DNA from: Escherichia coli | GTDB lineage: Bacteria > Pseudomonadota > Gammaproteobacteria > Enterobacterales > Enterobacteriaceae | Direction: 5' to 3' (one strand) | Assembly: GCF_003334815.1 (NCBI RefSeq) | Contig: NZ_QOWO01000023.1 | Length of the DNA: 64,000 bases | Translations under genes and position numbers: made by a program | Shown here: positions 1 through 64,000 of the stretch, piece after piece | Numbering within the stretch: position 1 is the first letter of the stretch | Layout: every line of letters starts with the position of its first letter | The notes under the pieces: generated by a model | Told to the model about the DNA's origin: nothing | Database searches by the model: none | The model's input: only the letters and a program-made list of their open reading frames with translations

Positions 1-20012: not shown

Positions 20013-20708
20013 TCAGGCGAATCCCGGACGTAACACACCATCCGGAAAATTCTCCGCCAGCAGTTTTTTTACCGATACCAGCAAATCATTCAGCCCATCG
20101 TCCTGCATTCCCAGTTTGATAAGCTCCTGTTCCAGTGAAAACAGGTATTGTGCGTTGGTTCCCAGCGGACCGCTCGCCGCCGCAATCAACGGCGCGATGA
20201 CCTGAGCGCGAGTATCAGATTCATATTCTGGATGTCGCGGGTCCATAATAAACACAATGGCGTTTACTGTGCGTCCATCATCAAGATCAAGCTGACACCA
20301 GGTTGGCAGATAACAGCCGGTAATCATCTCTCGCTTCCACAACAGGGTTAGTTCCTGCTCCAGCGTCTCTTCTGGCAGTCGATAGGCGACGCCTGTGGTG
20401 CGTCCGCCCTCTTTCAGTGCAAGCATCCGTCCCGGCTGGTGCGCAGTCCCGCGCCCGGCGGTCAGGCGCAGGCAAAATGCGCGATGCCATCCAACCAGTG
20501 TACCGGTGCACGATTCGGTAAACTCCAGTGCCGGATTCCACATCAACGATCCATAGCCGAAGATCCACACCGGTCCCTCATCAGGTCGACAAGCCAGCGT
20601 CGCCGCCAGCGAAGCCGCCCGTTGTTCTGCTGACCATAAGAGTGATTCTTCAATGGCACCAAATGCCGTTTTACAATCGGCATTCATCAAGAAATCACGC
20701 GTTATCAC
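20013..20708 (-). CDS. chaC: glutathione-specific gamma-glutamylcyclotransferase ChaC
   Basis: GTG at 20708 gives 231 aa as in K-12; track ORF begins at an upstream TTG (20744); ATG at 20729 is an alternative. Confidence 0.8.
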   Translation of the reverse strand: MITRDFLMNADCKTAFGAIEESLLWSAEQRAASLAATLACRPDEGPVWIFGYGSLMWNPALEFTESCTGTLVGWHRAFCLRLTAGRGTAHQPGRMLALKEGGRTTGVAYRLPEETLEQELTLLWKREMITGCYLPTWCQLDLDDGRTVNAIVFIMDPRHPEYESDTRAQVIAPLIAAASGPLGTNAQYLFSLEQELIKLGMQDDGLNDLLVSVKKLLAENFPDGVLRPGFA

Positions 20709-20865
20709 CTTACACCTCCGCCACTGCATACTTCCCTGCGACAACTTTTTGGTGTCTTCCGGACATTTTTACTGCTCATTTTGAAACCACTAACGGGACA
20801 ATATGCAATCCACGGACCACTTGCAAGGCAACACCGCACGAATAGCTTTAACTAAGCGACCGGTT

Positions 20866-21096
20866 TTACGATTTTTTATGCCATTTATCATCATCCCCTT
20901 TGGCATATTCATGCTTCACAGCAGCCCAGGCCACTTTATGCGCGGTTTCTTCGCGACTGACGTCATCACGCCGATCTTCTTTATCTTTATATTGATCCCA
21001 TGCGCTGTTGAACGCTTCTTTATAGATATCCTGGGCATGAGACGGTAGAACGTGCTTTACGCTTTCCGGCAGATCGCTTTTCGTTTTATACGGCAT
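20866..21096 (-). CDS. chaB: cation transport regulator ChaB
   Basis: 76-aa ORF, ATG start; recognised ChaB. Confidence 0.92.
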   Translation of the reverse strand: MPYKTKSDLPESVKHVLPSHAQDIYKEAFNSAWDQYKDKEDRRDDVSREETAHKVAWAAVKHEYAKGDDDKWHKKS

Positions 21097-21365
21097 CGTT
21101 GACTCCTTTTACAAAGTTGAACATTAAGTGTGGTCAACAATATCTACTCTTGCCAAAACATAAGAATTTTCAGGTCAGACTCTTCTTAAGAAACGCTAAA
21201 ACAAACATTGTCTAAACGTAATACTTATTTTTATGCCCCAATGAGTAAAAAATCGACAGCGGGGTAAAAATTCGTAAAATGTTACCGATATCCAGACACT
21301 TTCTGTTATTTTTCCTACCTATTTTTTACATTTTCGATAAATTCATCTGCAAAGGGATAACCATA

Positions 21366-22466
21366 ATGTCAAATGCTCAAGAGGCGGTAAAAACCCGCCA
21401 CAAGGAGACTTCGCTTATTTTCCCGGTTCTGGCGCTGGTAGTGCTGTTCCTGTGGGGAAGCAGCCAGACACTACCAGTGGTCATTGCCATCAATCTTCTT
21501 GCGCTTATTGGTATTTTAAGTAGCGCCTTTAGTGTTGTCCGTCATGCGGACGTATTAGCCCATCGCCTGGGAGAACCTTACGGTTCGCTTATTCTTAGCC
21601 TTTCAGTGGTTATTCTTGAAGTCAGTTTGATTTCAGCTTTAATGGCAACCGGCGACGCCGCGCCAACGCTAATGCGTGATACGCTCTATTCAATCATTAT
21701 GATTGTTACCGGTGGGCTGGTTGGCTTTTCATTATTGTTGGGCGGTCGTAAGTTTGCCACCCAATATATGAATCTGTTTGGTATCAAGCAGTATTTAATT
21801 GCGCTGTTCCCCCTGGCGATAATCGTACTGGTATTTCCAATGGCTCTGCCTGCGGCGAATTTTTCAACCGGTCAGGCGTTACTGGTAGCATTAATTTCTG
21901 CGGCAATGTATGGCGTATTTTTGCTGATCCAGACCAAAACGCATCAAAGTTTGTTTGTCTACGAGCACGAAGATGACAGTGATGATGACGACCCGCATCA
22001 CGGTAAACCGTCTGCCCATAGCAGCCTGTGGCATGCTATCTGGTTGATTATCCATCTGATTGCCGTTATTGCGGTGACCAAAATGAACGCCAGCTCGCTG
22101 GAGACATTGCTCGACAGCATGAATGCCCCTGTCGCCTTTACTGGCTTCCTGGTGGCACTGTTGATTCTGTCGCCGGAAGGTTTAGGTGCATTAAAAGCAG
22201 TGTTGAACAACCAGGTTCAGCGCGCGATGAATCTGTTCTTTGGTTCAGTGTTAGCAACCATTTCGCTTACCGTACCTGTCGTCACGCTAATTGCCTTTAT
22301 GACGGGTAACGAATTGCAGTTTGCACTTGGTGCGCCAGAAATGGTGGTGATGGTGGCCTCTTTAGTGCTGTGCCATATCTCCTTCTCCACCGGACGTACT
22401 AACGTGCTCAATGGCGCAGCGCATCTGGCACTGTTTGCCGCCTATTTGATGACGATATTTGCCTGA
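21366..22466 (+). CDS. chaA: Na+(K+)/H+ and Ca2+/H+ antiporter ChaA
   Basis: 366 aa from ATG at 21366 (MSNAQEAVKTRHKETS...); track ORF has a 29-codon upstream extension. Confidence 0.93.
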   Translation: MSNAQEAVKTRHKETSLIFPVLALVVLFLWGSSQTLPVVIAINLLALIGILSSAFSVVRHADVLAHRLGEPYGSLILSLSVVILEVSLISALMATGDAAPTLMRDTLYSIIMIVTGGLVGFSLLLGGRKFATQYMNLFGIKQYLIALFPLAIIVLVFPMALPAANFSTGQALLVALISAAMYGVFLLIQTKTHQSLFVYEHEDDSDDDDPHHGKPSAHSSLWHAIWLIIHLIAVIAVTKMNASSLETLLDSMNAPVAFTGFLVALLILSPEGLGALKAVLNNQVQRAMNLFFGSVLATISLTVPVVTLIAFMTGNELQFALGAPEMVVMVASLVLCHISFSTGRTNVLNGAAHLALFAAYLMTIFA

Positions 22467-22757
22467 CAGTTATATCTCCTCCGATGACGGTAATCGGGGG
22501 AGATAATATAAATTCCTGCTTATTGTATTTCTTCATACTACCTGGACAGGTCGTTAATCAGAATTGCGAGCCTGTACCACACCCTGCACGAAACCACTGC
22601 AACAGCTGTTGAAAAGCCGGAATGTACTCTTCATTGCAAACATTTCAGGGATGAAGTGAAGATGAATTGCGACGTAGTATCCACACCAAGCCGGCGTTAT
22701 CCGGTGAGGCGCAATGTTGCGGGGCTTTATCCCTGGTGGCATTGGTTGCTGGAAAGA

Positions 22758-22826
22758 GAAAACCCCCGCACGTTGAGAGGTAAAACCTGACAACAAAACG
22801 GGGGCTAATCTTGAAACCAGACACTT
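22758..22826 (-). ncRNA. rdlC: Rdl antisense RNA (type I antitoxin), copy C
   Basis: position about 44-110 nt upstream of ldr ATG on opposite strand as recalled for K-12; minus-strand hairpin cccccg...cggggg followed by U-run at 22758; coordinates approximate. Confidence 0.45.
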
Positions 22827-22869
22827 CAAGAATAGCCGCAAAATGTTGTCATTACAACAAGGCGGCTAT

Positions 22870-22977
22870 ATGACGCTCGCGCAGTTTGCCATGATTTTCT
22901 GGCACGACCTGGCAGCACCGATCCTGGCGGGAATTATTACCGCAGCGATTGTCAGCTGGTGGCGTAACCGGAAGTAA
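22870..22977 (+). CDS. ldrC: type I toxin-antitoxin small toxic peptide Ldr (35 aa)
   Basis: ATG..TAA ORF encoding MTLAQFAMIFWHDLAAPILAGIITAAIVSWWRNRK; below the 60-aa cut-off of the ORF track; copy letter assigned from gene order next to chaA. Confidence 0.9.
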   Translation: MTLAQFAMIFWHDLAAPILAGIITAAIVSWWRNRK

Positions 22978-23292
22978 GGTGAAAACGGGCGTCAGGCTGC
23001 CGTGATGGCAATATGCGCCCGAAACCGGCCGCAGGGGTAACAGCCTGCGGCCATTTTTGTCTTTATCTCTTCCACAAGTAAATATTGGCAACCCGAGCTG
23101 GAAGCATCATCCAGAGCACTCATGAAACGACTGCAACAGCTGTTGAAAAGCCGGAATGTACTCTTTATTGCAAACATTTCAGGGATGAAGTGAAGATGAA
23201 TTGAGACGTAGTATCCACACCAAGCCGGAATTATCCGGTGAGGCGCAATGTTGCGGGGGCTTTATCCCTGGTGGCATTGGTTGCTGGAAAGA

Positions 23293-23361
23293 GAAAACCC
23301 CCGCACGTTGAGAGGTAAAACCTGACAACAGAACGGGGGCTAATCTTGAAACCAGACACTT
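23293..23361 (-). ncRNA. rdlB: Rdl antisense RNA, copy B
   Basis: same position in second LDR unit; coordinates approximate. Confidence 0.45.
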
Positions 23362-23404
23362 CAAGAATAGCCGCAAAATGTTGTCATTACAACAAGGCGG
23401 CTAT

Positions 23405-23512
23405 ATGACGCTCGCGCAGTTTGCCATGATTTTCTGGCACGACCTGGCAGCACCGATCCTGGCGGGAATTATTACCGCAGCGATTGTCAGCTGGTGGCGT
23501 AACCGGAAGTAA
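23405..23512 (+). CDS. ldrB: type I toxin Ldr (35 aa)
   Basis: identical 35-aa peptide ORF in second LDR unit. Confidence 0.9.
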   Translation: MTLAQFAMIFWHDLAAPILAGIITAAIVSWWRNRK

Positions 23513-23827
23513 GGTGAAAACGGGCGTCAGGCTGCCGTGATGGCAATATGCGCCCGAAACCGGCCGCAGGGGTAACAGCCTGCGGCCATTTTTGTCTTTA
23601 TCACTTCCACAAGTAAATATTGGCAACCCGAGCTGGAAGCCTCATCCAGAGCACTCATGAAATGACTGTAACAGCTGTTGAAAAACCGGAATGCACTCTT
23701 CATTGCAAACATTTCAGGGATGAAGTGAAGATGAATTGAGTCGTAGTATCCACACCAAGCCGGCGTTATCCGGTGAGGCGCAATGTTGCGGGGGCTTTAT
23801 CCCTGGTGGCATTGGTTGCTGGAAAGA

Positions 23828-23896
23828 GAAAACCCCCGCACGTTGAGAGGTAAAACCTGACAACAGAACGGGGGCTAATCTTGAAACCAGACACTT
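23828..23896 (-). ncRNA. rdlA: Rdl antisense RNA, copy A
   Basis: same position in third LDR unit; coordinates approximate. Confidence 0.45.
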
Positions 23897-23939
23897 CAAG
23901 AATAGCCGCAAAATGTTGTCATTACAACAAGGCGGCTAT

Positions 23940-24047
23940 ATGACGCTCGCGCAGTTTGCCATGATTTTCTGGCACGACCTGGCAGCACCGATCCTGGCGG
24001 GAATTATTACCGCAGCGATTGTCAGCTGGTGGCGTAACCGGAAGTAA
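23940..24047 (+). CDS. ldrA: type I toxin Ldr (35 aa)
   Basis: identical 35-aa peptide ORF in third LDR unit, adjacent to kdsA. Confidence 0.9.
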   Translation: MTLAQFAMIFWHDLAAPILAGIITAAIVSWWRNRK

Positions 24048-24096
24048 GGTGAAAACGGGCGTCAGGCTGCCGTGATGGCAATATGCGCCCGAAACC

Positions 24097-24128
24097 GGCC
24101 GCAGGGGTAACAGCCTGCGGCCTTTTTT
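24097..24128 (+). terminator. intrinsic terminator of the third ldr unit
   Basis: hairpin ggccgcagg...cctgcggcc followed by T6; equivalent hairpins at about 23027..23058 and 23562..23593. Confidence 0.7.
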
Positions 24129-24195
24129 GTATCCGGCACCCATGAAAAAAGTCTTAACGCAGAACGCTAATACTTTATTTTTCAAGCAAAAAAGA

Positions 24196-25059
<864 letters not shown>

Positions 25060-25085
25060 TTAATCTTGAGTAAAATGTCGATTAA

Positions 25086-25895
25086 TTAATGCAGCACAAT
25101 ATGTTTATGCGCGATGTTATTTATTTGCGCACGGATCATTTCGCTGATCGGGTCTTCCGGACACTGTTCAACGAAATAACTTAAATCGTTCAACGCAACG
25201 TGTTCGCAATCCAGTTGCGCATAAATCAACCCGCGATCGCGAATTTCATAGGGATCTTCAGGGTTGAATTGTAATAAAGCTTCGCTGGTGCGTAACGCCA
25301 GCTCCATCTGATTTTCTTCCATCAACGAGGCTTTGAGTGTATCCAGCAATTTGCGGATTACCTCAATGTTATCAGCTTCATCAAGGTCTTCATAAAACAG
25401 TTCCGCCGACGGGCTGATATTTCCCTTTAACCATACGTCCAGCATATGTTCGCTTAACGATTCACCGTTAAAAGGATTAATCAGCCAAATTTCGCCATCC
25501 GGACATTCAATGCGCAATATCAGCTGCGTAGGGAAAATCACCGGCAGCAGCGGCAAATCGAGACGATTCGCGACCCATAATAAAACCGCACCTAATGATA
25601 CCGCACTGCCCTGTCGATTCTTTAACACCTGGTCCAGCCATAATGCATCGGAAAGACGATAAACACCGCGTGAGGCTTTAAATCCCCAGTCGCCGTAAAA
25701 CAGCGCGATCAGTTTTTCCAACTGCTCTTCTAAAGGCAGAAGCTGGCTGATTTCTTCCTTCGCCAGACTAACGAGACGCTCCAGTTCGTCGTAAACATCT
25801 TGCGAGGGAAAATCGCGGCGGATTGCTTCGCAAGCCAGGATCATGCCTTCGCACAATGGCGCTTTATTAAATTCGAAATCAGCTAACGATCTCAT
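25086..25895 (-). CDS. ychA: transglutaminase-like/TPR protein YchA (SirB1)
   Basis: 269-aa ORF, ATG start; operon position between ychQ and kdsA. Confidence 0.9.
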   Translation of the reverse strand: MRSLADFEFNKAPLCEGMILACEAIRRDFPSQDVYDELERLVSLAKEEISQLLPLEEQLEKLIALFYGDWGFKASRGVYRLSDALWLDQVLKNRQGSAVSLGAVLLWVANRLDLPLLPVIFPTQLILRIECPDGEIWLINPFNGESLSEHMLDVWLKGNISPSAELFYEDLDEADNIEVIRKLLDTLKASLMEENQMELALRTSEALLQFNPEDPYEIRDRGLIYAQLDCEHVALNDLSYFVEQCPEDPISEMIRAQINNIAHKHIVLH

Positions 25896-25898
25896 GAC

Positions 25899-26291
25899 TT
25901 ACCCCAGTAACGGTACTTTTGTGGTGGCGAGTTTAATGATGATGTACAGCACCACCAACGCCAGCGGGAAGGCAATAATGCGCGCCTGCTGACTGTGCAT
26001 ACGACGATAATCGAGTGCAATAAAACCCAAAACGATATAAATGATAACTCCAAACAGCTTTTCAGTCAGCCACTGTGCCTGCCCGGAAAATGGCAGGATG
26101 TGCGCTTTAGCCATCAACGCAATGCCGCTTAACAGTAACAGCGTATCGACAACCGGCGGCACAATGCGCGTCCAGCGAGCAAATGCCTGTGGATGCTTCT
26201 GATAACGTAGCCAGAAACGTAAGGTTAATAGCCCAACAGAAAGCGCGATACTAATAAGATGAACACTAAGCAGTGTAGAAAAACTTGTCAT
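25899..26291 (-). CDS. ychQ: inner membrane protein YchQ (SirB2)
   Basis: 130-aa hydrophobic ORF; start overlaps prmC stop (ATGA). Confidence 0.9.
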   Translation of the reverse strand: MTSFSTLLSVHLISIALSVGLLTLRFWLRYQKHPQAFARWTRIVPPVVDTLLLLSGIALMAKAHILPFSGQAQWLTEKLFGVIIYIVLGFIALDYRRMHSQQARIIAFPLALVVLYIIIKLATTKVPLLG

Positions 26292-27121
26292 TGATAATAG
26301 CGGCCGAGCGTTACGCGCTCGTTATCACCATAGTCACGGCAGGTTTCGACGTCATGATACCCCGCGAGGATAAATGCTTGTCGCACCGCTTCGCCCTGCT
26401 GCCAGCCATGTTCCAGAAGCAGAAAGCCGCCGGATACCAGCGCGTTACGCGACTGTTCGATGATATGCACGATGTCTGCCATTCCACTGTCTGCCGCAAC
26501 CAGCGCAGTGAGCGGCTCAAAGCGGACATCGCCTTGTTGAAGATGAGGGTCCTGCTCGTCAATATACGGCGGATTGCTGACAATCATCGCAAACTGCTGC
26601 CCGGCTAGCGCGCTAAACCAGTCGCTTTGCAGAATGTGGATATTTTTGATCGCCAGATGCTGGGCATTACGTTGTGCCAGGGAGACAGCATCAGGCATAC
26701 GATCTACAGCGATAATTTCGCAGTCCGGGCGCTCGCTAGCCAGCGCAAGCGCAATCGCCCCGGTACCCGTCCCGAGATCGAGAATACGGCAAGGTTGTTC
26801 AGGCAACCGCGCCAGTGCCTGCTCCACCAGACACTCCGTATCCGGGCGCGGAATTAAGGTCGCTGGCGAAACAAATAACGGCAACGACCAGAATTCTCGC
26901 ACCCCGGTTAAATGAGCAATGGGTTCACCATCGCGACGACGTGTCAGTAGCGCATCAAGTTGCTGACATTGTTCGTCAGTCAGCTGCGTTTCACCAAAGG
27001 CGAGAATAAAAGTACGCCCTCTGCCGGTAACATGCTCCAGCAGGATTTCAGCATCACGCCGCGGGCTTTCGCTCGCCTGAAGTTGGCTTATTGCTTCACG
27101 TAACCAGTGTTGATATTCCAT
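26288..27121 (-). CDS. prmC: release factor glutamine N5-methyltransferase
   Basis: 277-aa ORF with SAM-binding DLGTGTG and NPPY motifs; 1-nt overlap with prfA stop. Confidence 0.96.
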   Translation of the reverse strand: MEYQHWLREAISQLQASESPRRDAEILLEHVTGRGRTFILAFGETQLTDEQCQQLDALLTRRRDGEPIAHLTGVREFWSLPLFVSPATLIPRPDTECLVEQALARLPEQPCRILDLGTGTGAIALALASERPDCEIIAVDRMPDAVSLAQRNAQHLAIKNIHILQSDWFSALAGQQFAMIVSNPPYIDEQDPHLQQGDVRFEPLTALVAADSGMADIVHIIEQSRNALVSGGFLLLEHGWQQGEAVRQAFILAGYHDVETCRDYGDNERVTLGRYYQ

Positions 27122-28203
27122 TATTCCTGCTCGGACAACGCCGCCAGTTGGTCGGCCTGATGTTCCTGGATAATCGGTTCAATCAGCATATCCAGCTTAC
27201 CTTCCATCACTTCATCCAGGCGGTAGAGCGTCAGGTTGATGCGGTGATCGGTAACGCGCCCCTGCGGGAAGTTGTAAGTACGGTTACGGTCGCTGCGATC
27301 GCCACTCCCCAGCAGGTTACGACGGGTAGACGCTTCGGCCTGTTGGCGTTTTGCCATTTCAGCAGCGTGGATGCGAGCACCGAGAACAGAAAGTGCTTTA
27401 GCTTTGTTTTTATGTTGTGAACGTTCGTCCTGACATTCAACAACAATCCCGGTCGGCAAGTGAGTAATACGAATTGCCGAATCGGTGGTGTTAACGTGCT
27501 GACCACCCGCCCCTGACGAGCGGAAAGTATCAATGCGTAAATCTGCTGGGTTGATGTCCGGCAGTTCTGCGTCAGGCAGTTCTGGCATTACCGCAACGGT
27601 ACAAGCAGAAGTATGAATACGACCCTGCGATTCCGTAGCAGGAACACGTTGCACGCGATGACCGCCGGATTCAAATTTCAGACGACCATACACACCATCA
27701 CCGCTAATTTTGGCGATGATCTCTTTATAACCACCATGTTCACCCTCGCTGGCGCTCATGATTTCTACCCGCCAGCGGCGGGCTTCGGCATAACGGCTGT
27801 ACATACGGAACAGATCGCCCGCGAACAGCGCCGCTTCGTCGCCGCCGGTTCCGGCTCGGACTTCGAGGAAGGCGTTACGTTCGTCATCAGGATCTTTTGG
27901 CAGTAACAGAACCTGTAATTGCTGTTCCAGTTGCTCGCTTTTTTCTTTAGCTTCGCGCAGTTCATCCTGCGCCATCTCACGCATTTCAGGATCATCGAGC
28001 ATCATCTGTGCGGTTTCGATATCTTCCTGAACCTGTTGCCAGTCGGTAAAACAGCGCGAAACATCACTTAACTGCGCATATTCGCGTGATAATGCGCGAA
28101 AACGTTCCTGGTCGGCGATAGTTTGCGCGTCACCCAGCAACGCCTGAACTTCTTCATGGCGTTCATGCAGGGCTTCCAGTTTGGCAACGATAGAAGGCTT
28201 CAT
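27121..28203 (-). CDS. prfA: peptide chain release factor 1
   Basis: 360-aa ORF with GGQ motif (SGAGGQHVN) and PxT-type recognition region; recognised RF1. Confidence 0.97.
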
Positions 28204-28244
28204 AGGCGTAAATGCACCCTGTAAAAAAAGAAAATGATGTACTG

Positions 28245-29501
28245 CTACTCCAGCCCGAGGCTGTCGCGCAGAATATTCAGGCGTTCGTTATCCCCGTCAC
28301 GGGCGGCCTGTTGAAGTGATTTCGTTGGCGCATGGATCAAGCGGTTAGTCAGTTTCCATGCCAGATCCTGCATAATGGCTTGCGCGTCGCCGCCCTGCTC
28401 AAGGGCCGCTAACGCTTTGGCGGTTAACTCATCGCGAACTTGCTCTGCCTGGCTGCGATACTCGCGAATGGTTTCGCTGGCGCTTTGTGCTCGCAGCCAC
28501 GCCATAAATTCGCTGGTTTCCTGAGCGACAATAGTTTCCGCCTCAACCGCTGCGGCTTTACGCTGCGCCAGGTTGTGCGAAATGATGCTTTGCAGATCAT
28601 CAACGCTATAAAGATAAGCATTCGCCAGTTTGCCAACTTCCGGCTCAACATCGCGCGGAACGGCAATATCCACCAACAGCATTGGTTGGTTGCGACGGCT
28701 TTTTAATGCGCGCTCCACCATGCCTTTCCCGATAATCGGTAACGGGCTGGCGGTGGAACTGATGATGATATCGGCTTCGCGCAGACGTTCGTCGATATCA
28801 CTCAGGGCAATCACTTCCGCGCCGACTTCATCTGCCAGAATTTGGGCACGTTCGCGAGTGCGGTTGGCGATAATCATCTTCTGTACTTTGTGTTCGCGCA
28901 GATGACGCGCCACCAGCTCGATAGTTTCGCCCGCGCCTACCAGCAACACTGTGACCGTAGAGAGCGATTCAAAGATCTGCCGCGCCAGCGTACAAGCCGC
29001 AAAAGCGACAGACACAGCGCTGGCACCGATATCTGTTTCAGTGCGAACGCGTTTCGCGACAGAGAAAGATTTCTGGAACATGCGTTCCAGTTCGCTGGCC
29101 TTCATATGACCTTTTTGCGAATCGGCAAACGCTTTTTTAACCTGACCGAGGATCTGCGGCTCCCCCAGAACCAGTGAATCCAGGCCGCTGGCAACACGCA
29201 TTAAATGGCTAACCGCGTCGTTATCCTGATGCCAGTAGAGGCTTTTACGCAGATCTTCTTCATTAAGATTGTGATAATCGCAAAGCCAGCGGATTAACGC
29301 CTCTTGCAGGTTGTCCTGCTCTTCAACGCTAAGATAAAGTTCCGTGCGGTTGCACGTCGACAGCACCACGCCGCCCTGCACCATCGGCTGCGCAAGCAGG
29401 CTGTCAAGCGCCTGATCGAGCTTATCCGGCGAAAACGATACACGTTCTCGCAGCGATACAGGTGCCGTTTTATGGTTGATACCGAGTGCTAAAAGGGTCA
29501 T
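28245..29501 (-). CDS. hemA: glutamyl-tRNA reductase
   Basis: 418 aa from ATG at 29501 ([14 protein letters not shown]...); track ORF carries a 66-codon upstream extension. Confidence 0.95.
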
Positions 29502-29645
29502 GTCTGCGGGAAATAATACCAACGTTGATAGGGTTAGTCTGCTTGCATCATACAGGATGCGTAAGATCAATAAAAGAGAGCGCCCCCTTTTGGAGTAATT
29601 GCCGAAAGCCGTTAGATTCTGGCAATTAAGACAACTTGAACATAG

Positions 29646-30337
<692 letters not shown>

Positions 30338-30338
<1 letters not shown>

Positions 30339-31189
30339 TGCGGACACAGTGGCCCTCTCCGGCAAAACTTAATCTGTTTTTATACATTACCGGTCAGCGT
30401 GCGGATGGTTACCACACGCTGCAAACGCTGTTTCAGTTTCTTGATTACGGCGACACCATCAGCATTGAGCTTCGTGACGATGGGGATATTCGTCTGTTAA
30501 CGCCCGTTGAAGGCGTGGAACATGAAGATAACCTGATCGTTCGCGCAGCGCGATTGTTGATGAAAACTGCGGCAGACAGCGGGCGTCTTCCGACGGGAAG
30601 CGGTGCGAATATCAGCATTGACAAGCGTTTGCCGATGGGCGGCGGTCTCGGCGGTGGTTCATCCAATGCCGCGACGGTCCTGGTGGCATTAAATCATCTC
30701 TGGCAATGCGGGCTAAGCATGGATGAGCTGGCGGAAATGGGGCTGACGCTGGGCGCAGATGTTCCTGTCTTTGTTCGGGGGCATGCCGCGTTTGCCGAAG
30801 GCGTTGGTGAAATACTAACGCCGGTGGATCCGCCAGAGAAGTGGTATCTGGTGGCGCACCCTGGTGTAAGTATTCCGACTCCGGTGATTTTTAAAGATCC
30901 TGAACTCCCGCGCAATACGCCAAAAAGGTCAATAGAAACGTTGCTAAAATGTGAATTCAGCAATGATTGCGAGGTTATCGCAAGAAAACGTTTTCGCGAG
31001 GTTGATGCGGTGCTTTCCTGGCTGTTAGAATACGCCCCGTCGCGCCTGACTGGGACAGGGGCCTGTGTCTTTGCTGAATTTGATACAGAGTCTGAAGCCC
31101 GCCAGGTGCTAGAGCAAGCCCCGGAATGGCTCAATGGCTTTGTGGCGAAAGGCGCTAATCTTTCCCCATTGCACAGAGCCATGCTTTAA
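30338..31189 (+). CDS. ispE: 4-diphosphocytidyl-2-C-methyl-D-erythritol kinase
   Basis: 283-aa ORF with GHMP-kinase motif ([14 protein letters not shown]); start overlaps lolB stop. Confidence 0.96.
30982..30997. promoter_or_regulatory. candidate PurR operator (pur box) for prs
   Basis: aaGAAAACGTTTTCgc, 12/16 match to ACGCAAACGTTTGCGT with a perfect 12-bp palindrome; lies inside ispE about 350 bp upstream of prs. Confidence 0.4.
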
Positions 31190-31213
31190 GCCGGGCAAGC
31201 TGAGTTTCGGTGA

Positions 31214-32287
<1,074 letters not shown>

Positions 32288-32303
32288 TCGAACCCGGCTC
32301 AAA

Positions 32304-32327
32304 GACCCGCTGCGGCGGGTTTTTTTG
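32304..32327 (+). terminator. rho-independent terminator after prs
   Basis: hairpin acccgc-tgcg-gcgggt followed by T7. Confidence 0.75.
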
Positions 32328-32411
32328 TCTGTAATATCCATTTGTATGACCTATGCCTCCTTCACCTGCCATTTAGTTGACAGATGATGCGCTCACGGAT
32401 GAAACATTATT

Positions 32412-34091
32412 GTGAACAAAATATTTTCCTCACATGTGATGCCTTTCCGCGCTCTGATCGACGCTTGCTGGAAAGAAAAATATACTGCCGCACGGTTTAC
32501 CCGTGACCTGATTGCCGGGATAACCGTCGGGATTATTGCTATCCCGCTGGCGATGGCGTTGGCTATTGGTAGTGGTGTGGCACCCCAGTACGGTTTATAT
32601 ACCGCAGCTGTTGCGGGGATTGTCATTGCTCTGACGGGTGGGTCACGCTTTAGCGTTTCCGGTCCGACTGCGGCATTTGTGGTAATTCTCTATCCCGTGT
32701 CGCAACAGTTTGGACTGGCAGGACTGCTGGTTGCGACCTTGCTGTCGGGGATCTTTTTGATTCTGATGGGTCTGGCACGCTTTGGTCGCCTGATTGAGTA
32801 TATTCCGGTTTCCGTCACCTTAGGTTTCACCTCGGGTATCGGGATCACCATCGGTACCATGCAGATTAAAGATTTTCTCGGTCTGCAAATGGCCCATGTC
32901 CCGGAACATTATCTACAAAAAGTCGGCGCATTATTTATGGCGCTGCCGACCATTAATGTGGGTGATGCTGCCATTGGCATTGTGACGCTAGGTATTCTTG
33001 TTTTTTGGCCGCGTCTGGGCATTCGTTTACCCGGTCACCTTCCGGCCTTGCTGGCTGGTTGCGCGGTGATGGGGATTGTTAACCTGCTCGGCGGACATGT
33101 TGCTACCATCGGTTCGCAATTCCACTACGTCCTGGCCGATGGTTCTCAGGGTAACGGTATTCCGCAACTGCTGCCGCAACTGGTGCTGCCGTGGGATCTG
33201 CCTAATTCAGAATTCACGCTAACCTGGGATTCTATTCGCACACTGCTGCCTGCGGCATTCTCAATGGCAATGCTCGGCGCAATCGAATCTCTGCTCTGCG
33301 CCGTGGTGCTGGATGGTATGACCGGGACGAAACACAAGGCGAACAGCGAACTGGTTGGACAGGGACTGGGGAATATTATCGCTCCGTTCTTTGGTGGTAT
33401 TACCGCTACAGCTGCCATCGCGCGTTCTGCCGCTAACGTCCGTGCCGGGGCAACGTCCCCTATCTCGGCGGTGATCCACTCTATTCTGGTTATTCTTGCC
33501 CTGCTGGTACTGGCACCGCTGCTCTCCTGGCTGCCGCTTTCCGCCATGGCAGCCCTGCTGTTGATGGTGGCGTGGAACATGAGTGAAGCGCACAAAGTGG
33601 TCGACTTGCTGCGTCATGCGCCGAAAGATGACATCATCGTCATGCTGCTGTGCATGTCGCTGACCGTGTTGTTTGATATGGTTATTGCCATCAGCGTGGG
33701 GATCGTGCTGGCATCGCTGCTGTTTATGCGTCGTATCGCACGTATGACTCGCCTGGCACCGGTAGTCGTAGATGTTCCAGACGATGTCCTGGTTCTGCGC
33801 GTTATTGGCCCGCTGTTTTTTGCTGCTGCTGAAGGCTTATTCACGGACCTGGAGTCACGTCTTGAAGGCAAACGGATTGTGATTCTGAAGTGGGATGCCG
33901 TTCCGGTACTTGATGCTGGTGGTCTTGATGCGTTCCAGCGTTTTGTGAAGCGTCTGCCCGAGGGATGTGAACTGCGCGTGTGCAACGTGGAATTCCAGCC
34001 ACTGCGCACTATGGCTCGCGCTGGCATTCAACCGATCCCGGGACGCCTGGCGTTCTTCCCGAATCGTCGCGCGGCGATGGCGGATTTATAA
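32412..34091 (+). CDS. dauA: C4-dicarboxylic acid transporter DauA (SLC26/SulP family, STAS domain)
   Basis: 559-aa ORF from GTG start; recognised DauA/YchM. Confidence 0.94.
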
Positions 34092-34145
34092 GTACGAGAT
34101 TGACCAGTCTGCGCAAACTGACTGGTCAGCAAACTGCATTATTTG

Positions 34146-34424
34146 TTAGCTATGACGGCGATTATCGCTACGGCGGCAACGTTTGTCATAGTGGCGAACC
34201 CACCAGTAACGGTCGCACACCTGTTCATGCCCGCCAACACGGGCACCCGCCAGCCAGAGAATGGCACCGACGAAAATACTTAGCACTGCACCATGTGCGA
34301 AATACTGGGGCATATTAAACTGTGGTAACTGGTTGAGGATTGAATACCCCACGCCGACCACCATTACCACCAGACCCAACCCCATGAGCACGTTACCGAG
34401 TAACGAAGCGTTTTTGCGTTTCAT
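34146..34424 (-). CDS. ychH: small inner membrane protein YchH
   Basis: 92-aa ORF with two hydrophobic segments, ATG start. Confidence 0.88.
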   Translation of the reverse strand: MKRKNASLLGNVLMGLGLVVMVVGVGYSILNQLPQFNMPQYFAHGAVLSIFVGAILWLAGARVGGHEQVCDRYWWVRHYDKRCRRSDNRRHS

Positions 34425-34701
34425 ATGTCACCTCCGGAACTTTCTGGGTTGTAACAGGGAATACCCCTCTTCCTTATGTGTAAAGTATAGACAACACCCA
34501 GTGGGTTATGTGCGGGCGTGATCACAATTACAACCCTTATTTCAACAAAACTTTACAAATAAACGCCTGAACACCTTGACTTTCTAATAGTCCACTCAGG
34601 CAATTATTACGTTATCTGCATTTGATACGCAGTTTTTTGTCAAGCGGGGCCGCAACCAGTAAACTACGCGCCAGTTATGTACACACTCAGGACAAAAAAA
34701 C

Positions 34702-35286
34702 GTGACGATTAAATTGATTGTCGGCCTGGCGAACCCCGGTGCTGAATACGCCGCAACGCGACATAATGCTGGTGCCTGGTTCGTTGACTTACTGGCAGAG
34801 CGTTTGCGCGCTCCGCTGCGCGAAGAGGCTAAATTCTTTGGTTATACTTCGCGAGTCACTCTTGGAGGCGAAGATGTCCGCCTGTTAGTCCCGACTACAT
34901 TTATGAATCTCAGCGGCAAAGCCGTTGCGGCGATGGCCAGTTTTTTCCGCATTAATCCGGACGAAATTCTGGTGGCCCACGACGAACTGGATCTGCCTCC
35001 TGGCGTCGCCAAATTTAAATTGGGCGGTGGCCATGGTGGTCACAATGGACTGAAAGACATCATCAGTAAATTGGGTAATAACCCTAACTTTCACCGTTTA
35101 CGCATCGGAATCGGTCATCCGGGCGATAAAAATAAAGTTGTCGGTTTTGTGTTAGGCAAACCGCCTGTTAGTGAACAGAAGTTAATTGATGAAGCCATTG
35201 ACGAAGCGGCGCGTTGTACTGAAATGTGGTTTACAGATGGCTTGACCAAAGCAACGAACCGATTGCACGCCTTTAAAGCGCAATAA
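34702..35286 (+). CDS. pth: peptidyl-tRNA hydrolase
   Basis: 194-aa ORF from GTG start ([13 protein letters not shown]...); recognised Pth. Confidence 0.96.
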
Positions 35287-35402
35287 GTCGTTGTCTGCGG
35301 CATTTTTGCCGAGTGCCGTGTATAATAGGCAAAGTTATTTCCATTTCTGCAATCTGTTAGCAATAACAGGTTGATTATTAAGATATTAAGGTGATTTAAA
35401 TC

Positions 35403-36494
35403 ATGGGATTCAAATGCGGTATCGTCGGTTTGCCCAACGTCGGGAAATCTACCCTGTTCAACGCGCTGACCAAAGCCGGTATTGAAGCGGCCAACTTTCC
35501 ATTCTGCACCATTGAGCCGAACACAGGCGTCGTACCAATGCCTGATCCTCGCCTGGATCAACTGGCTGAAATCGTAAAACCGCAGCGTACGCTTCCCACG
35601 ACCATGGAATTTGTCGATATCGCCGGTCTGGTAAAAGGCGCATCGAAAGGCGAAGGTCTGGGTAACCAGTTCCTGACCAACATCCGTGAAACCGAAGCGA
35701 TCGGTCACGTTGTTCGCTGCTTTGAAAATGACAACATCATTCACGTTTCCGGCAAAGTTAACCCGGCTGACGATATTGAAGTTATCAACACCGAACTGGC
35801 GCTGGCAGACCTCGACACCTGCGAACGTGCGATTCATCGCGTACAGAAGAAAGCCAAAGGTGGCGATAAAGACGCGAAAGCTGAGCTGGCGGTCCTGGAA
35901 AAATGCCTGCCCCAGTTGGAAAATGCAGGTATGCTGCGCGCGCTGGATTTAAGCGCTGAAGAGAAAGCGGCTATTCGTTACCTGAGCTTCCTGACGCTGA
36001 AACCAACAATGTACATCGCCAACGTCAACGAAGACGGTTTTGAAAACAACCCATATCTTGACCAGGTGCGTGAAATCGCGGCGAAAGAAGGTTCTGTTGT
36101 GGTTCCGGTTTGTGCTGCTGTTGAAGCAGACATTGCCGAACTGGACGACGAAGAACGTGACGAGTTTATGCAGGAGCTTGGGCTGGAAGAGCCGGGCCTG
36201 AACCGTGTGATCCGTGCCGGTTATAAACTGCTGAACCTGCAAACTTACTTCACCGCTGGGGTGAAAGAAGTGCGTGCATGGACCATTCCGGTTGGAGCAA
36301 CCGCGCCGCAGGCAGCGGGCAAAATCCATACTGATTTTGAAAAAGGCTTTATCCGTGCACAAACCATCTCGTTTGAAGATTTCATCACTTACAAAGGTGA
36401 ACAAGGCGCGAAAGAAGCAGGCAAAATGCGTGCAGAAGGTAAAGATTACATCGTGAAAGATGGCGATGTGATGAACTTCCTTTTCAACGTCTAA
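35403..36494 (+). CDS. ychF: ribosome-binding ATPase YchF (Obg-family GTPase)
   Basis: 363-aa ORF with P-loop GLPNVGKST; recognised YchF. Confidence 0.96.
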
Positions 36495-36553
36495 TTAATT
36501 TATTGTCTCATGAGGTTTCGCTAAATCTCATGAAGAGCGCAAAAGTATATAAA

Positions 36554-36577
36554 ATCCACGCAATTGCGTGGATTTTT
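36554..36577 (+). terminator. rho-independent terminator after ychF
   Basis: hairpin atccacgc-aatt-gcgtggat followed by T5. Confidence 0.7.
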
Positions 36578-37262
36578 CATTTCACCGAGTCCTAATCATT
36601 CTTGTAACATCCTACACTTTTGTGCTTATTGCCTATAGTGAACCACGAGAATAATTAAAGACATAAGTGTTCAGATGACGGATATCTCATTAGCAGTGAT
36701 ATAACGTAAGTTTTTGTATCACTACACATCAGCCCCCTTCACAGCTGATCAAAATTGATCACGCTCCAATATGCTGGCAAGATGAAAATGATAACCAGTA
36801 GCACAATAACAACGATAGGCCAGAAAACCCATTGACCAAAAATGAATATCGATGTTTTTTGCTTTTTCTTATTAGTAATGCAAAAATGGCGCATATTGTT
36901 TTTGTTATGCAGATACATCAAGCGAAATTCCCATAACTAATTAGGATTATTACAAAAAATCTTCACCAAATTTTTTAACCGCTGTTTGTTGTAATATTTT
37001 TGCCATATTTATAGTAACGAATTGGAATAAGTAACGACAACTTAGGGAATAACTCGATATAAACTCACCTTTGTAAGGGGGATGTTAAATATATATTAAT
37101 TCCTGTGTTCCTGATTTTGCCCGGTAATAGAGAATTATTCTCTGAGAAGCTCATCATGATTGCACCATACAAATATCATGATGATAAGAGGATATTATTC
37201 ATTGATTTAAACAAAATGACAAAATCCATAGACCCATAGTCTGGGTACTATATAGGAGTGGT

Positions 37263-40130
37263 ATGGGCATCAAACAACACAATGGGAATACCAAAGCAGA
37301 TCGTCTCGCTGAATTAAAAATCCGTTCGCCCTCAATTCAACTGATAAAATTTGGCGCTATTGGTTTGAATGCAATTATCTTTTCCCCCCTGCTGATAGCT
37401 GCTGATACAGGAAGTCAATATGGCACCAATATTACTATTAATGATGGTGACAGAATTACAGGAGATACCGCCGATCCATCAGGAAACCTCTATGGTGTAA
37501 TGACCCCAGCAGGAAACACGCCTGGCAATATCAACCTGGGTAATGATGTCACCGTCAATGTCAACGACGCCTCTGGATATGCAAAAGGAATCATTATTCA
37601 GGGCAAAAACAGCTCCCTGACAGCTAACCGACTCACAGTAGATGTTGTTGGTCAAACCTCTGCCATCGGCATTAACTTAATTGGTGACTATACCCATGCT
37701 GACTTAGGCACAGGCAGCACCATTAAGAGTAACGATGACGGCATCATTATTGGGCATAGCTCAACACTAACAGCCACTCAATTCACCATTGAAAACTCGA
37801 ACGGTATAGGCCTAACCATCAATGACTATGGCACCAGTGTCGATCTTGGAAGCGGAAGTAAAATCACGACCGATGGAAGTACAGGTGTTTATATCGGTGG
37901 TCTCAACGGCAATAACGCCAATGGTGCTGCGCGTTTTACGGCTACAGACCTGACAATCGATGTTCAGGGCTACAGCGCCATGGGGATAAACGTACAGAAA
38001 AACTCTGTTGTCGATCTCGGAACAAACAGTACCATTAAAACCAATGGCGATAATGCTCACGGCCTCTGGAGCTTTGGCCAGGTTAGCGCGAATGCACTCA
38101 CTGTTGATGTAACTGGAGCCGCGGCCAATGGCGTCGAAGTTCGTGGTGGTACAACCACTATCGGTGCAGATAGCCATATTTCTTCCGCGCAGGGCGGTGG
38201 CCTCGTCACCAGTGGTTCAGACGCGATAATCAATTTTACTGGCACGGCAGCGCAACGAAACAGCATCTTTTCCGGCGGTTCTTATGGTGCCTCGGCCCAG
38301 ACGGCAACGGCTGTTGTCAACATGCAAAATACCGATATTACAGTTGATCGTAATGGCAGTCTGGCGCTGGGTTTGTGGGCTCTCAGCGGCGGTAGAATAA
38401 CCGGAGACAGTTTGGCTATCACCGGCGCGGCAGGAGCCAGGGGAATTTATGCCATGACCAACAGCCAGATCGACCTCACGAGCGATCTGGTCATTGATAT
38501 GAGTACACCCGACCAGATGGCCATCGCAACGCAACATGACGATGGTTATGCCGCCAGCCGCATCAACGCCTCGGGTCGTATGCTTATCAACGGTAGCGTT
38601 CTTTCCAAAGGTGGGCTAATCAATCTGGATATGCACCCTGGGTCGGTTTGGACAGGTTCCTCCCTCAGCGATAATGTCAATGGCGGAAAACTGGACGTTG
38701 CAATGAATAACAGCGTCTGGAACGTAACAAGTAATTCTAATCTCGACACGCTGGCGCTGAGCCATTCAACTGTCGATTTTGCCAGCCACGGGTCAACTGC
38801 CGGCACATTTGCCACATTAAACGTAGAGAACCTGAGCGGTAACAGTACCTTTATTATGCGTGCTGATGTTGTTGGCGAGGGTAATGGCGTTAATAATAAA
38901 GGGGATTTATTGAATATCAGCGGGAGTAGTGCTGGTAATCACGTATTGGCTATCCGCAACCAGGGCAGCGAGGCCACAACGGGAAATGAAGTTCTGACAG
39001 TGGTAAAAACCACTGACGGCGCGGCCTCGTTCAGCGCGTCTTCTCAGGTTGAGTTGGGGGGATATCTGTACGATGTGCGTAAAAATGGCACTAACTGGGA
39101 GCTTTACGCTTCCGGGACAGTTCCGGAACCGACTCCTAATCCTGAACCCACACCAGCTCCCGCTCAGCCTCCCATAGTCAACCCCGATCCTACGCCTGAA
39201 CCCGCTCCCACGCCTAAACCCACCACGACCGCAGATGCTGGCGGCAATTATCTCAATGTCGGTTACTTATTGAACTATGTTGAAAACCGTACGCTGATGC
39301 AACGGATGGGTGACCTGCGAAATCAGAGTAAAGACGGTAATATCTGGTTGCGCAGTTATGGGGGAAGCCTGGACTCCTTTGCCAGTGGCAAACTGAGCGG
39401 CTTTGACATGGGTTACAGCGGTATCCAGTTTGGTGGGGATAAACGTCTCTCTGATGTAATGCCGTTGTATGTCGGTCTGTATATTGGCTCAACACATGCA
39501 TCGCCGGACTATAGCGGAGGCGACGGTACCGCACGTTCAGACTACATGGGAATGTACGCCAGTTACATGGCACAAAACGGTTTTTACAGCGATCTCGTTA
39601 TAAAAGCATCGCGCCAGAAAAATAGTTTCCACGTACTGGACAGTCAGAACAACGGCGTTAACGCCAACGGCACTGCGAATGGAATGAGCATCTCCCTGGA
39701 AGCCGGGCAGAGGTTCAACCTGTCCCCTACTGGTTATGGGTTCTATATAGAGCCGCAAACCCAGCTTACATACAGCCACCAGAATGAGATGACTATGAAG
39801 GCGAGTAATGGCCTCAATATACATCTGAATCACTACGAATCGCTGCTGGGGCGTGCCAGCATGATACTGGGGTATGACATCACCGCAGGCAACAGCCAGC
39901 TGAATGTCTATGTGAAGACTGGCGCTATCCGCGAGTTTTCAGGGGATACCGAATATCTGTTGAACAACTCCCGGGAGAAGTACAGTTTCAAAGGTAATGG
40001 CTGGAATAACGGCGTGGGAGTCAGTGCACAGTATAACAAACAGCACACATTCTATCTCGAAGCGGATTACACGCAGGGTAACCTCTTTGATCAGAAGCAA
40101 GTCAACGGAGGATATCGCTTCAGCTTTTAA
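37263..40130 (+). CDS. ycgV: autotransporter adhesin (type Va), passenger beta-helix + Pro-rich linker + C-terminal beta-barrel
   Basis: 955-aa ORF with repetitive G/T/N-rich passenger, PEPTPNPEPTPAPAQPP linker, C-terminal barrel ending in ...GGYRFSF; recognised YcgV. Confidence 0.9.
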   Translation: MGIKQHNGNTKADRLAELKIRSPSIQLIKFGAIGLNAIIFSPLLIAADTGSQYGTNITINDGDRITGDTADPSGNLYGVMTPAGNTPGNINLGNDVTVNVNDASGYAKGIIIQGKNSSLTANRLTVDVVGQTSAIGINLIGDYTHADLGTGSTIKSNDDGIIIGHSSTLTATQFTIENSNGIGLTINDYGTSVDLGSGSKITTDGSTGVYIGGLNGNNANGAARFTATDLTIDVQGYSAMGINVQKNSVVDLGTNSTIKTNGDNAHGLWSFGQVSANALTVDVTGAAANGVEVRGGTTTIGADSHISSAQGGGLVTSGSDAIINFTGTAAQRNSIFSGGSYGASAQTATAVVNMQNTDITVDRNGSLALGLWALSGGRITGDSLAITGAAGARGIYAMTNSQIDLTSDLVIDMSTPDQMAIATQHDDGYAASRINASGRMLINGSVLSKGGLINLDMHPGSVWTGSSLSDNVNGGKLDVAMNNSVWNVTSNSNLDTLALSHSTVDFASHGSTAGTFATLNVENLSGNSTFIMRADVVGEGNGVNNKGDLLNISGSSAGNHVLAIRNQGSEATTGNEVLTVVKTTDGAASFSASSQVELGGYLYDVRKNGTNWELYASGTVPEPTPNPEPTPAPAQPPIVNPDPTPEPAPTPKPTTTADAGGNYLNVGYLLNYVENRTLMQRMGDLRNQSKDGNIWLRSYGGSLDSFASGKLSGFDMGYSGIQFGGDKRLSDVMPLYVGLYIGSTHASPDYSGGDGTARSDYMGMYASYMAQNGFYSDLVIKASRQKNSFHVLDSQNNGVNANGTANGMSISLEAGQRFNLSPTGYGFYIEPQTQLTYSHQNEMTMKASNGLNIHLNHYESLLGRASMILGYDITAGNSQLNVYVKTGAIREFSGDTEYLLNNSREKYSFKGNGWNNGVGVSAQYNKQHTFYLEADYTQGNLFDQKQVNGGYRFSF

Positions 40131-40229
40131 GTGCGGGATAGACAAGCCCTTAAACGATGCTGAAAATTGTTAGCGTGCGCCGGAATGAAATACAGATCAC
40201 TCTGATGTATCAGAAATCGTTTCTGTCTT

Positions 40230-42149
40230 TCATACCCGGCGCTTAAACTGCCCTGCATCAATGCCATGTTGCTTCATTTTCCGCCACAGCGTAGTGCGGC
40301 CGATCCCAAGTAAAGCCGACATTTCCTGAATGCGACCGCCTGTGACCTGGGCTGCGTTAATAATTGCCTCTTTTTCAACTTCCGCAAATGACAGACTGGT
40401 GGAAAGGCGGGTGGCGCTGACATCATCTGTCGCCTGCTCGGTAAACAGATGTTCCGGCAAATCACTGACGCGAATGCGCCCGTTATCACTACTCAGAGCA
40501 AGATTCTCGATGACGCTGTAAAGTTCAAAATCGTTGCCTGGCCATGCACAAGAAACCAGGCGAGCGAGGGCATCGTCATCAATTTTCAGCCGCGTAGAGA
40601 AGCGTTTTTCAAGACTGCGTAATTTGTTATTCACCAGCGCCGGAATGCTGCCACGCCGCATACGCAGAGGCGGGATGGTAATTTCAAATGCATGCAGCGC
40701 GTAATACAGCTGGCGACTAAAACGATTTTGTTCCACCAGCATTGCGAGGTCCGCGGTCGTTGTTGCAATCACTTTGACATCAATTGGTATTAAACGCCGC
40801 GCATCCAGTCGCGTGATAACCCCCTGCTTGATAACCTGAAGCAAAGCAGACTGTAACTCCACCGCCAGATATTCAATCTTTTCAAGAAACAGCGTGCCGC
40901 CGTGTGCCAGTTCCAGCCGACTCAGACGGCCATTTTCATTGTCCGTGCGATCGCCACCAATAAATTCTTCCGCCAGCGCAGCATCACCATATAACTCACA
41001 ATTGACGGCGATATAAGGACCTGCAGCACGCTCGCTTTCATTATGAATTGCCTGACTTAGCAGTGCCTTGCCCACGCCCTCTTCTCCACAAAGCAGGACA
41101 GGAAAGCTACTGCGCGCCGCCTGGCGACCAAAATGAATCAAGCGGCGGGTTTGCGGATCGTCCTGTGGCATATGAGCGAAGGTATGGCTGACTTTTCCTA
41201 ATTGACTGGTCATCAACTGCCGCATCTGTTCCACAGGATGGAGCAACAAAATAAAGCTGGTTCCCTGCGTTTCTATTATCGGTTTAAGGGTTATCACCGC
41301 ATCAATAAACTGGTGCTGGCTTTCAAAGGTTGCTTCTACGTGTTTGAGCGGATGTGCCTGTTTTATTGCTTGTTGCAATACGGCGGGTAACGTTAAGAGT
41401 TCAGTGATTGCCCGTCCCTGACTTGCCGTCGCGTCAAGGCGCAAGACCCGCGCCGCCTGGGCATTAATAAATTGCAAATTACCCTGCTCGTCCCAGCTAA
41501 TCACGCCATCATCCATACTTTCTAACAGGGCATTAAGTTGATTTAAATGACGGTTAGTTTCAGCGAGCAAACTGTCCGTCAGCAGTAAATTTCCGACCTC
41601 GCGGGCGATTGCCAACGTCAACGGCAAATCAGCTGCGGTAGTTTGCTCAACCGGACACGCCAGCGCTATTGTTCCCGTCAATCGGCCCTTGCTGTCAAAC
41701 AACGGCGTTGCACAAAAGGCCCAGTTCCAGAGTACCTGTTTGAAATGTTGATCGGCCATCGTTTTCACGGCCTGACCAGAGATAGCCGCTAACGATAGCG
41801 CACAAGTACCAATAATTCCCTCGGCGCAATACGTGCCGTCATTGAATCCCAGTGCACTTAGCTGCTGCAAGGTTTGCGGATCGCCATTACGGCTGAGAAT
41901 GCAGGCGGTTTCATCGAGGATAAACAGCGCACACTCTCGCGGTGCCATATATTCCCAGGCATCTTCCAGCGCAGCCTGCCCGAGCGTCAGCATCGCTTTC
42001 TTACGCCGATAAATAGAAGCAAATGTCACGCCCTGGGCCTGATGTGGTACGTTCCATGTCTCCCGTTTCATCAGCTTATTGCATCGCTCCCAGGAGGTTG
42101 CAATTAAGGGAGATATGCCCCGACCATCGTTGTTAAAAGCGCCACTCAT
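40230..42149 (-). CDS. dhaR: dihydroxyacetone kinase operon transcriptional activator DhaR (GAF-PAS-AAA+ enhancer-binding-type)
   Basis: 639 aa from second ATG (MSGAFNNDGRG...); first ATG 3 codons upstream gives 642 aa; C-terminal HTH. Confidence 0.93.
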   Translation of the reverse strand: MSGAFNNDGRGISPLIATSWERCNKLMKRETWNVPHQAQGVTFASIYRRKKAMLTLGQAALEDAWEYMAPRECALFILDETACILSRNGDPQTLQQLSALGFNDGTYCAEGIIGTCALSLAAISGQAVKTMADQHFKQVLWNWAFCATPLFDSKGRLTGTIALACPVEQTTAADLPLTLAIAREVGNLLLTDSLLAETNRHLNQLNALLESMDDGVISWDEQGNLQFINAQAARVLRLDATASQGRAITELLTLPAVLQQAIKQAHPLKHVEATFESQHQFIDAVITLKPIIETQGTSFILLLHPVEQMRQLMTSQLGKVSHTFAHMPQDDPQTRRLIHFGRQAARSSFPVLLCGEEGVGKALLSQAIHNESERAAGPYIAVNCELYGDAALAEEFIGGDRTDNENGRLSRLELAHGGTLFLEKIEYLAVELQSALLQVIKQGVITRLDARRLIPIDVKVIATTTADLAMLVEQNRFSRQLYYALHAFEITIPPLRMRRGSIPALVNNKLRSLEKRFSTRLKIDDDALARLVSCAWPGNDFELYSVIENLALSSDNGRIRVSDLPEHLFTEQATDDVSATRLSTSLSFAEVEKEAIINAAQVTGGRIQEMSALLGIGRTTLWRKMKQHGIDAGQFKRRV

Positions 42150-42376
42150 ATCCCGCATCCCTTATGACAAAAGGTGTTCCGGCTCGCAATTTTAAGTATT
42201 AATACACGTAAAAGTTTCAATATGGAACATTCATTAAAGCATATGTTTCACTATGAAACATAATTTGGGCTAATTTTCTTTTCCCTTGCCTGATGCACAA
42301 TGGATTCATCGGCAGTCAGTGGTCGCCGTGTCGTTGAACATCATCCATGCCCTACCGTAATTGCTGGAGCAAAATA

Positions 42377-43447
42377 ATGAAAAAATTGATCAATGATGTG
42401 CAAGACGTACTGGACGAACAACTGGCAGGACTGGCGAAAGCGCATCCATCGCTGACACTGCATCAGGATCCGGTGTATGTCACCCGAGCTGATGCCCCTG
42501 TTGCAGGAAAAGTCGCCCTGCTGTCGGGTGGCGGCAGCGGACACGAGCCGATGCACTGTGGTTATATCGGTCAGGGGATGCTTTCGGGGGCCTGTCCGGG
42601 CGAAATTTTCACCTCACCGACGCCCGATAAAATCTTTGAATGCGCCATGCAAGTTGATGGCGGCGAAGGTGTACTGTTGATTATCAAAAATTACACCGGC
42701 GATATTCTTAACTTTGAAACAGCGACCGAGTTACTGCACGATAGCGGCGTAAAAGTGACCACTGTGGTCATTGATGACGACGTTGCGGTAAAAGACAGTC
42801 TTTATACTGCCGGGCGACGCGGCGTTGCCAACACCGTATTAATTGAAAAACTCGTAGGCGCAGCGGCGGAGCGTGGCGACTCACTGGACGCCTGTGCGGA
42901 ACTGGGGCGTAAGCTGAATAATCAAGGCCACTCAATAGGTATCGCTCTCGGTGCCTGTACCGTTCCTGCCGCGGGCAAACCTTCTTTTACCCTGGCGGAT
43001 AATGAGATGGAGTTTGGCGTCGGCATTCATGGTGAGCCGGGTATTGACCGCCGCCCCTTCTCTTCCCTTGATCAAACCGTCGATGAAATGTTCGACACCC
43101 TGCTGGTAAATGGCTCATACCATCGCACTTTGCGTTTCTGGGATTATCAACAAGGCAGTTGGCAGGAAGAACAACAAACCAAACAACCGCTCCAGTCTGG
43201 CGATCGGGTGATTGCGCTGGTTAACAATCTTGGCGCAACTCCGCTTTCTGAGCTGTACGGCGTCTATAACCGCCTGACCACACGTTGCCAGCAAGCGGGA
43301 TTGACTATCGAACGTAATTTAATTGGCGCGTACTGCACCTCACTGGATATGACCGGTTTCTCAATCACCTTACTGAAAGTTGATGACGAAACGCTGGCAC
43401 TCTGGGACGCCCCGGTCCACACCCCGGCCCTTAACTGGGGTAAATAA
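42377..43447 (+). CDS. dhaK: dihydroxyacetone kinase, dihydroxyacetone-binding subunit
   Basis: 356 aa from ATG at 42377 (MKKLINDVQDV...). Confidence 0.95.
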   Translation: MKKLINDVQDVLDEQLAGLAKAHPSLTLHQDPVYVTRADAPVAGKVALLSGGGSGHEPMHCGYIGQGMLSGACPGEIFTSPTPDKIFECAMQVDGGEGVLLIIKNYTGDILNFETATELLHDSGVKVTTVVIDDDVAVKDSLYTAGRRGVANTVLIEKLVGAAAERGDSLDACAELGRKLNNQGHSIGIALGACTVPAAGKPSFTLADNEMEFGVGIHGEPGIDRRPFSSLDQTVDEMFDTLLVNGSYHRTLRFWDYQQGSWQEEQQTKQPLQSGDRVIALVNNLGATPLSELYGVYNRLTTRCQQAGLTIERNLIGAYCTSLDMTGFSITLLKVDDETLALWDAPVHTPALNWGK

Positions 43448-43457
43448 GGAGAAAGCA

Positions 43458-44090
43458 ATGTCACTGAGCAGAACTCAAATTGTTAACTGGCTCACTCGTT
43501 GTGGCGATATTTTCAGCACCGAGAGCGAGTATCTTACCGGACTGGATCGCGAAATTGGCGATGCTGACCACGGGCTAAATATGAACCGAGGCTTTAGCAA
43601 AGTGGTGGAAAAACTCCCTGCTATCGCAGATAAAGATATCGGTTTCATTCTCAAGAATACCGGTATGACGCTGCTTTCCAGCGTCGGTGGTGCCAGTGGT
43701 CCGCTGTTCGGTACCTTCTTTATCCGCGCCGCACAGGCGACCCAGGCACGGCAAAGCCTGACACTGGAAGAGCTTTATCAGATGTTCCGCGATGGCGCGG
43801 ACGGCGTAATCAGTCGCGGGAAAGCCGAACCTGGCGATAAAACCATGTGTGATGTGTGGGTGCCGGTGGTGGAATCGTTACGTCAGTCCAGCGAGCAAAA
43901 TCTCTCTGTTCCGGTGGCGCTCGAAGCTGCCAGTAGCATCGCCGAATCCGCTGCACAAAGTACGATTACGATGCAAGCCCGCAAAGGCCGCGCCAGTTAT
44001 CTCGGTGAACGCAGTATTGGTCACCAGGATCCCGGCGCGACCTCGGTGATGTTTATGATGCAAATGTTGGCGTTAGCCGCAAAAGAGTAA
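43458..44090 (+). CDS. dhaL: dihydroxyacetone kinase, ADP-binding subunit
   Basis: 210 aa from ATG at 43458 (MSLSRTQIVNWL...). Confidence 0.95.
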   Translation: MSLSRTQIVNWLTRCGDIFSTESEYLTGLDREIGDADHGLNMNRGFSKVVEKLPAIADKDIGFILKNTGMTLLSSVGGASGPLFGTFFIRAAQATQARQSLTLEELYQMFRDGADGVISRGKAEPGDKTMCDVWVPVVESLRQSSEQNLSVPVALEAASSIAESAAQSTITMQARKGRASYLGERSIGHQDPGATSVMFMMQMLALAAKE

Positions 44091-44100
44091 GGAATTGGTG

Positions 44101-64000: not shown

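Follow-up and report, generated by a model that had tools for sequence, protein, structure and literature searches.

The interval between chaA and kdsA in the window (the whole 64,000-nucleotide stretch of DNA analysed here) is almost certainly the LDR-C/B/A array of the E. coli K-12 chromosome, made up of three intact tandem type I toxin–antitoxin (TA) modules. Gene order is that of K-12 (chaA–ldrC/rdlC–ldrB/rdlB–ldrA/rdlA–kdsA), the interval aligns collinearly with ldrA/rdlA, ldrB/rdlB and ldrC/rdlC as annotated in NC_000913.3, and RefSeq annotates three “Ldr family” toxins at the array. Each unit carries what places it among the type I systems, namely a small hydrophobic toxin ORF and a cis-encoded antisense RNA overlapping the toxin mRNA. 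The present analysis establishes the identity, anatomy, conservation and sense–antisense complementarity of the array. The locus is already well known and no new kind of element; a textbook element hidden by ORF-length filters has been correctly rediscovered, no new biology is added, and the initial annotation shows that type I TA modules can be recognised from raw sequence.

Self-alignment of the window delimits a tandem array of 2.9 units with a period of 534/535 bp; the three direct repeats are spaced 534 and 535 nt from start to start, which upholds the ~535-bp repeats first described (Table 1). A 300-nt core is ~100% identical among the units (22721–23020, 23256–23555 and 23791–24090). 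Pfam, Rfam and collinearity with the NC_000913.3 annotation all agree with the original assignment of these repeats to the ldr genes.

Table 1. Features of the LDR array and its flanks (positions in the window)
Feature	Position	Strand	Basis and remarks
chaA, flanking gene	21366–22466	+	
Whole LDR array	22587–24130	.	Between chaA and kdsA; repeat alignment and annotation; ends approximate
Predicted ldrC −10 hexamer TAGTAT	22675–22680	+	Conserved position; start predicted at ~22688
Predicted ldrC mRNA, ~373 nt	22688–23060	+	182-nt 5′ UTR, 83-nt 3′ UTR
rdlC antisense RNA, 66 nt	22757–22822	−	Rfam 91.8 bits; fold z = −5.1; annotated in NC_000913.3
Candidate leader ORF, 20 codons, TTG start	22811–22873	+	SD 22800–22804; copies at 23346–23408 and 23881–23943
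Predicted rdlC promoter	22829–22857	−	−10 TATTCT 22829–22834, −35 TTGTAA 22852–22857, 17-nt spacer
Initiation hairpin AUAGCCGC...GCGGCUAU	22832–22869	+	Inner GUUGU/ACAAC stem
ldrC CDS (35 aa + stop)	22870–22977	+	ORF, Pfam, NC_000913.3 annotation, alignment
ldrC intrinsic terminator	23027–23060	+	Stem-loop site 23027–23052, T-run; 9-bp stem, 8 GC pairs
Predicted ldrB −10	23209–23214	+	Same motif
rdlB antisense RNA	23292–23357	−	Rfam 91.4 bits; fold; NC_000913.3 annotation
ldrB CDS	23405–23512	+	Product identical to ldrA/C here; MG1655 differs at 23430, 23449, 23489
ldrB intrinsic terminator	23562–23595	+	Site 23562–23587, then T-run
Predicted ldrA −10	23744–23749	+	Same motif
rdlA antisense RNA	23827–23892	−	Rfam 91.4 bits; identical to rdlB here; fold
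ldrA CDS	23940–24047	+	ORF, NC_000913.3 annotation, alignment
ldrA intrinsic terminator, array end	24097–24130	+	Site 24097–24122, then T-run
kdsA, flanking gene	24196–25050	−	

The toxin ORFs are exactly as first reported: identical 35-codon frames with ATG at 22870, 23405 and 23940, all translating to MTLAQFAMIFWHDLAAPILAGIITAAIVSWWRNRK. The peptide matches Pfam Ldr_toxin (PF13940) over its full length (residues 1–35 of 35, model positions 1–35; E = 1.8e-24) and is 57% identical to the LdrD structure PDB 5LBJ (E = 1.5e-10). NCBIfam lacks an Ldr-specific HMM and returned a weak Fst match below cut-off (E = 0.022), and Pfam was used for family assignment instead. MG1655 itself has an LdrB that departs from LdrA/C by I9T and S29G; three identical peptides are a trait of the present strain or assembly, not of MG1655. 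The ORF list shows the toxin genes as frames of 44 aa, since another in-frame ATG lies further upstream (22843 in unit 1); this longer frame was rejected, the corresponding ldrD codon being ACG and out of frame. Excess LdrA or LdrD causes growth arrest, ATP collapse and nucleoid condensation, as summarised in PMC8309996 (citing Yamaguchi 2014, Kawano 2002). The LdrA peptide of the literature, for which toxicity was shown, has the same sequence as the array peptides.

Antisense RNA genes lie opposite each ldr leader. Rfam rdlD (RF01813) matches the minus strand three times over model positions 1–66 of 66, with scores well above the gathering score of 50 bits, and a minus-strand hairpin plus U-run, detected by terminator scan and folding, coincides with each match. 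The predicted Rdl shape is a 16-nt single-stranded 5′ tail followed by the terminator stem-loop (fold z = −4.5 to −5.1). The initial annotation was thus right about the opposite strand and about the hairpin with its U-run, and slightly off in the offset: Rdl covers nt 48–113 upstream of each ldr ATG, with its 5′ end at 48 nt, not 45–110. Scanning 20 related loci gave an opposite-strand rdlD match in all but one, a Klebsiella MAG (L023); in each of the 19, its 5′ end sits ~48–52 nt before the ATG. By virtue of the antisense arrangement, Rdl and ldr mRNA are perfectly complementary over 66 nt. The predicted rdlC promoter, read from sequence and from conserved columns of the homologue alignment, overlaps the ldrC translation-initiation hairpin. 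EcoCyc still lists rdlA, rdlB and rdlC as “putative”; Northern and dsRNA evidence was found for rdlD only (PMC7373196). RdlD is reported to repress ldrD (Kawano 2002, as cited in PMC4147584), an RNase III product of ~21 nt maps to the ldrD/rdlD overlap (PMC7373196), and Rdl inhibits ldr translation by a mechanism described as “currently unknown” (PMC8309996).

Candidate ldr promoters are weaker matches, suggested by cross-species conservation: GTAGAAT, GTAGTAT or GTAATAT is position-invariant in 30 homologous loci, and a scan with the strict sigma-70 consensus found no promoter within the interval. That all three units are transcribed is assumed on the basis of the K-12 literature, with predicted starts near 22688, 23222 and 23757. 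In the Reg-Seq preprint, ldrD and rdlD appear as targets only, without a usable result. The predicted ldrC mRNA folds with a single-sequence MFE of −161.8 kcal/mol (z = −6.2), a structure that includes closure of the 5′ and 3′ ends. The intrinsic terminator previously placed after each ORF was found in all three units, in a scan that returned 10 terminator-like sites against 2.2 expected.

The three units of MG1655 (LDR-A/B/C; NC_000913.3 1269168–1270460) share locus, flanks, order and unit length with the array, from which they differ by 9 substitutions that reflect strain-level variation or possibly an assembly artefact. Alignment to annotated ldrA/B/C and rdlA/B/C bears out the initial identification: unit 1 equals LDR-C over 545 nt, unit 2 has 3 differences from LDR-B, and unit 3 has 6 from LDR-A. 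The three in ldrB make it encode the LdrA/C peptide, and the six on the rdlA side (23853; 5′ tail 23886–23890; 23894, just outside the RdlA RNA in the rdlA promoter-proximal region) give rdlA the 5′ tail and loop of rdlB. Between the units of the window there are a 1-nt indel (G-run near 22722), one substitution in rdl (22796, A versus G) and 6–10 substitutions in the promoter-proximal part, in line with the few SNPs and the indel noted earlier. With RdlA equal to RdlB and RdlC 1 nt apart, the copies of this strain are all but interchangeable, and cross-repression among units is therefore expected.

The homogenised sites could be gene conversion or strain-level variation, or could be an artefact of assembly polishing. 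That the near-identity of the copies arose in assembly or short-read polishing is a serious possibility, although we lean against it. All 9 of the 9 differences from MG1655 make a copy resemble its neighbours, one copy's state being replaced by that of the other two, as majority-rule polishing with multi-mapped reads would give; the only 100% match to the window locus is the J53 assembly, itself hybrid; and among other K-12-derived assemblies the number of homogenised sites rises in steps from 0 through 3 and 9 to 11. However, single-copy-specific SNPs in the promoter-proximal part are kept, natural human and pig isolates show the homogenised state too, at 99.9% identity, and across genera the array evolves in concert. 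Compared with MG1655, the window has an additional tRNA-Tyr unit and 8 SNPs in unique sequence, and so belongs to a genuinely different lineage.

Judging by the sequences compared, the array evolves in concert. The claim that its units are older than the tRNA-Tyr duplication cannot be upheld, since the divergence of tandem copies is no clock here: copies in one genome resemble each other more than they do those of other species, the 5,422 E. coli genomes hold between 1 and 9 copies, and K-12-derived assemblies differ by conversion-like tracts. The locus is a concerted-evolution hotspot, with such tracts differing even among K-12 laboratory strains; because copy number and tracts vary, copy-specific assays and short-read assemblies of the locus call for caution.

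Conservation of the mRNA was assessed in 29 homologous ldr mRNAs from six genera, with a consensus computed by RNAalifold. Both UTRs are conserved more than the coding sequence. In the consensus 98% of cells are paired, and 9 pairs show compensatory changes, a number reached by 1 of 500 shuffles (slid controls, 0–5). The initiation hairpin corresponds to helices 166–173/200–207 and 179–183/188–192 (97–99% of cells paired); its inner stem covaries from U-A to C-G (CG 19, UA 9). Its last base directly precedes the ldrC AUG, and it is predicted to occlude the spacer between the Shine–Dalgarno (SD) sequence and the AUG. Just upstream, where the Rdl 5′ tail pairs, a second hairpin (CUUGAA...UUCAAG; columns 143–146/161–164; window 22810–22830) covaries as well (UA 22, CG 4; GC 21, AU 2). 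An alternative duplex between the initiation region and the 3′ UTR, whose conserved block lies at 22990–23020, is 90% paired, compared with 34–54% in slid controls; the initiation region cannot adopt the local and the long-range pairing at once. Fold-back complementarity stands at 100% and 87–90% of cells paired with few double compensatory changes, the long-range helices showing mostly invariant positions or one-sided changes, and the competing local hairpin is equally conserved. The 5′–3′ helix 30–35/356–361 never varies among the homologues, so covariation neither supports nor refutes it.

The experimentally characterised paralogue ldrD/rdlD (LDR-D; NMR structure 5LBJ) has the same architecture as the array units: a 55-nt stretch of 5′ UTR is identical, Rdl again lies 48 nt from the AUG, and the hairpins and the conserved 3′-UTR block are shared. 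Unlike the array, it is single-copy and lies at another chromosomal site in K-12, and RdlD differs from the array Rdl in its 5′ tail and inner stem.

One reading of these features, of somewhat less than even probability, is an ldr mRNA of hok type with an unrelated toxin, whose 3′-UTR block would fold onto the 5′ end and the SD/AUG region, and in which Rdl would target a hairpin loop rather than the start of a leader ORF. In the explanation we favour, the plus strand of each ~535-bp unit would yield a very stable, highly structured mRNA of ~370 nt encoding the 35-aa Ldr, a hydrophobic inner-membrane peptide, and the minus strand an unstable 66-nt Rdl which, according to the literature, prevents the effects of the toxin post-transcriptionally. 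The translation-initiation region of ldr would be intrinsically closed, either by the local hairpin ending at the AUG or by the conserved 3′-UTR segment folding back onto it, and the mRNA 5′ end (GGCGC) would pair with GCGCC in the 3′ UTR, a hok-like fold-back. The single-stranded Rdl 5′ tail would then meet the loop and 5′ arm of the covarying upstream hairpin, and contact would extend to a 66-bp duplex that covers the G-rich SD and UUG start and serves as an RNase III substrate. As an outcome, ribosomes would find neither entry nor an opened path to the ldr AUG, and the mRNA would be cleaved. We infer this order of events; the decisive step would be occlusion, refolding or cleavage.

Similarities to hok/sok (plasmid R1 and chromosomal hok loci) include a stable toxin mRNA paired with a short unstable antisense RNA, an antisense target in the 5′ leader and not at the toxin ribosome-binding site, a 5′ tail left single-stranded in the antisense RNA, and a duplex cleaved by RNase III (PMC4147584, PMC7373196); the predicted fold-back of the ldr 3′ UTR on the 5′ end and initiation region would be a further likeness. 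In contrast, the toxins are unrelated, an obligatory mok-like leader ORF is not conserved in ldr, hok-like 3′ processing of ldr mRNA is not documented, and ldr is essentially chromosomal and non-mobile (plasmid survey; PMC2887945). Plasmid-borne or mobile carriage was considered and rejected: an ldr unit occurs in 22 of 72,556 plasmid records, all 22 non-mobilizable and several of them megabase-sized “plasmids”. Ldr groups with Fst (par of pAD1, RNAI–RNAII), a homologue sharing the transmembrane helix, PxxxG, conserved Trp and charged C-terminus (PMC2887945, PMC7472228). The Fst antitoxin RNA lies opposite the 3′ end and acts via direct repeats at the 5′ end, unlike Rdl, which lies opposite the 5′ UTR (PMC2887945).

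Coupling of mok/hok type, in which ldr would be translated only after an upstream ORF (“ldrX”) whose start Rdl blocks, is rather unlikely. The idea was proposed by Gerdes and Wagner (as cited in PMC4147584); the literature calls ldr/rdl hok/sok-like and the ldrX proposal unconfirmed (PMC4147584, PMC7472228). Two candidate ORFs were tested. The first, starting at a UUG whose G-rich SD and start lie under Rdl, is found in 24 of 29 homologues; its frame is open to the ldr AUG in all 24 (17 in frame, 5 ending in AUGA, 2 ending 17 nt downstream), and in the window it ends in ATGA at every ldr start, its TGA overlapping the ldrC ATG. In ldrD, a 1-nt insertion puts the UUG in frame instead. The second start (SD GGUGAGG plus AUG/GUG; 22714 in unit 1) is kept in 29 of 29. 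Against this, UUG is UCG or UCA in all five Klebsiella homologues, with compensating changes that keep the hairpin, and in K. oxytoca no upstream ORF extends as far as the ldr AUG. The end of the second ORF varies between columns 69 and 145 and in its frame, falling 59–135 nt short of the ldr AUG; in three Klebsiella it comes ahead of the Rdl site. Openness of the UUG frame is weak evidence, because two of the three frames of the 60-nt interval are open in any case, and an in-frame UUG would extend the Ldr N-terminus, where a tag abolishes LdrA toxicity (PMC8309996). A leader ORF could still operate in E. coli; the comparative data speak against it as a universal mechanism. If the hok-like reading with a hairpin-loop target is true, the long-standing ldrX leader-peptide model would be dispensable, given the Klebsiella homologues without the leader ORF. 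The target hairpin, initiation hairpin and predicted 3′-UTR fold-back offer concrete, testable elements of Rdl action.

Ribosome standby is an unlikely explanation. In tisB/IstR-1, the standby site lies far upstream of a structured ribosome-binding site; for ldr, the 30S subunit would load on unstructured 5′ UTR far upstream and Rdl would compete with it. The Rdl site, 48–113 nt upstream of the structured initiation region, lies at a distance comparable to that of the standby site in tisB, and a nearly invariant A-rich stretch, GGAAAGAGAAAA, lies immediately 5′ of it. However, the Rdl target is predicted to be mostly helical rather than single-stranded, mirroring the terminator hairpin of Rdl, and no experimental hint of standby for ldr was found in the literature.

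That the copies are decaying duplicates, or that the real genes are the minus-strand ORFs, is highly improbable: such ORFs do exist and deletion of ldr loci has no known phenotype (PMC7472228), but each of the three units retains its ORF intact together with promoter motifs, terminator and Rdl, and 5,422 of 5,426 complete E. coli genomes have one copy or more. The only ORFs of at least 60 aa in the interval are eight minus-strand frames of 61–95 aa, with no NCBIfam match, no RefSeq annotation at the locus, and frames and boundaries not conserved in the homologues; their original dismissal as artefacts is thereby justified. One of them is 95 aa long in unit 1 and 65 aa in unit 2, the 1-nt indel having shifted its frame.

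The three-unit array between chaA and kdsA in the window is, by sequence comparison, the already known LDR-A/B/C array of E. coli K-12; for its toxicity, transcription and repression the analysis relies on published work. Over its full length the Ldr peptide matches Pfam Ldr_toxin (E=1.8e-24), and it also matches the solved LdrD structure 5LBJ with 57% identity (E=1.5e-10). Rfam rdlD is matched at full length in each unit (see table). Each Rdl has its 5' end 48 nt upstream of the ldr ATG, matching the reference annotation, and is predicted to fold into a 16-nt free 5' tail followed by a stem-loop terminator (z = -4.5 to -5.1). Megablast gave matches in all 5,426 complete E. coli genomes searched, with 'type I toxin-antitoxin system toxin Ldr family protein (x3)' annotated under the match in the chaA-kdsA interval. 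The curated MG1655 record carries ldrA/rdlA, ldrB/rdlB and ldrC/rdlC collinearly at this site, in the orientation opposite to the window. Alignment to these annotated loci, proposed as a check with the initial annotation, gave no difference between unit 1 and LDR-C over 545 nt, 3 changes between unit 2 and LDR-B, and 6 between unit 3 and LDR-A. Because these lines of evidence agree, the initial annotation was right in naming ldr toxin genes with antisense Rdl RNAs encoded on the opposite strand upstream of each ATG. All the features of membership that sequence can test were found: an Ldr toxin (Pfam), an rdlD RNA (Rfam), the K-12 LDR array and a type I toxin-antitoxin arrangement.

Coordinates of the features in the window
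Feature	Coordinates	Strand	Remark
tRNA-Tyr(GUA) genes	5655-5739, 5949-6033, 6243-6327		RtT element after each
Near-identical 300-nt core, all three units	22721-23020, 23256-23555, 23791-24090		Repeat search
ldr ATGs	22870, 23405, 23940	+	Same 35-codon frame MTLAQFAMIFWHDLAAPILAGIITAAIVSWWRNRK in each
GC-rich 9-bp stem, then T-run, 3' of each ldr ORF	23027-23052, 23562-23587, 24097-24122		Terminator scan
rdlD full-length matches	22757-22822, 23292-23357, 23827-23892	-	Rfam, 91-92 bits, gathering score 50
Predicted ldr -10 element	22675-22680		
Predicted ldr transcription start	near 22688		
Candidate leader, UUG ORF	22811-22873 and equivalents in other units		SD and start under Rdl; stop overlaps ldr ATG
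Candidate leader, AUG/GUG ORF	starts 22714 in unit 1		Downstream of GGUGAGG SD
Single-base differences from NC_000913.3 (MG1655)	6757, 8331, 10506, 13040, 20716, 20960, 21192, 30023		Unique sequence

Inspection of 22200-24600 and an independent repeat search found three direct copies, 534 and 535 nt from start to start. Three-way alignment places the repeated region at ~22587-24130, and the first ~70 nt of unit 1 are unique chaA-side flank. Across rdl, ldr and the terminator (22726-23052) only 1 base varies among the units, and the one substitution within rdl is at 22796. The promoter-proximal part carries 6-10 substitutions between units, and a single 1-nt indel falls in the G-run at ~22722. 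A minus-strand hairpin with a U-run lies upstream of every ldr ATG; in the same scan, terminator-like sites numbered 10 against 2.2 expected. The initial observation of ~535-bp triplicate repeats, with identical 35-codon ORFs, a terminator after each, minus-strand hairpins plus U-runs upstream of the ATGs and a few SNPs and a 1-nt indel between units, is confirmed in every particular, the ORF positions being exact.

ORFs of at least 60 aa in the interval number eight, all on the minus strand and 61-95 aa long. None of them matches NCBIfam or is annotated in any RefSeq record examined, and neither frame nor boundaries are conserved among 29 homologues; the 1-nt indel changes the frame between units 1 and 2 (95 aa vs 65 aa). 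Lacking family match, annotation and conserved frame, they are rejected as genes: structured, GC-rich sequence produces them as artefacts, as had been supposed for the 60-100-aa frames.

Of the 5,426 E. coli genomes, 5,422 carry the ldrABC-type unit, in 11,993 copies altogether (median 2, range 1-9 per genome). Among 60 evenly spaced records, 14 carry one copy, 19 two, 25 three and 2 four. The unit is essentially chromosomal; plasmid carriage amounts to 22 of 72,556 PLSDB records, all non-mobilizable. The PLSDB records with the unit (H86-H100) include 4.8-4.9 Mb entries, evidently chromosomes filed as plasmids.

The Klebsiella oxytoca group, E. whittamii and a cryptic Escherichia clade (Escherichia sp. 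E1V33) likewise have tandem arrays, made of 2-3 units that repeat every 477-539 bp. The D-type (ldrD) locus is duplicated in tandem in E. coli SCPM-O-B-8794 and Escherichia sp. E1V33. Comparison loci for these arrays and duplications are L025 (606-1790), L026 (1087-2265), L024, L006, L008, L019 and L022. Paralogues in every array are 93-99% alike, closer than to copies of other species. Such likeness means concerted evolution or lineage-specific duplication, the conclusion of Fozo et al. (PMC2887945), and because of this unit divergence does not date the duplication. With copy number ranging so widely and paralogues so alike, the claim that the units are older than the tRNA-Tyr duplication fails. 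Two loci from the survey stand apart. In the Pseudocitrobacter vendiensis ldr (L010, 1201-1305) codon 31 is an in-frame stop, and the gene is probably a pseudogene. A 503-bp contig of a 'Bacillus sp.' assembly (L027, coverage 0.66) carries an ldrD-type gene with an E. coli-like 5' UTR and is almost certainly enterobacterial contamination.

Strain-level variation of the array is mildly new, in that it is conversion-like among laboratory strains. A hybrid assembly of J53, a K-12 derivative, matches the window at 100% identity, whereas MG1655 differs from it at nine bases within the array. Through the changes at 23430, 23449 and 23489, LdrB (T9, G29 in MG1655) takes on the LdrA/C sequence, and those at 23853 and 23886-23894 give the rdlA 5' tail and loop the rdlB sequence. 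Each of the nine replaces one copy's own state with that of the other two. Compared at 23331, 23430-23489, 23853-23894 and 23866 (against L001, L002, L036 and L037), homogenisation rises stepwise among K-12-derived assemblies: MG1655 has 0 homogenised sites, PG20180053 3, J53 9 and TOP10 11. The pattern may reflect short-tract gene conversion recurrent among K-12 lines, a process that yields such one-copy-to-majority changes. It may also be an artefact of majority-rule short-read polishing, which yields the same pattern. Outside the repeats, about 27 kb of unique sequence shows 8 differences from MG1655 and no indels; 7 are transitions, 5 of these MG1655 G to window A. This mostly G:C to A:T pattern is consistent with a K-12 line that has been mutagenised, J53 for example. 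The window (region 5650-6510) also holds three tRNA-Tyr copies vs two in MG1655 (tyrT, tyrV); two of the units (5650-5943 and 5944-6237), 294 nt each, differ at 1 base, and the extra unit is either a product of unequal crossing-over or an assembly effect. The unique-sequence differences and the third tRNA-Tyr unit therefore mark a genuinely distinct K-12 lineage.

According to the literature, overproduction of LdrD or LdrA is toxic: the nucleoid condenses, ATP falls within minutes and growth stops. RdlD blocks ldrD translation. The Rdl mechanism was termed unknown in reviews up to 2021 (PMC8309996). An RNase III product of roughly 21 nt maps to the ldrD/rdlD overlap (PMC7373196). Mildly new comparative structural evidence on how Rdl acts comes from 30 related loci in species-representative genomes of Escherichia, Kluyvera, Pseudocitrobacter, Citrobacter, the Klebsiella oxytoca group and Salmonella, from which 29 predicted mRNAs were aligned (26 fetched loci, two window units and K-12 ldrD). 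A GTAGAAT/GTAGTAT motif, fixed in position upstream in the homologous loci, places the predicted -10 element and start site. The resulting mRNA of about 373 nt agrees with the roughly 370 nt of ldrD mRNA.

Conservation is higher in the 5' UTR and a 3'-UTR block than in the coding sequence. The RNAalifold consensus has 98% of cells paired, with compensatory changes in nine pairs, a number reached by 1 of 500 shuffles (slid controls, 0-5). It comprises a covarying 5'-terminal hairpin; an invariant helix of 5' end and 3' UTR (GGCGCA/UGCGCC); a mirror image of the Rdl terminator hairpin; a covarying CUUGAA...UUCAAG hairpin, whose 5' arm and loop are the exact pairing partner of the free Rdl 5' tail; a hairpin AUAGCCGC...GCGGCUAU with a covarying inner stem, whose last base immediately precedes the AUG; and a helix joining the first codons with the 3' UTR. 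In an alternative fold (single-sequence MFE -161.8 kcal/mol, z = -6.2) the entire initiation region pairs with the 3'-UTR block, a pairing for which 90% of cells are paired across homologues vs 34-54% in slid controls. Both folds are predicted to shut the ldr ribosome-binding site, and the predicted architecture resembles that of hok mRNA.

The system has also been described as hok/sok-like, with an untested leader ORF, 'ldrX', analogous to mok (PMC4147584, PMC7472228). The UUG candidate occurs in 24 of 29 homologues and reaches the ldr AUG in every one of the 24. All five Klebsiella sequences replace UUG with UCG or UCA, with compensating changes that preserve the hairpin, and in this 29-homologue comparison K. 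oxytoca has no upstream ORF extending to the ldr AUG. The AUG/GUG candidate has its start conserved in 29/29, within conserved helices, and its stop is spread over 76 alignment columns in varying frames, 59-135 nt before the ldr AUG. What is conserved is the RNA structure rather than a reading frame. A mok-like leader does not define the family; some contribution of one in E. coli is conceivable but doubtful. A tisB-like standby mechanism is a still less likely reading. The ldr/rdl system would work like hok/sok in outline but is not a member of that family, because its toxin belongs to the Fst/Ldr superfamily and no mok-like leader ORF is shared family-wide.

In Kluyvera genomosp. 3 and Citrobacter sp. 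FP75 (L009 and L032, about 1040-1305) the conserved upstream AUG ORF is fused in frame with ldr, giving 87-88 codons. Elsewhere in the window, and unrelated to the array, Rfam C0299 sRNA is matched at 62508-62586 on the minus strand (111.9 bits).

Follow-up and report, generated by a model that had tools for sequence, protein, structure and literature searches.

The 16-bp sequence AAGAAAACGTTTTCGC at positions 30982 to 30997 of the analyzed stretch, inside ispE of Escherichia coli, is very probably the PurR operator of prs (prsA), situated at −57 to −42 of the internal promoter P1. The sequence match, the position relative to the mapped transcription start site (TSS), and a constraint on the DNA that is independent of the encoded protein were computed here; PurR binding and regulation of prsA are taken from the literature, in part as relayed by citing papers. 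The initial annotation had described a PurR-box-like palindrome with a perfect 12-bp core within ispE, about 350 bp upstream of the prs GTG, and this observation was confirmed in every detail, the RefSeq annotation agreeing with the placement. The window (the whole stretch of 64,000 nucleotides, numbered from its first letter) is chromosomal E. coli DNA: complete genomes were queried with 701 bp around the box, and 5423 of 5426 gave a match of at least 95% identity, annotated as ispE and prs. The local gene order is hemA (minus strand), lolB (29715 to 30338), ispE, prs and dauA (from 32412). Separately, the ispE-prs segment (30700 to 31400) gave 13 matches annotated as plasmids among complete E. 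coli genomes, with up to 3 copies per genome. The genes and the box are as follows:

30338 to 31189, plus strand: ispE coding sequence (RefSeq annotation), host of the operator and promoter
31340 to 32287, plus strand: prs coding sequence with GTG start (at 31340 per RefSeq), the regulated gene
30982 to 30997, no strand assigned: very probable PurR operator (PUR box), top weight-matrix match in the window
30984 to 30995, no strand assigned: palindromic core GAAAACGTTTTC, perfect over 12 bp

Read directly from the window, the box occupies ispE codons GCA AGA AAA CGT TTT CGC (A215 to R220), with its central CpG at 30989 to 30990 and its center (30989.5) 350 bp upstream of the prs start. Both the 12-bp palindrome (absent from 100 of 100 shuffles) and the core AAACGTTT occur once in the window. 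Rarity of palindromes as such was rejected as an argument, as the window holds 11 perfect 12-bp palindromes against 15.6 expected. Another of them, ACGCAATTGCGT at 36558, is the center of an ordinary terminator-like hairpin (AAAATCCACGCAATTGCGTGGATTTTT, 36546 to 36576) just after a ychF-like open reading frame ending at 36494.

To score the box, a PurR weight matrix was built from the 28 ChIP-chip motif sites in Table 1 of Cho 2011 (PMC3159470), none of which is at prs, so that the test is independent of the prs box. The resemblance to a PurR operator, for which the initial annotation had proposed such a scan, was borne out: on either strand of the 64-kb window the box was the top match (16.3 bits versus 12.2 for the next; P = 1.4 × 10−6 per position, 0.18 expected per window), and with a symmetrized matrix it scored 17.7 bits versus 10.7 (P = 5.7 × 10−7), ranking about 16th relative to the 28 training sites. 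Its lead over the runner-up was thus 4 to 7 bits across both matrices, and its score fell inside the leave-one-out range of the 28 ChIP-associated sites (7.4 to 25.1 bits). The box is a 16-bp imperfect palindrome with a central CpG, as in the consensus ACGNAAACGTTTGCNT; its core is intact, G3 and C14 are present, and it agrees at all ten base-readout positions with the consensus acGaAAACGTTTtCgt, which is listed for the PurR-DNA structure in PMC4655474. Relative to the idealized palindrome it has four mismatches (positions 2, 4, 13, and 16 in this orientation), so a search of the window with the idealized consensus ACGCAAACGTTTGCGT at up to three mismatches missed it and returned only a chance match at 44058; the weight matrix was therefore needed. 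On score alone, a 4.6-Mb genome should contain about 13 such sites by chance, and position and conservation therefore carry the argument. A strong half-site (GCAA/TTGC) is found in at least one half of 27 of the 28 ChIP-associated motifs, a statistical regularity of known sites and no absolute requirement, but in neither half of the prs box; both of its halves are GAAAAC/GTTTTC, a type characteristic of the weaker half in known operators, that of purF among them. Judged by the motif, this predicts a lower PurR affinity for the prs box. A second CG-centered pseudo-palindrome, TAGAAACGTTGCTA (30933 to 30946), lies 50 bp upstream of the box. It was rejected as an auxiliary operator, as its half-sites are one base short for PurR, its score is low, and it is not conserved across species.

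The initial annotation had also postulated a promoter embedded in the upstream gene. P1, a sigma-70-type promoter (TTGATG, 18-bp spacer, and TAGAAT with an extended TG), was the sole plus-strand promoter-like match from the ispE start to prs in a promoter scan, and its TSS has been mapped experimentally:

31002 to 31007, plus strand: −35 hexamer TTGATG of prs P1 (ispE codons GTT GAT), from the promoter scan, 100% codon conservation
31026 to 31031, plus strand: −10 hexamer TAGAAT, extended, with TG at 31023 to 31024, from the promoter scan, conserved
31039, plus strand: prs P1 start (G), with a 301-nt leader (Kim et al. 2012, Table S1)
31039 to 31339, plus strand: prs leader, comprising the ispE 3′ end and the intergenic region

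The published TSS lies at 1261399 on the minus strand of MG1655, with a 5′ untranslated region of 301 nt and an upstream 51-mer, CGTTTTCGCGAGGTTGATGCGGTGCTTTCCTGGCTGTTAGAATACGCCCCG, ending ...TAGAATACGCCCCG (Kim et al. 2012, PMC3415461). That coordinate equals window position 31039 and coincides with the P1 promoter element. Relative to it, the −35 hexamer lies at −37 to −32 and the −10 hexamer at −13 to −8; the box is centered at −49.5 (central C at −50) and is separated from the −35 hexamer by 4 bp, i.e., it lies at the promoter of a gene of nucleotide metabolism. The first prs sequence, of Hove-Jensen et al. in 1986, reportedly gave a leader of about 302 nt, in agreement with the mapped TSS.

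Several side observations concern the leader. Its intergenic part holds a conserved block (31207 to 31262) that includes a hairpin, GGTGACAACGTCACC (31209 to 31223), followed by TTGTTCC; further prs 5′ ends have been mapped to window positions 31223, 31262, and 31322 (Kim et al. 2012), and folding of the leader as a whole was somewhat better than that of shuffles (z = −2.35). The conserved block could be a processing or attenuation element. RNA folding around the box was no better than in shuffles (z = +0.67), and no Rfam matches were found in 30700 to 31500. Among Enterobacterales the ispE-prs spacer ranges from 85 to 266 bp (loci L003 to L011 and others), and in Citrobacter spp. an insertion enlarges the prs leader by about 115 bp compared with that of E. 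coli.

That prs is purine repressible through PurR, as the initial annotation supposed, is supported by the literature, in which prsA is listed as PurR regulated; as far as citing papers relate the original work, this control is already known and has been in the literature and regulon databases since 1993. In those accounts PurR targets prs at an experimentally demonstrated site far upstream, and corepressor-dependent PurR binding and purR-dependent repression were reported (He, Choi and Zalkin 1993, via citing papers); PMC3548332 cites that study among the sources of RegulonDB-curated PurR sites, and prsA appears in PurR regulon lists (including that of PMC2329645). The PurR corepressors are hypoxanthine and guanine. 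No other PurR-like sequence was found upstream of prs, the next-best match between ispE codon 150 and prs scoring −1.9 bits. The box is therefore taken to be the site of 1993 as described in the citing papers, an identification that rests on its being the sole PurR-like sequence there; none of the papers searched for the exact 16-mer quoted the prs site, and the iModulon, LacI-family paper, and Cho 2011 supplements contain nothing on prs. PurR ChIP-chip yielded 35 bound regions, none of them at prs, which is also absent from the main text of that study (Cho 2011, PMC3159470). The same experiment missed the known pyrC and glnB sites, so the absence of a prs peak is not decisive; in vivo occupancy of prs by PurR was weak or undetected under the ChIP-chip conditions.

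To place the prs box among known PurR operators, operator centers were calculated relative to TSSs by combining two data sets (motifs of Cho 2011 and TSSs of Kim et al. 2012):

cvpA-purF operator: centered at −28.5
purT operator: centered at −21.5
purE operator: centered at −37.5
prs operator (very probable): centered at −49.5
pyrD operator: centered at −64.5

The prs operator falls into an "upstream" class, as opposed to the class that overlaps the core promoter (purF, purT, and purE). Its sequence is close to that of the purF operator AAGAAAACGTTTGCGT (14 of 16 positions identical, with a common AAGAAAAC half-site and central CpG). However, the purF operator lies over the core promoter, has one strong TTGC half, and gave a ChIP-chip peak, whereas the prs box stands at −49.5 inside a coding sequence, with two weak-type halves and no listed peak. 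The pyrD operator, like that of prs, is upstream of the −35 hexamer and off the core promoter, but it is intergenic, contains a strong TTGCGT half, and gave a ChIP-chip peak. With purB the prs box shares an intragenic position within a transcribed unit, as read-through from lolB must cross it; the purB site differs in lying downstream of its own promoter and inside the regulated gene, whereas at prs the site is in the gene upstream, ahead of the −35 hexamer of an internal promoter. The start regions of these promoters are also alike: that of P1 (31021 to 31039, CTGTTAGAATACGCCCCG) is nearly identical to its cvpA-purF counterpart (CTGTTAGAATGCGCCCCG) and similar to that of pyrD (CATAATACGCCCCCG; compare ATAATACGCCCCCG), and all three have a GC-rich discriminator and a C-run ahead of the G start. 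On sequence grounds, these common features suggest a shared stringent or nucleotide-sensitive control of initiation.

Conservation was evaluated in a codon alignment of 80 ispE-prs loci, one per species, from Enterobacteriaceae, Erwiniaceae, Pectobacteriaceae, and Yersiniaceae. Synonymous variation was near saturation over most of ispE, with the exception of one block:

30950 to 31048, plus strand: block of suppressed synonymous change in ispE (codon entropy), codons ~205 to 237, covering the operator, promoter, and start site

Normalized codon entropy was 0.14 in the block, as taken over codons 210 to 237, versus about 0.74 upstream and 0.58 downstream of it, and all 15 of the lowest-entropy six-codon windows fell within ispE codons 212 to 238. 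The six box codons had a value of 0.12, compared with a mean of 0.64 for the gene (permutation P = 3 × 10−5), and the rare Arg codon AGA (R216) was kept in all 80 species. The best PurR match between ispE codon 150 and prs was at the box position in every one of the 80 loci. Of the 80 Enterobacterales species, 74 have a box scoring 16.3 bits or more at this orthologous position. The E. coli box sequence itself was found in 48 species; in 21 others position 16 was changed from C to T (...TTTTCGT), which is closer to consensus (18.5 bits), and the remaining changes (T to A at position 10, G to A at position 15) are tolerated by the motif. Within E. coli, the 41-mer around the box was identical in 5419 of 5425 records, and the reduced-genome symbiont "Candidatus Pantoea carbekii" has kept the box at 17.0 bits. 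Three related Enterobacteriaceae (L068, L072, and L079) carry a degraded box, AAGAAATCGGTTTTG[C/T], of 5.9 to 9.1 bits, accompanied by the IspE changes A215V, K217N, and R220C; their promoter hexamers are kept.

Two features mean that PurR affinity alone explains only part of this conservation. Every one of the 80 species has A at box position 2, though the synonymous change of AGA to CGA would add about 2.6 bits, and the synonymous constraint reaches about 17 bp upstream of the box. The upstream constrained stretch contains a conserved inverted repeat, TTGCGA-N5-TCGCAA (30967 to 30983), and the two copies of an 8-bp direct repeat, GCGAGGTT, flank the box at 30969 and 30996, with a spacing of 27 bp. 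A PurR site of 16 bp does not by itself account for the conserved stretches 30965 to 30983 and 30996 to 31003. Either selection keeps the operator at a tuned, sub-maximal strength, or there is an overlapping function (a contact of the polymerase α-CTD or another factor).

Taken further, these features might mean that the conservation chiefly reflects promoter architecture (an A-tract or UP-like α-CTD contact, or the site of another factor) and that the PurR-like palindrome contributes little in vivo, which we consider unlikely. The constraint does extend well past the 16-bp box, from about −89 to +10, and takes in both the inverted repeat and the paired direct repeat; position 2 is invariant though C would suit PurR better, the hexamers are kept in lineages without the box, and ChIP-chip gave no peak at prs. 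However, the match to the UP-element consensus is poor (by inspection, about half of the specified positions), as against a PurR match at every base-readout position; the box varies among species in line with the degeneracy of the PurR motif; and prsA is listed as an experimentally supported PurR target in the literature, as relayed by citing papers.

It is very unlikely that another LacI-family repressor with a similar CG-centered operator, such as RbsR, acts at the box instead of or besides PurR, tying PRPP synthesis to ribose supply. PurR is described in the literature as having arisen from RbsR with a similar motif kept, and purHD and add are reported to be RbsR regulated; we found no literature source naming prs as an RbsR target. 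The substrate of Prs, ribose 5-phosphate, would suit such a link, but the PurR matrix already accounts for the box. The rbs operator half-site, GCGAAAC, is one A shorter than the half-sites of the box (GAAAAC after A/C), so the register would differ. Finally, a chance palindrome arising from the codons of a required IspE peptide (A-R-K-R-F-R), with no regulatory role, is barely credible: 12-bp palindromes are common in the window and a genome will hold matrix matches of this strength by chance, but here codon third positions are frozen in the box and its surroundings, as against near saturation elsewhere in ispE, the rare AGA codon is universal among the 80 species, the peptide is not conserved in IspE outside Enterobacterales, and the box stands exactly upstream of the mapped TSS of a purine-pathway gene.

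With the box read as a PurR operator, regulation would proceed as follows. When hypoxanthine or guanine is abundant, a PurR dimer with bound corepressor would occupy the palindrome and cover the DNA abutting the −35 hexamer, where the α-CTD and sigma region 4 of RNA polymerase would dock. Steric occlusion would then reduce initiation at P1 and, with it, the supply of PRPP synthetase. Bound PurR may additionally act as a roadblock, by analogy with purB, whose PurR operator is described as a transcriptional roadblock (in the title of a paper cited in PMC3548332). Such a role at prs is possible because the box is part of the lolB-ispE transcription unit: in the TSS data lolB has a far stronger promoter (853 reads versus 47 for prs; Kim et al. 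2012, PMC3415461) and no terminator-like site was found between ispE and prs, so PurR may also impede read-through from lolB-ispE into prs. Repression is probably modest, as expected from the lack of a GCAA/TTGC half, the position of the site upstream of the core promoter, and the absence of a ChIP-chip peak at prs.

The host protein offers a view of how the operator arose. In an alignment of 133 IspE representatives, each at most 59% identical to E. coli IspE, residues 218 to 220 are mostly L-Y-P or R-Y-P (P220 in 110 of 133, Y219 in 73), and R-F-x occurs in only 8. Enterobacterales IspE has R-F-R here (CGT TTT CGC). Relative to the family consensus, L218R supplies the central CpG of the box and Y219F supplies an invariant T of the box. 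Since the peptide at the box differs outside Enterobacterales, the protein has no need for this particular sequence. No PurR-like sequence was found at the orthologous position in five other gammaproteobacterial loci (Gallibacterium, Pasteurella multocida, and Mannheimia succiniciproducens of the Pasteurellaceae, one gammaproteobacterium, and Saliniradius of the Alteromonadales), while in-register −35-like (GTT GAA/GCx) and −10-like (TTA GAA TAC or GTA CAA TAT) hexamers were present in all five. From these few outgroups, confined to Pasteurellaceae, Saliniradius, and one further gammaproteobacterium, the intragenic prs promoter appears to be older than the operator, which would have been added in Enterobacterales. 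In agreement with such an addition, the PurR-prsA link has received a low score for conservation across species (PMC2329645).

In the Pasteurellaceae a PurR-like 16-mer occurs 25 bp further upstream, over the conserved ispE N-D-C-E codons (ATGAAAACGATTGCGA in P. multocida, 12.9 bits; ATACAAACGATTGCGA in Gallibacterium and M. succiniciproducens, 9.8 bits), at the following positions of the respective loci:

L086, 2150 to 2165: PurR-like 16-mer
L084, 886 to 901: PurR-like 16-mer
L087, 2153 to 2168: PurR-like 16-mer

This could be an independent operator or a mere by-product of the peptide. For Enterobacterales we tentatively propose, at slightly less than even confidence, that overprinting of the IspE reading frame in their common ancestor gave rise to the operator, beside the older promoter, and that its match to PurR has since been held sub-maximal. 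The sub-maximal match (AGA, never CGA) suggests selection either to keep the purine control of PRPP supply weak and tuned or to preserve a second function that overlaps the operator.

PRPP feeds the synthesis of purines, pyrimidines, histidine, tryptophan, and NAD, and purine control of prs must therefore remain partial; an operator that is weak and lies ahead of the −35 hexamer fits such control. The main worth of the analysis is that a real operator was recognized from sequence alone. What it adds is modest and evolutionary, namely a promoter and an operator inside a coding sequence whose synonymous sites are visibly frozen, the promoter apparently older than the operator and the operator apparently specific to Enterobacterales. 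The operator appears to coincide with replacements in IspE, and together operator and promoter have apparently shaped three residues of their host protein.

Follow-up and report, generated by a model that had tools for sequence, protein, structure and literature searches.

The segment at 36584..40236 of the window, the 64,000-nucleotide stretch of Escherichia coli DNA analysed here, corresponds with a probability of about 0.85 to the known accessory locus ycgV, in which a gene for a type Va autotransporter adhesin is preceded by an AT-rich upstream region that would serve as a platform for H-NS. The locus is already known, with the gene, its family, the phenotype, H-NS binding and a repressor all published. 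In the following, the binding of H-NS and of YbdO and the effect on adhesion are cited from the literature, and our own analysis contributes the identity, domain structure, composition, distribution and junctions of the locus.

The open reading frame at 37263..40130 (+) encodes 955 residues, with an N-terminus exactly as given in the initial annotation, and its coding sequence is identical to that of ycgV/b1202 in MG1655, where it is annotated as 'putative autotransporter adhesin YcgV'. Between positions 36495 and 40230, the window differs from the MG1655 genome (NC_000913.3) at a single base, 36678, which is located upstream of the gene and, unlike its MG1655 counterpart, represents the allele common in other strains; over 9.5 kb, there are two differences. 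Judged at the sequence level, the source of the window is near K-12 but not MG1655 itself. The neighbouring genes, ychF upstream and the convergently oriented dhaR downstream, are the same as in K-12, and a search of the ycgV-dhaR interval revealed no intrinsic terminator. A Shine-Dalgarno sequence (AGGAG; 37254..37258, +) is found 4 nt 5' of the ATG. Since an in-frame TAG stop codon lies nine codons further 5' of this ATG and a reading of the sequence reveals no other ATG, GTG or TTG ahead of the hydrophobic core, position 37263 is the only plausible start. The overall GC content of the coding sequence is normal (49.8%), so that its composition gives no clear sign of recent acquisition from a foreign source; ycgV has been called foreign by one of three predictors (PMC3661553). 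The AT-rich character of the upstream DNA continues into the coding sequence, whose first ~600 bp have a GC3 of 0.37-0.45.

Based on its domains, YcgV is a classical type Va autotransporter that combines a pertactin-type passenger end with a β-barrel. Its name, its length and this architecture had been assigned correctly at the outset, as borne out by the identity with MG1655 and by matches in Pfam, NCBIfam and the PDB. The repetitive, β-helical passenger predicted at the same time is supported by units of ~50 residues starting at residues 119, 169, 225 and 274 (self-BLAST E-values of 1e-8, 1.6e-4 and 8e-4), by a Pertactin domain (PF03212; residues 494-615, 38742..39107, +; E = 1.4e-37) at the C-terminal end of the passenger, which represents the autochaperone region, and by matches to the PDB chains of pertactin (1dab, 2iou) and Vag8 (7akv). 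For the N-terminal part of the passenger (residues 48-480), the PDB search returned no solved relative. The Pro-rich linker is present at residues 619-655 (PEPTPNPEPTPAP...; 39117..39227, +) and differs in length among strains, as seen in proteins of 955 versus 961 residues. The C-terminal barrel, finally, is represented by the autotransporter beta-domain PF03797 (residues 694-935, 39342..40067, +; E = 1.6e-37), by the NCBIfam family TIGR01414 (residues 513-955; E = 2e-107, 360 bits versus a cut-off of 16) and by matches to the chains of BrkA (3qq2) and the EspP barrels.

The steps of export and assembly can be taken over from established type Va biology. By this analogy, the C-terminal barrel (residues ~694-955) would insert into the outer membrane and the passenger would be threaded outward, aided by its pertactin-type autochaperone end. 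The Pro-rich spacer may then keep the β-helical passenger off the cell surface, where it could mediate adhesion and biofilm formation. An effect of this kind, which the initial annotation had proposed to look for, has already been published, as induced YcgV promotes adhesion and biofilm formation according to Roux et al. (2005) as cited in later work. YcgV is also reported to be cryptic in K-12, and its barrel serves as a display scaffold if supplied with an exogenous signal peptide (PMC13101318).

A long but otherwise ordinary Sec signal of ~47 residues is likely to bring YcgV to the periplasm. This putative signal, which comprises codons 1-47 (37263..37403, +), was delineated by its n-region, h-region and cleavage-site pattern and by comparison with homologues. 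It consists of a basic n-region of 29 residues (six K/R, two D/E), an h-region of 18 residues (FGAIGLNAIIFSPLLIAA; mean Kyte-Doolittle value of 1.97) and an I-A-A sequence of the A-x-A type, located directly ahead of a mature start (xGSQxG..NDGD) that is conserved in homologues with 46-68% identity. Cleavage likely occurs after this I-A-A sequence, at codon 47. Among the homologues, the n-region ranges in length from roughly 5 to 28 residues and has no common motif, and ESPR (PF13018) is absent from the Pfam matches to YcgV listed up to E = 10. The earlier description of an extended signal peptide thus holds for its length (47 residues) but not for a conserved ESPR motif. A SignalP 6.0 probability of 0.47 is given for YcgV in a 2026 paper, whose authors label the protein 'leaderless' (PMC13101318). 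The comparison of homologues speaks for a genuine signal peptide whose n-region is long and variable, a result that bears on the treatment of YcgV in that report.

Genome comparison indicates that the AT-rich upstream region, ycgV and a 3' tail together form a single accessory block (36584..40236, +) with base-precise junctions at 36583/36584 and 40236/40237. The locus is missing from the B2/ST131 lineage, again with sharp junctions: homology to ST131 stops at 36583, and the same two junctions enclose a 26-kb integrase/retron/ABC-3C island instead, so that the site houses a defence island in these strains. Among 5426 complete E. coli genomes, the whole block is present in 3931 and the upstream region in 4097 at a coverage of at least 80% (about 72-76%). 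Given this variable presence and its defined junctions, ycgV is an accessory locus. Alignment to other E. coli additionally reveals a 75-bp deletion in K-12-type strains, whose junction (CTGGC) lies at 36774..36778; about half of the sampled genomes retain the 75 bp, with CTGGC direct repeats on both sides. These two common length variants of the upstream region matter when ycgV regulation is compared between K-12 and O157/B1-type strains.

The true intergenic spacer between ychF and ycgV spans 768 bp (36495..37262). Its first ~89 bp (36495..36583), which are conserved even in genomes without ycgV, contain the ychF terminator (36551..36576, +), a perfect 13+13 hairpin (z = -3.2) that constitutes the last sequence in common with these genomes. 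Since A/T runs flank it on both sides, this terminator could act bidirectionally. An Rfam search of 36400..37400 in E-value mode yielded only sub-threshold matches; the candidate Leu_leader was rejected, with 31-33 bits compared to a gathering score of 50 and matches falling on the terminator hairpin. Upstream of ycgV, there are no direct repeats and, the terminator excepted, only weak inverted repeats.

The remainder of the spacer, the upstream region proper (36584..37262, +; about 34% GC), is the lowest-GC zone of the window. The GC content of 36578..37262 is 33.7%, compared to a window average of 50.5% and a value of 49.8% in the coding sequence, and only 0.13% of all 685-bp stretches in the window are equally low, with the minimum beginning at 36541. 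TpA steps are more abundant in the spacer (73 versus a mean of 35) than in any other 765-bp stretch of the window, and its count of A/T tracts of at least four bases falls within the top 1%. The initial annotation had described this region as a 700-bp AT-rich leader; its AT-richness is thus confirmed, but as a leader, a term that implies a transcribed 5' untranslated region, it remains putative.

The H-NS binding originally proposed on the basis of AT-richness agrees with published occupancy. The ycgV/ychF spacer is one of 78 'promoter islands' (Table 1, PMC3661553), and its entry 'A' in the H-NS column denotes binding in each of the ChIP studies under comparison (Grainger, Oshima, Kahramanoglou). 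The island itself (1255333_301 in U00096.2; 301 bp) maps to 36805..37105 of the window, a conversion accurate to about 1 bp, with the offset verified against a sigma-54 site. RNA polymerase-sigma32 is reported to bind the spacer in vitro. Promoter islands are defined by a very high density of start points predicted with PlatProm over at least 300 bp. Our scans relied on simple matching to the -35/-10 consensus of sigma-70; neither the strict scan (one site versus 4.9 expected) nor the relaxed one (three sites per 300 bp, a level reached by 27% of windows) showed any enrichment. The high-affinity 10-bp motif of H-NS (TCGATAAATT), with up to two mismatches allowed, matched once in the spacer, which equals the background. 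The ~680-bp stretch of 34% GC most likely offers H-NS a platform on which to nucleate and spread, and this coverage would hold ycgV silent under laboratory conditions; YbdO is reported to contribute a specific repression in the 126 bp next to the ATG. We infer that H-NS binding is the cause of ycgV silencing; a search of the literature retrieved no report of ycgV derepression in an hns mutant.

Alternatively, the AT-rich stretch may, beyond a regulatory role, hold an unannotated antisense unit, composed of a promoter-like site (37222->37194), an open reading frame for a small membrane protein (36921->36739) and the bidirectional hairpin (36576->36551), whose product or transcription matters, for instance by interfering with ycgV. 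We consider this reading unlikely. The best sigma-70 match of the region does lie on the minus strand (TTGTCA-17-AATAAT, 10 of 12 positions), and so does a T run at the hairpin. The reading frame in between (36739..36921, -), which begins with MYLHNKNN... and encodes a hydrophobic peptide of 60 residues here and of 68 or 85 residues elsewhere, is open in all eight lineages examined and has been termed a 'membrane protein' by some gene callers; the 75-bp indel is in frame, leaving the K-12 version with the same C-terminus as the 85-residue form. However, non-synonymous changes account for 17 of the 22 substitutions, in line with the 80% expected under neutrality (omega <= 0.2 rejected, P = 0.002), and a premature stop shortens the peptide to 68 residues in one major lineage, with many frameshifted C-termini found as well. 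Moreover, homologues are restricted to Escherichia and Shigella, no Pfam or NCBIfam family is matched, the Shine-Dalgarno sequence is weak, and PGAP leaves the frame unannotated in all sampled genomes. Hydrophobic reading frames also arise by chance on the T-rich strands of AT-rich DNA. The antisense frame was therefore not adopted as the main reading and is probably not a functional gene. It is similarly doubtful that the upstream region does more than serve H-NS passively and carries an Escherichia-specific antisense unit; in that case, the 75-bp in-frame indel, which divides E. coli about equally, could alter the product of this unit, or the strength of ycgV silencing, between lineages.

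Control of ycgV could also depend mainly on a specific operator, with YbdO or some other dimeric regulator occupying the palindrome at 37129..37143, and not on coating by H-NS, although this appears highly unlikely. The palindrome (AGAGAATTATTCTCT; AGAGAAT-T-ATTCTCT, 7-1-7), located 120-134 bp 5' of the ATG, had been pointed out initially and is indeed present and perfect, but it does not exceed chance expectation: at least one perfect palindrome with 7-bp stems occurs in 33% of Markov shuffles of the AT-rich stretch, and at least two, as observed, in 11%. Its last base is changed from T to A, rendering it imperfect, in six of the seven further E. coli upstream regions of the alignment. In an avian pathogenic strain, YbdO reportedly represses ycgV 3-4 fold, and it is also reported to shift an upstream probe in EMSAs. 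This 126-bp probe (37137..37262, +), the only one tested for protein binding here, covers the sequence next to the ATG and begins inside the palindrome, but it includes only the right half-site, and the shift required 2-8 uM YbdO. H-NS occupancy, by contrast, has been reported independently.

Phase variation of ycgV by Dam methylation, as in its relative agn43, is most improbable: although the only two GATC sites of the spacer (36747 and 36757) lie 10 bp apart within a perfect palindrome (TGATCAAAATTGATCA; 36746..36761) and one study includes ycgV among the genes with differentially methylated GATC sites, the pair is ~500 bp upstream of the ATG, its second member is missing in O157-like sequences (L004, L008), the upstream region shows no recognizable OxyR or Lrp site, and it has neither the three promoter GATC sites of agn43 nor a cluster of conserved GATC sites that overlaps a regulator site at the promoter.

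In comparison with known systems, the closest counterpart of the H-NS-bound adhesin locus described here is ycgV of K-12 (b1202), whose coding sequence, neighbours and upstream region are the same except for base 36678, so that nothing substantial differs. Of the proteins with a solved structure, those matching best in sequence are Bordetella Vag8 (7akv), BrkA (3qq2) and pertactin (1dab), with E-values of 6e-25, 1e-23 and 5e-11, respectively. This likeness spans the 12-strand barrel and the pertactin-type end of the passenger, but the relationship is distant, and host and biology are different. With the H-NS-silenced surface loci of K-12, such as the cryptic chaperone-usher fimbriae, ecp and the fim regulatory region, ycgV shares an AT-rich stretch upstream, published evidence of H-NS occupancy, cryptic behaviour under laboratory conditions and the capacity to be activated by mutation or induction. 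In ycgV, however, AT-richness is confined to the upstream region and the 5' part of the gene, and silencing by H-NS is deduced from reports of occupancy. Compared to YfaL and YpjA, which are cryptic in K-12, and to Ag43, AIDA-I and TibA, YcgV is distinguished by its ~50-residue repeats and long Pro-rich spacer and lacks an ESPR-type signal. Moreover, Ag43, AIDA-I and TibA, classified as Group 4 in PMC9289746, are self-associating, a property that would be hypothetical for YcgV, which also lacks an agn43-type Dam/OxyR switch. All these proteins are type Va autotransporters with a β-helical passenger and a reported role in adhesion or biofilm formation upon induction, and the spacer upstream of yfaL is likewise an H-NS-bound promoter island (PMC3661553).

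The ORF at 37263..40130 (+), the sole long one in the ORF listing, encodes 955 residues and starts with the N-terminus initially quoted for it. It lies downstream of pth and ychF, which share its strand, and converges with dhaR, beyond which dhaK follows. The segment 34000..43500 differs from the reverse complement of MG1655 1248000-1260000 at 2 of 9501 bases, and 36495..40230 at position 36678 only, where the window has an A and MG1655 a C. Given this near-complete match, with the sole difference in the latter interval lying upstream of the gene, the ORF is ycgV (b1202), an already known locus whose product is annotated in MG1655 as 'putative autotransporter adhesin YcgV'. The A at 36678 is common to the other aligned strains and BL21/C43, and the window therefore represents a near-K-12 sequence rather than MG1655 itself.

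The interpretation of ycgV as an autotransporter adhesin gene behind an AT-rich region typical of H-NS-silenced genes is supported, with corrections concerning the palindrome, the signal peptide and the term 'leader'. The marked AT-richness was confirmed by comparison with the window average, since 36578..37262 has a GC content of 33.7%, whereas the window averages 50.5% and the ycgV coding sequence 49.8%. Equally low values occur in only 0.13% of 685-bp windows, the minimum beginning at 36541. The ychF-ycgV spacer contains 73 TpA steps (mean, 35), the highest number of all 765-bp stretches in the window, and ranks in the top 1% for A/T tracts; the first ~600 bp of ycgV are still AT-rich (GC3 0.37-0.45). 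This spacer is among 78 'promoter islands' (entry 1255333_301, U00096.2), is listed as bound by H-NS in all ChIP studies compared (column entry 'A') and lies at a locus flagged as foreign by one of three predictors (Panyukov and Ozoline, PMC3661553). According to the same group, such islands bind RNA polymerase while little RNA is made. Using an offset verified with a sigma-54 site, we map the island to about 36805..37105. Simple sigma-70 scans did not reproduce its high site density, the 10-bp high-affinity H-NS motif is not enriched in the spacer, and our literature search found no study that directly measured ycgV in an hns mutant. A sigma-32 holoenzyme site in the spacer is recorded in a genomic SELEX study. 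For an avian pathogenic strain, 3-4 fold repression of ycgV by YbdO has been reported, as has the shift of a 126-bp probe (primers at 37137..37262) by this protein. According to reviews that cite Roux et al. 2005, YcgV, YfaL and YpjA favour initial adhesion and biofilm formation; moreover, delta-fim populations that gained biofilm capacity during experimental evolution carried, among others, mutations affecting ycgV. Given this published evidence on H-NS binding, adhesion and biofilm formation, most of the checks proposed with the initial annotation had already been performed by others, with the predicted outcome. In the chicken isolate YZMc17-1 (L010:765-1527), an IS1 element is inserted ~220 bp 5' of the ycgV ATG, at 37038..37047 and thus inside the island, which may represent a natural activating or disrupting event.

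The palindrome noted near 37128 is real (AGAGAATTATTCTCT, 37129..37143), but its significance does not exceed chance: 33% of shuffled sequences contained perfect palindromes with 7-bp stems and 11% reached the observed count of two or more, and its last base is altered in six of the seven other aligned lineages. A second perfect palindrome (TGATCAAAATTGATCA, 36746..36761) contains the spacer's only two GATC (Dam) sites, the latter of which is missing in the O157-like loci L004 and L008. An Rfam scan of the upstream region returned no match above threshold. While the AT-rich stretch itself stands, its description as a 'leader' needs to be corrected. A 44-codon GTG-start ORF (37105..37239, +; 27 aa from an internal ATG) covers the 37129..37143 palindrome, stops 24 nt 5' of the ycgV ATG, shows little variation and could be an upstream ORF.

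Among the complete E. coli genomes sampled, roughly half carry 75 additional bases, bounded by CTGGC direct repeats, between CCAATATG and CTGGCAAGATG (L003:1780-1854), whereas K-12-type strains have the deleted form (junction 36774..36778). The indel falls within an antisense hydrophobic ORF (MYLHNKNNMRHFCITNKKKQKTSIFIFGQWVFWPIVVIVLLVIIFILP...; 36739..36921, -), which is open in all eight E. coli lineages examined and comprises 60 aa in K-12, 68 aa with an intervening stop, or 85 aa in two strains of greater divergence; being in frame, the deletion leaves the C-terminus of the ORF unchanged. With a minus-strand promoter-like site ahead of it (37222->37194, 10/12) and the bidirectional ychF hairpin (36551..36576) beyond it, this ORF looks like a small antisense unit. 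However, its homologues are confined to Escherichia and Shigella and fall into no family, truncations or frameshifts affect many variants, and PGAP annotates nothing there. In addition, 17 of 22 substitutions are non-synonymous, matching the neutral expectation (80%), and omega <= 0.2 is rejected (P = 0.002). On these grounds, a functional antisense gene is unlikely; the ORF is most likely a chance hydrophobic ORF of the T-rich strand.

In the ST131 strain 751, homology to the window ends at 36583, just past the ychF terminator hairpin, and restarts at 40237, at the end of dhaR. The AT-rich region and ycgV thus behave as one accessory block (36584..40236), whose left junction nearly coincides with the start initially assigned to the upstream region (36578). 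Its place is taken by a 26-kb island (L011:1220-27597) carrying a tyrosine integrase, IS elements, a retron Ec67-family reverse transcriptase/endonuclease, an ABC-three-component system and DUF2339 and DUF3999 genes, and the gap between ychF and dhaR looks like a hot spot for integration. At a coverage of at least 80%, the 3.7-kb query comprising the upstream region and ycgV is present in 3931 of 5426 complete E. coli genomes, and the upstream region alone in 4097; a phylogenomic study reported loss of ycgV across the whole F/G/B2 lineage. The gene is also often decayed (L004:3844-5594, L008 and L009). Strain NCCP 13924 (L004) has an annotated partial gene of 543 codons that lacks the C-terminus and adjoins dhaK, dhaR being absent; PNUSAE019785 has a partial copy and 6EVA a frameshifted one.

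An in-frame TAG nine codons upstream, an AGGAG at 37254..37258 and the lack of any other ATG, GTG or TTG before the hydrophobic core leave the ATG at 37263 as the only plausible start of ycgV. Residues 1-29 are basic (6 K/R, 2 D/E), and residues 30-47 (FGAIGLNAIIFSPLLIAA), which terminate in I-A-A, average 1.97 on the Kyte-Doolittle scale. When 1.84 billion cluster representatives were searched, 368 proteins matched at E <= 1e-30, several of them full-length with 46-68% identity. Among ten aligned N-termini, conservation begins exactly past the hydrophobic segment (xGSQxG..NDGD, YcgV residues 49-63), the n-regions range from ~5 to ~28 residues without a shared motif, and Pfam returned no ESPR match for YcgV even at E = 10. 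These features suggest a long Sec-type signal whose n-region varies by lineage, so that the suggested extended signal peptide holds with respect to length but not as a conserved ESPR. The comparison also argues against the view of YcgV as leaderless, adopted in a 2026 paper at a SignalP 6.0 probability of 0.47 (PMC13101318).

The predicted type Va architecture proved correct. A passenger with ~50-aa units starting at residues 119, 169, 225 and 274, each opened by an L/F-T-A-x-x-L-T-V/I-D motif (self-BLAST E 1e-8 to 8e-4), and a Pertactin domain (aa 494-615, Pfam E 1.4e-37) are followed by a Pro-rich spacer (PEPTPNPEPTPAP..., aa 619-655, 39117..39227) with weak Pfam proline-repeat matches and an Autotransporter beta-domain (aa 694-935, E 1.6e-37); NCBIfam TIGR01414 matches aa 513-955 (E 2e-107). 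Strains differ in the length of the Pro-rich spacer, which reads ...PEPAPTPKP... in the 955-aa protein and ...PEPDPTPNPTPTPKP... in a 961-aa form (L003). Within the gene, TTGGCTCAACACATGCA (39484..39500, +, sense orientation) has been listed as the intragenic sigma-54 binding site IS15 (PMC4591121). The solved chains closest to YcgV are Bordetella Vag8 (7akv), the BrkA barrel (3qq2), the EspP barrels and pertactin.

What the first reader, a model, noticed from the sequence alone, without database searches (positions are those of the whole stretch)
36739..36918. Candidate small membrane protein ORF in the ychF-ycgV intergenic region
A minus-strand ORF (ATG at 36918; ...MRHFCITNKKKQKTSIFIFGQWVFWPIVVIVLLVIIFILPAYWSVINFDQL) encodes a lysine-rich segment followed by a single predicted transmembrane helix. 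It lies in an AT-rich intergenic region with only a weak Shine-Dalgarno-like GGGA, and AT-rich DNA readily yields spurious ORFs rich in I/F/L/K, so this is low-confidence.
Basis: inference. Interest (0 to 1): 0.25.

Follow-up and report, generated by a model that had tools for sequence, protein, structure and literature searches.

The report
Orphan ORF in silenced ychF-ycgV spacer
The 59-codon reading frame is really there and looks like a small membrane protein, but it exists only in some E. coli, comes in three different lengths, changes as freely as the non-coding DNA around it and lies in DNA that the cell keeps silenced, so it is most likely not a working gene.

Summary
There is a minus-strand ORF at 36739-36918 (59 codons: K-rich stretch, then a 24-residue hydrophobic run) in the 33.7%-GC ychF-ycgV spacer of a K-12-like E. 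coli. An ORF this long is not rare by chance (18-32% of shuffled spacers).

It is not new. It is ECs5422 of the old O157:H7 Sakai annotation, since dropped, and gene callers have produced it many times as a "hypothetical/membrane protein".

Evidence against a functional gene:
- No homologue exists outside this E. coli locus.
- The locus is absent from about 24% of complete E. coli genomes.
- The rest carry three forms: 84 aa (about 8%), 67 aa with a premature TAA (about 31%) and 59 aa (about 37%; K-12 type, an in-frame 75-bp deletion between GCCAG repeats).
- Substitutions are neutral: 6 synonymous and 19 non-synonymous against 6.7 expected, and third codon positions vary least.
- The spacer is a published H-NS-bound "promoter island" with a Rho-termination region antisense to the ORF.
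- Published RIBOseq in O157 is weak (6.4 RPKM, 36% coverage).

One counter-signal remains: the hydrophobic run and its three-base periodicity exceed what composition predicts (P about 0.001-0.004).

Verdict: a neutrally evolving orphan ORF, either a decaying relic or an unfixed proto-gene. Low interest.

The parts
36739..36918 (-). The ORF: 59 codons plus a TGA stop (K-12-type deletion allele). An alternative in-frame TTG start lies at 36921 and an internal ATG at 36894. It corresponds to MG1655 1256297-1256476 (+) and is the same ORF as ECs5422 of the old O157:H7 Sakai annotation (67-aa allele).
   Evidence: identity with ECs5422
36928..36932 (-). Weak Shine-Dalgarno-like GGGAA, 9 nt upstream of the ATG at 36918.
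   Evidence: -4.2 kcal/mol; Huecker 2017 S4 lists an SD 8 nt upstream at -5.4 kcal/mol for ECs5422
36856..36873 (-). Lysine-rich stretch NKKKQK (codons 16-21).
36778..36849 (-). Hydrophobic, TM-like segment (codons 24-47, IFIFGQWVFWPIVVIVLLVIIFIL). T occupies codon position 2 in 19 of 24 codons.
36774..36778 (-). The retained GCCAG copy at the junction of a 75-bp in-frame deletion. The junction lies between 36778 and 36779. Long alleles carry 25 extra codons here, flanked by GCCAG on both sides.
36804..37104 (.). Published 'promoter island' (U00096.2 1255333 + 301 bp, converted with an offset of about +778). It is H-NS-bound in all the ChIP studies compared and is associated with predicted foreign genes. 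It covers the ORF start, its 5' half and about 190 bp upstream. The coordinates are approximate.
   Evidence: PMC3661553 Table 1
36876..36876 (+). Centre of a Rho-termination region on the ychF/ycgV strand, antisense to the ORF: MG1655 1256339 (-), Rho score 5.86, p = 1.7e-15.
   Evidence: PMC7815308 Supplementary file 2
36551..36579 (.). Bidirectional intrinsic terminator hairpin of ychF (36551-36576). The Term-seq 3' end maps to 36579 on the + strand (MG1655 1256636 -). On the minus strand it lies about 165-190 nt downstream of the ORF stop and is the only terminator available to an ORF-sense transcript.
   Evidence: PMC7815308 Supplementary file 1; Huecker S4 lists a terminator 206 bp downstream
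37137..37262 (+). ycgV promoter fragment bound by YbdO in EMSA (primers map exactly here). It shows that the ycgV-proximal third of the spacer is the ycgV control region and does not overlap the ORF.
   Evidence: PMC11681634 primer table mapped onto sequence

Best explanation
The ORF is a real open frame but most likely not a gene under selection. It is an E. coli-restricted orphan ORF inside the AT-rich, H-NS-bound spacer ('promoter island') that separates the ychF terminator from the cryptic adhesin gene ycgV. Today it evolves like the surrounding non-coding DNA.

Shown here:
- The ancestral-looking form is 84 codons with two hydrophobic segments.
- A CAA/TAA polymorphism at codon 68 truncates it to 67 aa in the most common long allele.
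- In the K-12 lineage a 75-bp slippage deletion between two GCCAG repeats removed codons 48-72, including that stop. By chance (probability 1/3) this re-fused the frame to the last 12 codons and produced the 59-codon ORF of this window.

From the literature: the DNA is bound by H-NS, transcription on the opposite strand is stopped by Rho inside the ORF, and ribosome occupancy of the O157 allele is weak.

Inferred: the hydrophobic run and its codon-like T periodicity are an imprint of coding that is no longer maintained or was never fixed. That makes the ORF either a decaying relic that arrived with the ycgV island or a proto-gene born from T-rich DNA. If it is occasionally translated, the product would be a short N-in inner-membrane peptide with no selected function.
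For: (1) Taxonomic restriction.
- phmmer of the 84-aa form against 1.84 billion representative proteins gives 14 hits, nearly all alleles of this locus.
- The word-indexed search gives 96 clusters, and all named ones are E. coli or Shigella.
- The scan of 100,044 species-representative genomes gives 2 loci, both 99.7% identical E. coli contamination.
- tblastn gives 9 plasmid-collection hits, all E. coli, and no phage hits.
- There is no Pfam, NCBIfam or PHROGs family.

(2) Presence and length polymorphism.
- The locus is present in 4118 of 5426 complete genomes.
- The 75-bp segment is present in 2122 of them: 1707 at >=95% identity to the TAA type and 415 at 90-95%, as expected for the CAA type. 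About 2000 genomes therefore carry the deletion.
- Twelve aligned alleles give 2 x 59 aa, 6 x 67 aa and 4 x 84 aa.
- The locus is absent in ST131, where an integrase follows ychF, and is cut by IS1 in other strains.

(3) Neutral substitution pattern.
- There are 6 synonymous and 19 non-synonymous changes, against 6.7 synonymous expected under neutrality.
- Changes by codon position 1/2/3 are 13/7/5.
- Variable-site density is 9.0% in the ORF and 7.0% and 11.0% in the flanking spacer.
- omega <= 0.5 is rejected at p = 0.047 and omega <= 0.3 at p = 0.002.

(4) Annotation. Nothing is annotated here in NC_000913.3 or by PGAP in about 70 sampled genomes. ECs5422 was removed from NC_002695.2.

(5) Context. 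The spacer is an H-NS-bound promoter island (PMC3661553). A Rho-termination region lies antisense to the ORF, and no ORF-sense 3' end was mapped in three growth conditions (PMC7815308).

(6) Expression in O157. RNA is 5-11 RPKM. RIBOseq is 6.4, 1.1 and 0.2 RPKM, and coverage is 0.36, 0.23 and 0.04, always below the authors' 0.5 criterion (PMC5597208).

(7) Translation signals. The SD is weak, and an ORF of this length is not unusual by chance.
Against: - The hydrophobic run is far stronger than composition predicts (P = 0.0004 to 0.004), T sits at codon position 2 in 19 of 24 codons (P about 5e-4 per frame), and three-base periodicity is confined to the ORF. This is what real coding sequence looks like.
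- The K-rich N-terminus followed by a TM segment obeys the positive-inside rule.
- The first 47 codons are intact in all 12 aligned alleles. The first 27 codons carry only 3 variants.
- The 84-codon form is marginally longer than chance allows (P = 0.03-0.08).
- The O157 allele has non-zero ribosome footprints, with RCV 0.69 in LB.
- Only 25 substitutions were available and they were counted without a phylogeny, so weak selection (omega of about 0.6-0.9) cannot be excluded.
- K-12 initiation-site profiling tables could not be consulted: one was truncated in storage and the others were not held.
Confidence: 0.72

Rival explanations
1. It is a genuine, young, lineage-specific gene for a small inner-membrane protein. 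The functional unit would be the K-rich N-terminus plus the first TM helix (codons 1-47), with a dispensable, variable tail. It would be expressed only under conditions that relieve H-NS silencing.
For: There is a coding-like periodicity and an unusually strong TM segment. Codons 1-47 are intact in all 12 aligned alleles and in all three length classes. A weak SD, a predicted sigma-70 promoter and a downstream terminator are reported for ECs5422, and RCV is 0.69 in LB. Gene finders call it repeatedly.
Against: Substitutions are neutral even within codons 1-47: 3 synonymous and 10 non-synonymous, with omega <= 0.3 rejected at p = 0.02. Non-conservative changes fall inside the helix (G28D/E, P34H/L/S). 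No homologue exists anywhere. The locus is absent from about 24% of E. coli and is IS-disrupted in others. RIBOseq coverage stays below the study's own threshold. The curated K-12 annotation lacks it despite several small-protein discovery campaigns.
Confidence: 0.15
2. It is a pure chance ORF. AT-rich, T-biased spacer DNA happens to be open for 59-84 codons, and T-rich codons happen to read as I, F, L and V.
For: The 59-codon length is reached in 18-32% of shuffles, and 15-22% of random ORFs of this composition already exceed the usual TM threshold. Evolution is neutral. There are no homologues.
Against: The strength of the hydrophobic run and the T periodicity at codon position 2 are rare under every null tried, including local block shuffles with the best of three frames taken (P = 0.0008-0.004). 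The 84-codon form has P = 0.03-0.08.
Confidence: 0.1
3. The ORF is incidental and the DNA has a non-coding role. The A/C-rich complement of the T/G-rich ORF strand would serve as Rho loading and termination sequence, and as an H-NS nucleation site, insulating ycgV from ychF read-through. Alternatively the ORF is the toxin of an unrecognised type I toxin-antitoxin pair.
For: A Rho-termination region is centred at 36876 on the + strand. C/G ratios of 1.6-3.8 occur on that strand just upstream, at 36720-36869. H-NS binding is reported in all the studies compared. A small hydrophobic ORF with antisense transcription superficially resembles a type I toxin.
Against: The ORF body is no more conserved than its flanks, and the 75-bp deletion is tolerated in about 37% of genomes. 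No discrete antisense sRNA 3' end was mapped. There is no match to any toxin family model in NCBIfam or Pfam. There are no repeated copies, unlike ldr, hok or ibs. A composition-driven role does not explain a three-base periodicity.
Confidence: 0.03

Closest known systems
ECs5422, a hypothetical protein in the earlier RefSeq/GenBank annotation of E. coli O157:H7 Sakai
   Same: It is the same ORF at the same locus. It is 204 nt and is the only 204-nt ORF in the Sakai spacer. Its 67-aa composition is identical (0% Ala, 16.42% Ile, 11.94% Phe), and it was predicted as inner membrane with one TM helix.
   Different: The window carries the K-12 allele: a 75-bp in-frame deletion gives 59 aa with a different C-terminus. 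ECs5422 is no longer annotated in NC_002695.2.
E. coli 'promoter islands' (Panyukov & Ozoline 2013): H-NS-bound, AT-rich, transcriptionally defective spacers next to horizontally acquired genes
   Same: The ycgV/ychF spacer is one of the 78 listed islands. It is H-NS-bound in all the ChIP studies compared, and the island overlaps the ORF's start and 5' half.
   Different: That work describes a property of the DNA, not an ORF. It neither predicts nor explains the codon-like periodicity.
Validated E. coli small membrane proteins found by conservation, SD signals and tagging (my recollection of Hemm et al. 2008 and later ribosome-profiling studies; not checked here)
   Same: The size is similar, with a single hydrophobic helix preceded by basic residues and an intergenic location.
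   Different: Those proteins are conserved across enteric species, mostly have recognisable ribosome-binding sites and were detected as tagged proteins. This ORF is E. coli-only, length-polymorphic, neutrally evolving and has a weak SD.
Proto-genes and de novo TM peptides from thymine-rich non-genic DNA (concepts I recall from Carvunis et al. 2012 and Vakirlis et al. 2020 in yeast; not checked here)
   Same: It is taxonomically restricted, has no homologues, shows weak translation, evolves neutrally and is a T-rich sequence that reads as a TM helix.
   Different: A non-genic ancestral state could not be shown, because the syntenic DNA is missing rather than non-coding in the outgroups examined. 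It may equally be a decaying acquired gene.
Type I toxins (Ldr, Hok, Ibs, ShoB, TisB, DinQ, ZorO)
   Same: It is a short hydrophobic single-helix peptide encoded in a spacer, with transcription on the opposite strand.
   Different: No family model matches, there is no discrete antisense sRNA, it is single-copy and there is no purifying selection. Toxicity was not tested.

Membership tests
Functional (selected) small membrane protein gene of E. coli | Reading frame conserved in related species or genera | tested here: not met
   No homologue was found in 100,044 species-representative genomes apart from E. coli contamination. None was found in 1.84 billion representative proteins or in plasmid and phage records.
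Functional (selected) small membrane protein gene of E. coli | Purifying selection (excess of synonymous change, third-position bias) | tested here: not met
   There are 6 synonymous and 19 non-synonymous changes against 6.7 expected. Changes by codon position are 13/7/5. omega <= 0.5 is rejected at p = 0.047. The sample is small and no tree was used.
Functional (selected) small membrane protein gene of E. coli | One stable ORF length across strains | tested here: not met
   Alleles of 84, 67 and 59 aa exist, and the locus is absent in about 24% of genomes.
Functional (selected) small membrane protein gene of E. coli | Evidence of translation (ribosome footprints, initiation peak, tagged protein) | tested here: inconclusive
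   Literature only. O157 RIBOseq gives 6.4 RPKM, coverage 0.36 and RCV 0.69 in LB, and is near zero in the other two conditions. The K-12 initiation-profiling tables were truncated or not held.
Functional (selected) small membrane protein gene of E. coli | Hydrophobic helix and coding-like sequence statistics | tested here: met
   The maximum KD19 is 3.06 (P = 0.0004-0.004). T occupies codon position 2 in 19 of 24 codons. Periodicity is confined to the ORF.
H-NS-silenced 'promoter island' spacer | AT-rich spacer next to a variably present (acquired) gene | tested here: met
   The spacer is 33.7% GC against 50.5% for the window. The locus is absent or replaced in B2/ST131 and other strains.
H-NS-silenced 'promoter island' spacer | H-NS occupancy and low productive transcription | not testable with these tools
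   Taken from PMC3661553 Table 1 (H column = 'A', all studies). It is consistent with RNA at 5-11 RPKM in O157 and with a Rho-termination region.
Type I toxin-antitoxin toxin | Match to a known toxin family model | tested here: not met
   There is no NCBIfam or Pfam hit.
Type I toxin-antitoxin toxin | Discrete antisense or overlapping sRNA antitoxin | tested here: not met
   Rfam gives only sub-threshold noise. The Term-seq tables show no sRNA-like 3' end in the spacer other than the ychF terminator.
Type I toxin-antitoxin toxin | Toxicity on overexpression | not testable with these tools
   This needs an experiment.
De novo proto-gene | Taxonomically restricted, no homologues, neutral evolution, weak expression | tested here: met
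De novo proto-gene | Orthologous non-genic sequence in outgroups | tested here: inconclusive
   No outgroup carrying the syntenic spacer was recovered, so the ancestral state is unknown.

The most novel reading that the evidence does not exclude
The ORF is a very young small inner-membrane protein gene, either born de novo from T-rich spacer DNA or an orphan that came with the ycgV island, caught while still polymorphic. Three isoforms (84, 67 and 59 aa) segregate in E. coli, and it is translated at a low level when H-NS/Rho silencing is relaxed. It would then be a bacterial example of a TM proto-gene at the presence/absence and length-polymorphism stage.
Probability: 0.12. Interest if true: 0.45.

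Novelty: already known. Interest (0 to 1): 0.15.

Why it matters
It matters little for E. coli biology. The ORF has already been predicted (ECs5422; "membrane protein" in some GenBank and UniRef records) and then dropped, and the spacer is a catalogued H-NS-bound promoter island.

The useful outcome is negative. K-12 does not appear to be missing a conserved small membrane protein here.

The one point of wider interest is methodological and evolutionary. An ORF can carry a clear coding-like imprint (a strong TM helix, positive-inside N-terminus, three-base periodicity, gene-finder calls and weak footprints) and still show no selection. Such ORFs are a source of false positives in small-protein discovery, or the raw material of gene birth. 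If the minority reading were true, the three segregating isoforms would make a convenient natural series for studying how a membrane peptide gene is born or dies.

Tried and rejected
- Known RNA element: Rfam at a permissive threshold gives only sub-threshold Leu_leader, CrcZ and mir hits. The Leu_leader hits are the ychF terminator hairpin.
- Known protein family: NCBIfam, PHROGs and Pfam give nothing significant.
- Distant homologues and foreign origin: the exhaustive phmmer search, the genome-collection scan and tblastn of plasmids and phages return only this E. coli locus or contamination.
- K-12 translation evidence:
  - The Stringer 2021 Table S1 is held but truncated at roughly 0.6 Mb, so its silence is uninformative.
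  - The Weaver 2019 preprint has no supplement held.
  - The mBio and Mol Cell DOIs are not held.
  - The smORFer supplement has no entry.
  - No paper in the library mentions ECs5422 in its text.
- Type I toxin and sRNA readings were rejected (see rival explanations).
- Fragment of a longer gene: rejected. An in-frame TAG lies 7 codons upstream of the ATG, and no longer homologue exists.
- 75-bp indel as a mobile or REP element: rejected. It is unique to this locus and is bounded by a 5-bp direct repeat, which is typical of slippage deletion.
- Simple promoter scan: it found a single sigma-70-like site on the ORF strand, far upstream at 37222-37194, which is fewer than the shuffles give. It therefore offers no support for a dedicated promoter, although Huecker et al. 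predict one 132 bp upstream.

Full report
**Observation**

The window is a K-12-like E. coli segment, the reverse complement of MG1655 (MG1655 coordinate = 1293215 minus window coordinate). It contains pth, ychF (35403-36494, +), ycgV (37263-40130, +) and dhaR. In the 768-bp ychF-ycgV spacer the minus strand carries an ORF from the ATG at 36918 to the TGA ending at 36739. An in-frame TTG sits at 36921 and a second ATG at 36894. The spacer is 33.7% GC against 50.5% for the window. The only ribosome-binding-like element is GGGAA at 36928-36932, with a duplex energy of about -4.2 kcal/mol.

ORF length is not beyond chance. A 59-codon or longer ATG-ORF occurs in 18-32% of random spacers of the same size and composition. 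The 84-codon form found in other strains occurs in 3-8%.

**Is it annotated or known?**

Nothing is annotated here in the curated MG1655 record. PGAP annotates nothing in about 70 sampled complete genomes. The ORF is nevertheless not new. In the RIBOseq study of O157:H7 Sakai (PMC5597208), the control set of "250 shortest annotated genes" includes ECs5422 at 1702104-1702307, 204 nt long. In the current Sakai record the only 204-nt ORF in or near the spacer is this one, at 1702241-1702444, and nothing is open at the old coordinates. The paper's 67-aa composition for ECs5422 (0% Ala, 16.42% Ile, 11.94% Phe; inner membrane, one TM helix) matches the O157 allele exactly. ECs5422 is no longer present in NC_002695.2. 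Gene callers have also produced this ORF many times: the protein search returned 96 clusters, and every one that carries a name is from E. coli or Shigella, a few labelled "membrane protein".

**Distribution**

- An exhaustive phmmer search of the 84-aa form against 1.84 billion representative proteins returns 14 hits, nearly all alleles of this locus.
- A scan of one genome per species for 100,044 species returns two loci. Both are 99.7% identical to this window over their full length. They sit in an "Actinomycetes" MAG and a 400-bp, 0.84x-coverage "Streptomyces" contig, so they are E. coli contamination.
- tblastn against plasmids gives nine hits, all E. coli and several of them mislabelled chromosomes. 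Phages give none.
- Pfam, NCBIfam and PHROGs give nothing.
- Within E. coli the ORF region is found in 4118 of 5426 complete genomes. In ST131 an integrase and an IS element follow ychF directly. Elsewhere IS1 interrupts or truncates the region.

**Allelic forms**

Aligning 12 alleles shows that the K-12 type differs from the others by a 75-bp deletion. The deletion lies inside the ORF, is in frame and is bounded by the direct repeat GCCAG. The junction lies between window 36778 and 36779. Long alleles are of two kinds:

| Allele | Defining feature | Length | Approximate share of 5426 genomes |
|---|---|---|---|
| Open long form | CAA at codon 68, two hydrophobic segments | 84 aa | about 8% (415) |
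| Truncated long form | TAA at codon 68 (B1 strains, O157) | 67 aa | about 31% (1707) |
| K-12 type | 75-bp deletion of codons 48-72 | 59 aa | about 37% (about 2000) |
| Locus absent | – | – | about 24% (about 1300) |

The 75-bp segment occurs in 2122 genomes. Of these, 1707 are at least 95% identical to the TAA type and 415 are 90-95% identical, as the CAA type would be. The split by identity band is an inference.

Outside the deletion, the K-12 allele shares its substitutions with the TAA-type B1 alleles. The deletion therefore probably removed a premature stop and happened to restore the frame to the last 12 codons. Chimeric and frameshifted singletons also occur.

**Selection**

In the 255 aligned ORF columns there are 25 variant states. 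Six are synonymous and 19 non-synonymous, against 6.7 synonymous expected from the observed transition/transversion mix. By codon position the counts are 13, 7 and 5, so the third position is the least variable. Variable-site density is 9.0% in the ORF and 7.0% and 11.0% in the two flanking parts of the spacer. omega <= 0.5 is rejected at p = 0.047 and omega <= 0.3 at p = 0.002. For the first 47 codons alone, which are shared by all forms, there are 3 synonymous and 10 non-synonymous changes, and omega <= 0.3 is rejected at p = 0.02. Changes inside the helix include G28D/E and P34H/L/S. The ORF evolves like the non-coding DNA around it.

**Context from published experiments**

- The ycgV/ychF spacer is one of 78 "promoter islands". 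These are dense in promoter-like sites but transcriptionally defective. This one is H-NS-bound in every ChIP study the authors compared and is associated with predicted foreign genes (PMC3661553). After coordinate conversion the island covers about 36804-37104, which includes the ORF start, its 5' half and the upstream 190 bp.
- Adams et al. 2021 (PMC7815308) map the ychF terminator 3' end at window 36579 on the + strand. They also map a Rho-termination region centred at window 36876 on the + strand, inside and antisense to the ORF (Rho score 5.86, p = 1.7e-15). Their tables contain no ORF-sense 3' end anywhere in the spacer in three growth conditions.
- The YbdO-bound ycgV promoter fragment maps to 37137-37262, away from the ORF.
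- The spacer has been used as an insertion site for a tolQRA duplication in recoded strains.
- In O157 Sakai, ECs5422 gives the values below. The condition order is inferred from the control-group rule of RCV >= 0.25 in LB.

| Condition | RNA-seq RPKM | RIBOseq RPKM | RCV | Coverage |
|---|---|---|---|---|
| LB | 9.3 | 6.4 | 0.69 | 0.36 |
| BHI | 10.6 | 1.1 | 0.11 | 0.23 |
| Cold/osmotic stress | 5.1 | 0.2 | 0.04 | 0.04 |

- The authors required coverage of at least 0.5 to call a novel ORF translated, so ECs5422 would not have qualified. They also predict a promoter 132 bp upstream, an SD 8 nt upstream (-5.4 kcal/mol) and a terminator 206 bp downstream, which is the ychF hairpin.

**The counter-signal**

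The hydrophobic segment is not explained by composition alone.

- Its maximum 19-residue Kyte-Doolittle mean is 3.06. That value is reached by 0.04% of random 59-codon ORFs of spacer composition and by none of 6337 open stretches in shuffled spacers.
- It is reached by 0.2-0.4% of 15-30-nt block shuffles of the ORF with the best of three frames taken, and by 0.08% of dinucleotide shuffles.
- T occupies codon position 2 in 19 of 24 codons of the segment (hypergeometric P about 5e-4 per frame).
- A chi-square test for three-base periodicity gives p = 0.02-0.04 for chunks that overlap the ORF and 0.29-0.89 elsewhere in the spacer.

It sits alongside neutral present-day evolution.

**Interpretation**

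The best-supported reading (confidence about 0.72) is an orphan ORF without present-day function. It lies in an H-NS-bound spacer where Rho terminates transcription on the opposite strand. It is either a decaying remnant that came in with the variably present ycgV region or an unfixed proto-gene. At most it is translated at a low, unselected level.

The rivals are:
- a young functional single-helix membrane protein whose variable tail does not matter (0.15);
- a pure chance ORF (0.10);
- a primarily non-coding role, or a type I toxin (0.03).

**Limits**

- No K-12 initiation-site profiling table could be consulted.
- The substitution counts are few and were not placed on a tree.
- The allele frequencies rest on identity bands.
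- The conversion of the promoter-island coordinates between MG1655 sequence versions uses an offset I recalled (about +778).
- No outgroup with the syntenic spacer was recovered, so de novo birth and decay of an acquired gene cannot be told apart.

Noticed in passing
L010 (JAEWQO010000123.1) 1-4234; L011 (NZ_JARVKW010000136.1) 1-400: A 4.4-kb contig of an 'Actinomycetes bacterium' MAG and a 400-bp, 0.84x-coverage contig of 'Streptomyces sp. DH24' are 99.7% identical to this E. coli window (33742-37975 and 36719-37118). These public assemblies contain E. coli K-12-like contamination.
   Followed up: yes
window 36495 onward; L008, L009, L018: The DNA just downstream of ychF is a variable, insertion-prone spot. 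ST131 has a tyrosine integrase and ISEc24 there instead of the spacer and ycgV. Strain 23AR0303 has IS1, a ModD fragment and a TonB-dependent receptor. O157 Sakai has ycgV truncated to a pseudogene and no dhaR listed between it and dhaK. Strain YZMc17-1 has an IS1 in the spacer.
   Followed up: partly
window 36876 (+), = MG1655 1256339 (-): A published Rho-termination region (score 5.86) lies between the ychF terminator and ycgV. C-over-G-rich stretches lie on that strand at 36720-36769 (C/G 3.8) and 36795-36869 (C/G about 1.6). Rho probably stops ychF read-through, or spacer-initiated transcripts, before ycgV.
   Followed up: partly
window 36509-36667: Sub-threshold Rfam 'Leu_leader' hits on both strands (31-33 bits against a gathering score of 50) coincide with the bidirectional ychF terminator hairpin at 36551-36576. 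They are an artefact of the hairpin plus the U-run.
   Followed up: yes
window about 36603 (U00096.2 1255834): A genomic-SELEX peak for a minor sigma holoenzyme (listed in the heat-shock sigma section of PMC5493296) falls in this spacer near the ychF terminator, oriented towards ycgV.
   Followed up: no
window 36680-36767: The most variable part of the spacer (15-16 variable sites per 60 columns, plus 1-2-bp indels) lies just after the ORF stop. The ycgV-proximal 180 bp and the ychF terminator are the most conserved parts (1-3 variable sites per 60).
   Followed up: partly
PLSDB records NZ_CP141089.1, NZ_CP134663.1, NZ_OL790696.1: These 'plasmid' records of 4.8-4.9 Mb that carry this locus are evidently chromosomes mislabelled as plasmids. 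Several records of 90-310 kb described as 'non-mobilizable plasmids' carrying it may be chromosomal fragments.
   Followed up: no
window 37263-40130 (ycgV); L007, L012, L004: ycgV itself is frameshifted or truncated in several strains (THO-008, PT62, O157 strains). This fits a cryptic gene that is often decaying, next to the decaying ORF.
   Followed up: no
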